A stretch of 50,291 nt of DNA, from assembly GCA_965661285.1 (NCBI GenBank), contig CBFIDD010000005.1, forward strand, positions 139,191-189,481, in the 5' to 3' direction. The translations under genes were made by a program, and so were the position numbers. Shown one piece after another: positions 1-50,291 of this stretch (positions within the stretch are counted from its first letter, which is position 1; the number at the start of each line of letters is the position of its first letter). Source of the DNA: Poseidonia sp. GTDB taxonomy: Archaea > Thermoplasmatota > Poseidoniia > Poseidoniales > Poseidoniaceae. Under the pieces are notes generated by a model that made no database searches, was not told the origin of the DNA, and saw nothing but the letters and a program-made list of their open reading frames with translations.

Positions 1-3000
1 TACATCCACTCCATTACCAGCTTTTCCGCTCTTGGTGACCAAATGTATTTCCACGTTAATGCGCCAAACGCCAACCTCTACGTGAGCGATGGCACAACAA
101 ATGGAACAACTTCAATCACGCCGTTTACAGGATCCGTAAGTACGTATAACGGCAATTACCTCTACCAACCGGCAGTCATTGCCGACAACACGGTTTTCTT
201 TTTCTCGTGTACTGGAGTGCATCCAACACTTGGCACGATTGGTAATCATTGCCGTGAAGGTGTCGAGTTGATGGCATACGATCCAGTCAACATCACCTTG
301 AACTCTCCTCCATCGATTTCGTGGGAAACTGAACCTCCACTACCTGCAGGCATGAGCATCTCGGGCGGTACGATCAGCGGTACACCTTCGGTCTATGCCA
401 CCAATCAAACCTACACGATTTACGCCAATCAGAGCGGTTATTCGACCACGCACGAATTGTACTTCAGTGTGGATACCACGAACGCTCACACGGTCGTTGA
501 GAACCAAACGATTGATCCAATTGGCTTCCATCCACCGTTCTGGAACGGTACCACCACGTGGACGGTCTCACCTACCTTACCGGGCAACCTCTCCATCGAC
601 GGAAGCACCGGTGAAATCACAGGCATGGTCAACGGAACGCTGGCCCAAACCACCTACACCGTGACCGCCACCCACAACGGCAGCGCCACCGAGACCTTCT
701 CGCTGGATTTGCGAAGCCTTGCGGATTACGACGGTGATGGACTACCAAACGACTTGCCAAGCGATTACGATGCAGCCGAAGGACCAACGCCCGGTCTTGT
801 GGCTGACAGCGACGACGACGGCGACGGTCTTGCCGACAGCATCGAAACGGATACTGGTACCTACATTGACGCCAGTGATACGGGCACCAACCCGCTCAAT
901 CCCGACACCGATGGTGACGGTATTTGCGACGGTCCCAACGCTGTTGCAGGCGTTTGTGTTGCGGGTCCAGACAGCGACCCCAACGGTGCAGGGCAACCAG
1001 CAACCTTGGTGGCCCTCAACAACACCGCCATCACGACACTTTCGCCCTACCTCTCGATATCAGGCGGAACCTACGAGATTGCACCGGACTTGCCTGATGG
1101 ACTGGTGATGGATGCCAACACCGGTGAAATCAGCGGCACGCCAACAGAAACCTCGTCCAACATCACCTACACGGTATGGTCGAACAACTCCAACGGTGAT
1201 TCTCTCTCGTGGAACTTCACCATTGAAATCTTGGAAGACAGCGACGGCGACGGAATGCCAAACGAACTTCCGGGGGATTATGATCCAACCAACCCCGATT
1301 CCCCCGGGCTCACCGAGGACCTCGACGACGACGCTGACGGCGTGCCCGATACCAACGAAACGGATGCGGGCACCAGTCCAACCAATCCCGACAGTGACGG
1401 CGATGGCATGTGCGACGGCCCCAACGCTGTTGGCGGCGTGTGCACGGCCGGCCCCGATGCCTTCCCGCTCGACCCGTCGGCTGACACCGACACGGACGGC
1501 GACGGCCAACCCGACACCATCGATGGCGACTCCACGAGCGTTCCACCGCTGACGGAAGACGAAGACGACGACGGTGACGGCCTTGACGACGTGAACGAGA
1601 CGAACACGGGCATCAACAACGGACCAACCGACACAGGAACCGACCCGCTCGACCCGGACACCGACAACGACGGAATTTGCGACGGTCCCAACGCTGTCTA
1701 TGACGCTCAAGGGACCCTCATCTGTGTGGCCGGTCCTGACACCACACCGTTTGGTGAAGCAGCAGAAGGCGTCGTTTACGGCTTGAACAACACCTTGTTC
1801 AGCAGCCTCGTGCCTCCGTATCAACTGCCTGGTGCTGCATGGAGTATTTCTCCAGACTTGCCTGATGGATTGAACATCGACCCGGTCAGTGGTATCATCA
1901 GCGGTACACCCACCGAAGCGACGACGAACATCACCTACACCATTTCGGGCATCACCGATACCTCATCCATCACCTTTGATTTCAACTTGCAAATTTTGGA
2001 AGACACCGACCGAGACGGTTTGCCCAACGAACTGCCCGACGACTATCCCCGTGACGGTGAGTTGGTCGAAGACTTGGACGACGACGGCGACGGTGCCTCT
2101 GACCTGTCCGAGACGGGCACAGGCATCTACAACGGCACCGGCGACCTTGGTACGGATTCCTTGAACCCCGACACGGACGGCGACGGTATCTGCGACGGAC
2201 CCAACGCTGTTCCACCGGTCTGTTTGGCCGGTCCAGATTCCAACCCTGTGGGTACGGGACCACTCGGCCCAACCGTGCTGGTCAACAACACCGAGACGAC
2301 GCCGATCAACCCGCCCAACGCCGTTTCCGGCGCTACGTGGGAAGTCTCCCCCGACCTGCCCGACGGCCTGGTGCTCGACCCTGCGACCGGTATCATCACC
2401 GGTACGCCGACCCAAGCGATGGAGAACACGACCTACACGATTTGGGCCAACACGACCGACCCTGCGTTCTCGATTGAAGCCATGTTCTGGCTTGAGATTC
2501 TGGAGGACTTCGACGGCGACGGCATGCCCGACCAGCTGCCCGACGACTACCCCGACACGGGCGTTGAGCCTTACACCCTCATCGAGGACGAGGACGACGA
2601 CAACGACGGCATGTCCGACACCAACGAGAGCATCATCGGCACCGACCCACGCAACCCAGACACCGACGGTGATGGCTTCTGTGACGGTCCTGGAACTGGC
2701 GACGGCGCCTGCTACGCTGGCCCCGACTCCTCGCCGCTCGACCCGGCCCTTCCCGTGAACACCGACGGCGATGCCTACCCCGACGAGGACCCTGACGGTC
2801 CTGGCGGCCTCATCGCTGACGACGACGACGACAACGACGGCTACCTCGACACGACCGAAACGGCATGCAACAGCGAACCGCTCAACGCCACCAGCATCCC
2901 TGACGACATGGACGGCGACGGCATCTGTGACCTGATGGATGATGACATGGACGGCGACGGCATTCCCAACGAGGACGAACTCGGCCTGCCCATCGACACC

Positions 3001-5715
3001 AGCCCGTCCAACCCGGACAGCGACGGTGATGATGTGTGCGACGGTCCCGAAGCGCCCGCCAACGGCGGCTGCGTGGCCGGTCCCGACGCCTTCCCGCTCG
3101 ACCCGGCCGGTGCCAAGGACACCGACGGTGACGGCAAGCCCGACCAGTTGGCGCCCGGTGTGACCTCGACGAGCCAGCCCCCCCTGGTGGAGGACTTGGA
3201 CGATGATGACGACACGTGGTCGGACGCCGACGAACTCGCTTGCGGCACCTCGAGTCCAGTGGACGCGGCCAGCGTACCCGCGGACACGGACGGCGACGGC
3301 ATCTGCGATGTGCTCGACCCCTACCTCGACCTGCCGTTCACGCTGGAGTACCCCACGCAATACGTGGACCTCTTCGTGAACCGCACGATGGAGCCGCTCC
3401 TGCCGTTCCTGAACGGCAGCGGTGAGGTCGTCTCGTGGGAACTTGAAGGGGAACTGCCCGAAGGCCTGACCTTCGGTTGGAGCCCGGCGCGAGACGCCAC
3501 CATGGACGGCAGCATCCGCGGCACGCCCGTGAACGCCACCGAGACGGTGAACCTGACCGTGTGGGCGAACAACTCGTTCTACAGCGAATCCTTTGCGCTC
3601 TCCTTGACCGTGTTCAACGACTCGGACAACGACAGCCTGCCCGACCAACTGCCAGAAGGCTACGTGGGCAACCTGACCGAGGACACCGACGACGACAACG
3701 ATGGATTCTCCGACGCTCAAGAAACCGAGTGCGGCTCCGACCCCAACAACAACATGTCGGGCCAAGAGAGCTGGCTGGCCGTTTGTCTGTCTTCTGATGG
3801 CGACGGTCCCGACGACGACGGCGTGAACTGGATGTGGTGTTTCCCGTGCCTGCTTCTCCTGTTGCTCTTGCTCATCATCCCGCTGTTGATTGGACGCGAC
3901 CGCTTCCTGGTGATGCTATCCGACGGCCCCGAGCCCGAGAACACCTTTGCTGAGCCCGACTTCACGGCCGGTTCGGGAACCGAGGATGACCCGTTCATCC
4001 TCGCTCCGGTCGGACCGCTGCAACCCGGTACGATGGAATCCACGGTGGAAGAGGTCACCATCACGAACATGGGTGACATCAAGGTCGACATGTTCGACTT
4101 CAACGACGAAGAGAACTACGGTCGCTTCACGATGTACGAGTCGGCCTTCAGCATGGAAGGCTCCCGTCAGTTGCCCGTGGGCAAGGACGGTGAGATGGTC
4201 ATCAATTTCAAGTTTGACGACCGTGAATTCCCGACCTACGAAGGCGGCACCTACACCGGCCTCATCAAGTTGGGCAAAGCCAGCGTGTACTTCCTCTGGG
4301 AAGTCACCATCATGGCTGACGAGCGCAAGGCAGAGAACGTCAAGAAGCAGACCATGAGCCGCATCAAGAAGCGAAAGAAGGACTTCAACTTCGACCGCAT
4401 CGGCAAGGCGACCAAGAAGGATGCTGACGACCTGCAAGCCATCAAGGGCATCGGCCCGTACAGCGAAGAGAAGCTCAACGCGCTGGGCATCTTCACCTAC
4501 GAGCAACTGGCTCACTTTGACCGCGAGACGGAAGACGAGGTCAACGACGCCATCGAGCACTACAAGGGACGCATCCGTCGCGACGAGTGGGTCAAGCAGG
4601 CCCAGGAGATCATCGGTGCGCAAGCCAAGGCTGACGAAGAGGCCTTGAAGGCCGCTGAGGAAGCCCAGGCCAAGGCCGAAGCCGAAGCCAAGGCCGCCGA
4701 AGAAGCGGAAGCCGCTGCCAAGGCCGCTGTGGAGGCGAAAGCTGCCAAGAAGGCCGAAGAGGAAGCCGCCGCCAAGGCTGCTGAGGAAGAAGCCGCTGCT
4801 GCCGCCGCTGCCGAGGCCGACAAGAAGGCCAAGGAAGAGGCCGCTGCCAAGAAGAAGGCGGAAGCCGAAGCCAAGAAGGCAAAGGCTGCTGAAGAAAAGG
4901 CTGCCAAGGATGCTGAGAAGAAGGCGAAGGCCGAGGCTGACAAGAAGGCCAAGGAAGAAGCCGCTGCAAAGAAGAAGGCGGAAGCCGAAGCCAAGAAGGC
5001 AAAGGCTGAGGCCGACAAGAAGGCCAAGGAAGAAGCCGCTGCTGCTGCCGCTGCCAAGAAGGCTGAGGAAGAGGCCAAGAAGGCCGCTGCTGCCAAGCCC
5101 GCCAACAAAGAGGAGAAGAAGAAGGCCGAACTGAAGCGTGTCAAAGAGCGCTCCAAGTCGATTGACTTCAAGATCCTCGGTACGGCCAAGGCCAGCGAAA
5201 AGGACGACCTTCAGGTCATCAAGGGCATCGGACCGTTCATCGAAGAGAAGTTGAACGCCTTGGGCATCTACACCTACTTGCAAATCAGCAAGATGACGGC
5301 CAAACTTGAGACACAGGTCAACGAAGCCATCGAGTTCTTCCCAGGACGTGTCAAGCGAGACCAGTGGGTGAACCAGGCCAAGATCTTGCTCGGTGAAGAC
5401 GCGAAGTTGGACGAGAAGGCGCTCAAGCAGGCCGAAGAACTCGAACGGATTGCCAAGAAGGCTGAGAAGATTGACTTCGCCACGCTCGGTGTGGCCTCCG
5501 CTTCAGAAAAGGACGATCTGAAAGCCATCAAGGGCATCGGGCCGTTCATCGAAGAGAAGTTGAACGCACTGGGCATCTACACCTTTGAGCAAGTTAGCAA
5601 GATGACGGCGAAGATCGAAGAAGAGGTCAACGTGGCCATCGAGTTCTTCCCCGGTCGTGTCAAGCGCGACCAGTGGGCCAAGCAGGCCAAGAAGTTGCAC
5701 AAGGACAAGAAGTGA
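1..5715 (+). CDS. Giant membrane-anchored surface protein, 5'-truncated: ELWxxDGT-like repeat, putative Ig (He_PIG) domains, thrombospondin type-3-like Ca-binding repeats, one TM helix, C-terminal Ala/Lys/Glu linker and 3 helix-hairpin-helix domains
   Basis: Frame is open from base 1. Motifs: LYVSDGT; repeated P-LP-GL-ID--TG-ISGTP; DxDxDG repeats; hydrophobic WMWCFPCLLLLLLLLIIPLL; three DDLxxIKGIGPxxEEKLNALGI motifs. Confidence 0.85.
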   Translation, partial: YIHSITSFSALGDQMYFHVNAPNANLYVSDGTTNGTTSITPFTGSVSTYNGNYLYQPAVIADNTVFFFSCTGVHPTLGTIGNHCREGVELMAYDPVNITLNSPPSISWETEPPLPAGMSISGGTISGTPSVYATNQTYTIYANQSGYSTTHELYFSVDTTNAHTVVENQTIDPIGFHPPFWNGTTTWTVSPTLPGNLSIDGSTGEITGMVNGTLAQTTYTVTATHNGSATETFSLDLRSLADYDGDGLPNDLPSDYDAAEGPTPGLVADSDDDGDGLADSIETDTGTYIDASDTGTNPLNPDTDGDGICDGPNAVAGVCVAGPDSDPNGAGQPATLVALNNTAITTLSPYLSISGGTYEIAPDLPDGLVMDANTGEISGTPTETSSNITYTVWSNNSNGDSLSWNFTIEILEDSDGDGMPNELPGDYDPTNPDSPGLTEDLDDDADGVPDTNETDAGTSPTNPDSDGDGMCDGPNAVGGVCTAGPDAFPLDPSADTDTDGDGQPDTIDGDSTSVPPLTEDEDDDGDGLDDVNETNTGINNGPTDTGTDPLDPDTDNDGICDGPNAVYDAQGTLICVAGPDTTPFGEAAEGVVYGLNNTLFSSLVPPYQLPGAAWSISPDLPDGLNIDPVSGIISGTPTEATTNITYTISGITDTSSITFDFNLQILEDTDRDGLPNELPDDYPRDGELVEDLDDDGDGASDLSETGTGIYNGTGDLGTDSLNPDTDGDGICDGPNAVPPVCLAGPDSNPVGTGPLGPTVLVNNTETTPINPPNAVSGATWEVSPDLPDGLVLDPATGIITGTPTQAMENTTYTIWANTTDPAFSIEAMFWLEILEDFDGDGMPDQLPDDYPDTGVEPYTLIEDEDDDNDGMSDTNESIIGTDPRNPDTDGDGFCDGPGTGDGACYAGPDSSPLDPALPVNTDGDAYPDEDPDGPGGLIADDDDDNDGYLDTTETACNSEPLNATSIPDDMDGDGICDLMDDDMDGDGIPNEDELGLPIDTSPSNPDSDGDDVCDGPEAPANGGCVAGPDAFPLDPAGAKDTDGDGKPDQLAPGVTSTSQPPLVEDLDDDDDTWSDADELACGTSSPVDAASVPADTDGDGICDVLDPYLDLPFTLEYPTQYVDLFVNRTMEPLLPFLNGSGEVVSWELEGELPEGLTFGWSPARDATMDGSIRGTPVNATETVNLTVWANNSFYSESFALSLTVFNDSDNDSLPDQLPEGYVGNLTEDTDDDNDGFSDAQETECGSDPNNNMSGQESWLAVCLSSDGDGPDDDGVNWMWCFPCLLLLLLLLIIPLLIGRDRFLVMLSDGPEPENTFAEPDFTAGSGTEDDPFILAPVGPLQPGTMESTVEEVTITNMGDIKVDMFDFNDEENYGRFTMYESAFSMEGSRQLPVGKDGEMVINFKFDDREFPTYEGGTYTGLIKLGKASVYFLWEVTIMADERKAENVKKQTMSRIKKRKKDFNFDRIGKATKKDADDLQAIKGIGPYSEEKLNALGIFTYEQLAHFDRETEDEVNDAIEHYKGRIRRDEWVKQAQEIIGAQAKADEEALKAAEEAQAKAEAEAKAAEEAEAAAKAAVEAKAAKKAEEEAAAKAAEEEAAAAAAAEADKKAKEEAAAKKKAEAEAKKAKAAEEKAAKDAEKKAKAEADKKAKEEAAAKKKAEAEAKKAKAEADKKAKEEAAAAAAAKKAEEEAKKAAAAKPANKEEKKKAELKRVKERSKSIDFKILGTAKASEKDDLQVIKGIGPFIEEKLNALGIYTYLQISKMTAKLETQVNEAIEFFPGRVKRDQWVNQAKILLGEDAKLDEKALKQAEELERIAKKAEKIDFATLGVASASEKDDLKAIKGIGPFIEEKLNALGIYTFEQVSKMTAKIEEEVNVAIEFFPGRVKRDQWAKQAKKLHKDKK

Positions 5716-5861
5716 AGCGCATCGGCCCTGAAGGCAGAGACGCCACCACCATCCTGTTGAGCGAAAGCGAGGTCCTTTGCACCAGCGGAGGAGCCATCGT
5801 GCAGTTCGCTCGCTGAGTCGCCGATAAGAAGCGATATATGCACAAGAAGGGAGGCAGGAGC

Positions 5862-6614
5862 ATGGGGGACAACGAGGATCTCATACGCCGTATGAATGAA
5901 ATCAATTGGTTCCACTCCATTCCTATCCGAGACGGTATCGTCACGCCAGGCCAGGACAACTCCATGGACAAGTTGGGTCAAGTTTGCCTTCCTGAGGACC
6001 TCACGGGTAAGACCGTGCTCGATATCGGTGCATGGGACGGTTTCTTCTCCTTCCAAGCCGAACGCAACGGCGCCAAGCGTGTGCTGGCCACCGACCACTT
6101 CTGCTGGAGCGGGCCCGGATGGGGAAGCAAATCCGGCTTTGACCTCGTCCATGAAACCTTGAATTCCAAGGTCGAGAGCCTGGACATTGACGCGATGGCC
6201 ATCACCCCAGAAAAGGTCGGGAAGTTTGACGTCGTCCTCTTTTTGGGCGTTCTCTACCACCTCCAAGACCCGATGGGCGGACTTCGTGTCGCTTCTGAGG
6301 TGTGCGATGAGTTGCTCATCATTGAAACACACGTGGACGACCTTCACCGCTGGAAGCCCTCGATGGTGTACTTCCCAGGCGATTCCCTGAACAACGACGA
6401 CACCAACTACTGGGCACCCAACGTGGCCGCCATGAAGGGGATGCTGAAGGACCTCGGCTTCTCTCGTGTAGAAGTCGTCTACCCCAAGCGCCCTTGGCTT
6501 CGCTACGCTTGGCCCGTCCGCTTCCTCTCGTCCATCAAGGGCATGATTCAGCGACGAGAATCCTTCCGTCAAACCATCAATCAAGGACGGATGTCCTTCC
6601 ACGCCTACCGCTGA
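5862..6614 (+). CDS. Class I SAM-dependent methyltransferase (DUF1698/CmoB-like)
   Basis: VLDIGAWDGFFSF motif I and FDVVLFLGVLYHLQDP. Start placed at ATG 5862 after a GGAGG/GGAG tract. Confidence 0.8.
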   Translation: MGDNEDLIRRMNEINWFHSIPIRDGIVTPGQDNSMDKLGQVCLPEDLTGKTVLDIGAWDGFFSFQAERNGAKRVLATDHFCWSGPGWGSKSGFDLVHETLNSKVESLDIDAMAITPEKVGKFDVVLFLGVLYHLQDPMGGLRVASEVCDELLIIETHVDDLHRWKPSMVYFPGDSLNNDDTNYWAPNVAAMKGMLKDLGFSRVEVVYPKRPWLRYAWPVRFLSSIKGMIQRRESFRQTINQGRMSFHAYR

Positions 6615-6712
6615 GGCCTTCGTTTTCTCTGCCGAAGGCGTTGAGTGTCCGCCAAAATCTTCGATGATGGGCGAGCGATAGACTTCAAGAGGGGCGGACA
6701 AGTCGCCGCACC

Positions 6713-7987
6713 ATGGACGACTTGGACAAGGGTGACAACTACACCGTTCGCGATATGGGACTTGCAGAAAACGGGGCATTGCTCGTTGATTGGGCCCGAG
6801 CTCGTATGCCGGTGCTCGCCAAACTCAAGGAAGAAGCCGAGCAAACCAAGCCTCTTGCAGGGATGCGAGTGGCTGGCTGCCTTCACGTGACCAAGGAAAC
6901 GGCGGTGCTCATCGAGGCCATCCGAGCCGCCGGTGCTGAAATCTCCTGGTCGGGCTGCAACCCGCTCTCGACCCAAGATGAAGTGGCTGCTTGGCTCGCC
7001 AGCGAAGGCTACTCCGTTCACGCCTGGCACGGCCAATCCACCGAGGATTTCTACTGGTGCATCGACAAGACGCTCGAGTTCAAGCCCACGCTCACCCTCG
7101 ACGACGGCGCCGACCTCATCGTTCGCGTCCACGGCGACAAGTCCGAGTACGCAGAAGGCGTCATTGGTGGCACCGAAGAAACGACTACCGGCGTTCACCG
7201 ACTGCGAGCCATGGCCGCCGCTGGCGACCTGCGCTACCCCGTCATCGCCGTCAACGACGCCGTGACCAAGTGGGATTTCGACAACGTCTACGGGACCGGT
7301 CAGTCCACCCTTGACGGTATTTTGCGAGCCACCAGCGTCTTGCTCGCTGGCAAGACTTTCGTCGTGTCAGGATTTGGCCACTGCGGAAGCGGTGTCGCCA
7401 TGCGTGCCCGCGGCATGGGCGCCAATGTCATCATCACCGAAGTTGACCCGCTCCCCGCCCTTCGTGCTGTCATGGAAGGCTACCGTGTCATGCCGATGGA
7501 CGAAGCGGCCAAACTCGGCGATATTTTCTGCACCGCTACCGGCATGGAAGATGTCATCGTTGGACGCCACTTTGCGTCCATGAAAGACGGGGCCATCGTC
7601 TGCAACACCGGCCATTACGACTGTGAAATCAAGATCACGGACCTTGAAGCTCAAGCCAAGTCGGTGCGCACCATCCGTCAGGACAACGAGGAATTCCTCA
7701 TGCCCGACGGCCGCCGCATATTCTTGCTCGCTCGAGGCCGTTTGGTCAACCTCGCTGCCGCTGAAGGTCATCCCTCGGAAGTCATGGACATGTCCTTTGC
7801 CAACCAGTTCCTTTCCCTGTGCCGCTTGGCCAAGGACGGCGCTTCGATGGGCAAGGAAGTCTACGACATCACGACCGAACAAGACCAAGATTTGGCCACC
7901 ACCAAATTGGAAACCCTCGGTTTTGCCATCGACAAGCTCACTGACGCCCAACTCGCCTACCTGGACGATTACACCGTCGGTACGTGA
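6713..7987 (+). CDS. ahcY: Adenosylhomocysteinase
   Basis: GCLHVTKETA, SGCNPLSTQD, EETTTGVHRL, FDNVYGTGQS, GRLVNLAAAEGHPSEVMDMSFANQ. Confidence 0.97.
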   Translation: MDDLDKGDNYTVRDMGLAENGALLVDWARARMPVLAKLKEEAEQTKPLAGMRVAGCLHVTKETAVLIEAIRAAGAEISWSGCNPLSTQDEVAAWLASEGYSVHAWHGQSTEDFYWCIDKTLEFKPTLTLDDGADLIVRVHGDKSEYAEGVIGGTEETTTGVHRLRAMAAAGDLRYPVIAVNDAVTKWDFDNVYGTGQSTLDGILRATSVLLAGKTFVVSGFGHCGSGVAMRARGMGANVIITEVDPLPALRAVMEGYRVMPMDEAAKLGDIFCTATGMEDVIVGRHFASMKDGAIVCNTGHYDCEIKITDLEAQAKSVRTIRQDNEEFLMPDGRRIFLLARGRLVNLAAAEGHPSEVMDMSFANQFLSLCRLAKDGASMGKEVYDITTEQDQDLATTKLETLGFAIDKLTDAQLAYLDDYTVGT

Positions 7988-8098
7988 TACTGACTTTGTC
8001 CGTTGAATCGGGCACTCTCCCTCGGGATGGCCTGCCCGCGTAATGGGATTTTACGAGCACAGCAATTCTTGATATAGAGGGGCCAAGAGGGCCTCTCC

Positions 8099-9343
8099 AT
8101 GACACAAGCATGGTTGTTCACCTCAGAATCGGTGGCCGCAGGCCATCCCGACAAGTTGTGCGATGCGATTTCTGACGCCATCGTCGATGCGTGTTTGGCC
8201 CTCGACCCCAAAGCCAAGGTGGCCGTCGAAACCCTCGTGAAAGGCCGCGAAGACCGTTCTCACATCGTGCTGGCCGGTGAGGTCAAACTCGCTGCTGGCA
8301 TTGAGGCACCGGATTACGTCGCCATCGCTCGTAAGACCGCCGCCGCCATCGGCTACACCTCTCACGGCATTGGCATGGACGCCACCTCCGAGGACTTGTG
8401 CGAAGTCACCGAACTCATCACCAGCCAGTCCGCCCACATCAACCGCGGCGTCGTGCAATCCGTTGACGACCAAGGTGCGGGCGACCAAGGCCTGATGTTC
8501 GGCTACGCCTGCGACGAGACCGAAGCCTACCCCGAGCACCAAGGCCGCTGGATGCCGCTCGCCATCGCCCTCTCCCAAGCCTTGACCCGACAGGTCAGCA
8601 AACTCGGCCTTGACGGCACCCTTCCCTGGGCCCGACCCGATGCCAAATCCCAAGTAACGCTCATGCACGGCGACGACGGCCAACCCATCTACGCTGACAA
8701 CGTCGTCATCGCCGTTCAACACAAGGACATGATCGCCGAACACGGCTCCGAAGAAGCCGAGCAGGCTTTCGTGCGTGAACAGGTCATCGAGCACGTCATT
8801 CGTCCCGTTGTTCCAGCGGCGTTGTTGACCGAGAACACCACCATTCACGTCAACTCCACCGGACGCTTCGCCGACCCCGGTGGCCCCTACGCCGACGCCG
8901 GTTTGACCGGACGGAAGATCATCGTTGACACCTACGGCGGTCGTGGACGACACGGCGGTGGCGCCTTTTCGGGCAAGGACCCGACCAAGGTGGACCGTTC
9001 CGCTGCTTACGCTTCCCGCTGGGCGGCCAAGCACGTGGTCGCCTCAGGCCTGTCCAAGGAATGCGAAATCCAACTCGCTTACGCCATCGGTGTGGCCGAA
9101 CCGGTCAGCATCCGTGTCGACACCTTCGGTACCGGTAAGATTGACGATGACACCATCGCTGACCTCGTTGACGCCCACTTCTCCTTCAAGCCCGGCCACA
9201 TCATTCGAGACCTCGGTCTCGCTGCGCCCATCTACAGCATCACCGCCGCCGGTGGCCACTTTGGACGTCAGCCCAACGGCCCGACCTTCCCGTGGGAGAA
9301 GCTCAACGACGACGTCATCAGCGCGTTCAAGGCTGCGCTTTGA
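8099..9343 (+). CDS. metK: S-adenosylmethionine synthetase, bacterial/eukaryotic type
   Basis: FTSESVAAGHPDKLCD, GAGDQGLMFGYA, GLTGRKIIVDTYGG, GGGAFSGKDPTKVDRSAAY. Confidence 0.97.
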   Translation: MTQAWLFTSESVAAGHPDKLCDAISDAIVDACLALDPKAKVAVETLVKGREDRSHIVLAGEVKLAAGIEAPDYVAIARKTAAAIGYTSHGIGMDATSEDLCEVTELITSQSAHINRGVVQSVDDQGAGDQGLMFGYACDETEAYPEHQGRWMPLAIALSQALTRQVSKLGLDGTLPWARPDAKSQVTLMHGDDGQPIYADNVVIAVQHKDMIAEHGSEEAEQAFVREQVIEHVIRPVVPAALLTENTTIHVNSTGRFADPGGPYADAGLTGRKIIVDTYGGRGRHGGGAFSGKDPTKVDRSAAYASRWAAKHVVASGLSKECEIQLAYAIGVAEPVSIRVDTFGTGKIDDDTIADLVDAHFSFKPGHIIRDLGLAAPIYSITAAGGHFGRQPNGPTFPWEKLNDDVISAFKAAL

Positions 9344-9475
9344 TGGTCCAGTTCCTCCTGTCCGCGCGGTTTTCTCTGCCCATTTGCATGTGCTGGCATG
9401 AGAGCTCGATGTGGAAAACAGTTGCGTAGCCTCCGTTTTGATTAAAACTATAAGCCGAAAGAGAAACTTCAATTC

Positions 9476-10483
9476 ATGGGTTTGATGTTTCGTCGGATAA
9501 AATCTGCTCCCGCAGAAGGCTTGCTGTTGTTAACTACACTTGTGACGGCGGTTTACGCGTTAAATTTCATGTTCGCTTCAGCATGTTACGTGACCGGTGG
9601 TGCCGACGGATGCTTTTCTTTGCTCGACAACGGAGCGACCAGCACCGATGCTGGATGGGGCAAAGGGGCACCCGAATTCGCCTTTAACGGAATTTTGATG
9701 TTCGGCATCATGATGTCCACGCTCCTCATCCTCAACGAGGGTGCCAAGGGCAAGTGGATCATCATGGTCCCGACGCTGATTGGTTTCATCGTAGGAACCG
9801 TGGTACTGTGGACGATGTGGCAAGAAAACGGAACCAGTGAGGCGCCGAAATTTATCACGCCGTTGGTGACGTTGGCTTACGGCGCTGCTTACTTCCTCCT
9901 GCAGCAAGAAGACGAGGTCAACGATGGCCTGAGCGACATCAACATCGGTCTGGGTGTGAAGGACCCCATCGCCATTGGTGGACTTCTCTTTGTCATCGCC
10001 ACCGGCTTGTTCTATGTGTTCCGTCAAATCGTTGACCCAGAGTCTGTTGTTGAGGCCGTTAATGCAGGCGATCTCGCCGCTGGCTTGGGGGCACCTTCAA
10101 CCACCACACTTGCCTTTTCGGGCGCCTTGCTCCTGGTTTACACCCTCTGGGCCTTGCTGGTGTTAACTCAGGGAGCCGAAGGGATGTGGCCCATCGCTCA
10201 TCCGCCCCTCTTTGCCTTCGTAACCGTGGCGATTGCCAATTACTTCGGTTTCGTCTATGGCCCTGTTCGTGAGTTTACAGAGCAAAATCAAATGGACGCC
10301 ATCGCTGGGCCAATGACCCTGCTCGTGTTTTTGGTGGTTTACCTCCGACTGCGAAAGGAGGGTATGGAAGAGGGCATGACCTTCAATGGCGAACCCATGG
10401 ATTCCTCCAGCTTTGATGTGAGTTTCACCGGCGTGGTGGTGGTGATTTCAGCACTGTACTTCGTCGTGAACATGATGGGATAA
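9476..10483 (+). CDS. Uncharacterised polytopic membrane protein with an internal two-fold repeat
   Basis: 335 aa with about 9 hydrophobic segments. The two halves share GAP..AF.G.L..LL.L..GA.G.W.I..P.L..F. Confidence 0.7.
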   Translation: MGLMFRRIKSAPAEGLLLLTTLVTAVYALNFMFASACYVTGGADGCFSLLDNGATSTDAGWGKGAPEFAFNGILMFGIMMSTLLILNEGAKGKWIIMVPTLIGFIVGTVVLWTMWQENGTSEAPKFITPLVTLAYGAAYFLLQQEDEVNDGLSDINIGLGVKDPIAIGGLLFVIATGLFYVFRQIVDPESVVEAVNAGDLAAGLGAPSTTTLAFSGALLLVYTLWALLVLTQGAEGMWPIAHPPLFAFVTVAIANYFGFVYGPVREFTEQNQMDAIAGPMTLLVFLVVYLRLRKEGMEEGMTFNGEPMDSSSFDVSFTGVVVVISALYFVVNMMG

Positions 10484-10491
10484 TCTCTTCC

Positions 10492-11079
10492 TCATCGTTT
10501 CTTTGACACAACAAATGCTTCCAGGCGTTCCAGTGTCTGATGCTCAAGCGCTACCGCTTTGACCACGTACTCGTTGGTGCTCGGGCCGGATTCGGTGAAC
10601 ACCGGCACCATCGAGGTCCAGACGCCTTCGCCCTTGATGCGGGAGTAGAGGGCAGCAGCGACGTGAATGGCGATAAGGGCATAACTCAGGTCGGCGGAGA
10701 AGCCGTGCAGACCAATGGCCGCATTCATGGCCCAGGCATCCTCTCCCATGCCTTGGTTGAAGAGCCAAGCGATGGCCAGTCCGGTCACCGGCAACAGGAC
10801 GAGGCAGAGGTACATCGCAACGTGCATGAGGCGTGCGAAGCGCTTGTGGTAGCGATGCACCGGCATGACCGAGCCCTGGAAGGTTTCGAAACGCCGCATG
10901 TAGCCGTAGCGAATCACGACCAGCAGCAGAAACACGCTGGCGAAGACGATTTCAAACTGCAACAGCGCTGTATCTTCCAGTTGCTCGAGGTCGTCGATTT
11001 GCTTGAAAATCCCGTAGGCGTAGAGCAGTACGAACGCCCAGTGGAACACCTTGCCCAGCAGGGTGTGGTTCCGGGCCAT
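10492..11079 (-). CDS. Cytochrome b561-family di-heme membrane protein
   Basis: Four TM helices with His ligands: FHW, LMHVAMY...LPVTG, GLHG, AIHVAAALY. Confidence 0.85.
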   Translation of the reverse strand: MARNHTLLGKVFHWAFVLLYAYGIFKQIDDLEQLEDTALLQFEIVFASVFLLLVVIRYGYMRRFETFQGSVMPVHRYHKRFARLMHVAMYLCLVLLPVTGLAIAWLFNQGMGEDAWAMNAAIGLHGFSADLSYALIAIHVAAALYSRIKGEGVWTSMVPVFTESGPSTNEYVVKAVALEHQTLERLEAFVVSKKR

Positions 11080-11182
11080 CGGTGTCGCTATCTCTCCCTG
11101 TCCGCTATACCGCTTTCTATGAGACGCCCGTCTTCGGTTGGGTTATAGCCCGCCTGCCCAACTCTCTGTGTGAGGTCGCTCC

Positions 11183-11425
11183 GTGGTGTTGCTCAATCTG
11201 TGGTCGCTCGGTCATTTCGTCCAGTGGACCTTCATTGGGCGCTATCTGCTCACCAACTGGTGGGTCTTCCTCACCCTTTCCGTGGGATGGGAGGTGCTCG
11301 AACTCTACCTTCCCTTCGAGTTCGTTGAAGAGACGTGGGACAACAAAATCTCCGACCTCGTCGTGAACACCGTGGGCTTTGTCCTCGGCATGGGTCTGCG
11401 CTACGACCCGCAAACGCTGGATTAA
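11183..11425 (+). CDS. Small hydrophobic hypothetical membrane protein
   Basis: 80 aa, GTG start after GAGGT. Pattern H...WEVLE...ETWDNKISDLVVN.VG resembles small VanZ-like membrane proteins. Convergent with selO. Confidence 0.65.
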   Translation: MVLLNLWSLGHFVQWTFIGRYLLTNWWVFLTLSVGWEVLELYLPFEFVEETWDNKISDLVVNTVGFVLGMGLRYDPQTLD

Positions 11426-13029
11426 CTCGAGCAGGAGAGCATGGAGCAGCCGACGCGGTGGCGAGCCCACTCGGGGCGCTTTTGGAACCATTTCTCCTCG
11501 TGCTCGGGCTGTTCGTCGTAGGGACGCTTCAGAAGTTCGTGGAGTTCCTCAGCGATGGAAAAATCGCCCTTCTCCTCCGCCGCATCGATGGCCAATTGCG
11601 CCATCCAGTTTCGAAGCACATACTTCGGGTTGGCTTGGAGCATTCCGTCTCGGTCGGGCTTGCCGTCGACTCGCTCCCACCAGCGCACGAGCCAGCGGTC
11701 CCACGCGCTGGTGTCGGGCTCGCTGCCCTCGTAGAACGCGTCGGCCACGCGGGCGATGTCCGGCTCGGTGATGGAGCAGAGGTAGCGGAAGAAGAGCGTC
11801 ATGTCCACCTCGGTGGCGCCAAGCAGGTCGATGAGGTCGTTCACGAGCACCTCATCGGCTTCCTGCAGCGTGCCGAGGCCCAACTTTTCGGCCCAGGTTT
11901 CGCTCTGGGCGTTCATGGCGAATTCCATGTAGTGGTCCAACACCGGCTGAAGCCGGCTCACGTCGTCCATCAGCGGGGCCATGGATTCGAGCAGACGAGC
12001 GACGTTCCACGCCCCGATGTGTTGTTGTTGACCGTAGCGATAGCGGCGGCGACCGGCGTCGGTCGTGTTGGGCGTCCAGTCCACATCGTAAGGCTCCAAC
12101 CAGCCGTAGGGCCCGTAATCGATGGTGAGGCCGTGAATCGACATGTTGTCCGTGTTCATCACACCGTGAACGAAGCCGACCCGCATCCAGTGGGCGATCA
12201 TCGTCGCGGTGGATTCGGCCACTTCGGTCAGCCACGCGATGAGGCCGTCGTCGGTGCTGGCGTCGTGGTGCGGGAAGTGATGGCGCACGGTGTGGTCGAC
12301 GAGGGTGCGCAGCGTTTCGTGATGGCCGTCGGAGACGTGGATTTGGAAGCTGCCGAAGCGGATGAAACTGGGCGCGACGCGGCACACCACCGCCCCGGGC
12401 TCGGGGGCAGGGTTGCCGTTGTACAGGACGTCTCGCACGACCGCTTCGCCTGTGGTCACCAGCGACAGGGCACGGGTGGTGGGCACACCGAGGTGATGCA
12501 TCGCTTCGCTGCACAGGAATTCGCGAATGGAGGAGCGCAACACGGCTTTGCCGTCAGCAGTGCGCGAATAGGGCGTCAGGCCGGCGCCTTTGAGTTGCAG
12601 TTCGAGGAAGCCGTCCTTGGTTTCGACTTCACCCAGCGTGATGGCACGACCGTCGCCCAGTTGGCCGGCCCAGTTGCCGAACTGGTGGCCGCCGTAGCGC
12701 TGGGCGTAGGGTTGCATGCCGGGCACGGGTTCGCCACCTCCAAGCACGACACCGGCTTCGTCCGTCCGTTCAAGCCCCAGCATCTCGGCCATTTCGGTCG
12801 ACCAGAGGGCGAGGTGAGGTTCAGGAGCGGGCGTGGGCGTGACCTTTGACCAGCACTTGCCGGGAACTTGACGGGGACGGCCGCCTTCGGCATCATCTCC
12901 GGGCGTCTCGCCCAAGAAGCGGGCGTGCCACGACAGGGCCTGCAGCGACGGGTTGCTCACACCACATGCTGAGCGGGGGCCTTCTTCAACCTCGTGGGCG
13001 TTGCCATCCCGCTTTTCTTCATTCAACAT
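11422..13029 (-). CDS. selO: Protein adenylyltransferase SelO/YdiU
   Basis: YGGHQFGNWAGQLGDGRA, QLKGAGLTPYSRTADGKAVLRSSIREFL, GFVHGVMNTDN, IDYGPYG; C-terminus CSMLSCSS. Confidence 0.95.
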   Translation of the reverse strand: MLNEEKRDGNAHEVEEGPRSACGVSNPSLQALSWHARFLGETPGDDAEGGRPRQVPGKCWSKVTPTPAPEPHLALWSTEMAEMLGLERTDEAGVVLGGGEPVPGMQPYAQRYGGHQFGNWAGQLGDGRAITLGEVETKDGFLELQLKGAGLTPYSRTADGKAVLRSSIREFLCSEAMHHLGVPTTRALSLVTTGEAVVRDVLYNGNPAPEPGAVVCRVAPSFIRFGSFQIHVSDGHHETLRTLVDHTVRHHFPHHDASTDDGLIAWLTEVAESTATMIAHWMRVGFVHGVMNTDNMSIHGLTIDYGPYGWLEPYDVDWTPNTTDAGRRRYRYGQQQHIGAWNVARLLESMAPLMDDVSRLQPVLDHYMEFAMNAQSETWAEKLGLGTLQEADEVLVNDLIDLLGATEVDMTLFFRYLCSITEPDIARVADAFYEGSEPDTSAWDRWLVRWWERVDGKPDRDGMLQANPKYVLRNWMAQLAIDAAEEKGDFSIAEELHELLKRPYDEQPEHEEKWFQKRPEWARHRVGCSMLSCSS

Positions 13030-13038
13030 GACGAAGAA

Positions 13039-13662
13039 TCACACTGCAGGAACGGGCGGCCCTTGAACGAGGAAGGCCACCCACAACAGTGCCAGAAGGA
13101 GCCCGCAGGCTTGGAAGATACGCTTTCCTGTCGTGCCCTCTGTGAACAGATGATTGAGCCGAGCACCGGCAAAGGTCCAGAGGATCATCGCACCGAGGCA
13201 CATGGTCAAGGTGACGAAGATGACGGTCGCAATGCCCGTCATGCCGCCGCCCAGCGGTTCGATGAACTGGCTCATCATGATGATGACAAAGGCCCACTCC
13301 TTGCCGTTGACGAACTGCATCCCGATGCCGACCTTCAATCCAAGCATGCCCTCGATGTTCTCCTCAAGGGTGACCGATGCGGGGTCAAAACGGAACATGG
13401 CGACCACCATGGCACCGAGGAAGGCCATGCCAATCCAGTGCAGCACGGTCATGGCGGTGGTCGAACCGCTCACCGCGTCAACCAGCAGACCAACGCTCAG
13501 TTCGATGGTGACGAATCCGATGACCATGCCGGCGATGAGCTTCACGTTGGCTTTGGGTCCAAACATGCCGCTGTGCGCAAAACAGGTCAGGGCGTTAGGT
13601 CCGGGCGTGATGAGTCCGATGGCGAGCAGGGCGAGCAGTTCTCCCAGTGCGACGGTGTCCAT
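13039..13662 (-). CDS. LysE-family translocator
   Basis: ITPGPN motif near the N-terminus, QFVNGK, about 6 TM helices. Confidence 0.85.
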   Translation of the reverse strand: MDTVALGELLALLAIGLITPGPNALTCFAHSGMFGPKANVKLIAGMVIGFVTIELSVGLLVDAVSGSTTAMTVLHWIGMAFLGAMVVAMFRFDPASVTLEENIEGMLGLKVGIGMQFVNGKEWAFVIIMMSQFIEPLGGGMTGIATVIFVTLTMCLGAMILWTFAGARLNHLFTEGTTGKRIFQACGLLLALLWVAFLVQGPPVPAV

Positions 13663-13674
13663 CCGTTCACGTCC

Positions 13675-14871
13675 TCAAGCGAGTTCTTGTTGCAGCGCCC
13701 AGGCCAGGTAGCGGTACTCCGCTTCGCTGTTGTAGAGTTGAGCCGAGATGCGGATGTAGCGTCCACGAGGTGACGGCCACGACCACACGGGCACCTGAAT
13801 GCCGTATTTCTCACTCAAAACAACGTGCAACGGGTCGGGCTCGTGCAGCGGAATTCCGCCTCCCTCCACCTGCTCCGGTAGAATGAGCGTGGCGATGGAT
13901 GTCACCATCTCGTCGGGACATGGCGGTGTGATGCCGAGGGCCTCGCAAAGGATGTTGCGACCTCGAATGGCTAAGTCGTGGTTGTGCTGCATGATGGCGG
14001 GCCATCCCCCTTCGACCTCGTCAGCGAGGTGGTCGATTGCAAACGGCAGCGCACAGTGGGCCGACATGTCTCGGGTGCCGGTCCAATCAAACTCGTGGCG
14101 GAATCGGGTGGTGTCGCCCAGCGGGAAGGTCATGCCGTGGCTGATGGTCAGCGGATGGATATCGGCCTGCTTGTCTTTGCGAACGTGAAGGAAGGCCGAG
14201 CCTTTGGGTGCACACAGCCACTTGTGACAGTTGCTGGTGGTGTAGGAAGCGCCCAGTTCGTCCAGGTTGAGCGGCACCATGCCGATCCCGTGAGCGGCGT
14301 CCAAAAGCACGCTCACACCCCGTCCTTCCAGTTCAGCCGTCAGGTCCTCAAAGGGCATGCGCAGGCCGGTGGGGCTGGTGACGGTGTCGATCATCGCGAG
14401 CACCGTACGTTCGGAGACAGCGCCCAACATCGCCTCCATCACGACGTGCGGGCCGTCGATAGGAAACGGAAGCGGAACGGTGACGACCTTGGCGCCCCAC
14501 CGCTCCGCTACGAAGTCAATCGTGTTGCGACAGGCCTGATAGGCGTGGTCGGGCACGAGGATTTCGTCGCCTTCGCTGAACTCAAGCGAGCGCATGACGG
14601 TGTTCACGCCGGACGTGGCGTTTTCCACGAGGGCGAGGTCGTCGGCCTGACAGGACAACTGCTTGGCCAGCGCCACCCGGGTTTGTTCGAGAATACTTGG
14701 CATCAAGTCCTCAAAGAATCGCACGGGTTCGTTTTCCATCACATCTTGCCACGTTCGCTGTTCTTCTCGCACGGACCTCGGTGTGGCGCCGAACGAACCG
14801 TGGTTCAGAAAAATCCGATCTTCTTCGAGCCCCCAGAGGCGTGCATGATCGCTTCTGCTCGGCTTGTCCAT
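13675..14871 (-). CDS. Class V PLP-dependent enzyme (isopenicillin-N epimerase / hercynylcysteine sulfoxide lyase-like)
   Basis: FLNHGSFGATP, NATSGVN, DAAHGIG, SNCHKWLCAPKGSAFL, WTGTRD. Confidence 0.88.
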   Translation of the reverse strand: MDKPSRSDHARLWGLEEDRIFLNHGSFGATPRSVREEQRTWQDVMENEPVRFFEDLMPSILEQTRVALAKQLSCQADDLALVENATSGVNTVMRSLEFSEGDEILVPDHAYQACRNTIDFVAERWGAKVVTVPLPFPIDGPHVVMEAMLGAVSERTVLAMIDTVTSPTGLRMPFEDLTAELEGRGVSVLLDAAHGIGMVPLNLDELGASYTTSNCHKWLCAPKGSAFLHVRKDKQADIHPLTISHGMTFPLGDTTRFRHEFDWTGTRDMSAHCALPFAIDHLADEVEGGWPAIMQHNHDLAIRGRNILCEALGITPPCPDEMVTSIATLILPEQVEGGGIPLHEPDPLHVVLSEKYGIQVPVWSWPSPRGRYIRISAQLYNSEAEYRYLAWALQQELA

Positions 14872-14945
14872 GTCATTGAGTAAGCCGTGGGTTTAATTGA
14901 AGTTAGTGGCAAAAATTTCTTGTGTTTCCTCGATAAAGAAAGGGC

Positions 14946-15324
14946 ATGAATCTTGAGACTGCAGCGCAATACGCAGAGGTTTTTGGTGTCCTCACCATCA
15001 TCGGTGCCGTCATCTTCAGTTGGTATCAAATTCGCCAACTTAAACAGGATAGAAAAAGCGCAGCAGCCTTCAAGTTAACCCAAATTTTCCAGACATCAAC
15101 CTTCGCTCATGGATTGGGACTTGATGTACGACTATTTCGCCGGGGCCATCGTGATCACCTATCTCAAGACTCAGCAGGTGATTGAGGACTGGCGCACCCA
15201 AAACAACCGCCCGTCCTATTTTGAGTGGATGCAGTGGCTTGCTGAGCGCGTGATGGCCGTCGAAAGCGACGCGCCGCCGATTCCGGCCAACATTCTCCAC
15301 AAGGACTGGATGCCTTACAATTGA
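14946..15324 (+). pseudogene. Internally deleted/frameshifted DUF4760-like gene with an N-terminal TM
   Basis: An N-terminal fragment (TM then QIRQLKQDR, good to about 15116) and a C-terminal fragment (15109-15324, FEWMQWLAER) lie in different frames. Together they give only about 125 aa. Confidence 0.55.
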
Positions 15325-15424
15325 GCCTTGGATATCGCTCACACCGTGTAGCCCGTGCAGAAGAACCCTGAACCACCGATGCCCAACACCCATACGAGCG
15401 TTTGCTCGAATACAAACCGTGGTT

Positions 15425-18400
15425 TCACTCGTTTCGTCGACCGGCCAGCATGGCTGCACCGAGCATGGCGAGGAGGGCAAAGCCGATGCCTGGAGCAGGC
15501 AACTGCACTTGCGGGTTCTCGTCAGCGTAATCGCCAGCAGGCGTCGAGAGGCGGACCGCGTTCCAACCGTCCAGCTCGAAGTCTTCATCAACGAACAACG
15601 CTGGATTTCCATCATCGTCGTACGACAACATGAGCCCAGCGATGTCGCCGTTGTCAATCTCGTCCATCGTGTAGCGTGCAAGTTCATCACCGCAGTCGCT
15701 GGGAAGCAAGTACTCGGCGTTCGAGAACATGCTCTCTGCATCGCCAAAGGTGTCGCACATGGCGAACACCACTTCGAGCGTGTCATCGTCGGCACCGATG
15801 GTCCAGTCAGCAATGCCCGTAGAAGCGAAGGTGTACATACCGTAGCCGTGGCCTTCACCAACCTCCAGTTCATCTGAGCCGTCTTCACAATCGTATCCGC
15901 CGTCGTTGACGAGAGAGAGGTCGATTTCTCCGCCGTCATCGCATACAAAGCCACTGATCTCGTAGGAGTATCCGTCGTACTCATCAGTTTCATCTTCGCA
16001 GTCAAACCAATTATCGTTCACGTAGGAGAGGACGATGGTTTCGCCACTGTAGAAGCAGGTGAAGAAGGTCGTCTCGTCGCCGTTGCTGTCGTAAGCGGGT
16101 TCGTCGCTTCCGTCTCCACAGTCCTCGTAGCCGTCGTTCACGTCGGACATTTGGATTTCAGAGCCGTCGTCGCTGCAGGTGTAGACTTCCTCTCCGTAGG
16201 TGGGCTCGTCGCTTCCGTCGCCGCAATCTTCCTCGCCATCGTTGGCGTTGGCAAACGGCACTTCCTCGCCGTCATCGCACACGAAGACCTCGCCGTCAAC
16301 AGGATGAGGTTGGCCATCAAAGATCACGGCGTAGGGGGGAGCGTGGGTGTCGAGCGAGGTGTCAACCATGAGGGCGTCGACCAGCGTTGGGTCGTACGCA
16401 CTGCTGGTCACCACGAAGTGTTCCTCCACTTCACCATCCTCGTCGTAGGAGGTTTCTTCCATCATGAGGAAGGCATGCGTGGACGCATCGAACATGGCCG
16501 TCATGACCGTACCGTCGGACAGGGTGCTGTTGAGGGCGATCATCTCCAAACCGTTCTCGTCGGTGTGCATCCACATCTGGTAGGTTTCATCCGTTGCAAG
16601 GAACTCTTCGGGGCACATCCAGCCGGTTGTATTACTCTCCCACTCGCAATCCTTCATCACTTCAAACTCCATCTCGTCCCAACTGTCGTACCATTCGGTG
16701 CTGCAGTCGTTTTCACCGTCGCGGAATTGAGAGGCACTCACGGTGCCGTCGGAACCGAAGCAGTCAACCTCGTTCAGGTCTTCAACAACCGATTCGTCCG
16801 AGCCGTCGTTGCAGTCATCGTGGCCGTCGTTGACGTAATCAAAGGGAATCTCACCGGACCCGTCGTTGCACATGAAGGTGGCTGGTTCGTCCGAACCGTC
16901 GTCGCAGTCCACCGCGCCGTCGTCAAACTGGCTCACGGTGATTTCTGAACCATCAGCGCAATAAAACACGCTTTCGTCCTCGGGCATTTCATACTCGGCC
17001 TCATCCGAGCCGTCGTCGCAGTCCACCGCGCCGTCGTTGACGTACGAAAGAGGGATGGTGTCCGAACCGTCTACGCACTCAAACGTACTGGTTTCATCGA
17101 AATATGGTTCGTCGGTGCCATCCTGACAGTCGTATTGCTGGTCGTTGACCAACGAGAGAGCAATGGCTTCTCCCGAATACTGGCACGTGTAGGTTGAGAC
17201 CTCGGAACCGGAGATGGGGTCGTAGGACGGTTCGTCGTCGGCGCCAGGGCAGTCATCAGCACCGTCGTTTACGGAGGAGAGAAGAATATCGTCACCTGAA
17301 GCGCAGGTGAACACAGAGGTTTCCTCGACCACAGGCTCGTCTTCGCCGTCTGCACAGTCATCCTCTCCATCGTTCACATGGGAGAAGGGGATGAGCGTGC
17401 CGTCGTCGCACTCAAAGTCCGTCAGTTCCTCAAGGTCGTAGGTGGGCTCGTCGGTTCCGTCTTCGCAGTCTTCATCACCGTCGTTGACCCATTCAAACTC
17501 AACGGTTTCTCCGTTTTCGCAGGTGTAGTCAACGACATAGTCCGGCTCGTCCTCTCCTTCAGAACAATCGTCGCTGCCATCGTTGAGAAGAGCGAAGCTG
17601 ATGACGGTTCCGTCCTCACACGTGTAGGTCATGGTCCCGGTTCCATCGTCTTCATCGGTTGCTCCATCACAATCCTCAATGCCGTCGTTGAGGAAGACCC
17701 ACGGCCAGGCCGTATCTTCTCCATCAACTTGACATTCGCCAGTGAAGGTATACTCTTCTTCCTCTTCGTCAATCTCCAAACCGAACCAGTTGTCCGCAGC
17801 ATCGACGAGTTCGTCGTCATGGAAGAGGCAGTCAACTTGGCCGTCGTTGACGGATGAAAGGGCAATGGTATTGAGGGGTTCATCGTTCCAGTAGTCATAA
17901 CACGTGAAGGTGCTGTTTTCATCACCGTTGGTATCGTAAGTGACTTCATCTTCACCGTTCGGGCAATCCTCCTTCCCGTCGTTCACAAGGCCAATGGACA
18001 CGAGTTCATCGTCGTCATCGTAAATGTCTCCGCTGCAGGGGAATTCAAACAACTCTTGAATCTCCCCACTTGGGTTTTCGTCCGTACCGTCGGCGCAGTC
18101 GTCAGTACCGTCGTTGACCGTCGAGAGCGGAACTTCTGAACCGTCTTCGCAGGTGTAGTTGGAGGTCTCGTAGGCGCTCATGTCGTAGACGGGTTCGTCG
18201 CTGCCGTCGCCGCAGTCATCGTAATCATCGTTGATGTAGTAATAGGGAACAGTGTTTCCGTTGGCGCAGGCGTATTCGGTGATGAAGTTGTCTTCATCCG
18301 AGCCGTCAGCGCAGTCGGCCGAACCGTCGTTCGCGAGGTAGAAGTCGATGGTCGAACCGTCGTCGCACATGAACATGCTTCCGTCGCTTTGAAGGTCGGG

Positions 18401-19549
18401 CTCGTCGCTGGCGTCAGCACAGTCTTCCGTGCCATCGTTCACTTGGGAAAGGAGCACGGTATCGCCGTTGGCGCAGGTGTAAAGATGGTACGTGTCGGTT
18501 TCACTGTCGCTGTTGTAGACCATTTCATCGTCCTCCCAGCTGGTGATGTCCGTGCAGTACCAATCCGTACCGTCGTACTCGCAATGGGACCAGCCACCGC
18601 CGTTCAAGTCCATGGCGTAATAGGCGCCGTTCACCTTGTAGTGCTCGGTGATGGGTGAACTACCGTCTTCTGGAGTAACAAAGAGTTGAACCTCCACGAA
18701 GCCGCTACCGTCATCGATGTAGGTGGCTTGGTGAAGGACATCCCCGTTCTGGTCGAGCATGGCCGTGGTCAGACTTGTCTTTTCGTTGTTCATGTCCATC
18801 ACCATGGTCGTTTCCATGACCATGTCGTCGATGGTGCCCGTGGACTGGCTTGAGATGACACCGTCAAAGGCCGTTTGCATGGCCGCTTTAGCGTCCTCGA
18901 GGGTGAAACAGGAAGCGTCGTCAACCTCGGCCGTCTCGTCGTAGTTGAAGGCGGTGGCGTCGGTGCAGCCGCCCTTGCCCTCGGTCTTGTCGGGATCTTC
19001 GGGAGCGAAGTCGTCGTCATTGGCCACGCCGTCGCCGTCCTTGTCGTCGTCAAGGGCGTCACACGTTCCGTCGCCGTCCATGTCAGCTGGAATGCTGGTG
19101 GCGTCAAGCGGGTCGGAGCCGCACTGGTTCTCAACACCGTCAGCGAACGAATCACCGTCGGCGTCCTCGTCAAAGGCGTCGCAGGTGCCATCGTCGTCGG
19201 CATCAGCAGGCACATCGGAGGCGACAACTGGGTCGCTGCCACAGGCCTCTTCGTCAATGTTGGACCAGCCGTCGCCGTCCTTGTCGCTGTCGCGGACATC
19301 GCAAACGCCATCGCCGTCAGCGTCGGCTGGCATGCTTGAGGCCAGCAGGCCGTCGGAATCGCAATTCAATTCGTCAATATCGCTCCACGAATCGCCGTCA
19401 TCATCATCATCGTCAACATCGGGGATGCCGTCCCCGTCGGTATCAAGGAGGGGCTCAACGGGCTCCTCATTATCGATCACGTCGTCGCCTCCGAGACAAC
19501 CGGAGAGGACCAACATCAAGGCAAACAGAACAGCAAGGCTACGCTTCAT
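15425..19549 (-). CDS. Large acidic surface protein: lipobox signal, TSP3-like repeats, about 20 LDL-receptor class A-like repeats, PGF-CTERM-like tail
   Basis: MKRSLAVLFALMLVLSGC start at 19549; repeated C-DG--I----VNDG--DC-DGSDE; C-terminal PAPGIGFALLAMLGAAMLAGRRNE. Confidence 0.85.
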   Translation of the reverse strand: MKRSLAVLFALMLVLSGCLGGDDVIDNEEPVEPLLDTDGDGIPDVDDDDDDGDSWSDIDELNCDSDGLLASSMPADADGDGVCDVRDSDKDGDGWSNIDEEACGSDPVVASDVPADADDDGTCDAFDEDADGDSFADGVENQCGSDPLDATSIPADMDGDGTCDALDDDKDGDGVANDDDFAPEDPDKTEGKGGCTDATAFNYDETAEVDDASCFTLEDAKAAMQTAFDGVISSQSTGTIDDMVMETTMVMDMNNEKTSLTTAMLDQNGDVLHQATYIDDGSGFVEVQLFVTPEDGSSPITEHYKVNGAYYAMDLNGGGWSHCEYDGTDWYCTDITSWEDDEMVYNSDSETDTYHLYTCANGDTVLLSQVNDGTEDCADASDEPDLQSDGSMFMCDDGSTIDFYLANDGSADCADGSDEDNFITEYACANGNTVPYYYINDDYDDCGDGSDEPVYDMSAYETSNYTCEDGSEVPLSTVNDGTDDCADGTDENPSGEIQELFEFPCSGDIYDDDDELVSIGLVNDGKEDCPNGEDEVTYDTNGDENSTFTCYDYWNDEPLNTIALSSVNDGQVDCLFHDDELVDAADNWFGLEIDEEEEEYTFTGECQVDGEDTAWPWVFLNDGIEDCDGATDEDDGTGTMTYTCEDGTVISFALLNDGSDDCSEGEDEPDYVVDYTCENGETVEFEWVNDGDEDCEDGTDEPTYDLEELTDFECDDGTLIPFSHVNDGEDDCADGEDEPVVEETSVFTCASGDDILLSSVNDGADDCPGADDEPSYDPISGSEVSTYTCQYSGEAIALSLVNDQQYDCQDGTDEPYFDETSTFECVDGSDTIPLSYVNDGAVDCDDGSDEAEYEMPEDESVFYCADGSEITVSQFDDGAVDCDDGSDEPATFMCNDGSGEIPFDYVNDGHDDCNDGSDESVVEDLNEVDCFGSDGTVSASQFRDGENDCSTEWYDSWDEMEFEVMKDCEWESNTTGWMCPEEFLATDETYQMWMHTDENGLEMIALNSTLSDGTVMTAMFDASTHAFLMMEETSYDEDGEVEEHFVVTSSAYDPTLVDALMVDTSLDTHAPPYAVIFDGQPHPVDGEVFVCDDGEEVPFANANDGEEDCGDGSDEPTYGEEVYTCSDDGSEIQMSDVNDGYEDCGDGSDEPAYDSNGDETTFFTCFYSGETIVLSYVNDNWFDCEDETDEYDGYSYEISGFVCDDGGEIDLSLVNDGGYDCEDGSDELEVGEGHGYGMYTFASTGIADWTIGADDDTLEVVFAMCDTFGDAESMFSNAEYLLPSDCGDELARYTMDEIDNGDIAGLMLSYDDDGNPALFVDEDFELDGWNAVRLSTPAGDYADENPQVQLPAPGIGFALLAMLGAAMLAGRRNE

Positions 19550-19645
19550 GGTATCACAAGCGGTACTCCCGACATAAATATTCTCCCTGCTTAAAATCCC
19601 TAACATTGGGGCGTTTGAGCTCACACTGTACCTGCGCTCTGGTAC

Positions 19646-19652
19646 AAAAAAA
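19646..19652 (-). terminator. T7 tract, possible archaeal terminator for the tRNA-Leu(CAG) plus repeat transcript
   Basis: A7 on the + strand (T7 on -), just after a GGAGAG/CTCTCC hairpin at 19663-19680. It is the first long T-run downstream of the tRNA. Confidence 0.4.
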
Positions 19653-19692
19653 TAGCCGATGAGGAGAGAACAAGCTCTCCTTCCATACAGCA

Positions 19693-19858
19693 TCAGTTCT
19701 CATCCTGTGGATGCTTGACGATGCGGGGGGCAGGATTCTCACTCAAACGGCTTGGCAGCCGTGCAGTTCTCATCCTGCTGCTGCTTGTTGATGCGGGGGG
19801 CAGGATTCGAACCGGTGTTGGTTGTCACCAACGAGGTTCAAATCCTTTGGATTTGTAA
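19693..19858 (-). repeat. tRNA-linked tandem repeats containing copies of the tRNA-Leu 3' end
   Basis: tgcggggggcaggattc occurs at 19722, 19792 and, within the tRNA, 19859 (spacing 70 and 67). cagttctcatcctg is also repeated. Confidence 0.9.
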
Positions 19859-19942
19859 TGCGGGGGGCAGGATTCGAACCTGCGAACCGATAAGGACTGC
19901 GACCTGAACGCAGCGCCGTTGACCAAGCTGGGCGACCCCCGC
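19859..19942 (-). tRNA. tRNA-Leu (anticodon CAG)
   Basis: Reverse complement GCGGGGGTCGCCCAGCTTGGTCAACGGCG-CTGCG TTCAGGT CGCAG-...GCAGGTTCGAATCCTGCCCCCCGCA. 84 nt, long variable arm, no encoded CCA. Confidence 0.96.
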
Positions 19943-19993
19943 GGGTAAACCGCCGTCCGGCTTCCTCTTTATCAAACACCGCGAACGTGAACC

Positions 19994-20329
19994 TCAGACA
20001 TCCAGCGTGCTGTCGCTAAATACCCGCAACACGATGACGCCAACGACGATGAGGGCGATGCCCACCACGCCGGCAGTGTCCAATTTCTGATTCATCAAAA
20101 ACACCGAGATCAGCGTGATCGCAGCGACACCAACCCCCGACCAAACGGCGTAAGCGATGCCCAGCGACATGTCTTCCAAGGCGAGGGAGAGAAAGTAGAG
20201 CGCGGCAAAATAACCAACGATGACGATCATGGAAGGGACAAGTTTTGTGAAGCCTTCACTTGGCTTCAGCGATGCCGTAGCGATGACCTCTGAGGCGATG
20301 GCGAGCCCGAGTAACCCCCATACCTTCAT
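19994..20329 (-). CDS. SMR-family small multidrug efflux transporter (EmrE/Qac-like)
   Basis: 111 aa, 4 TM; AIASEVIATASLKPSEGFT with the conserved Glu; AYAVWSGVG. Confidence 0.92.
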   Translation of the reverse strand: MKVWGLLGLAIASEVIATASLKPSEGFTKLVPSMIVIVGYFAALYFLSLALEDMSLGIAYAVWSGVGVAAITLISVFLMNQKLDTAGVVGIALIVVGVIVLRVFSDSTLDV

Positions 20330-20428
20330 AAGAAATCTTCACGGATTTTTGTATTTGAAATGTTAGTATGTATTCTCTACGATTGAGGACGATTGGGGGT
20401 AGGTTGAGCGACGTTCAGCGTCCTTTCG

Positions 20429-21772
20429 CTAGAGCACGATTCTGAGCATCGAAAGCGCATGATATGCAAAACAAATCAGCGTGAAATACGATACAACGAG
20501 GATGCTTGTGGAGGTGCATTCTCCGGGTGATGAGAAATCATTGTTCCTGTTTCTTACGATGATGGCTGCCCAGTAAATCCAAAACACCCACATCACCGAT
20601 GCAAAGGCCATTTGGACAGGACCTATGGTGTTGAAGATTGAGGTGTTCCTCCACATTCTGTGGATGAAGATGAGGAAGAAGCCAAGACCACCCAAGCTGG
20701 CCAATCGTTTTGGATGCGGAAGGGCCCAGGGAAGAAGCAGAGAAAAAATCATCAAATGATATCCATAATGGATCTTTGAATAGAAAATGAAGATCCAAAG
20801 AATACAGAGAGTAAATGCAGGGATCATCTCAATTTTCTTCATGAGCGCAGCCACCCATGTCAGGGCAATGAATGAAACAAAAACAACGTGAAGGTAGGTG
20901 CTTGGGATGTACACGACATACTCCCCTAAAAATCTCCAAAAGGACATGCCTCGTTGGTCGATGTTTGACACCGTTTCAGATAACTGCGTTCCCGATGCGG
21001 GTTGTTTCCCGGTGAGATAAAAATTGAGAAATTGCAGAAATTCATCGGTCGCGTAGACCAAAAACGGGAGCGTTACAAGAACACCGATTCCCAAACCGAT
21101 CGTGGCGACTGCAATCCGCCCTTTCCAGGTGGTCGGGCCAAGAACAGCCAGCGGAGCACAAAGCGCAGGGAACACTTTGGTCATGGCACCAAAACCGAAC
21201 ACAGCCGATGCTTTGTACCAACTTTTTCTCATCATGAAAAGGAATGCCAGAAGAAGAAAACTGACGATGATGGCATCATCTTGCATCATGTTGACGGTCG
21301 TGTAGTGAGAATACGGTGAGACAATGAAAAATATCGACCCCGCCAAGGCAAACTTTTTTTCGTAAATAGAGAGTAGGATGTGGTACAAAATAACGGACGA
21401 CGTGAAGATAAAAAACGCAAACCAGAGCGTCCATATGAGCGGTGTGTTTCCCAAAAGAACGGCTGGAATGAACAGATAGTTGATCAGGGGAGGGGTAAGG
21501 GTCACATGATCGGTATCACGGTAAATCATGTCGCCATCGAGGATGGTTTCCGCTCGGTCCTGAAAGATGGCCAAATCTTTGTGTTCGTACCGACTACCGT
21601 CTCCATGAAGTTCGTAGGAAAGGATCAAGGGAGCTGCTATGGCAAAGGTCAACACAAAAAACAACGCGTAGATTTTTTGTTTTGATAGGACTTCCAGCTC
21701 CTCAAACCATCGGATGAATCTTGTGTTGGTTAAGTGAACAAAGCCACGCAACCTCCCCACCGAATCTGCCAT
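20429..21772 (-). CDS. Polytopic GT-C-type glycosyltransferase (GT87/DUF2029-like)
   Basis: Many TM segments; DL-IF...G--IYRD...PPL; QDDAI; GAMTKVFP. Confidence 0.7.
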   Translation of the reverse strand: MADSVGRLRGFVHLTNTRFIRWFEELEVLSKQKIYALFFVLTFAIAAPLILSYELHGDGSRYEHKDLAIFQDRAETILDGDMIYRDTDHVTLTPPLINYLFIPAVLLGNTPLIWTLWFAFFIFTSSVILYHILLSIYEKKFALAGSIFFIVSPYSHYTTVNMMQDDAIIVSFLLLAFLFMMRKSWYKASAVFGFGAMTKVFPALCAPLAVLGPTTWKGRIAVATIGLGIGVLVTLPFLVYATDEFLQFLNFYLTGKQPASGTQLSETVSNIDQRGMSFWRFLGEYVVYIPSTYLHVVFVSFIALTWVAALMKKIEMIPAFTLCILWIFIFYSKIHYGYHLMIFSLLLPWALPHPKRLASLGGLGFFLIFIHRMWRNTSIFNTIGPVQMAFASVMWVFWIYWAAIIVRNRNNDFSSPGECTSTSILVVSYFTLICFAYHALSMLRIVL

Positions 21773-21858
21773 GGCAAGGACTCAACGCTTCCCCTTAAGA
21801 GACGCGATATATAGGTTCGGTATTGAACATCTATTTTCCAATACCTCGAAAATTCCAC

Positions 21859-22797
21859 ATGGCAGAGGAATCGTTGCAACTCTCAATCATCGTTCCCGTC
21901 CTTGATGAGGAGGAGAATTTGGTACCGCTTGTTGAAGAAATAAAATCTGCTTTGGGAAAAACCGCCTATGAAGTCATCTTCATTGATGATGGTTCGACCG
22001 ATAATTCGCTTGAAATCATGATGGGTCTGAAGGAATCAGAAGGAAACGTTCGCGTCATCAAACACCGTCGGAATTTTGGCAAAGCCGTGGCCCTGAAAAC
22101 AGGTTTTGCGGCAGCAAACGGCGAAATATCCATCACCATGGATGGAGATTTGCAGGATGACCCAGCAGAAATTCCACGATTTATTGAGGAGATTGAGAAC
22201 GGGCACGACATCGTTTGTGGTTGGAGGGAAAAACGTCGCGATGACATCTTCAAACGGTGGCCATCCAAAATTTACAACCGCCTCGTACGTATGATGTGCG
22301 GGATTAAGATTCATGACATGAATTGCGGATTCAAGGCCTATGACACAGATTTGGCAACATCACTCAATCTCTATGGCGACATGCATCGATACACTCCCGT
22401 TCTCGGGAAAATGAACGGAGCGAGGATCACTGAAATCGCCATCAACCACCGACCTCGACTTCATGGAAAATCAAAATACGGGTCGAAGCGGCTTTTGCGT
22501 GGTTTTTTTGATTTGATCACCGTATCGTTCCTCATGGCGTTCCTCGAGCGACCAATGCACTTGTTTGGGAAAGTGGGAGGATTCCTATCGTCGGCCGGAC
22601 TTGCGATCTGCAGTTATCTTGTTGTCCTTAAGTATGCATACGACGAGGGCATTGGGGACCGGCCGTTGCTCTCGCTTGGCGTTTTACTGATCATCATCGG
22701 TGTCCAATTTTTCCTTCTCGGGTTGCTGGGAGAAACCATCACCTATCGTTCCAGCGAGAACAATCCGAACACGTCTTCGAGCAGCAGTGAACTTTGA
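21859..22797 (+). CDS. GT2 polyprenyl-phosphate glycosyltransferase (ArnC/DPM1-like)
   Basis: SIIVPVLDEEEN, IDDGSTD, RNFGKA, MDGDLQDDP, HDMNCGFK, two C-terminal TM helices. Confidence 0.92.
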   Translation: MAEESLQLSIIVPVLDEEENLVPLVEEIKSALGKTAYEVIFIDDGSTDNSLEIMMGLKESEGNVRVIKHRRNFGKAVALKTGFAAANGEISITMDGDLQDDPAEIPRFIEEIENGHDIVCGWREKRRDDIFKRWPSKIYNRLVRMMCGIKIHDMNCGFKAYDTDLATSLNLYGDMHRYTPVLGKMNGARITEIAINHRPRLHGKSKYGSKRLLRGFFDLITVSFLMAFLERPMHLFGKVGGFLSSAGLAICSYLVVLKYAYDEGIGDRPLLSLGVLLIIIGVQFFLLGLLGETITYRSSENNPNTSSSSSEL

Positions 22798-23730
22798 TCA
22801 CGCTTCTTCGAGTTCTTCTGGCGACATCATCGTCAAACCAAAAGCGAAGACAACAACTTCGACAACGACGTTCAATGTTCTTGAGAGAACAGCAACAAGC
22901 CCAGCTACCCCCCCACTCAAGAACAAGGACAGATTGAACGTGAACACCCCTTCTCGTGCTCCGAGACCAGCAGGCAAAAAGAACGCGAAGAAGCCAACCA
23001 ACCAAGCGATGGAGAAGGAGCCAATAAGCAACGTAAGGGAAGCGTCTTCACCGAGTCCCAAGAGAATGAATTTGTGTGCGAAGCCCCATAGAATCCATGA
23101 CAGCATCATCAGAACGAGGGCGATGCCGTAGGATGTCCTTGTCATGGAGGTTTCTTGGCTCCACTCGCCTCGCCCCAGCATTGAAAACGGTTTTCGGACA
23201 ATGACTTGCGTCAATGTCGGACTGATGATTGGGAAGAGACTGGCGAGGCCAATGGCGACCAATATCCACTTCGTTGAGGTTGGAATTCCTTCCAAATCCA
23301 GCAGGAGTAATGCTGCGATCACAGCAGATGAAACGCTGATGATGAGTTCCCAAACAAACGATTCGAGGACCACCTTGCTTCCATATTTGCGGGCAACATA
23401 GGCTCTTCCAGCAATAAGACTCACTTTCCCGGGCACATATTTTGCAATATTGGTTGTCCACCATATGCCGAAACAGAGCCGATAGGGAACGTCAGCCCCA
23501 CTCCCCAACATCAAAAATTTCCAAATAATTGGGCTCAGAACCAACACGCCAGCGATGCAGGCAACGGACAGGAAAATGATGGGCTCTGCCTCAAAAAGCG
23601 TGCCCATGACATCGATATCACTCGAATCAATTTGTTGATAGATAAACCAAAACGAAAGGATGACAACCACAACGGTGAGGAGTCTTCCAAGCACCTGCGT
23701 GAGAGGGGTGGAGCCGGTGTTCTCGTTCAT
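22798..23730 (-). CDS. Lysylphosphatidylglycerol-synthase TM region / flippase-like protein (UPF0104)
   Basis: AKYVPGKV and PAGLGAREG motifs; multiple TM helices. Confidence 0.85.
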   Translation of the reverse strand: MNENTGSTPLTQVLGRLLTVVVVILSFWFIYQQIDSSDIDVMGTLFEAEPIIFLSVACIAGVLVLSPIIWKFLMLGSGADVPYRLCFGIWWTTNIAKYVPGKVSLIAGRAYVARKYGSKVVLESFVWELIISVSSAVIAALLLLDLEGIPTSTKWILVAIGLASLFPIISPTLTQVIVRKPFSMLGRGEWSQETSMTRTSYGIALVLMMLSWILWGFAHKFILLGLGEDASLTLLIGSFSIAWLVGFFAFFLPAGLGAREGVFTFNLSLFLSGGVAGLVAVLSRTLNVVVEVVVFAFGLTMMSPEELEEA

Positions 23731-24944
23731 GAACGAACACCGTACCATCGTTTCATCGCTGTCGTCAAGGACTCCGTTGAGTATTTCTGATCAATTTCTG
23801 AACGAGCGTTTTGCACCAATTCAGTTTGGAGTTGTTCATTTCCAAGAAGCTCAACCATCGCCTTGTGCAATGCGTTGGCATCATCTTCTGGGACAAGAAG
23901 GCCGGTTTTTTGATGCGTGATGGTCTCTTTGATGCCACCGCAATCGGTACCAATCACCGGGACGCCCGCTATCATCGCCTCGAGGACAACAAGTCCTAAC
24001 CCCTCTTTCTCACCGAGCGGCGTTGTTCTTGAAGGGAGAACAAAGAGTTCTGCACGATTGTAGAACGCCTTGAGGTCTTCCCGAGGTTTGGAACCGTGAA
24101 ACTCCAGACGATGGTCCACTCCATTTTTCTCCGATAAGGTTCGCAATCCATTGAGTTCTGGGCCGTCCCCAACGATGTCAAGTTTCCATTGTTCGAAGCG
24201 TTCATCCTCAACCAACTTGCTGAATGCGTTGATCAACACATCAACCCCCTTCACTTCCATCAACCGACCAACGAAGAGGATGCGCTTTGTTCCTTTTGGG
24301 GCTGCCGTGGGTTCTTGACGGAAATCCTCGAGCCCGAAGACCATCGGTAACACAAGTTCCTGGCCGTTTGAACGGCCGTAATTCTTGTGAAGAATGGTTT
24401 GGAGTGCCTCTGAAACAACGTGGACATTGATGGCTGACTTTACGGCACCTCGTCCAAGCCATTTTGCGAGTTTCAATTTGTCGACAAGAAAAACATCGGT
24501 ACCATGCATCGAGAGATACAGATTCCTCCCTCTTCCAGCGGCCTTGTTGGTGATGTAGCCTCCAGGAATGAGCCAATGGGCGTGAACGATGTCTGGATTG
24601 AGCTCTCGAATGAGTTTTTTTGTCGCCTTTCTCCATCTCCGGAGAAAGGTAGCGAAGAGCAACGCTTTGGAGAGCGACCCTTTGACTTGCTTGTGCATAT
24701 CGCCTCGATAGGCCAGCGTTTCTCTGTGTTCTTTCGCATATCGGAATCGCCTGATTTCAACACCGTCCATTGTTTCGGCGAGGGGGAGTCCAGGAGCGTG
24801 TGGGCAGTGAACCACCACACGCGCAAATGTCGAACAAACCTTGGCCAACTCGTGCATAAACGGTGCCACGTGATCACCGATGAATCTGGGATAAACGTGC
24901 GTGTTGAACAGGATGATGGGCTTTACTTCAGCCTTTTCATCCAT
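23727..24944 (-). CDS. GT4 glycosyltransferase
   Basis: VHAHW, HGTD, LFVGRLMEVKG, EGLGLVVLEAMIAGVPVIGT. The start could alternatively be 24983. Confidence 0.92.
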   Translation of the reverse strand: MDEKAEVKPIILFNTHVYPRFIGDHVAPFMHELAKVCSTFARVVVHCPHAPGLPLAETMDGVEIRRFRYAKEHRETLAYRGDMHKQVKGSLSKALLFATFLRRWRKATKKLIRELNPDIVHAHWLIPGGYITNKAAGRGRNLYLSMHGTDVFLVDKLKLAKWLGRGAVKSAINVHVVSEALQTILHKNYGRSNGQELVLPMVFGLEDFRQEPTAAPKGTKRILFVGRLMEVKGVDVLINAFSKLVEDERFEQWKLDIVGDGPELNGLRTLSEKNGVDHRLEFHGSKPREDLKAFYNRAELFVLPSRTTPLGEKEGLGLVVLEAMIAGVPVIGTDCGGIKETITHQKTGLLVPEDDANALHKAMVELLGNEQLQTELVQNARSEIDQKYSTESLTTAMKRWYGVRS

Positions 24945-25025
24945 AGGCCGAGGCTTCGATTCATCATTTATTAGAGGTATCAATTGAGGTCATGTTTTTG
25001 GTGGGGTTTACGCCGTGGCAATCGT

Positions 25026-25131
25026 TTGGCAGCCGTGCAGTTCTCATCCTGCTGCTGCTTGATGATGCGGGGGCAGGATTCTCACTCACACGACCTTGCG
25101 GTCGTGCAGTCCGAATCCTTTTGATTCGTAA
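25026..25131 (-). repeat. Second set of tRNA-linked repeats containing a tRNA-Leu 3'-end copy
   Basis: tgcgggggcaggattc at 25066-25081. Segment 25026-25081 matches 19752-19808 apart from one substitution and one G indel. Confidence 0.9.
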
Positions 25132-25215
25132 TGCGGGGGGCAGGATTCGAACCTGCGAACCGATAAGGAATGGGACCTAAACCCACCGCCGTTGACCAAG
25201 CTGGGCGACCCCCGC
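25132..25215 (-). tRNA. tRNA-Leu (anticodon TAG)
   Basis: Same body as the tRNA at 19859, with anticodon arm GTGGG TTTAGGT CCCAT. Confidence 0.96.
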
Positions 25216-25265
25216 GCAAACCGTTGGCAGCCCCTGATGGATTTCAAACCGCCGATGCTGGAGGT

Positions 25266-25478
25266 TCAAGCCGTGACGGTAAACCCAGTCGCAGCGACCA
25301 TCTTCACGACCTCTTCGGTCGAAAGGGCATCGGTGGTGAGCACGGCGCCCTGTTCGGACTCAAAGGAAATCATGGTCTCAAGCACGTTTGGGTTGGCTTT
25401 GAGCACGCGGTTGATGCGTCCCGAGCAGCAGCCACAGGTCATGCCGCTGATGGTCAGGTAGTGCGTTCTCTGGCTCAT
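25266..25478 (-). CDS. copZ: Heavy-metal-associated (CopZ-like) chaperone
   Basis: 70 aa, LTISGMTCGCC...GF; directly downstream of copA. Confidence 0.85.
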   Translation of the reverse strand: MSQRTHYLTISGMTCGCCSGRINRVLKANPNVLETMISFESEQGAVLTTDALSTEEVVKMVAATGFTVTA

Positions 25479-25503
25479 GGTGGTTCGACCCATCCGTGCT
25501 CTA

Positions 25504-27786
25504 TCAAACATCCCCTGTTCGGAGCCTCGCCGATGGCTGCCATCCACGCAACAGCAGTGAGTTGCTGACCACACTGACCGACGAGAGGGACATCGCCGCA
25601 GCGGCGAAGGCGGGCGGGAGGAGCCACCCCGTCCACGGGAACAAGAGGCCCATGGCCAACGGCAGCCCGATGAGGTTGTAGACGAACGCCCAGCCAAGGT
25701 TGGTTCGAATCTTTGACATCGTCGCCCGACCGAGCTCAAGCGCAGCCACCGCATCGGCGAGGTCGTTTCGCACGAGCACGATGTCGGCGCTTTCCAGCGC
25801 AATTTCGCTGCCAGCGCCCATGGCGATGCCAACATTCGCCAGGGTGAGAGCGGCGGCATCGTTGATACCGTCGCCGATCATCGCCACGACGCCGTTTTCT
25901 TGCAGCCGCTGGATATGTTCGGCTTTTTCGTCGGGTTTGACGCCCGCCACGACCGTGTTGATGCCCACCGTATCCGCGACCGTCCTCGCCACCTCTTCTC
26001 GGTCGCCCGTCAACATGACGACGTCGATACCGACCTGTTTGAGCCGCTTGACGGCGGCTTCGGATGTTTCTCGGATGCGGTCGCTGAACTCCAGCCAACC
26101 GAGCAGACGCTGCCCTTTGGCGACGAGGACAACCGTGGTGCCACGGCGGGCACGCACGGCCACCTGTTCTTCGAGGTCGTCGGAAAGGTTGGTGAGCAGT
26201 TCGTGCATTAACTCAAGATTGCCAACGGCCACCGCTTCGCCGTCCAGTTTGCCCACAAGACCGAGGCCGGGGAAGGTGCGAACATCCGATACGTCGGGAC
26301 GAGCATAACCGGTGTTCTCCCACGCCGTGTGCACCGCATCTGCAAGGGGATGGGTTGATTCGACCTCAAGTGCGGAAGCCAGGCAAAGCATCTCTTCCAC
26401 GTCGCTGTCGAGCAGTTCGATGTGGCTGACTCGAGGAGCACCGGCGGTGATGGTCCCCGTCTTGTCCAACACCACCGTTGAGGTGGCGTGGGCCTGTTCA
26501 AGCGCTTCGATGCCTTTGATGAGCAGCCCATAGCGAGCGCCACGACCGGTACCCACCACCAGCGCGGTGGGCGTCGCAAGACCGAGGGCGCAAGGGCAGG
26601 CGATGACCAGCGTACTTACGAGCACCATGACGGCCATCTCGCTTGGACCCATGCTGCTGTTTGGCGCCAAGGTCTCGGCCATGGCCCACCATACGCCGGC
26701 GGCGAGCAGGGCGGCGATGACGACCACCGGGACAAAGACGCTGGCCACACGGTCGACGAGTCGCTGGATGGGGGCTTTGCCGGTCTGGGCTTCGTCAACC
26801 AAACGAATCACATTGGCCAGAAGCGTGTCGTCGACGAGTGAAGTGGTGCGAACGAGCACGGTGCTGTCCAACACCACGGTTCCCGCGGCGACGGCATCGC
26901 CCTCGTTTTTGCGAACGGGAAAGGACTCGCCCGTCATCATGGATTCGTCGAACAAACCCGTGGACGCCTCCACTTCACCGTCGAGTGGAACGGTTTCTCC
27001 AGCCCTGACTTTGAGCAGGGTTCCTCTTGGAATGTTTTCCACGGGCGTGGCGACCGTTCCCTCATCATCAACCACCCAGGCTTCCTTCGGCTGAAGTCGC
27101 ATCAAACCGTGAACGGCATCGGTCGCCTTGAGTTTGGCGTTGGCTTCCAGCAGGTTGCCCAGAAGCACGAAGGCGATGATGAAGGCGGCGCCATCAAAGA
27201 AAACGTGCTCGGCCTGGCCGACAAAGGCCGGGAGAAAACCGAGCACGGGAGCGAGGGTGACCGAACACGACCATACCATGGCGACCGTGGTGCCGACGTG
27301 AACCAGGACGTCCATGTTGGCCGTACCACGGCGCAACGCTCCCCAGGCTTGGCGGTGAAACGTTGCTCCGGAGTAGAGGTAGACGGGGAGGGCCGCCAGC
27401 ATGGCAAGGGTGAGGCGCAAGTCGAGAGGACCAAGCGTACCGAGGTCATCGAGCACCATGGAGAGGAGAAAGACGGGGAGGGCCAAAGTGAAGGCCAAAG
27501 CGACCTGGAGGCGCTGCTGTGCGACGTTTTCTTCGTTGATGTTCCGCGTTTCAAGCGCAGGTATGAGTTCGCTTGCACCGAATCCGGCACCCTCGATGGC
27601 TGCCCTGCACGCGTCTCGTTGTGCCACTGAAACCGGTTGTTGGAGTTGAACCATCGCTTTCTCAAGCGGGAGGTTGACGCTTGCGCTCACCACGCCTTCC
27701 ACACCATTGAGCACCCGCTCCACCGAAGCCACACAGGCTGCGCACGTCATGCCGGTGACGCTCAGGTAGAGTTGGTGGTCGTCCAT
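25504..27786 (-). CDS. copA: Cu(I)-translocating P1B-type ATPase
   Basis: GMTCAAC HMA domain, TGES, CPCALGLATP, DKTGT, HP, GDGINDA, YN, MSLSSVSV. Confidence 0.96.
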   Translation of the reverse strand: MDDHQLYLSVTGMTCAACVASVERVLNGVEGVVSASVNLPLEKAMVQLQQPVSVAQRDACRAAIEGAGFGASELIPALETRNINEENVAQQRLQVALAFTLALPVFLLSMVLDDLGTLGPLDLRLTLAMLAALPVYLYSGATFHRQAWGALRRGTANMDVLVHVGTTVAMVWSCSVTLAPVLGFLPAFVGQAEHVFFDGAAFIIAFVLLGNLLEANAKLKATDAVHGLMRLQPKEAWVVDDEGTVATPVENIPRGTLLKVRAGETVPLDGEVEASTGLFDESMMTGESFPVRKNEGDAVAAGTVVLDSTVLVRTTSLVDDTLLANVIRLVDEAQTGKAPIQRLVDRVASVFVPVVVIAALLAAGVWWAMAETLAPNSSMGPSEMAVMVLVSTLVIACPCALGLATPTALVVGTGRGARYGLLIKGIEALEQAHATSTVVLDKTGTITAGAPRVSHIELLDSDVEEMLCLASALEVESTHPLADAVHTAWENTGYARPDVSDVRTFPGLGLVGKLDGEAVAVGNLELMHELLTNLSDDLEEQVAVRARRGTTVVLVAKGQRLLGWLEFSDRIRETSEAAVKRLKQVGIDVVMLTGDREEVARTVADTVGINTVVAGVKPDEKAEHIQRLQENGVVAMIGDGINDAAALTLANVGIAMGAGSEIALESADIVLVRNDLADAVAALELGRATMSKIRTNLGWAFVYNLIGLPLAMGLLFPWTGWLLPPAFAAAAMSLSSVSVVSNSLLLRGWQPSARLRTGDV

Positions 27787-27798
27787 GTCGCACTCGCC

Positions 27799-27969
27799 TC
27801 AGTTTGAGCAGCATTCCCCTTCTTGCCACGGCTCGTCCATGGTGACGCAACCGCATCCGCAGGTGCACAACCAGCCCACGCTGGCCCATCCTTTTCCACC
27901 TTCTGCACGGGTGTAGAGGCGTTTCATCTTGCAACCGCAGGTGCACCGCTCAGCGACGACTCGGGCCAT
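27799..27969 (-). CDS. Cys-rich 56-aa microprotein (metallothionein-like or zinc-finger-like), not in the ORF track
   Basis: Manual translation MARVVAERCTCGCKMKRLYTRAEGGKGWASVGWLCTCGCGCVTMDEPWQEGECCSN*. TATA box about 25 bp upstream; stop 12 bp before the copA start. Confidence 0.8.
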   Translation of the reverse strand: MARVVAERCTCGCKMKRLYTRAEGGKGWASVGWLCTCGCGCVTMDEPWQEGECCSN

Positions 27970-27982
27970 GATTGTCCGAATT

Positions 27983-28017
27983 TTGTAGTCAATATAAAGG
28001 CGTCGTTTTGACTACAA
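27983..28017 (-). promoter_or_regulatory. cop operon promoter: TATA box flanked by a perfect 10-bp inverted repeat (candidate operator)
   Basis: TTGTAGTCAA (27983-27992), N15, TTGACTACAA (28008-28017). The spacer holds TTTATA on the minus strand (27993-27998). Confidence 0.7.
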
Positions 28018-28019
28018 TA

Positions 28020-30380
28020 TTATTGGGGAGAAAGATCGAGGCTTCCTGACCACACATCCAGCCCACGCAGCCGACACGGAAAGCGTTGCCCGAGTCGCAG
28101 GACGGTCGGATATTCCCCCTTGTGGTCGGGTTCAGCAACCGACACTTCCAGGCCGTGTTCGTCCACCACGAGGCGGCGTTTGCCGCCCAGCTGACGCAGG
28201 TGCATGCGGCCTGAAACCGCACCGTCGTCCGCCAAATCGAGGAAGACCCACGGTCCTCGAAGGCCGGTTACTCTGGCGTTGTAGGCGGTGGCGACCCCCT
28301 CTTCCGAAGGGGTCTCTTCGCCGAGCCGCCCGCCTCGCAGCAGGTGCATGTGGTAGGCGTTGGCGACCAGTTCCCATTCCATGCGTTTGGCCGCCAGACC
28401 CTGCTCGCTACAGTGCGCCGCCAACTTCGCTGTTTCCGCCATGTCGTGGACCCACGGACGGCCGTGGATGTGGGCCTTGAGTTGACGGTGGGTCATCAGG
28501 TCGGGATAGCGACGGATGGGTGACGTGAAGTGCACGTACGCGTCGAGGTTCAATCCGAAATGACCGCCGTTGACCTCGTCGTAGCGGGCGCGCTGCATCA
28601 GTTGGAAGAGTCCTTGGTCAACGATGCGCCGCGTGGTTTCGGTCAGGTCGCTGGCTGCGGCTTGCGCCTCCTGCAGTGAGGTCAAAATGCCGTTGCGAGC
28701 CTCCGGGTCAATGACACCAGAGAGATAGTCGGGCACCGATTCACCGTCTTCGGTTTCAGGCTCGTCCATGCCCGACAGGTCGATGCCGCCGCCAGCCAAA
28801 TCCGCCCAGTCGCCAAGAAGGTCGGCCAGTTCGTCGGTCTCGCTTTCGCCGTGCTTGCGCAGGCTGGGCATGGGCAGTTGAATCCCGATGTCCAAGGCGG
28901 CCAACTTGGCGTTCAACCCCTCCACTTCGGGACGGTCGGGCGGGGCGTGACAGCGCCACGGGAGCGGGGCGCCGGCAGCACCGAGCAGGTGGCCAACAGC
29001 AGCGTTGGTGGCGACCATGAAGGACTCGATCATCCGCGTGGCGTCGCTTGGCCACTTCACCTCCACGCGCAGTTCGTCCTCACCGTGCAGGCGAGGGCGC
29101 AGTTCGGGATTGTTGAGGTTCAATCGAATTTCACGGTTCTGCCAGACCGCTGCCAAGGCGAGCATGTCGTCGTACGCATCCGTCTCCAACACGTCGCCGT
29201 AAGCGATGTTGGCCTTGACGTGGATGACCGCTTCGTAGGCGTGGGTGTTCACGACGTTGTTGTCGTCGTCAAGGTCCATGCCAACGACCATCGCTAGACG
29301 GTCGACATCGGCGCGAAGCGAACAGAGGTCGTCGGCCAGTTTCGGTGGCAGCATCGGAAGCACCGTGTGCGGGAGGTAGACCGATGTTGCACGCGCAGCG
29401 GCCGAGTGGTCAAGGGCCGTACCGGCCTGAACGTAGTGGGCCACATCAGCGATGGCGACCCAAAGCGTGCGCTGGCCGTTGTCTTCCACCAAACACACCG
29501 CATCATCGAAGTCTTTGGCGTCGGGCGGGTCGATGGTCACCAGTGGAAGGTGGCGCAGATCGGTACGACCGGCGGCGACCTCAGCGTCCCCGTCCACCTC
29601 GCCGAGCCGGTCAGCGTGGTCCACCAGTGAGGCGTCGTAGGTGTGCGGGAAGGGGTTGTGGCCGTCCTTTCGCCGTGCCTCCAGTCGAGCATCGAGCAAT
29701 TCTCGGGTGGTCCAGCGGCCGGCCTGCATCAACAGCAAGGCCATGGCGGGCTCGTCCTCTCGGAAGCGCAGGCCGGAGCGTCGAGCCGCACATTTGCGCG
29801 CCTCCTTAACGAGGTCAAAACCCTGCATGGTGGTGCAACCCTGAGCGTCGAGCGAATAGGCCTCGGGCAGGGGCTGGCCGAACAGCATGGCTTCCCAAAC
29901 GTCTTCGAGCAGGCCGTACATCGCCACGTCTTCTTCGCTGGCCCCATCGGTGGAGAGCGGCGGCCGTCCGTGGAGCGGCGTCTCACCTTTGCCGGCGTGC
30001 CGACTGAAGAAATTCTTCCAGCGACCCGTGGCGGAGATCAGGCCGTCGAGTGAGGCAGGGTTTCGGAACACGACCGCCTTCTCTTCGCCGGCCATGATGT
30101 AGGTCCCTTCTTTTCGACCAACGGCGAGGGCTTCGTTGACCTTGCTGAGCAGGGTGCGCTCGGCTTTGGGGTCGGAGCGAAACTGGCCGGCCAAGCCTTC
30201 CTTCTCGGTGAGCCATGCCGTGATGGTGGCGCCCGTCCAGGTCTGTTGCCAGTGCTCGTCCTCAAAGTGCTGAGTGACCCGGCGCCACAAGCGTTCGTCA
30301 GGCGGCGACTGCGGGCCTTTGTTTGGCTTGCGTTGCCGGTTTTGGCCACGCTTTCGGCGGTGATGCTTCCTGCCGGCCAT
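28020..30380 (-). CDS. rnr: RNB-domain exoribonuclease (RNase R/II family)
   Basis: TIDPPDAKDFDDA, RATSVYLP, HFGL..YVHFTSPIRRYPDL, C-terminal S1-like region. Confidence 0.9.
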   Translation of the reverse strand: MAGRKHHRRKRGQNRQRKPNKGPQSPPDERLWRRVTQHFEDEHWQQTWTGATITAWLTEKEGLAGQFRSDPKAERTLLSKVNEALAVGRKEGTYIMAGEEKAVVFRNPASLDGLISATGRWKNFFSRHAGKGETPLHGRPPLSTDGASEEDVAMYGLLEDVWEAMLFGQPLPEAYSLDAQGCTTMQGFDLVKEARKCAARRSGLRFREDEPAMALLLMQAGRWTTRELLDARLEARRKDGHNPFPHTYDASLVDHADRLGEVDGDAEVAAGRTDLRHLPLVTIDPPDAKDFDDAVCLVEDNGQRTLWVAIADVAHYVQAGTALDHSAAARATSVYLPHTVLPMLPPKLADDLCSLRADVDRLAMVVGMDLDDDNNVVNTHAYEAVIHVKANIAYGDVLETDAYDDMLALAAVWQNREIRLNLNNPELRPRLHGEDELRVEVKWPSDATRMIESFMVATNAAVGHLLGAAGAPLPWRCHAPPDRPEVEGLNAKLAALDIGIQLPMPSLRKHGESETDELADLLGDWADLAGGGIDLSGMDEPETEDGESVPDYLSGVIDPEARNGILTSLQEAQAAASDLTETTRRIVDQGLFQLMQRARYDEVNGGHFGLNLDAYVHFTSPIRRYPDLMTHRQLKAHIHGRPWVHDMAETAKLAAHCSEQGLAAKRMEWELVANAYHMHLLRGGRLGEETPSEEGVATAYNARVTGLRGPWVFLDLADDGAVSGRMHLRQLGGKRRLVVDEHGLEVSVAEPDHKGEYPTVLRLGQRFPCRLRGLDVWSGSLDLSPQ

Positions 30381-30418
30381 GCTGGAGGGTTCGGTTGAGG
30401 TTTGATGAAGTCAACGAT

Positions 30419-31333
30419 TCACAAGCCCGAGGAGCCGAGCTCCTCGAGCGCTTTGCGCTGCGCCTTCGTGAGCTTGTCCGGCTCGGCCAACACGAATTCC
30501 AGCGTCAGGTCGCCGCCGTTGTAGCCGGCCTTGGCCATGCGGCGTCGGTCGCCGACCTGGGTCATGGCGGGCACGGAGAGGTTTCCTGTTTTACCCGAGA
30601 GCAATTCGACGCTGACTTTGCCACCAAGCATCATCACGGAATACGGGACAGGAATTTCCTGAACCAACTGGTCGCCTTCCCACCGGTAGGCTTCACCCGC
30701 ATCGATGCGGACGGTGACCACCACGTCGCCTCGCTGGCCTTCTGGGTGATCGTGGCCTTGGCCCTTGAGCGTCTTGGTCGTGCCGTGGGTCACCCCGGCA
30801 TCCAAGCGGAGTTTGAGCGTCGTGCGCTTCGTTTCCATGCTCGTGCCTTGGCGCTTGAACCGTTTGTAGGAGAAGGTGAATTCCCCGCCTTCCTCCGCTT
30901 GCGCCATGGTGATGTCGAGTCCGACGTTGATGGTCGCTGCTTTGGGTTGTTGACGTGGAGCTGAACGCGGCGGTTGTCGGGGCATGCCGCCCATACCGCC
31001 CATGCCGCCTCCGCCGCCAAACATCTGTCCGAGAAGGTCATCGAGACCGCCCCCGCCCATACCCCCGAAATTCATCGAGGGCCCGCCGCGTCCTCGGCCA
31101 CCGCCGAACATGTTCCGCATCTGTTCTTGCTGGTCGAACTCGCGTCGTGCTTCGGACGTGCCGATGGCGTCGTAGGCCGATTGGACCTCCTTGAATTTGG
31201 CCTCAGCGCCGGCGTCACCTTGGTTCCGGTCGGGGTGGTATTGACGAGCCAGTTTGCGGAAGGCCCGCTTGATTTCGCCGTCGCTGGCTTGGCGGCTGAC
31301 GCCAAGTACCTCGTACGGATTGCGTTCTGCCAT
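30419..31333 (-). CDS. DnaJ-class co-chaperone without zinc finger (CbpA-like)
   Basis: J domain with HPD, G/M/F-rich linker, DnaJ C-terminal domain. Confidence 0.92.
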   Translation of the reverse strand: MAERNPYEVLGVSRQASDGEIKRAFRKLARQYHPDRNQGDAGAEAKFKEVQSAYDAIGTSEARREFDQQEQMRNMFGGGRGRGGPSMNFGGMGGGGLDDLLGQMFGGGGGMGGMGGMPRQPPRSAPRQQPKAATINVGLDITMAQAEEGGEFTFSYKRFKRQGTSMETKRTTLKLRLDAGVTHGTTKTLKGQGHDHPEGQRGDVVVTVRIDAGEAYRWEGDQLVQEIPVPYSVMMLGGKVSVELLSGKTGNLSVPAMTQVGDRRRMAKAGYNGGDLTLEFVLAEPDKLTKAQRKALEELGSSGL

Positions 31334-31458
31334 CGGCTGTGCTGGACCTTTCGTCCCACATCAACCCTCCCATCAATAACGGAGGTTGGCACCCCCGAGA
31401 TGGGATGCGGAGCCGTTATAATGAGGGGGTTGGTGGGTCGGAGGGCTGAGGTTAGACC

Positions 31459-31731
31459 ATGTCTGACGAAAAGAACGCCACCAAGTCCTTCGAGATGAAG
31501 GTTCAAGAGCAGCAGGATAAGATTGAGGCGCAGTTCCGCAAGATTACCCGAGGCTCCTGGGCTCGTATCATCCGCATGGCGCGCAAGCCCTCGAAGCAGG
31601 AGTTCCGTCAAACGGCGATCATCTGCGGGATCGGACTTTTCGTGCTGGGCGCCATCGGGTTCGCCATTTTGGTGCTCATGGACAACTTCCTGCCTTGGTT
31701 GATTCACGATGTCTTTGGCATCGGCGACTGA
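31459..31731 (+). CDS. secE: Protein translocase subunit SecE (Sec61 gamma)
   Basis: RIIRMARKPSKQEF followed by a TM helix; sits directly upstream of spt5. Confidence 0.92.
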   Translation: MSDEKNATKSFEMKVQEQQDKIEAQFRKITRGSWARIIRMARKPSKQEFRQTAIICGIGLFVLGAIGFAILVLMDNFLPWLIHDVFGIGD

Positions 31732-31743
31732 ATCGGAGCGTGA

Positions 31744-32667
31744 ATGAATATGACGGAAGCATTTGTGGCCTTTGTTCGCTTTGAAGAGAAATTGCTGTTG
31801 CTCAAGCGCAACAGTTCGACCGAGCATTTCCCCGACCTCTGGGACGGTGTTTGGGGCGTCGCTGACACTCCCGAAGAAGTGCTTGAGCGTGTGGCGCAGT
31901 CCACGGGCATCCCCGTCGACGACCTTCACTACCACGCCACCGGTCCCGAGCGCGGCATCGACATGGGCCGCAACCTCGTTGACGTCATGCCCATCCTCGT
32001 CGTCGCCAAGAGCAACGAAGTGACCCCGTCGGGCATCTACACCCGAGCCGAATGGGTTGACCCCGGTACCATCAAGGATTACAACTGTATTTTCTCCGAC
32101 CTCGACATGGAAAACGCCCACGGCCTCTTCCGTGAAATGTATGGCAGCGTCGGTTCCTTCCTCTACATCGTCAAGACCGCCATCAACTCCGAACAGCGCG
32201 TGGCTGACGAAATGTACGCCCGTCTCCACGGCAGCGGCTCGATGGTCGCTCTTCAGGGTGAGATCATGTCCATCCTCCACCCGCCGGCCATGCGAGGCTA
32301 CGTCTTCGTCGAGTCCAGTGCCCTTCACCACGTTGAGAAGCTCATCGGTCGCTCCGGTGGTCGAGACCCGTCGGCTCGCCGCGGCATCAACCAGTCACCG
32401 CTCAAGAACGCCAAGAGCGTGCTTCCCGGTGAGGCTCCTCTCGAGGACATCCTGCCCTACTTGGAGCCCAAGGCCGTCACCAGCGGTATCGAAGTCGGCT
32501 GCATCGTCGAAATCGTCACGGGCGCCTTCAAGGGCGAAAAGGCTCGTATCACCAGCGTCTCCGAATCCAAGGAAGAGGTCAGCATGGAACTCTACGAGCA
32601 AATCATCCCGATGACGCTCAACATGCGTGGCGACCACGTCCGTGTCATCGAGCGCGTTGGCGAGTGA
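31744..32667 (+). CDS. spt5: Transcription elongation factor Spt5 with an N-terminal NUDIX-like extension
   Basis: NGN domain (YIVKTAINSEQRVA...MRGYVFVES) and KOW (GCIVEIVTGAFKGEKARI), preceded by about 135 extra aa containing KLLLLKR...FPDLW...G. Confidence 0.9.
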   Translation: MNMTEAFVAFVRFEEKLLLLKRNSSTEHFPDLWDGVWGVADTPEEVLERVAQSTGIPVDDLHYHATGPERGIDMGRNLVDVMPILVVAKSNEVTPSGIYTRAEWVDPGTIKDYNCIFSDLDMENAHGLFREMYGSVGSFLYIVKTAINSEQRVADEMYARLHGSGSMVALQGEIMSILHPPAMRGYVFVESSALHHVEKLIGRSGGRDPSARRGINQSPLKNAKSVLPGEAPLEDILPYLEPKAVTSGIEVGCIVEIVTGAFKGEKARITSVSESKEEVSMELYEQIIPMTLNMRGDHVRVIERVGE

Positions 32668-32703
32668 GTCACGCTTGATGCTGACTGAGGAGCGAAGGAT
32701 TCC

Positions 32704-33372
32704 TCATTCTTCCTCGCTGTATTGGAGTTTCGATTTCGCAGCGGCCAAAATCCTCTTCTCCGTTTCCTTCTTCTTGCCTGAAGTGTTGTTCGCCAGCCAA
32801 ACTGCGGACATCAAGAGACCAAGGATGAACAGGATGACGCCGATTCCAAGGAACACCTCAAATTGTTCGCCCATTGAGCCTGCTTGGGCCAACAAAAAAC
32901 CTCCACCCACCAAGGCTAATGCGATGGTGAGGACAGAAGATGTCTCCTGAGGCTTCGTGATGTTGATCTCCGCTTTAACGGCATCAAAGGCTCGCTTGAC
33001 CTCTTTTTGGTGAGCGTGCGTTTGGGTTGCAGAAATCAAACCCAGCACGGAACCGATGACGATTCCACCGCAACAAAAATTGAAGGCTTCTTCAAGGTCT
33101 GATGTACCTTCCAGCATTGTAAAAGCAATAATCGGGCCTCCCAACAAAAAGACGACGGCAAGGAACGAAAGTCCTGTGCCAGGGTCGGTTTGAGATTTGA
33201 GCGTCTCGTATCGCTCGATGGCCTCTCCAAGTCCATCAGAGGTACCGTTTGCTGGTGGTGCCGAAGCCGATTTATCGGATGGAACAGGGCCGCTCTCCTT
33301 CACGGGCAGCACAGCACTCGATTGAATGACGATGGGTTGGGGCGGTTTTGGTTTTGATGTCTCATTCGTCAT
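32704..33372 (-). CDS. Hypothetical membrane protein with two TM-hairpin modules
   Basis: Pro-rich N-terminus and two pairs of hydrophobic helices. Start placed at MTNETS. Confidence 0.65.
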   Translation of the reverse strand: MTNETSKPKPPQPIVIQSSAVLPVKESGPVPSDKSASAPPANGTSDGLGEAIERYETLKSQTDPGTGLSFLAVVFLLGGPIIAFTMLEGTSDLEEAFNFCCGGIVIGSVLGLISATQTHAHQKEVKRAFDAVKAEINITKPQETSSVLTIALALVGGGFLLAQAGSMGEQFEVFLGIGVILFILGLLMSAVWLANNTSGKKKETEKRILAAAKSKLQYSEEE

Positions 33373-33428
33373 GTCGACTCTATGGTGACGAAGGGGATAA
33401 TGCTTCTTCCTGCCGAGGGCGTTGTTCT

Positions 33429-35771
33429 CTAGAACAGCGTTTGTTGAACGGCGGCTGGTTTGGGCTGGAGATGATGACTGCACTGCCAGGCGATGCTCGC
33501 AGCGGCCCATGCGCCCGAACGAAGTGCTGCCCCTCCGGTGCCCACGGGCTCACCCCATGCGTCCCCCGCTTCCACCAGTCGTGGCAGGTTGGCGCGCACG
33601 CCCGGGCCGGCGGACCGTCCGTAGCGCCAACGGTGGGCTTGAACGGTGGCTTCTCGAATCCATTGAAGCGCGTCCTCGTCCACGTCGGCTACCATCGCCA
33701 GGAAGGCTTGGCCCACGTCGACGCGCTCCATTTCGAGATGCTCACGGCTCCACTCGGGCGGAAGGTGGACCGCCACGCCCCGCGGGTCTTCGTCCGCCTG
33801 CACTTTCAGTCCAACGTTGACCAACCCGTCTCGGACGCTTGCAGGGCACGGTTCCTGGTGGGCAAGCACCACGGTCCACGTCGCTTCGTAGGGATGCGTC
33901 GACCACGCTTTGGGTGCGCTGGCAAGCATACGGTGGGCTTGCGGCAGCGGGGCGGTCAAGACCACACCCGATGCCTGCCACGTCGTGCCTTCTTCGTCGT
34001 GCACCAGCCAGGCCTCTTCGTCCTGTTCGAGTCGTGTCACGGTGGTGCTGGTGAGCACATCGATCCCGTCCAACCATGCGTTGATGGTTTCCGGCCCGTC
34101 GAGCAGGGTGTGGCCGTCTTTGAGACGCATACGTTCGTTGGCGACCTCCAGTGCAGCCCAAGATGCGAACCAGTCCGGGGCGTCGTCCAGTGAGGTGGCG
34201 CCGTGGGTGACCACCACGTCGTCAACACGGCGCCGAGAGGCGCGTCCGCCAACCCGCCGCCCCTTGTCGAGCACGACCACGTCGAAGCCGTGGTCGGCCA
34301 GCACCCGAGCGGCTGTGGCACCGGCCAAGCCCGCACCTATGACGATGATGGGGTGAGGCGTGCTGGCCGCAGGACGGTCGGTGAACGCCCGATAGGCCTC
34401 CATGTCCAGGCGACTCATGTGGGTGCGTGGGTCCCGCTGCCGAACCAAACCAAGAATAGGTGCAGGTGGATGGAACGGGCGGTCGAACAGCCCGTGGCAC
34501 CATTGCACACCGACCACCGAGGACGGGTCTCGTCCGTCAAGGGCGTAGGCGTCGTTCAACGCCTGGCCCCACGCCATCGACTGTTCGACATCGGTGGTCC
34601 ACCCCGTCAGCGCTTTGCCCCAGGTCATGCGGACGTTGTTGTGCAGTTCACCGTGGCGCAAGAGCGAGCGTTGACAGGCAGCCCACAAGGGGTCGTGCAC
34701 GTCGGCGCGTGCCAGTTGGCGAAGCGGGTAGAGGGTGGTGCGGGGGTCGTCAGCGGTGGAGCGCCACGAAAGGCGTGCCCACTCGGGAAGGTTGTGAAGG
34801 CCATAGGGTTCCTCTGAGGCGAAGACGTGATGCCACGCATGCTCGCGGAACACGAGCAACTCGTCGAGGTACTTGTCGGCGGATTTTGTACCCACTTCGG
34901 CCGCTTCTCGTGCGATTTTCATCGGGGACACCATCCCGTAGTGAATGTAGGCCGACATCCGAGAAACGCCGTCGATGTCCGCTGCGTTGTTGCGCCGTCG
35001 GGCATAGCCTCCCAGCCCCTTGTCCTTGAACGACTGCCAGCGAGCGAGCGCCGCCTGTTCACCGCCCTTGAACCGCCAAACGGGGTGGACGGTGGGGTCA
35101 ATGTTGCACTGCTTGAGCAGGGTCCAACGCTGGTTGGGGTCAGCGAGTTGGTGCTCCACCATCACCGGTTCAAACGGGAGGTCGCCGTCGTAGGGTTTCA
35201 CGTCGAGGTCCATCGTGGGCCAGCGGCGCTGAAGGCGCTGCTTGCGCAGTTTCTTGGTGGCGTTGCGAAACTTGAACGGGCGGTCGACCGAACGTCCGTA
35301 CAGCGGCATCGGAATCACGCAGTGGCCGTCCACTTCAACCACCGGACCGGTGGCCAAATCGGCGACCGAACGCACCCAATCGGTCCACGGCGGCAAGGGG
35401 AAGAGGTCGGTGACGATCATGCTCGCCTGCTGTGCGATGTCCTTCATCACCGAGGGACGATGACCTTCACGGGCGAGGTGAAACACGTAGCGAAGTCCTT
35501 GCTTGGAAAACCCACGATGCAGGTCGACGGCCGCGTCCATCACCACGTTGTGGTGACGCAGTGAAGCATGGGGATAGCGCTCGTCAAGTCCGTGATAGAT
35601 CAGCAACGGCCGGTCATGGTGGTGGGCCATCCAGCGGCCAACATCAACGGCGGGGTTCTCATGGACTCGAAACAGCGACTTGAGCCAGACCACCACCGGC
35701 CCTTCACCCACCGGTTCTCGGTGGTCACCCGACCAGCGACAACGCTCGCTGAGATGTTCTGGAAGGTCCAT
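33429..35771 (-). CDS. Class II photolyase-like protein fused to a renalase-like FAD/NAD oxidoreductase
   Basis: SRMSAYIHYG, GELHNNVRMTWGK, YALDGRDP, FDRPF; then IGAGLAG, DKGRRVGGR, HRWRY, AGD. Confidence 0.85.
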   Translation of the reverse strand: MDLPEHLSERCRWSGDHREPVGEGPVVVWLKSLFRVHENPAVDVGRWMAHHHDRPLLIYHGLDERYPHASLRHHNVVMDAAVDLHRGFSKQGLRYVFHLAREGHRPSVMKDIAQQASMIVTDLFPLPPWTDWVRSVADLATGPVVEVDGHCVIPMPLYGRSVDRPFKFRNATKKLRKQRLQRRWPTMDLDVKPYDGDLPFEPVMVEHQLADPNQRWTLLKQCNIDPTVHPVWRFKGGEQAALARWQSFKDKGLGGYARRRNNAADIDGVSRMSAYIHYGMVSPMKIAREAAEVGTKSADKYLDELLVFREHAWHHVFASEEPYGLHNLPEWARLSWRSTADDPRTTLYPLRQLARADVHDPLWAACQRSLLRHGELHNNVRMTWGKALTGWTTDVEQSMAWGQALNDAYALDGRDPSSVVGVQWCHGLFDRPFHPPAPILGLVRQRDPRTHMSRLDMEAYRAFTDRPAASTPHPIIVIGAGLAGATAARVLADHGFDVVVLDKGRRVGGRASRRRVDDVVVTHGATSLDDAPDWFASWAALEVANERMRLKDGHTLLDGPETINAWLDGIDVLTSTTVTRLEQDEEAWLVHDEEGTTWQASGVVLTAPLPQAHRMLASAPKAWSTHPYEATWTVVLAHQEPCPASVRDGLVNVGLKVQADEDPRGVAVHLPPEWSREHLEMERVDVGQAFLAMVADVDEDALQWIREATVQAHRWRYGRSAGPGVRANLPRLVEAGDAWGEPVGTGGAALRSGAWAAASIAWQCSHHLQPKPAAVQQTLF

Positions 35772-35873
35772 GGGACGCTTCCAGCTCGTGCGCTCATATA
35801 CTCGTGTTCAGCCCCCACGGTCGTACCCGTGGCGACGATGCCACCGGTCAAGCTTCGATTGGTGAAGCCCGCT

Positions 35874-36146
35874 TCACGCTTCGACAGCGGCTTCGGCCTT
35901 GGCCTCGCGCTTCTTGCGGTTTTGGCGCTTTTTGTACCACGGGTAGATGGGCCACTTGGCGAGGCCCGTCCACATGACGAAGAAAATGAAGTAAATCGAG
36001 ACAAATTCGTCAACTTCTGCCGACCAAAGGGTGGTGACACCAAACATGCCTTGGTGGTAGTAGGCAATTCTTGCATGATAAACGACCAACAGCAGTCCCA
36101 ATGATAGGTGTATATAGCGCCAAATTTTGTTCCAGTTTGCTCCCAT
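35874..36146 (-). CDS. Small hypothetical membrane protein
   Basis: 90 aa, two hydrophobic segments (WRYIHLSLG; WTGL..W, PepSY-TM-like) and a basic tail. Confidence 0.7.
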   Translation of the reverse strand: MGANWNKIWRYIHLSLGLLLVVYHARIAYYHQGMFGVTTLWSAEVDEFVSIYFIFFVMWTGLAKWPIYPWYKKRQNRKKREAKAEAAVEA

Positions 36147-36264
36147 GCTCTACGCCTGCTGATGGGGGTTATATGTCTGCCTCCGTATTCTATCACTTTC
36201 CTTCGGTTGTGGAACCAATCACCGATGTCGCAAGCAATAAGAAGGGGTGATTCAAGCAAGCCAC

Positions 36265-37050
36265 ATGCCGATGAACCGTATTTTGAACTTCTTCGGCAGA
36301 GGAAATTTTTTCACTCGCGTCAAAAACCAGATTTTGCTTTCCACCGAAAAGAAACAATCTGCGATGACCGTCTCCCACAAAGAGGCCATGAAATGGTATC
36401 GTATTCGAAAATCCGCTTTTGAAGAGTTGGTCTCAGCCATCGCTCCCTACATTGACCAGAATGGTGTCGTTTTTGACATCGGGGCCAACGTTGGTTTTTT
36501 CTCTCGTTTACTGGCTGAAAAAACTGACTTCAAGGGTTCATTTTACTTGTACGAACCACTTACGCACCTCGCCAAGCTTTGCGAGGAAACCTTTCGCGAC
36601 GCACCCTATGACGCCCAGGTCTTCGAGTACGGACTGAGTGATAGCGACAGCGAGGTGGATCTCTTTGTCGCCAGCAACGGCAACCTCGGCTGGAACACCA
36701 TTGTTGAATCCAAAGCATCCGACGATATGGAAAAGGTGCGCATTCAACTCAAAAACTTCGAAAATTGCAAACCAGATGCCGTGCCGACCTTCATCAAAAT
36801 CGATGTCGAAGGCTCGGAATACCTCGTTCTTCGTGGGATGCTTGCGTCGTTGCGCTCATGGTCCCCTCGCCCCGTGATTCTCTGTGAAATCGGCTGGGGA
36901 ACGTCTCATCCGAACTGGGATGAAGAATTGAAAGTGTTTGAAGAACTCAAGACCATCGGCTACGCCTTCTGTGACTTGGCGGGCCAAGCGCTGGACATCA
37001 CCACGCTGTCAAGCACCGCAGATGTGCTGTTGATTCCCAAAGAGCCCTGA
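36265..37050 (+). CDS. FkbM-family methyltransferase
   Basis: FDIGANVGFFS, YEP, FIKIDVEGSEYLVLRG. Start uncertain. Confidence 0.9.
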   Translation: MPMNRILNFFGRGNFFTRVKNQILLSTEKKQSAMTVSHKEAMKWYRIRKSAFEELVSAIAPYIDQNGVVFDIGANVGFFSRLLAEKTDFKGSFYLYEPLTHLAKLCEETFRDAPYDAQVFEYGLSDSDSEVDLFVASNGNLGWNTIVESKASDDMEKVRIQLKNFENCKPDAVPTFIKIDVEGSEYLVLRGMLASLRSWSPRPVILCEIGWGTSHPNWDEELKVFEELKTIGYAFCDLAGQALDITTLSSTADVLLIPKEP

Positions 37051-37136
37051 ACATCGTCTCATCTTCTTCTTCTGTGAAGTGGTAGCAGCGCGATGACCCC
37101 GCAATTTGCGACGAAATCGTCTGTTCTCTGACGCCG

Positions 37137-37613
37137 TCAACCGGACCGAAGGAACATGGTCACCGCTTTCTTCTCGTGGCGAAGCACGCCCACTTCTTCG
37201 AAGCCGAATCGGTGATGGAACCGCACCGAGCCCGGGTTGGGTGGCTCCAAATTCACCTCGGCGGCCACCGGGATGTTTTGTTCGCCTGCATGCCTTGCGA
37301 CGTGCTCGTAGAGCATCGAGCCGATGCCTTCGTTTCGGTGCGCCTCGGCCACGGCGATGCGGTCCACGTACAGGAAGGCCTCGTAGCGCTCGTTGAACCA
37401 GGCATAATTCAGGCTGCCATAGGCGGTGGCCGGTGGCAAGCAGATGACGAACCCGAGCATGCGACCCCCCTCAAAAGCGCCAACGGCCAACGATGCGAAG
37501 CCGAGTAGCGTCGCCATTTCGTCGCCAGTGACCTGTCCCGTACCCGGCAACCCTTCCTCGTTGATGACCCACATGGCCTCAACATCGGCAAGGGTCAGGG
37601 CTCGAAGGTCCAT
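37137..37613 (-). CDS. GNAT acetyltransferase
   Basis: YVDRIAV..HRNEGIG, EVNLEPPNPGS..FH..FGF. Confidence 0.9.
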   Translation of the reverse strand: MDLRALTLADVEAMWVINEEGLPGTGQVTGDEMATLLGFASLAVGAFEGGRMLGFVICLPPATAYGSLNYAWFNERYEAFLYVDRIAVAEAHRNEGIGSMLYEHVARHAGEQNIPVAAEVNLEPPNPGSVRFHHRFGFEEVGVLRHEKKAVTMFLRSG

Positions 37614-37638
37614 GGCGGACGGACTCCCATGTTGAGAT

Positions 37639-39948
37639 TCAAATCTTCTGCCAGTCCGTGCCGTTCCACCATCGGTTGGTTCCGTCGCTCATCAAGCGCC
37701 AAGTGTGGCCGTTCTCGTCGGTCCACTCGTTGGTGACACTGGGCTCAGCAGGTGCGGCTGCAAGTTGGGCGTTCATGTCGGGCATGGATGTGGCTGCAGC
37801 GTAGGTTTGCACCGGTTCCATTGAGGAGGTTGTGTCTGCGGGTTGGGCGTTCATGTCGGGCATGCCGACAGGAAGACCGCCTGCGCTGAAGTCCTTGACC
37901 ACCTCGTCGTCCTCAGCCACTCGCTTGCGCAGGATGACGACCACGGCGGCCGTGATGATGACCATCACCAAACCGGTGCCGACGAGCATGTTTCGCTGTG
38001 CGGCAGCAGCGGCTTCCTCTTCCTCTTGAGCGAGTTTGGCTTCGAGAACGGCCTGTTCGTTATCGCCCATGCCGTCGCCGTCCGAATCCATTGTTTCTGA
38101 AGCCTCGTTGGGGAAGGCGTCGGCGTTGTCGCCCACGCCGTCACCGTCGCTGTCAGCCCATTCGGTACCGTCGTTGGGGAAGACATCGGCGTTCAGACCG
38201 TCAGGGTTGTCGCCGTAGCCGTCGTTGTCACCATCGAACCACTGCGTGACATCGTTGGGGAACAAATCGGGCGTCGTGCCTTGGGGGTTATCACCGTAGC
38301 CGTCGCCGTCGCTGTCCGTGGTTTGCGTAGCATCCTCTGGGAAGGCGTCGGCGTTATCACCCACCCCGTCTTCATCGGTGTCAAGCGTCTCGCTGGCGTC
38401 TTCGGGGAAAACATCGGCGTTGTCTCCTACGCCATCACCGTCGGTGTCGAGGGTTTCTGAGGCGTCTTCGGGGAAGGCATCGGCGTTGTCGCCCACACCG
38501 TCATCGTCGGAGTCGAGGGTTTCTGAGGCGTCTTCGGGGAAGGCATCGGCGTTGTCGCCCACACCGTCTTCATCGGTGTCGAGGGTTTCCGTGGCGTCCT
38601 CTGGGAAGACGTCCGCGTTATCGCCGACGCCGTCACCATCGCTGTCAGCCCACTCGGTGCTGTCGCTGGGGAAGGCGTCCGGGTTGTTGCCCGAGGGGTT
38701 GTCGCCGTATCCGTCACCGTCGCTATCGGTTGTTTGCGTCGCATCGTTGTCAAACGCATCGGCGTTGTTGCCCACGCCATCGCCGTCGGTATCGACGGAC
38801 TCACTGGGGTCAGTGGGGAAGACATCCGCATTGTCACCTACGCCGTCGTCATCGGTGTCGGTTGTTTCCGTGGCGTCGTTGGGGAAATCATCGGCGTTAT
38901 CACCCACACCATCACCGTCGCTGTCAAGCCACTCGTTGGCGTCGTTGGGAAAGGCGTCGGGGTTGTTGCCCGAGGCGTTGTCGCCGTAGCCATCACCGTC
39001 GCTGTCGGTTGTTTGCGTCGGATCGTCGTCAAAGGCGTCGCCGTTATCACCCACGCCGTCGCCGTCGGCGTCAGCCCATTCGTTCTCATCGTTGGGAAAG
39101 GCATCGCTTTGGTCGCCGTAGCCGTCGCCGTCGGCGTCGTAATCGATGATTTCGACGGTGTTGGACGACGTTTCCGTCGTGCCCATATCGGTACCGTCGC
39201 CGGGGGTGACCGTCATCGACCAGAAGTCGCCGATGGTCAGTGCGCTTGGTGGGAGTGTGGGCTGGTCGTCGTATTGGGCTTGGGACACACCGCCCTTCAA
39301 CCAGCGAATCTCCGTATTGGCTTCGTTGTCGCCGTCTTGGTCGCTGTAATCGTAATTGGCGTACAACGTGGCGTCGTAGTACGCTTTGGTGACGGCGGTT
39401 GCGGGGCCGGGGGTATCGCTGATGTAGACGTTTGAGGCGGTGGGCGCCGTGTTGGATGGGCCGGGTTCAGGGATGGTGAGCGACAACGTCGTCCATGCGT
39501 CTCCTGAGTTTCCATTGGCGCCGTTTGCCGTCAAGCCCGCGATGTCAACGTCAACCGAACCGCTTCCCGCAGCGGGAGCCGTCCAGGAAAAGGACCACGA
39601 CCGATAGGAGCTCGTGGTGTGGGTTGCAGACAGGCCGGAACTGTCCACCTTGACGGCCATGATGCCAACGCCTGGCGTTGAGAGGGTGCCTTTGTCGACC
39701 ACGACGTTAAATCCGCCGTTGTTCCCCGAAACGCCGCCGGTCACGGAAATCTGGATGTTGTAGGTTTGCCCACCGTTGTAGGTGGACGGAAAGTTCTCGT
39801 TGAGGGTGGGTGCGCTGCCGCTGTAGTGGCAGGTGCAGCCATTGCCGGCTTGATTGTGAATGCCGCTTGAGTTTCCCTCCAGCGTCGGCAGGGTCAGGAG
39901 CATGAGGGCGGCGACGGCCAAGGTCAATCCACGAGTGAGCATGTTCAT
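37639..39948 (-). CDS. Membrane-anchored surface protein: Reeler/choice-of-anchor-V-like domain, many TSP3-like repeats, TM helix, Trp-rich C-terminal module
   Basis: Signal peptide; GCTCH...WSFSWTAP...ANGANGNSGD; repeated DxDGDGVGDNADAFP; TM; WTDENGHTWR...WWNGTDWQ. Confidence 0.85.
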   Translation of the reverse strand: MNMLTRGLTLAVAALMLLTLPTLEGNSSGIHNQAGNGCTCHYSGSAPTLNENFPSTYNGGQTYNIQISVTGGVSGNNGGFNVVVDKGTLSTPGVGIMAVKVDSSGLSATHTTSSYRSWSFSWTAPAAGSGSVDVDIAGLTANGANGNSGDAWTTLSLTIPEPGPSNTAPTASNVYISDTPGPATAVTKAYYDATLYANYDYSDQDGDNEANTEIRWLKGGVSQAQYDDQPTLPPSALTIGDFWSMTVTPGDGTDMGTTETSSNTVEIIDYDADGDGYGDQSDAFPNDENEWADADGDGVGDNGDAFDDDPTQTTDSDGDGYGDNASGNNPDAFPNDANEWLDSDGDGVGDNADDFPNDATETTDTDDDGVGDNADVFPTDPSESVDTDGDGVGNNADAFDNDATQTTDSDGDGYGDNPSGNNPDAFPSDSTEWADSDGDGVGDNADVFPEDATETLDTDEDGVGDNADAFPEDASETLDSDDDGVGDNADAFPEDASETLDTDGDGVGDNADVFPEDASETLDTDEDGVGDNADAFPEDATQTTDSDGDGYGDNPQGTTPDLFPNDVTQWFDGDNDGYGDNPDGLNADVFPNDGTEWADSDGDGVGDNADAFPNEASETMDSDGDGMGDNEQAVLEAKLAQEEEEAAAAAQRNMLVGTGLVMVIITAAVVVILRKRVAEDDEVVKDFSAGGLPVGMPDMNAQPADTTSSMEPVQTYAAATSMPDMNAQLAAAPAEPSVTNEWTDENGHTWRLMSDGTNRWWNGTDWQKI

Positions 39949-40099
39949 GCCCGTCTGTTGTGTTATTCTCATATAACAAAACTGGTTTGCGGTTCGGACA
40001 TGCGGTCCGTCTTGGGGGTGTGCAGGTGCCCCGCGGCGCGATTAAATAGGGGTGTTTGGTCGGAGGCCTGCCTACGTTCGTACGGAAGGAGTCGATACA

Positions 40100-40381
40100 A
40101 TGCCAAAGCCATGGACCTCCAAGCTCATTATCAAAGCCTTGGGCGTGCAGAAGTGCAACGGCAGTATGGACGCCGCAGTCGAGGACCTGCCCCTCGAAAA
40201 GGCCATGGAAGTGGCCCGCGAGAAAGCAGGTCTTGGACACTTGACTGGAGCGGACTTGAAAGCGCAAACACGAGAGGTCATCGGTACCTGCGTGTCCATG
40301 CGCGTCAAGGTCGACGGTCACTGGGCGGTTGAAGCCCTCGAGATCATTGCAAAAGGAGAATGGGACGAGCGTTTTAATTGA
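40100..40381 (+). CDS. rpl11: Ribosomal protein uL11, C-terminal domain only
   Basis: PWTSKLIIKALG...EVIGTCVSMRVKVDG...GEWDE matches the archaeal L11 C-domain. GGAAGGAG precedes the ATG; gene lies directly upstream of rpl1. Confidence 0.88.
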   Translation: MPKPWTSKLIIKALGVQKCNGSMDAAVEDLPLEKAMEVAREKAGLGHLTGADLKAQTREVIGTCVSMRVKVDGHWAVEALEIIAKGEWDERFN

Positions 40382-40395
40382 ACAACTCACGAACC

Positions 40396-40424
40396 GCGGA
40401 AGAGGTTTCGGCCTCGCTGACCGC
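40396..40424 (+). promoter_or_regulatory. Candidate uL1 autoregulatory RNA site (kinked hairpin) upstream of the rpl1 SD
   Basis: GCGG-AA-GAGGT-TTCG-GCCTC-GCTGA-CCGC, followed by SD GAGGTGA at 40426. Confidence 0.5.
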
Positions 40425-40438
40425 AGAGGTGAAGCAAC

Positions 40439-41083
40439 ATGGAAGAAAAAATCAGTAATGCAATCAAGGCAGCCATTGAAGCGGCTCCTGAGCGAAAGTT
40501 TGTCGAATCCGTGGACATCTCGTTCACCATCAAGGACGTCGACTTGAAGAACCCAACCAACCGTATCAAGGAAGAGATTCGTCTCCCCTCCGGTCGTGGT
40601 CGTGAACTCAAGATCGCCATGTTTGCCGCCGGCGAAGCCGCCACCAAGGCCAAAGCCGCCGGTATCACCGTGTATTCCCCTCAGGACATCGAAGATTTCG
40701 GTGGCAAGAAGGGTCAGGCCAAGAAGGTCGCCAACCAGTACGATTTCTTCCTTTCCGAAGTCCCTCACATGGGCCTCATCGGTCGCTACTTGGGTGTCGT
40801 CCTCGGTCCCCGAGGAAAGATGCCACGTCCGGTTCCACCCACCTTGGACCCTGCAGCCCTCGCTGCGGGCCTCGCCAGCACCGTCGTGGTCAAGTCCGGC
40901 GACAGGATGACCTTCCACGCCTCCTTTGGCACCGTCAAGCAATCACACGATGAACTCCTGGCCAACGCCATGGAGGTCTACAACCGGGTAACCAACAAGC
41001 TGGAGCGTGGCATTGGCAACATTCGCTCCCTCTACATCAAGACCTCAATGGGTCCAGCACAGCGCATCGAGGTGATCAATTGA
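40439..41083 (+). CDS. rpl1: Ribosomal protein uL1
   Basis: RKFVESVD, GRYLGVVLGPRGKMPRP, NIRSLYIKTSMGP. Confidence 0.96.
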   Translation: MEEKISNAIKAAIEAAPERKFVESVDISFTIKDVDLKNPTNRIKEEIRLPSGRGRELKIAMFAAGEAATKAKAAGITVYSPQDIEDFGGKKGQAKKVANQYDFFLSEVPHMGLIGRYLGVVLGPRGKMPRPVPPTLDPAALAAGLASTVVVKSGDRMTFHASFGTVKQSHDELLANAMEVYNRVTNKLERGIGNIRSLYIKTSMGPAQRIEVIN

Positions 41084-42099
41084 TTCCAAAGGTCGTGTCC
41101 TGGAAGAAGGACACCGTCAGCGACCTTCACGCTTTGCTCACCAGCGGCGAAACCATCGCCGTCGTTGACATTCACGGCGTTCCTGCCTCGGCCATGTTTG
41201 GCATGCGAGCCGGGCTTCGTGAAAACATGAAGATTCAAGTCGCCAAGAAGCGTTTGATGAAGATCGCTTGGGAGCGCGCTGGTTTTGATTTCGCTGACCT
41301 CGAGAAGCTCTACGAATCCGCCGTCCAGCCCGCCCTGGTCTCGTCGTCAACCCTCAACTCCTTCGAGCTGTTCACCGAACTCAAGAAGACCGAAGCCGGT
41401 CGAGCCGCCAAAGAAGGCGACGTTGCACCCCACCAAATCGTGGTGGAGAAGCAAGACACCGGTATGCCCCCAGGCCCCATTGTTGGTGACCTGAACTCGG
41501 TGGGCATCCCTGCGAAGATCGTGAAGGGCTCTGTTGAAATTCAGAAGCGAACCGTGGTGCTTGAAGAAGGCGAAGTCTTCGAAGGCGAACTCGGTATGAT
41601 GCTCTCGAAGATCGGCATCAACCCCATGGTCACGGGCCTCCGCCTCTGCGGAACCCTCGAAGATGGCACGCTCTTTGAGCCAGCCACCCTCGACATCGAC
41701 TACGAACAATTCGAGCAAGACTTGATCGGCATGGCCGCAGGTGCGTACAACCTCGCGTGCAACATCACGTGGTTTACCCCACAAACGATGCCGACCCTCC
41801 TGTCCAAGGCCAGCGGAGAAGCGCTGGCTGTTGCTTTGGAAGCAGCGGTCGCTACGGCCGAAACGCTTCCCCACCTGGTGGCTCGAGCCCACGCCAGCGC
41901 CCTCGGCGTTGCTGGCACGCTGAGCCCCGATGCACTCGACGACGAATTGGCTGCCATGATGGGCGCTGCTGCTACGGCAGCCGCTTCCGCCGCAGCCGCT
42001 GTTGACACGAGCGCTTCTGATGCCCCAGCCGAGGCTGAAGAAGAGGAAGAAGAGGAAGAAGAGGCCGGCTTTGACGGTCTTGGGAGCCTGTTCGGCTGA
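41080..42099 (+). CDS. rpl10: Ribosomal protein uL10 (P0)
   Basis: TTG start overlapping the rpl1 stop, SD GAGGTGA; DTGMPPGP; acidic tail ending GLGSLFG. Confidence 0.95.
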   Translation: MIPKVVSWKKDTVSDLHALLTSGETIAVVDIHGVPASAMFGMRAGLRENMKIQVAKKRLMKIAWERAGFDFADLEKLYESAVQPALVSSSTLNSFELFTELKKTEAGRAAKEGDVAPHQIVVEKQDTGMPPGPIVGDLNSVGIPAKIVKGSVEIQKRTVVLEEGEVFEGELGMMLSKIGINPMVTGLRLCGTLEDGTLFEPATLDIDYEQFEQDLIGMAAGAYNLACNITWFTPQTMPTLLSKASGEALAVALEAAVATAETLPHLVARAHASALGVAGTLSPDALDDELAAMMGAAATAAASAAAAVDTSASDAPAEAEEEEEEEEEAGFDGLGSLFG

Positions 42100-42125
42100 A
42101 CAAAAAACACTGAGGTGAAAAAAAC

Positions 42126-42431
42126 ATGGAATACGTATACGCTGCTATGCTGTTGCACGCTGCTGAAAAAGAGATTGATGAGAAGTCGGTCAAGGCTGTC
42201 CTGAAGGGCGCTGGCGTCGACGCTGACGACGCTCGAGTGAAGGCCCTCGTGGCCTCCCTCGCCGGAGTCGACATCGCTGAAGCCATGACCCAAGCTGTTG
42301 CTGCTCCTGCAGCAGCTGCTGCTGCCCCTGCCGCCGCTGGCGGTGCTGACGCCCCTGCTGCTGAAGAAGCAGAAGAGGAAGAAGAAGAAGAGGCTGGCGG
42401 CTTCGACGGTCTTGGCTCGCTCTTTGGTTGA
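42126..42431 (+). CDS. rpl12: Ribosomal stalk protein P1 (aL12)
   Basis: [11 protein letters not shown], Ala hinge, acidic tail ending GLGSLFG. Confidence 0.97.
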
Positions 42432-42639
42432 GCAAGGTCCGATCGCTGCCGATTCGCACGCCGGCTGATGCCGGTTTTCTTGTGAGCGCGGCCTGTCCAT
42501 CGGTCCTTGTCCACGGGAACACCTCGCCCTTTCGGGGCGATGACCGTGAAAGCGCCGCAATCGCACGCACGATATCCTCGCCGAATACCATGAGCGAGAG
42601 CCAGATGACGAAAGGGTTCATCCCTGCCCGTCCGCTCGA

Positions 42640-43212
42640 ATGTTCATGGTCAGAAAGGCGACGCTCGACCTTGAGGTCAGCGTGTCAAGCATTCAGGCCA
42701 TCCGAATCTTTCGTGAACTCGCTGAAGAAGCGGGCTGGGCTCTCGAACGCCATGAAGGCTCACGTCTTGTCGACCGGTTTGCCATCATCATGCCCATGGC
42801 CCAGTCGGCGCGCACCCTCGGACTCAAGGTTATGAACGGACCCATGCGCGGCATGGAATTGACGTGCTGGTCGGAAACTCGAGGCTCGTCGGGCGCGGTG
42901 AACATCGCATCATGGCTGGTCCCAGGTGGACCTGAGGAGCCGATGTTTCGAGACCTCGTTCATCATTGGGTCAGTCGCATGGATCGCTGTCCCTGGCGCT
43001 GGACCTTCGGTGAACGTTCCAAAGTTGGCTACCTGTTGCCCGTTTGGCGCCAATGCCGTCGCCGTTTTTCCAACCTCGGATTCAACACCAAAAAGAGCGG
43101 TTGGCCGGTCGCTGCCAAGGGCGATTGGCCCGGTGAATCTCGCCTTGCTGAGCCGTTGGAGTCTGGTTCACCAGCGAGCGGAATTTCCGGTTCCTTCTAT
43201 GAGGAGGAATGA
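42640..43212 (+). CDS. Hypothetical protein
   Basis: 190-aa Trp-rich ORF filling the gap after rpl12; no motif recognised. Confidence 0.6.
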   Translation: MFMVRKATLDLEVSVSSIQAIRIFRELAEEAGWALERHEGSRLVDRFAIIMPMAQSARTLGLKVMNGPMRGMELTCWSETRGSSGAVNIASWLVPGGPEEPMFRDLVHHWVSRMDRCPWRWTFGERSKVGYLLPVWRQCRRRFSNLGFNTKKSGWPVAAKGDWPGESRLAEPLESGSPASGISGSFYEEE

Positions 43213-43219
43213 ATGAATT

Positions 43220-43243
43220 CGCCTCCCCCTTTAGGGGGAGGCG
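43220..43243. repeat. Perfect GC-rich palindrome/hairpin
   Basis: CGCCTCCCCCT-TT-AGGGGGAGGCG, 7 bp after a stop codon. Confidence 0.7.
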
Positions 43244-43306
43244 CTGATGATACAGGGTTTGTGCTTAAATGTGCCAACAACCTACAAGACACAGCGAGGT
43301 AGCGTC

Positions 43307-46300
43307 ATGCTGAACGATTCACAACAACGGAAGGCGCTCGTCCTCTCGTTGTTGATGGTCATGTTGGCCCAAACCGCCTACATTGAAGCCTATCGCGGGT
43401 GGAAGCCCTCCACCGAACTTCAAGAGGAAGAAACCGATGTGCTGCGAGTTGATTCTCCGGCTGTTTGTTCCGCTGCTTCACGCACCAGCGGCACGGAAAT
43501 TCACGTCGATGTCGTGGAAGGTGACGACACCTACCCTGGCACCACCAACTGTCCCAAAGCCAGCCTCGGCGCTGCGGTGACCTTGGCGGCGAGCGAGTCG
43601 GCCTCCAATCCTGAAATCGTTCTTCATACCGGTCTGTACCACGAAAACGTGAGCGTCAACAACCTCAACAACCTGCTCATTCGGGCGGCCACCGGCGAGC
43701 ATGTGGTGTTTGACGGCACCCGCAGCATCACCGATGACCTCGGTGGCGTTTGGGGTGCCGCCGATAGCGATGGCATCCAAGAAGTGACCCTGACCGAAGA
43801 CGGCTGGCAGTTGTTCCTTGCGTACGAAGAACAGGTGCCTGCTCGATGGCCAAACGCTGGGTTCGACGATGAGACGGTGTTCAACCGCTCGTACTGGGCG
43901 GAGGGCACGCTGACCAATTCGAACAACGCCTACACGAAAGGCTGGTTGACCGATGCTGGTCCTGAGGCAGGCGTTCACACTGGATTGAACGAAACGGTGA
44001 ACGCAACCGGTCTTGACCCCGTCGGCGCGATTGCGGTCATGAACTTGGGTTCCTTCCGAAGCAACAGCCGCATCATCACGGATTGGAATCCGAACAACGG
44101 CACCTTCGCCTACGACGCTGACGGTGTTGGTTGGAAGACCAAGCATCATGCCTACTTCTTGGAAGGCAAACGTGAACTCATCGACCAGGATGGCGAATGG
44201 TGGTACAACAACACCAACAATCGCCTGCACTACAAGACGCCATCTGGTCAAAATGCCAACGATTTGGATTTGCGTGTGAAGGTTCAACCGTTCGCCATCA
44301 GCGTTGATGGCTCGGATGGTGTAACGATTCAGGGCATCGATTTCTTTGGAACAACTGTGAATTTCAACAATTGTGATGGTTGTTCATTTACCAATGCAAC
44401 CCTCGAATATCCAAGCACCTCAAAGCGTGGACTGGGGATTGCAGGTGAATCCGAAGACGACCGTTGGATGACACGTTTCTACCGTTCAACCCACTCGTTT
44501 GTCGATAACATTTCCATCACCAATACCGACGGTGGTGCGATAGAATTCCAAGGTTCAGCCGGCCAATCTCACAACAACACCGTGAACAATTCCTATTTCC
44601 ATGCCATCGATTGGTCAGCAGCTGACCAGAAAGGACTGATGGTCTCGATTTACGAGGGGGGCCGAGACATGTACTTCACCAACAACAGCGTTCACCTCAC
44701 AGGTGCTTCATCGGTTCTCTCGATTGGTGATGCGCCTAAGGTCTTCTACAACGAAGTGTGGGATGTTGGCCATCTGCAAAACGATGGTGCGGTGGTTCAA
44801 GTCATGCAAGCCGAGGCATCGGGGTCTGAAATTGCTTACAATTGGATTCACGACGTCATCAAGTACGGTGCTCGATTTGATGCACCGATAGGAGAAGCGG
44901 GCGAAGGTCGGAATGGAACCATGCATCACAACGTCATCTGGAATGCTGCTGGTGGATTGATGGTCAAAGGCGACTACCACAATATCCACAACAACACGGT
45001 GTTCAACTCAAGCGGCAAGAACGACATGATCATTCTCACCGACAACGGCGTCAACAACGGCAACTCCACCATTCACCAAAATGCAGCGGACACGATGGCC
45101 GATCACAGAACTGGTTCCTGGTCTTCGTATCCTCTTCCTTCCGGGACCTATTGGAACAATTGGAACGGCTACGTCAACACCACAGACTCCGTTTGGAATC
45201 AATTGGTAGATCCTGTAAATCGTGATTTCCGACCGAAGGTCAACTCCCATCTCGATAACATGAGTGCTGGCGCCTACGATGCAGGCGTGAGCAATCCATG
45301 GACTGCAGGAATTTCGTGGACGTACAGCACACCTTCAGCCCCGATCGCAGGTTGTATGCTCGATTATGCAGACAACTACGATTCAGACGCAACGCTCTCG
45401 GACGGATCTTGCACCTTCTCATCCTACACCCCGCCCTCTACGCTTGATCTCCGCCTCCATCTTGACCCCACCAACAGCAGTTCCTACAGTGGCAGTGGCA
45501 CCAACGTCGCTGACCTATCGGGCTTCAACAACAACGGAACCGTTGCGTCTGCTGGACCGACATGGGACGGTGATTTTACCCGCTTCACCTACGATGGTGC
45601 GTGCACTGGCTCGACCCCGAACCTGGTTTGCGATGAGATCGAAGTTTCTGACTCAACGAGCTTGCGCCCGGGCGGAAACGACTGGTCGGTATCAGTTTGG
45701 TTCAACGCCTCAACGCACCAACACAGCGTGATACTCGGCGCCTTCGACGACGGGGGGGCAGCAGTGGATGTTGGATGGGCCATCCGAATGAGAGCATCAG
45801 GTGCCATCTATGCAAATGTAGGAACCACTTCCAACAATTCGGCCGCATCGACGTCAGAAGCATTCATCGATACGGACCGCTGGTATCACGTGGTCTTGGT
45901 TGCAGACCCGGGAAATACCCTCAGACTCTATGTTGATGGGCAAAACGTCGGAAGCGGTTCCTTGTCTGGAAGTGGAACCCTGCGCAATGTAAGCAACAGC
46001 CTCTTCATCGCCTCCTACAACGGTGGTGAATATTCTCAGACCTTTGATGGACAAGTTGGTTCCGTCATGGCCTTTGCCGATGCACTCAACGCCACCACCG
46101 TCAATCAAATCTACAATGCAAGCAAGGGTGTGTACAGCAACACGACCACCCTGTCCTTCCCTCAATCTTCACCGACCTTGCTTCTCGGTCAAACCTATAG
46201 TTTCCCCCTCACCGTGGCCAACGGTGAGATCACGACGTCCTATTCGCTCACGGGAACCTTGCCAAGCGGCATGAATTTCGAATCGAGCAACGGAACGATT

Positions 46301-49300
46301 TGGGGAACACCCACGGTCGCCATGACCAGCACGACCTACACCGTGACGGCCAACAATTCGGCCGGTTCCTACTCCACTTCGATTTCACTCACATCGCAAC
46401 ACGTCGCACCGTACGATTTGGTCTACTCGCCAGAGAACATGACCCTCACGAACGGCACGGCCATGACGACCAACACGCCCAGCGTTAACGGTGGCACCGT
46501 CACCTCGTGGGAAATCAGCCCCTCTGTTCCAACAGGCCTCTCCTTCAGCACCTCAAACGGTGCCATCAGCGGAACGCCGACTGTGCTGCAAACGACAGCG
46601 GCGACGTACACGGTTTGGGCCAACAACTCTGGCGGTTCGGCTTCTGCGCAGGTGAATATTACCATCAACGATGCAGCGCCGAACGCCCTTGGATATTCTC
46701 CAGAAAATATGACCCTCGAGAAGGGCACAGCGATGACACCGAACTTACCTTCGGTCAGTGGAGGAACAGTCACGTCGTGGGAAATCAGCCCGTCGCTTCC
46801 AACGGGTCTAACATGGGGCAGTTCTGATGGTAAGATCAGTGGAACGCCAACGGTTCTGCAAACAACAACGGTGACCTACACGATTTGGGCCAACAACTCA
46901 GGCGGTTCAGAATCAGCTCAAGTGAACATCACCATCAACGACCAAATCGCATCCATTTCCTATTCCACGCCGGTTGAGATTTCCAACAACCGTCCGCTTT
47001 CCTCTACCATCACGCCCACCACTTCCGGCGGCGCCATCACCTCGTGGGAGATCACACCCGCCCTACCAACGGGTCTAACCTTTGGAACGACCAACGGTAG
47101 CATTTGGGGAACGCCGGAGAACGTGACGAGTAACGCAACCTACACGATTTACGCCAACAACTCGGGTGGTTCTGCATCCGCAACGCTGACGCTCAACATG
47201 AATTGGACCTTGACGCCAAGCGTCGATGGTGCTTACATCACTCGAAATTCTTCAATTGGTACCGATATCACCTGGGAGTGGGGCTATGACCCGCTTGAAG
47301 CAAATGCGATCGGATTGGCAACAGGGAACTGGAATACGTGTGCGGTTGGAGACGACGGCTTGGTGTATTGCTGGGGGCGAAACGGAAACGGACAAATTGG
47401 AAACGGCCAAACCTCTTCCAATACCTGTGGTAACTCTGGACACAAGTGTAAGGATGTTCCAACGGCAACATCGCTCATCGGGTCGTCTGGAGATGACATC
47501 GTTTCGATCGCCTTCGGACATCAGCACGCCTGTGCACTCCTTGATACGGGTGATGTCGAGTGTTGGGGCCGAAACAATGCAGGTCAAATCGGACAGGGTG
47601 GCGGCGACAAGGATACGCCCCAGGCGGTCAACCTCGGATCGGGAAGAACGGCAACCAGCATCTATGCAGGTGGACACTATTCCTGTGCAATATTGGATGA
47701 TGAATCCGTCAAGTGTTGGGGGCAGAACACCGATGGTCAACTCGGTATTGGTTCAACCTCAAACACCAACACGCCGACGACCATCAACACCCTTGGTTCC
47801 GGGCGCACGGCTGTTTCACTGGCTGCAGCCTTCAGCGCCGTATGTGCTTTGCTCGATGATGGCTCAGTCAAGTGCTGGGGTGATGATTCTCAGGGACAAT
47901 TAGGAAACGGGGGTACGAACTCGGATTTGAACAGTCCACCATCATCCGTCATCAATTTGGGTTCAGGACGCACGGCCAAAGCCATCACCGGTGGCGAATA
48001 TCACTTCTGTGCCATTCTCGATGATGACTCCATCACGTGCTGGGGCGACGGTAGCAATGGAAAGTTGGGAACGGGTTCCACCGGTGATCGATCAACCCCG
48101 ACTGCTACCAGCGGTTCGTTCGCTTCGGGCAGGTATGCGGTGGCCATCGATGCTGGCTACGACCACACATGCGTGATTCTTGACAACGGTGATCTCACGT
48201 GTTGGGGTGGTGATGCCAAAGGACAATTGGGCAACGGCGCTACCACGGGAACCAAATCTTCGCTGCAATCAACCACCGTGAATTTGGGTACAGGGCGAAC
48301 CGCGATTTCACTCTCCGCAGGTGGAACGCATACCTGTGCTCAACTCGACAACGGCCAACTCAAATGTTGGGGCAACCGTGCTGACGGTCAAGTTGGTGAC
48401 AATGGCGGATTCAACAACCCTTCCGACCGAACAAGCCCTTCGACCGTTAACAACAACAACAACGGAGGCAACACCTACGCCGATACGGGCGTCTTCCCCT
48501 CGCCTGCCGTTTCCGGGGCGACGTGCGCCATCAGTCCTGCTCTCCCAACCGGCATGAGCCTGACCAGCGGAACGTGTGCGATAACCGGAACGCCCACCGT
48601 CACGTCCGTCAACACCACCTACACGGTTTGGGCCAACATCTCTGGTCAGTCCTTCAGCGGGCAAATATGGCTTGAAGTCGGTTTGAATGCACCCGACATT
48701 TCCTATTCTTCTTCCTCCTATACCTACACCAACGACACGCTCATCACCACACTTAACCCAACCAACGTCGGTGGTGGAGTGACCACCTGGGCCATCAACG
48801 CGACCTTGCCTTCAGGCCTCACGTTCGAGACCAGCAACGGTAGCATTTGGGGCACGCCTGACACCGTAACGGCAACAACAACCTACACCATCTGGGCCAA
48901 CAATTCTGCTGGTTCGAACTCCACCACCATCACCTTCACCGTCAACGACCCTACGCCGAACTTCAGCTACACCAACGATGGAAGCACGCACTCTGTGCTC
49001 CTCTACCTCAATCAAACGATGAACGCCGTCACGCCGATCACCTTCTCCGGTGGCGGCTTGCCGACGTCGTGCAGCAGTTCCCCCTCGCTTCCTTCTGGTA
49101 TGACCCTCAGTTCGAGCTGCGTCATTTCCGGCACGCCAAACGTTACGGCAAGCTTTGCCCTTTACACCATCACCGGAACGAACACCGGTGGTAGCGATTC
49201 CGACTCCATCTACATCTCGGTTCTCGCTGCTGGTGGGTCGTTGACCGTCTCGCCGACCAACCGCGAAGGGGTGGTCAACAGTACGCTTTCGAACATCACC

Positions 49301-50291
49301 ATGTCCTACACGCACCAAATCAGCAACTACGGTTGGACGTCCGGTGTGAGTAACACCTCCGCCGTCCTCAATTCGGGAACAAGATACGGTATTGACACCG
49401 CCATCGCACCAAACGGCGACATTGTAGCGGTCACGCAACTGAGCGTCTCAGGAAATTACATCTTCGACATGCATGTGAAATCCCATGTCAACGGCACGTG
49501 GTCTCGGATTTTCTTGGACAACACCAGCAATTCAGGGTACAATCCCTCTGTTGAGGTTGACGAAAACGGCGTCGTTCATGCCATTTACTTTGCCAGCTCG
49601 ACCAACCAATTGCGCTACGTCACCAATCTCAGCGGCTCATGGGTTTCCTCCAACTTAAGTGCCGCAAAAGGCCTCTCATTGGATTGGTTTGGAAGCGATA
49701 TGGCCATTGACTCACAAGGAAACTTACATTTCATCTTCACTTCATCCGACCCAGGCAGCAATCAGGGCATCCTCTACCATTACACCAACCAGGGAGGCAG
49801 TTGGACCAACACCACCATTTCAGATTCATCCTACCAAGATGCACATTATCCGAGTATGGCCCTCAGCGGCAAGGATGCGGTCCACATCGCCTTTTACAAC
49901 GACGATGGAAGCGATCTTGTCCATGCTACCAACGAGAATGGGTCGTGGACAATGGAGAACGTATCCACTTCGGGCAACATCGGTAAGTGGGCCTCCATCG
50001 CTCTTAATTCAAACGACGATGTTGTCATTGCTTCCAGATATTCCAATCGAATTGACGTGTCCACGCGCACGGGCAGCAGCGGCACGTGGTCCACTGCAAA
50101 CACTGGAACTGGAGATCGATATCCAATGTACATGGACATGAACATAGATTCCAACGATGACGTCCATATCATCTACCGTTGTTCTGGAACATGGGCTCAG
50201 GTCGGCAGCGCAATGGGCGATATTGAACACATCACGAACGAATCAGGCTCATGGGTGCGGTCAAGTCCCATTCGATTCGGTGGCTATCATG
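43307..50291 (+). CDS. Giant secreted modular protein, 3'-truncated (>2300 aa): beta-helix (pectin-lyase-like), LamG, putative Ig, RCC1 repeats, beta-propeller-like repeats
   Basis: ATG 43307 after GAGGT; signal MLNDSQQRKALVLSLLMVMLAQ. The same frame reads IEHITNESGSWVRS at the window end and no ORF-track entry closes in this frame. Motifs ARWPN, WYHVVLV, CWG-N--GQ-G, LP-GL-F----G-I-GTP. Confidence 0.88.
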   Translation, partial: MLNDSQQRKALVLSLLMVMLAQTAYIEAYRGWKPSTELQEEETDVLRVDSPAVCSAASRTSGTEIHVDVVEGDDTYPGTTNCPKASLGAAVTLAASESASNPEIVLHTGLYHENVSVNNLNNLLIRAATGEHVVFDGTRSITDDLGGVWGAADSDGIQEVTLTEDGWQLFLAYEEQVPARWPNAGFDDETVFNRSYWAEGTLTNSNNAYTKGWLTDAGPEAGVHTGLNETVNATGLDPVGAIAVMNLGSFRSNSRIITDWNPNNGTFAYDADGVGWKTKHHAYFLEGKRELIDQDGEWWYNNTNNRLHYKTPSGQNANDLDLRVKVQPFAISVDGSDGVTIQGIDFFGTTVNFNNCDGCSFTNATLEYPSTSKRGLGIAGESEDDRWMTRFYRSTHSFVDNISITNTDGGAIEFQGSAGQSHNNTVNNSYFHAIDWSAADQKGLMVSIYEGGRDMYFTNNSVHLTGASSVLSIGDAPKVFYNEVWDVGHLQNDGAVVQVMQAEASGSEIAYNWIHDVIKYGARFDAPIGEAGEGRNGTMHHNVIWNAAGGLMVKGDYHNIHNNTVFNSSGKNDMIILTDNGVNNGNSTIHQNAADTMADHRTGSWSSYPLPSGTYWNNWNGYVNTTDSVWNQLVDPVNRDFRPKVNSHLDNMSAGAYDAGVSNPWTAGISWTYSTPSAPIAGCMLDYADNYDSDATLSDGSCTFSSYTPPSTLDLRLHLDPTNSSSYSGSGTNVADLSGFNNNGTVASAGPTWDGDFTRFTYDGACTGSTPNLVCDEIEVSDSTSLRPGGNDWSVSVWFNASTHQHSVILGAFDDGGAAVDVGWAIRMRASGAIYANVGTTSNNSAASTSEAFIDTDRWYHVVLVADPGNTLRLYVDGQNVGSGSLSGSGTLRNVSNSLFIASYNGGEYSQTFDGQVGSVMAFADALNATTVNQIYNASKGVYSNTTTLSFPQSSPTLLLGQTYSFPLTVANGEITTSYSLTGTLPSGMNFESSNGTIWGTPTVAMTSTTYTVTANNSAGSYSTSISLTSQHVAPYDLVYSPENMTLTNGTAMTTNTPSVNGGTVTSWEISPSVPTGLSFSTSNGAISGTPTVLQTTAATYTVWANNSGGSASAQVNITINDAAPNALGYSPENMTLEKGTAMTPNLPSVSGGTVTSWEISPSLPTGLTWGSSDGKISGTPTVLQTTTVTYTIWANNSGGSESAQVNITINDQIASISYSTPVEISNNRPLSSTITPTTSGGAITSWEITPALPTGLTFGTTNGSIWGTPENVTSNATYTIYANNSGGSASATLTLNMNWTLTPSVDGAYITRNSSIGTDITWEWGYDPLEANAIGLATGNWNTCAVGDDGLVYCWGRNGNGQIGNGQTSSNTCGNSGHKCKDVPTATSLIGSSGDDIVSIAFGHQHACALLDTGDVECWGRNNAGQIGQGGGDKDTPQAVNLGSGRTATSIYAGGHYSCAILDDESVKCWGQNTDGQLGIGSTSNTNTPTTINTLGSGRTAVSLAAAFSAVCALLDDGSVKCWGDDSQGQLGNGGTNSDLNSPPSSVINLGSGRTAKAITGGEYHFCAILDDDSITCWGDGSNGKLGTGSTGDRSTPTATSGSFASGRYAVAIDAGYDHTCVILDNGDLTCWGGDAKGQLGNGATTGTKSSLQSTTVNLGTGRTAISLSAGGTHTCAQLDNGQLKCWGNRADGQVGDNGGFNNPSDRTSPSTVNNNNNGGNTYADTGVFPSPAVSGATCAISPALPTGMSLTSGTCAITGTPTVTSVNTTYTVWANISGQSFSGQIWLEVGLNAPDISYSSSSYTYTNDTLITTLNPTNVGGGVTTWAINATLPSGLTFETSNGSIWGTPDTVTATTTYTIWANNSAGSNSTTITFTVNDPTPNFSYTNDGSTHSVLLYLNQTMNAVTPITFSGGGLPTSCSSSPSLPSGMTLSSSCVISGTPNVTASFALYTITGTNTGGSDSDSIYISVLAAGGSLTVSPTNREGVVNSTLSNITMSYTHQISNYGWTSGVSNTSAVLNSGTRYGIDTAIAPNGDIVAVTQLSVSGNYIFDMHVKSHVNGTWSRIFLDNTSNSGYNPSVEVDENGVVHAIYFASSTNQLRYVTNLSGSWVSSNLSAAKGLSLDWFGSDMAIDSQGNLHFIFTSSDPGSNQGILYHYTNQGGSWTNTTISDSSYQDAHYPSMALSGKDAVHIAFYNDDGSDLVHATNENGSWTMENVSTSGNIGKWASIALNSNDDVVIASRYSNRIDVSTRTGSSGTWSTANTGTGDRYPMYMDMNIDSNDDVHIIYRCSGTWAQVGSAMGDIEHITNESGSWVRSSPIRFGGYH

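What the first reader, a model, noticed from the sequence alone, without database searches (positions are those of the whole stretch)
19693..19942. Structured tRNA-3'-end repeat arrays with compensatory base changes behind both tRNA-Leu genes
Seen: on the minus strand each tRNA-Leu is followed by 66-70 nt units ending in a 16-22 nt copy of the tRNA 3' end ([GGTTC]GAATCCTGCCCCCCGCA). There are two extra copies here and one at 25066. The spacers differ in sequence but keep structure. Hairpin 1 is CAAATCC-AAA-GGATTTG here, CGAATC-AAAAG-GATTCG at the other locus (A-T to G-C covariation), and CATCC-ACA-GGATG in the last unit. Hairpin 2 is a 6-bp stem with a GNNA tetraloop: GTTGGT-GACA-ACCAAC, ACGGCT-GCCA-AGCCGT, ACGACC-GCAA-GGTCGT. 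One spacer type lacks hairpin 1. The first T7 tract lies about 210 nt downstream, so the units may be co-transcribed. Known: enterobacteria have tRNA-linked repeats (E. coli tyrT), and integrases duplicate tRNA 3' ends. Inference: covariation argues against neutral att scars. Options are an array of small RNAs cut by tRNA-processing enzymes, alternative acceptor strands that re-pair with the tRNA 5' GCGGGGG, decoy attB sites for integrating viruses, or ~50-bp non-autonomous integrative elements.
Basis: partly seen in the sequence, partly recalled or inferred. Interest (0 to 1): 0.85.

Follow-up and report, generated by a model that had tools for sequence, protein, structure and literature searches.

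The report
Archaeal tRNA-linked hairpin repeats
Behind several tRNA genes of this marine archaeon sit short tandem units, each a conserved hairpin ending in a copy of the tRNA's own tail; they resemble the poorly understood tRNA-linked repeats of E. coli and have not been described in archaea.

Summary
tRNA-Leu(CAG) is followed by two full units and one truncated unit. tRNA-Leu(TAG) is followed by one full and one truncated unit. Each full unit ends in a 16-22 nt copy of the tRNA 3' end.

The units belong to one family. It was found behind four tRNA-Leu isoacceptors in 43 genomes of Poseidoniaceae (MGIIa). It was not found in 199 genomes of the sister family.

Each unit has four parts:
- a leader;
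- an 'anti-T-arm' box;
- a 6-bp hairpin of variable sequence (30 stem variants, strong compensatory change);
- a copy of the T-loop/T-stem, which pairs with the box, followed by the acceptor strand.

One-sided changes are almost all G-U wobbles on the tRNA-sense strand. tRNA-Val(CAC) has an unrelated unit family with the same architecture.

The acceptor copy always matches the local tRNA. It decays in about half of the terminal units, while the hairpin is kept. Unit variants are shared between different tRNA-Leu loci.

Best reading: these are archaeal counterparts of E. coli tRNA-linked repeats. They are structured modules of the tRNA 3' trailer that multiply by unequal exchange at the repeated tRNA end. 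Transcription and function remain unshown. Integration scars, a regulatory RNA and a purely mutational origin remain rivals.

The parts
19859..19942 (-). tRNA-Leu(CAG) gene; its T-arm and 3' end are the source of the repeated tail
   Evidence: ARAGORN; Rfam tRNA 47.3 bits
19792..19858 (-). Unit 1 (X type, 67 nt). Leader; anti-T-arm box (about 19835-19846); hairpin 2 (about 19817-19832); 22-nt copy of the tRNA 3' end (19792-19813), whose first 11-12 nt pair with the box
   Evidence: Sequence. Fold -26.2 kcal/mol, z -6.64. R1 covariance-model match of 70.5 bits
19722..19791 (-). Unit 2 (Y type, 70 nt). Leader; box with a purine-rich 4x4 internal loop; hairpin 2 (about 19747-19762); 17-nt copy of the tRNA 3' end (19722-19738)
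   Evidence: Sequence. Fold -24.9 kcal/mol, z -2.78. R1 covariance-model match of 84.2 bits, the best in the set
19694..19721 (-). Truncated third unit (leader plus box 1 only; no hairpin 2, no tail)
   Evidence: 89% identical over 45 nt to the start of unit 2 plus the preceding tail (repeat finder D3)
19646..19680 (-). Short G+C-rich hairpin (about 19663-19680) followed by the first run of seven T (19646-19652); likely end of the tRNA-Leu(CAG) transcription unit (inferred)
   Evidence: Sequence and fold. The consensus terminator scan did not flag it, because 10 nt separate the stem from the T run
25132..25215 (-). tRNA-Leu(TAG) gene
   Evidence: ARAGORN; Rfam tRNA 48.5 bits
25066..25131 (-). 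Unit behind tRNA-Leu(TAG) (mixed X/Y type, 66 nt); 16-nt tail copy at 25066-25081 with one C fewer than the tRNA
   Evidence: Sequence. Fold -27.7 kcal/mol, z -4.96. R1 covariance-model match of 66.8 bits
25027..25065 (-). Truncated unit (leader, box 1 and the 5' half plus loop of hairpin 2); it ends where the low-GC island begins
   Evidence: Near-identical to the start of unit 2 of the CAG locus (repeat finder D1; blastn)
20330..25026 (.). Context: a 4.7-kb low-GC island with GT87, GT2, LPG_synthase_TM-like and GT4 genes. It lies between the Leu(TAG) array and the SMR gene. In relatives the two tRNA-Leu genes are 120-550 nt apart
   Evidence: GC 0.44-0.51 against 0.57-0.65 in the flanks. Pfam hits. 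Relatives' loci

Best explanation
These are archaeal counterparts of the tRNA-linked repeats (TLRs) of E. coli: short modules in the 3' trailer of certain tRNA genes.

Each module is a hairpin of about 50 nt. An upstream 'anti-T-arm' box pairs with a copy of the tRNA's T-loop and T-stem 3' strand. A small hairpin of variable sequence caps the structure. A copy of the acceptor 3' strand trails behind it.

How the arrays change (inferred):
- The 3' arm of the hairpin is homologous to the real end of the tRNA gene. Unequal exchange or replication slippage between the real end and the copy adds or removes whole units.
- This explains tandem arrays of 0-3 units, identical neighbouring units, and an acceptor copy that always matches the local tRNA.
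- It also explains why the oldest, distal unit decays.
- All four tRNA-Leu isoacceptors share the same T-arm. Exchange among them moves unit variants between loci.

What is selected (inferred): the units lie between the tRNA and its oligo-T terminator, so they are probably transcribed as part of the precursor. The pattern of change shows that pairing is maintained on the sense strand, most simply in RNA.

Most likely role (inferred): a stable, self-contained trailer hairpin that locks up the extra copy of the tRNA end. The copy then cannot compete with the genuine 3' strand while the precursor folds and is processed.

Status of each step:
- Shown: anatomy, conservation, covariation, strand bias, distribution, tail matching, inter-locus sharing.
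- Inferred: transcription, the duplication mechanism and the role.
For: Family and distribution:
- The R1 covariance model (built from the 32-unit alignment A1) matches 64 units (58 distinct) in 45 of the 47 loci given to it. These come from 43 genomes, including 29 of the 60 genomes of the genus.
- All 5 matches in the window's own genome lie behind tRNA-Leu genes. blastn finds no other copy.
- Units occur behind tRNA-Leu CAG, TAG, CAA and GAG.

Structure:
- 80.3% of cells are paired against 68.6% in shuffles (0 of 500 shuffles reach it) and against 25-46% with slid partners.
- Hairpin 2 is 92.7% paired, with both-sided changes in 6 of 6 pairs.
- There are 30 stem variants: 16 with 6 of 6 pairs, 13 with 5 of 6.
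- In relatives the stem can be 8 bp or more than 10 bp long while the flanking boxes are kept.

Strand:
- G-U/U-G cells number 52 against 7 A-C/C-A, leaving out one register-shifted pair. In hairpin 2 the counts are 17 against 2.
- Folding z-scores are better on the sense strand for all three window units.

Second family with the same architecture, tRNA-Val(CAC):
- 95-nt units. The box pairs with the tail's T-arm over 14 pairs, 95% paired. One-sided changes give 19 G-U/U-G cells.
- The inner helix of 9 pairs is 98% paired, with 3 compensatory pairs.
- The tRNA-Ala(GGC) unit also folds with an anti-tail strand.

Genome-wide:
- 6 of 44 tRNAs have a copy of their 14-nt tail (at most 1 mismatch) within 600 nt downstream. 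None of 44 has one upstream, and none of 44 has a copy of its 5' end.
- Leu(TAG) adds a seventh case, with a deletion in the copy.

Duplication model:
- The tail equals the local tRNA end even where that end is unusual (L051, L057, and the CAA and GAG loci).
- Neighbouring units are identical in several genomes (for example 3 copies in G143).
- Internal units keep the acceptor copy in 14 of 15 cases. Last units keep it in 18 of 43. About 12 of the 13 model pairs are kept in both classes.

Inter-locus sharing:
- Own CAG unit 2 is closest to CAA units of other genomes (0.84-0.88 identity).
- The own CAA unit is closest to own CAG unit 2 (0.84), ahead of other CAA units (0.76-0.80).
- The TAG and CAG units of G043 are each other's closest (0.92).

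Trailer position:
- No T run lies between the tRNA and the T7 at 19646-19652.
- CAA loci of relatives have T5-T7 runs about 25 nt after the last tail.
- TAG genes without units have a T5 run about 15 nt after the tRNA.

One family, not recurrent scars: in 401 genomes of the order, every convincing tail duplication behind tRNA-Leu carries this module. Counts are 28 of 199 in the family plus the own genome, 0 of 2 and 1 chance-like hit of 199 in the other families, and 0 control hits.

Precedent: E. coli TLRs have the same defining layout (PMC8144298, passages read).
Against: - Transcription of the units is not shown. Only assembled contigs of RNA libraries were available, and they mostly cover the tRNA itself.
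- The distribution is patchy: about half of the genus, copy number 0-3. Any role is therefore dispensable.
- In Y-type units, four pairs of the outer stem are replaced together by purine-purine oppositions. The two boxes then read better as direct repeats. This fits a protein-binding or DNA-level reading as well as an RNA one.
- The G-U bias would also arise in a single-stranded DNA hairpin on the non-template strand.
- Units in the alignment are related by descent. Cell counts therefore overstate the number of independent events.
- At tRNA-Glu(CTC), copies of the tRNA end bound kb-sized low-GC cassettes. Site-specific integration at tRNA ends does occur in this lineage and could have seeded the short units.
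- The insulating role is my inference. No experiment or computation here tests it.
Confidence: 0.45

Rival explanations
1. DNA-level recombination sites. The units are footprints or miniature cassettes of site-specific recombination at the tRNA T-loop. The recombinase would be supplied in trans by a virus or plasmid, or would be the resident Xer-type enzyme. The hairpin would be a folded single-strand site, comparable to integron attC or to the folded attP of phages that use Xer.
For: - Copied tails start in or at the T-loop, a known crossover position for tRNA-targeting integrases (recalled knowledge).
- At tRNA-Glu(CTC), five copies of the 13-nt tail bound two 56-nt units and two cassettes of 1.6 and 0.9 kb with GC 0.41-0.42. 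Similar arrays occur in relatives.
- A low-GC glycosyltransferase island abuts the truncated unit behind tRNA-Leu(TAG).
- Structure conserved with variable sequence is also the hallmark of attC sites (recalled).
- Unit variants move between tRNA-Leu loci.
Against: - Of the 57 genus genomes with a tyrosine-recombinase match, 54 have exactly one, and it is the same conserved gene. The own genome has one.
- The own genome has no Y1 transposase, no TnpB and no reverse transcriptase.
- No virus contig in IMG/VR carries the units. The 5 hits of two scans are unrelated or lie in a coding region.
- No kb-sized insert bounded by tRNA-Leu or tRNA-Val tails was seen in the loci examined.
- Arrays end at variable points inside the last unit, not at a fixed crossover.
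- The island behind Leu(TAG) has no second tail at its far end.
- 67-95 bp is too short to excise as a double-stranded circle (general knowledge).
- The wobble bias is specific to the sense strand.
Confidence: 0.15
2. A regulatory or trans-acting RNA. The units would be released from the precursor as stable small RNAs. Alternatively they act in cis as a switch, in which the anti-T-arm box pairs with an upstream T-loop-like leader segment, with the downstream tail copy, or with the genuine T-arm. Either way they would control maturation or the level of tRNA-Leu.
For: - In X-type units two mutually exclusive helices are both conserved: 84 of 98 and 138 of 154 cells paired.
- There is sense-strand wobble bias and covariation.
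- The internal-loop sequence of Y-type units is conserved, which suggests a binding site.
- E. coli TLRs behind 5S rRNA are processed and bind Hfq and CsrA (PMC8144298, abstract and passages).
Against: - No discrete RNA ends could be observed, because only contigs were available.
- A unit lacks the 5' acceptor strand that RNase Z or RNase P substrates need (sequence).
- The acceptor copy is not conserved in terminal units.
- The patchy presence argues against a core regulatory role.
- No Rfam family matches.
Confidence: 0.2
3. A mutational by-product without function. Slippage at the repeated tRNA end makes the arrays. Template switching within quasi-palindromes creates and keeps the inverted repeats, which would mimic compensatory evolution.
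For: - Presence is patchy, copy number varies and neighbouring copies are identical.
- The boxes are made of T-arm sequence and its complement.
- Template switching is reported to create hairpins and paired changes (recalled literature, not read here).
Against: - Stem length, loop size and flanking boxes are kept across at least four genera and four tRNA-Leu loci.
- The many G-U intermediates on one strand only are not expected from a strand-symmetric DNA process.
- The hairpin is retained after the adjoining acceptor copy has decayed.
Confidence: 0.15

Closest known systems
tRNA-linked repeats (TLRs) of Escherichia coli (tyrT rtT; rrA/rrB/rrF), as described in PMC8144298
   Same: They lie immediately downstream of a tRNA (or rRNA) gene, in tandem (1-5 per locus) and at several loci per genome. 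Each ends in a copy of the 3' end of the upstream gene: 18-19 bp in E. coli, 16-26 nt here. Function is largely unknown.
   Different: - There is no sequence or Rfam similarity.
- The host is an archaeon, and the units are shorter (56-95 nt).
- Here the copied end is the 3' arm of a conserved hairpin with an anti-T-arm strand and a covarying cap. I did not check whether the E. coli units share that feature.
- Transcription and processing are shown for some E. coli TLRs, not here.
Displaced tRNA-gene fragments (att repeats) that mark genomic islands and proviruses integrated in tRNA genes (Islander concept, PMC4383910, abstract seen in a listing)
   Same: A direct repeat of the tRNA 3' part lies downstream of an intact tRNA gene. 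The tail copy begins in or near the T-loop. Low-GC islands lie next to two of the loci.
   Different: The spacers are 40-70 nt, homologous to each other and structured. There is no integrase. No second repeat lies at the far end of the island. The distal junction is variable.
Integron attC sites
   Same: Imperfect inverted repeats of 57-141 nt whose structure, not sequence, is conserved (recalled). They occur serially in arrays anchored at one fixed site.
   Different: There is no IntI-type integrase. The Leu and Val units carry no cargo genes. The wobble bias suggests RNA. No test of strand-specific extrahelical bases was made.
Functional tRNA 3' trailers such as 3'ETS-leuZ of E. coli (mentioned in PMC8144298)
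   Same: An RNA segment transcribed behind a tRNA-Leu gene, which could have a role of its own after processing.
   Different: No target or partner is known here. The architecture (a copy of the tRNA end plus its complement) is different.

Membership tests
tRNA-linked repeats (E. coli type) | Located directly downstream of a tRNA or rRNA gene, on the same strand | tested here: met
   All 5 own-genome matches, and all matches in relatives whose contig includes the tRNA, start at the tRNA 3' end or at the previous unit
tRNA-linked repeats (E. coli type) | The 3' end of each unit is identical to the 3' end of the upstream gene (18-19 bp in E. coli) | tested here: met
   22, 17 and 16 nt in the window. 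24-26 nt for tRNA-Val. The tail follows local tRNA variants
tRNA-linked repeats (E. coli type) | One to several tandem copies per locus, at several loci per genome | tested here: met
   0-3 copies per locus. 7 of 44 tRNA genes of this genome have a nearby tail copy
tRNA-linked repeats (E. coli type) | Transcribed with the upstream gene and processed | tested here: inconclusive
   The position before the oligo-T runs suggests it. RNA-library contigs reach only 17 nt into the trailer, and one contig covers a unit tail plus flank of a relative
tRNA-linked repeats (E. coli type) | Sequence homology to the E. coli units (Rfam RtT) | tested here: not met
   Rfam finds only tRNA at these loci. The resemblance is one of layout, not of descent
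tRNA-integrated genomic island or provirus (att repeats) | An integrase gene inside the element | tested here: not met
   There is no integrase between or next to the repeats. One tyrosine recombinase per genome in 54 of the 57 genus genomes with a match
tRNA-integrated genomic island or provirus (att repeats) | Island-sized DNA bounded by the intact tRNA gene and a displaced tRNA fragment | tested here: not met
   Leu and Val spacers are 40-70 nt. The 4.7-kb island behind Leu(TAG) has no distal tail copy. This feature is met only at tRNA-Glu(CTC), a different locus
Integron (attI/attC cassette array) | An IntI integrase with an adjacent attI and promoter | tested here: not met
   Only one conserved tyrosine-recombinase gene, elsewhere in the genome
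Integron (attI/attC cassette array) | Folded imperfect palindromes with conserved structure and variable sequence | tested here: met
   This is a resemblance in form only
MITE / REP-type dispersed palindromic elements | Many dispersed copies, with terminal inverted repeats and short target duplications | tested here: not met
   Copies occur only behind tRNA-Leu genes in the own genome. No Y1 transposase or TnpB
Any curated RNA family (Rfam 15) | A match at or above the gathering score | tested here: not met
   only tRNA

The most novel reading that the evidence does not exclude
The hairpin units are folded single-strand recombination sites of a cassette system anchored on tRNA genes. In this system the tRNA 3' end plays the part of an integron's attI, and the anti-T-arm/T-arm hairpin the part of attC. 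The same process would build the kb-sized low-GC cassette arrays seen behind tRNA-Glu(CTC) and seed the flexible islands next to tRNA-Leu. It would be driven by a recombinase that is not an IntI: either the single resident Xer-type enzyme or one brought by viruses.
Probability: 0.08. Interest if true: 0.85.

Novelty: new variant of a known kind. Interest (0 to 1): 0.6.

Why it matters
Poseidoniaceae (Marine Group IIa) are among the most abundant archaea of the surface ocean and are uncultured. Almost nothing is known about their non-coding RNA or about how their tRNA genes evolve.

A conserved, covarying module that always carries a copy of the neighbouring tRNA's end is a concrete candidate for three things:
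- a new class of archaeal trailer RNA;
- an archaeal parallel to the E. coli tRNA-linked repeats, whose function has been open since 1978;
- a window on how tRNA gene ends act as hot spots of recombination next to flexible islands.

The covariance model and alignments made here make the question testable in metatranscriptomes and in vitro.

Tried and rejected
- Rfam: nothing but tRNA at the Leu, Val, Ala and relatives' loci.

- RNA evidence: only Logan contigs were on offer. I laid X2, X3, X4 (RNA libraries) and X19 (the best holder).
  - RNA-library contigs cover the tRNA heavily.
  - Two contigs reach 17 nt into the trailer: X4 record 27 and X2 record 10, each with 3 other letters, so from relatives.
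  - One 138-nt contig (X4 record 26) covers a unit tail, and its loose end resembles the CAA-locus flank of relatives.
  - This is a weak hint at most. It gives no ends, no strand and no proof of transcription. Parts without cover mean nothing.

- Viruses: two scans of IMG/VR with tail motifs gave 1 and 4 stretches. These were a 69%-GC contig, two identical unrelated contigs, a 66%-GC coding region, and a repeat inside a caudovirus prohead-protease gene. None is relevant.

- Mobilising enzymes in the own genome (93% complete): no Y1 transposase, no TnpB-type domain, no reverse transcriptase.

- Recalled motifs compared by eye with the conserved internal loop of Y-type units, none fitting: C/D-box and K-turn, hammerhead core, and the bulge-helix-bulge splice motif. 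I tested these with no tool, so the rejection is weak.

- CRISPR-like array: rejected, because the 'spacers' are homologous to each other.

- Reading the tail copy as a spare acceptor strand: minimum-free-energy folding of the whole precursor pairs the tRNA 5' end with the last tail. This is an energy artefact of enclosing everything in one multiloop, and the acceptor copy is not conserved.

- The genome-wide search for 13-nt tails at any distance was too noisy to use.

- The consensus terminator scan did not flag the hairpin plus T7 behind the array.

- The 25.8-25.9-bit model hits in genera g4 and g12 coincide with tRNA-Leu(CAA) genes themselves (L067, L068). I discount them.

- My parser mis-scored at least three tRNA-Leu(GAG) loci (L062, L065, L066) as decayed. 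It also dropped 6 units whose tRNA lies beyond a contig end.

Supplementary files of papers were not consulted.
Full report
**1. What is in the window**

ARAGORN and Rfam place tRNA-Leu(CAG) at 19859-19942 and tRNA-Leu(TAG) at 25132-25215, both on the minus strand.

Read on that strand, tRNA-Leu(CAG) is followed by:
- a 67-nt unit whose last 22 nt repeat the tRNA 3' end (19792-19858);
- a 70-nt unit whose last 17 nt repeat it (19722-19791);
- 28 nt that repeat the beginning of a unit and then diverge (19694-19721).

A short G+C-rich hairpin and the first run of seven T follow at 19646-19680.

tRNA-Leu(TAG) is followed by a 66-nt unit. Its 16-nt tail copy lacks one C (25066-25131). Then comes a unit that breaks off in the loop of its second hairpin (25027-25065).

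The 17-nt tail motif occurs four times exactly in the window against 0.03 expected. The three full units fold far better than shuffles on the tRNA-sense strand (z -6.6, -2.8, -5.0). They fold less well on the other strand (z -3.1, -1.8, -3.6).

**2. It is a genome-wide habit, not a peculiarity of two genes**

The window lies in an 8-contig, 1.98-Mb genome with 44 tRNA genes.

I looked for copies of each tRNA's last 14 nt, allowing at most one mismatch, within 600 nt:
- 6 of 44 tRNAs have a copy downstream: Leu-CAA, Leu-CAG, Leu-TAA, Glu-CTC, Ala-GGC, Val-CAC;
- 0 of 44 have one upstream;
- 0 of 44 have a copy of their 5' end on either side.

Leu-TAG is a seventh case, missed only because of its one-base deletion. 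Leu-GAG carries a degenerate 45-nt copy of its 3' half.

tRNA-Leu(CAA), on another contig, is followed by two units of the same family as unit 2 of the window. Their tails match the CAA acceptor rather than the CAG one. blastn and the covariance model find this family nowhere else in the genome.

**3. The family in relatives**

A DNA search of the 60 genomes of the genus, followed by model searches of the family and the order, brought in the homologous loci.

The R1 covariance model was built from the 32 aligned units of alignment A1. Run over 47 of these loci, it matches 64 units (58 distinct) in 45 loci from 43 genomes. Of these genomes, 29 belong to the window's genus and 14 to three other genera of the same family.

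Taxonomy and spread:
- Record titles of a pattern scan name these organisms Candidatus Poseidoniaceae, Poseidonia sp. or Poseidoniales, including the early MG-II assembly CM001443.1.
- 29 of the 57 stretches found carry such archaeal labels. The rest are mostly bacterial and have scattered gap lengths; their number is roughly what I estimate for chance (the estimate is mine).
- At E <= 1e-4 the model matches 20 of 74 genomes of the family, 0 of 2 of a second family and 0 of 74 of the third.
- An exact pattern for 'tail, 45-75 nt, tail' gives 28 of 199 genomes plus the own one in the family. The other families give 0 of 2 and 1 chance-like hit of 199. The reversed control pattern gives none.

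Every convincing hit of that pattern carries the same module. These are therefore not recurrent independent scars with unrelated fillers.

Units occur behind four isoacceptors (CAG, TAG, CAA, GAG), in 0 to 3 copies.

**4. Anatomy**

A unit consists of:
- (i) a 10-16-nt leader;
- (ii) box 1, which in the X type is the near-perfect complement of the T-loop and T-stem 3' strand;
- (iii) hairpin 2, a 6-bp stem with a four-base loop that mostly begins with G and ends with A;
- (iv) box 2, the copy of the T-loop/T-stem, which runs on into the copy of the acceptor strand.

RNAalifold and minimum-free-energy folds pair box 1 with box 2, so the unit is one long hairpin capped by hairpin 2.

In the Y type, four of the eleven outer pairs are replaced on both strands together by purines. 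This leaves a symmetric purine-rich internal loop. The two boxes can then also be read as direct repeats.

It excludes the box 1/box 2 helix, which has 138 of 154 cells paired.

In tRNA-Leu(GAG) loci and in one other genus, hairpin 2 is 8 bp or more than 10 bp long, while the boxes are kept.

**5. Is the structure selected, and on which strand?**

On the 32-unit alignment:
- 80.3% of cells pair, against 68.6% after shuffling (0 of 500 shuffles reach it) and 25-46% with slid partners;
- hairpin 2 is 92.7% paired, and all six pairs show changes on both sides.

Among the 64 matches there are 30 different stem sequences. Of these, 16 have 6 of 6 pairs and 13 have 5 of 6.

Non-Watson-Crick cells are overwhelmingly G-U. 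There are 52 G-U/U-G against 7 A-C/C-A once one register-shifted pair is set aside. In hairpin 2 alone the counts are 17 against 2. On the opposite strand these would be mismatches. The pairing is therefore maintained on the tRNA-sense strand, most simply in RNA.

Two cautions apply:
- the units are related by descent, so cells are not independent events;
- a hairpin in the single-stranded non-template DNA would show the same bias.

**6. An independent second family with the same plan**

tRNA-Val(CAC) of this genome is followed by two 95-nt units and a decayed third. Homologous units occur in at least 18 other genomes of the genus. They share no sequence with the Leu units, but the plan is the same:
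- a leader;
- a box complementary to the Val T-arm (14 pairs, 95% of cells paired; the one-sided changes give 19 G-U/U-G cells);
- an inner helix of 9 pairs (98% paired, 3 pairs with compensatory change);
- the T-arm and acceptor copy.

The single unit behind tRNA-Ala(GGC) also folds with a strand complementary to its tail copy.

The pairing of an upstream complement with the copied tRNA end is thus the common denominator. The complement differs according to the tRNA.

**7. How the arrays change**

The tail copy equals the end of the local tRNA, even where that end is unusual (loci L051 and L057; the CAA and GAG loci). Neighbouring units are often identical, for example three copies in G143 and two in G128.

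Acceptor copy against hairpin:
- Units followed by another unit keep the 8-nt acceptor copy intact in 14 of 15 cases.
- The last unit of an array keeps it in 18 of 43.
- My script scored 25 of 43 as decayed. At least three of these are parser errors, so the true figure is about half.
- Both classes keep about 12 of the 13 modelled pairs.
- Six units without an assignable tRNA were dropped.

The hairpin, not the acceptor copy, is therefore what is conserved. Arrays end at different points inside the last unit: after box 1, in the loop of hairpin 2, or before box 2. This speaks against a fixed distal crossover site.

Unit variants do not follow loci:
- unit 2 of the CAG locus is closest to CAA units of other genomes (0.84-0.88 identity over the spacer);
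- the own CAA unit is closer to it (0.84) than to other CAA units (0.76-0.80);
- the TAG unit is closest to a CAG unit of G033 (0.88);
- the TAG and CAG units of G043 are each other's nearest (0.92).

All of this fits unequal exchange or slippage between the real tRNA end and the homologous 3' arm of the hairpin, together with gene conversion among the tRNA-Leu genes, which share one T-arm. This mechanism is inferred.

**8. Transcription**

The units lie between the tRNA and the first oligo-T run, which is the archaeal termination signal (established knowledge):
- here the T7 lies 207 nt downstream;
- at CAA loci of relatives, T5-T7 runs lie about 25 nt after the last tail;
- behind TAG genes without units, a T5 run lies about 15 nt after the tRNA.

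Direct evidence is lacking. Only assembled contigs of RNA libraries could be laid, and they show the tRNA and little more.

**9. Integration as an alternative**

Against it:
- The own genome has a single tyrosine-recombinase gene.
- In the genus, 54 of the 57 genomes with a match have exactly one, and it is the same conserved gene.
- No Y1 transposase, TnpB or reverse transcriptase was found.
- No relevant virus contig carries the motifs.
- The 4.7-kb low-GC glycosyltransferase island separates the two tRNA-Leu genes here; they are 120-550 nt apart in relatives. It starts inside a truncated unit and has no tail copy at its far end.

For it:
- tRNA-Glu(CTC) shows that integration-like events do happen. 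Five copies of its 13-nt tail bound two identical 56-nt units and two cassettes of 1.6 and 0.9 kb with GC 0.41-0.42. Relatives have similar arrays.

I therefore keep a DNA-level origin as a rival and as the most novel reading.

**10. Comparison with what is known**

The closest described thing is the family of tRNA-linked repeats of E. coli:
- 22 units at ten loci, one to five per locus;
- each ends in 18-19 bp identical to the end of the upstream tRNA or rRNA gene;
- the tRNA-linked ones have no known function, while the three behind 5S rRNA are processed and bind Hfq and CsrA (PMC8144298, abstract and passages read).

The layout criteria are met here. Homology is not.

In the library searched, the phrase 'tRNA-linked repeat(s)' occurs in two papers only, both on bacteria. 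A search on Poseidoniales, tRNA, integrase and genomic island gave nothing on this subject. I therefore know of no description in archaea. Subscription journals and supplements were not searchable.

**11. Verdict**

The finding is real and larger than reported. It is a structured family of tRNA-linked repeats in Poseidoniaceae, with a parallel family at tRNA-Val.

I rate it a new variant of a known kind. Interest is moderate to high, because the structure is clearly maintained, the organisms matter ecologically, and the function of such repeats is an old open question.

My best explanation is a co-transcribed trailer hairpin that multiplies by unequal exchange and sequesters the extra tRNA end. 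I give it about 0.45.

Noticed in passing
G000:C2:228637-231331 (locus L144:138-2832): tRNA-Glu(CTC) is followed by five copies of its 13-nt tail. They bound two identical 56-nt units and two cassettes: 1.6 kb (short-chain dehydrogenase-like ORF on the opposite strand) and 0.9 kb (hypothetical ORF), with GC 0.41-0.42. A further paralogous cassette follows. Relatives (G028, G013, G044, G053 and others) have similar arrays. It looks like serial site-specific insertion without a resident integrase.
   Followed up: partly
window 20330-25026: A 4.7-kb low-GC island (0.44-0.51 against 0.57-0.65) with GT87, GT2, LPG_synthase_TM-like and GT4 genes. It is inserted between the tRNA-Leu(TAG) array and the SMR transporter gene. 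In relatives the two tRNA-Leu genes are adjacent, or separated only by the SMR gene.
   Followed up: partly
G000:C6:117270-117612 (L143, L148): tRNA-Val(CAC) has two 95-nt units and a decayed third. The family is conserved in the genus, with its own anti-T-arm box and covarying inner helix.
   Followed up: yes
G000:C2:448100-448270 (L145) and G000:C4:120134-120320 (L147): tRNA-Ala(GGC) is followed by a strongly folding unit (-37 kcal/mol) in which a strand complementary to the tail copy precedes it. tRNA-Leu(GAG) is followed by a degenerate 45-nt copy of its own 3' half plus a repeat of the first 20 nt of its trailer.
   Followed up: no
relatives' contigs, e.g. G003:C36:5-92, G016:C19:33-149, G033:C30:1-74, G044:C6:1-23: Contigs of many draft genomes begin or end inside these arrays. 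The repeats break short-read assemblies, so copy numbers in MAGs are probably underestimates.
   Followed up: no
G000:C1:313805-313897: ARAGORN reports an odd 93-nt 'tRNA-???' with a two-base anticodon. It may be an intron-containing or otherwise unusual tRNA gene.
   Followed up: no
window 15425-19548 (-): A very large secreted or lipoprotein-like protein with LDL-receptor class A repeats lies directly downstream of the array. Its listed ORF start at 19693 is an artefact that reaches into the truncated unit. A signal-peptide-like start lies near 19548.
   Followed up: no
L071:3751-3830 (IMG/VR contig): Two copies of a tRNA-Leu-like 13-nt tail lie about 70 nt apart in a 40%-GC caudovirus contig. 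They lie inside the prohead protease gene on the opposite strand. I judged this to be chance.
   Followed up: yes
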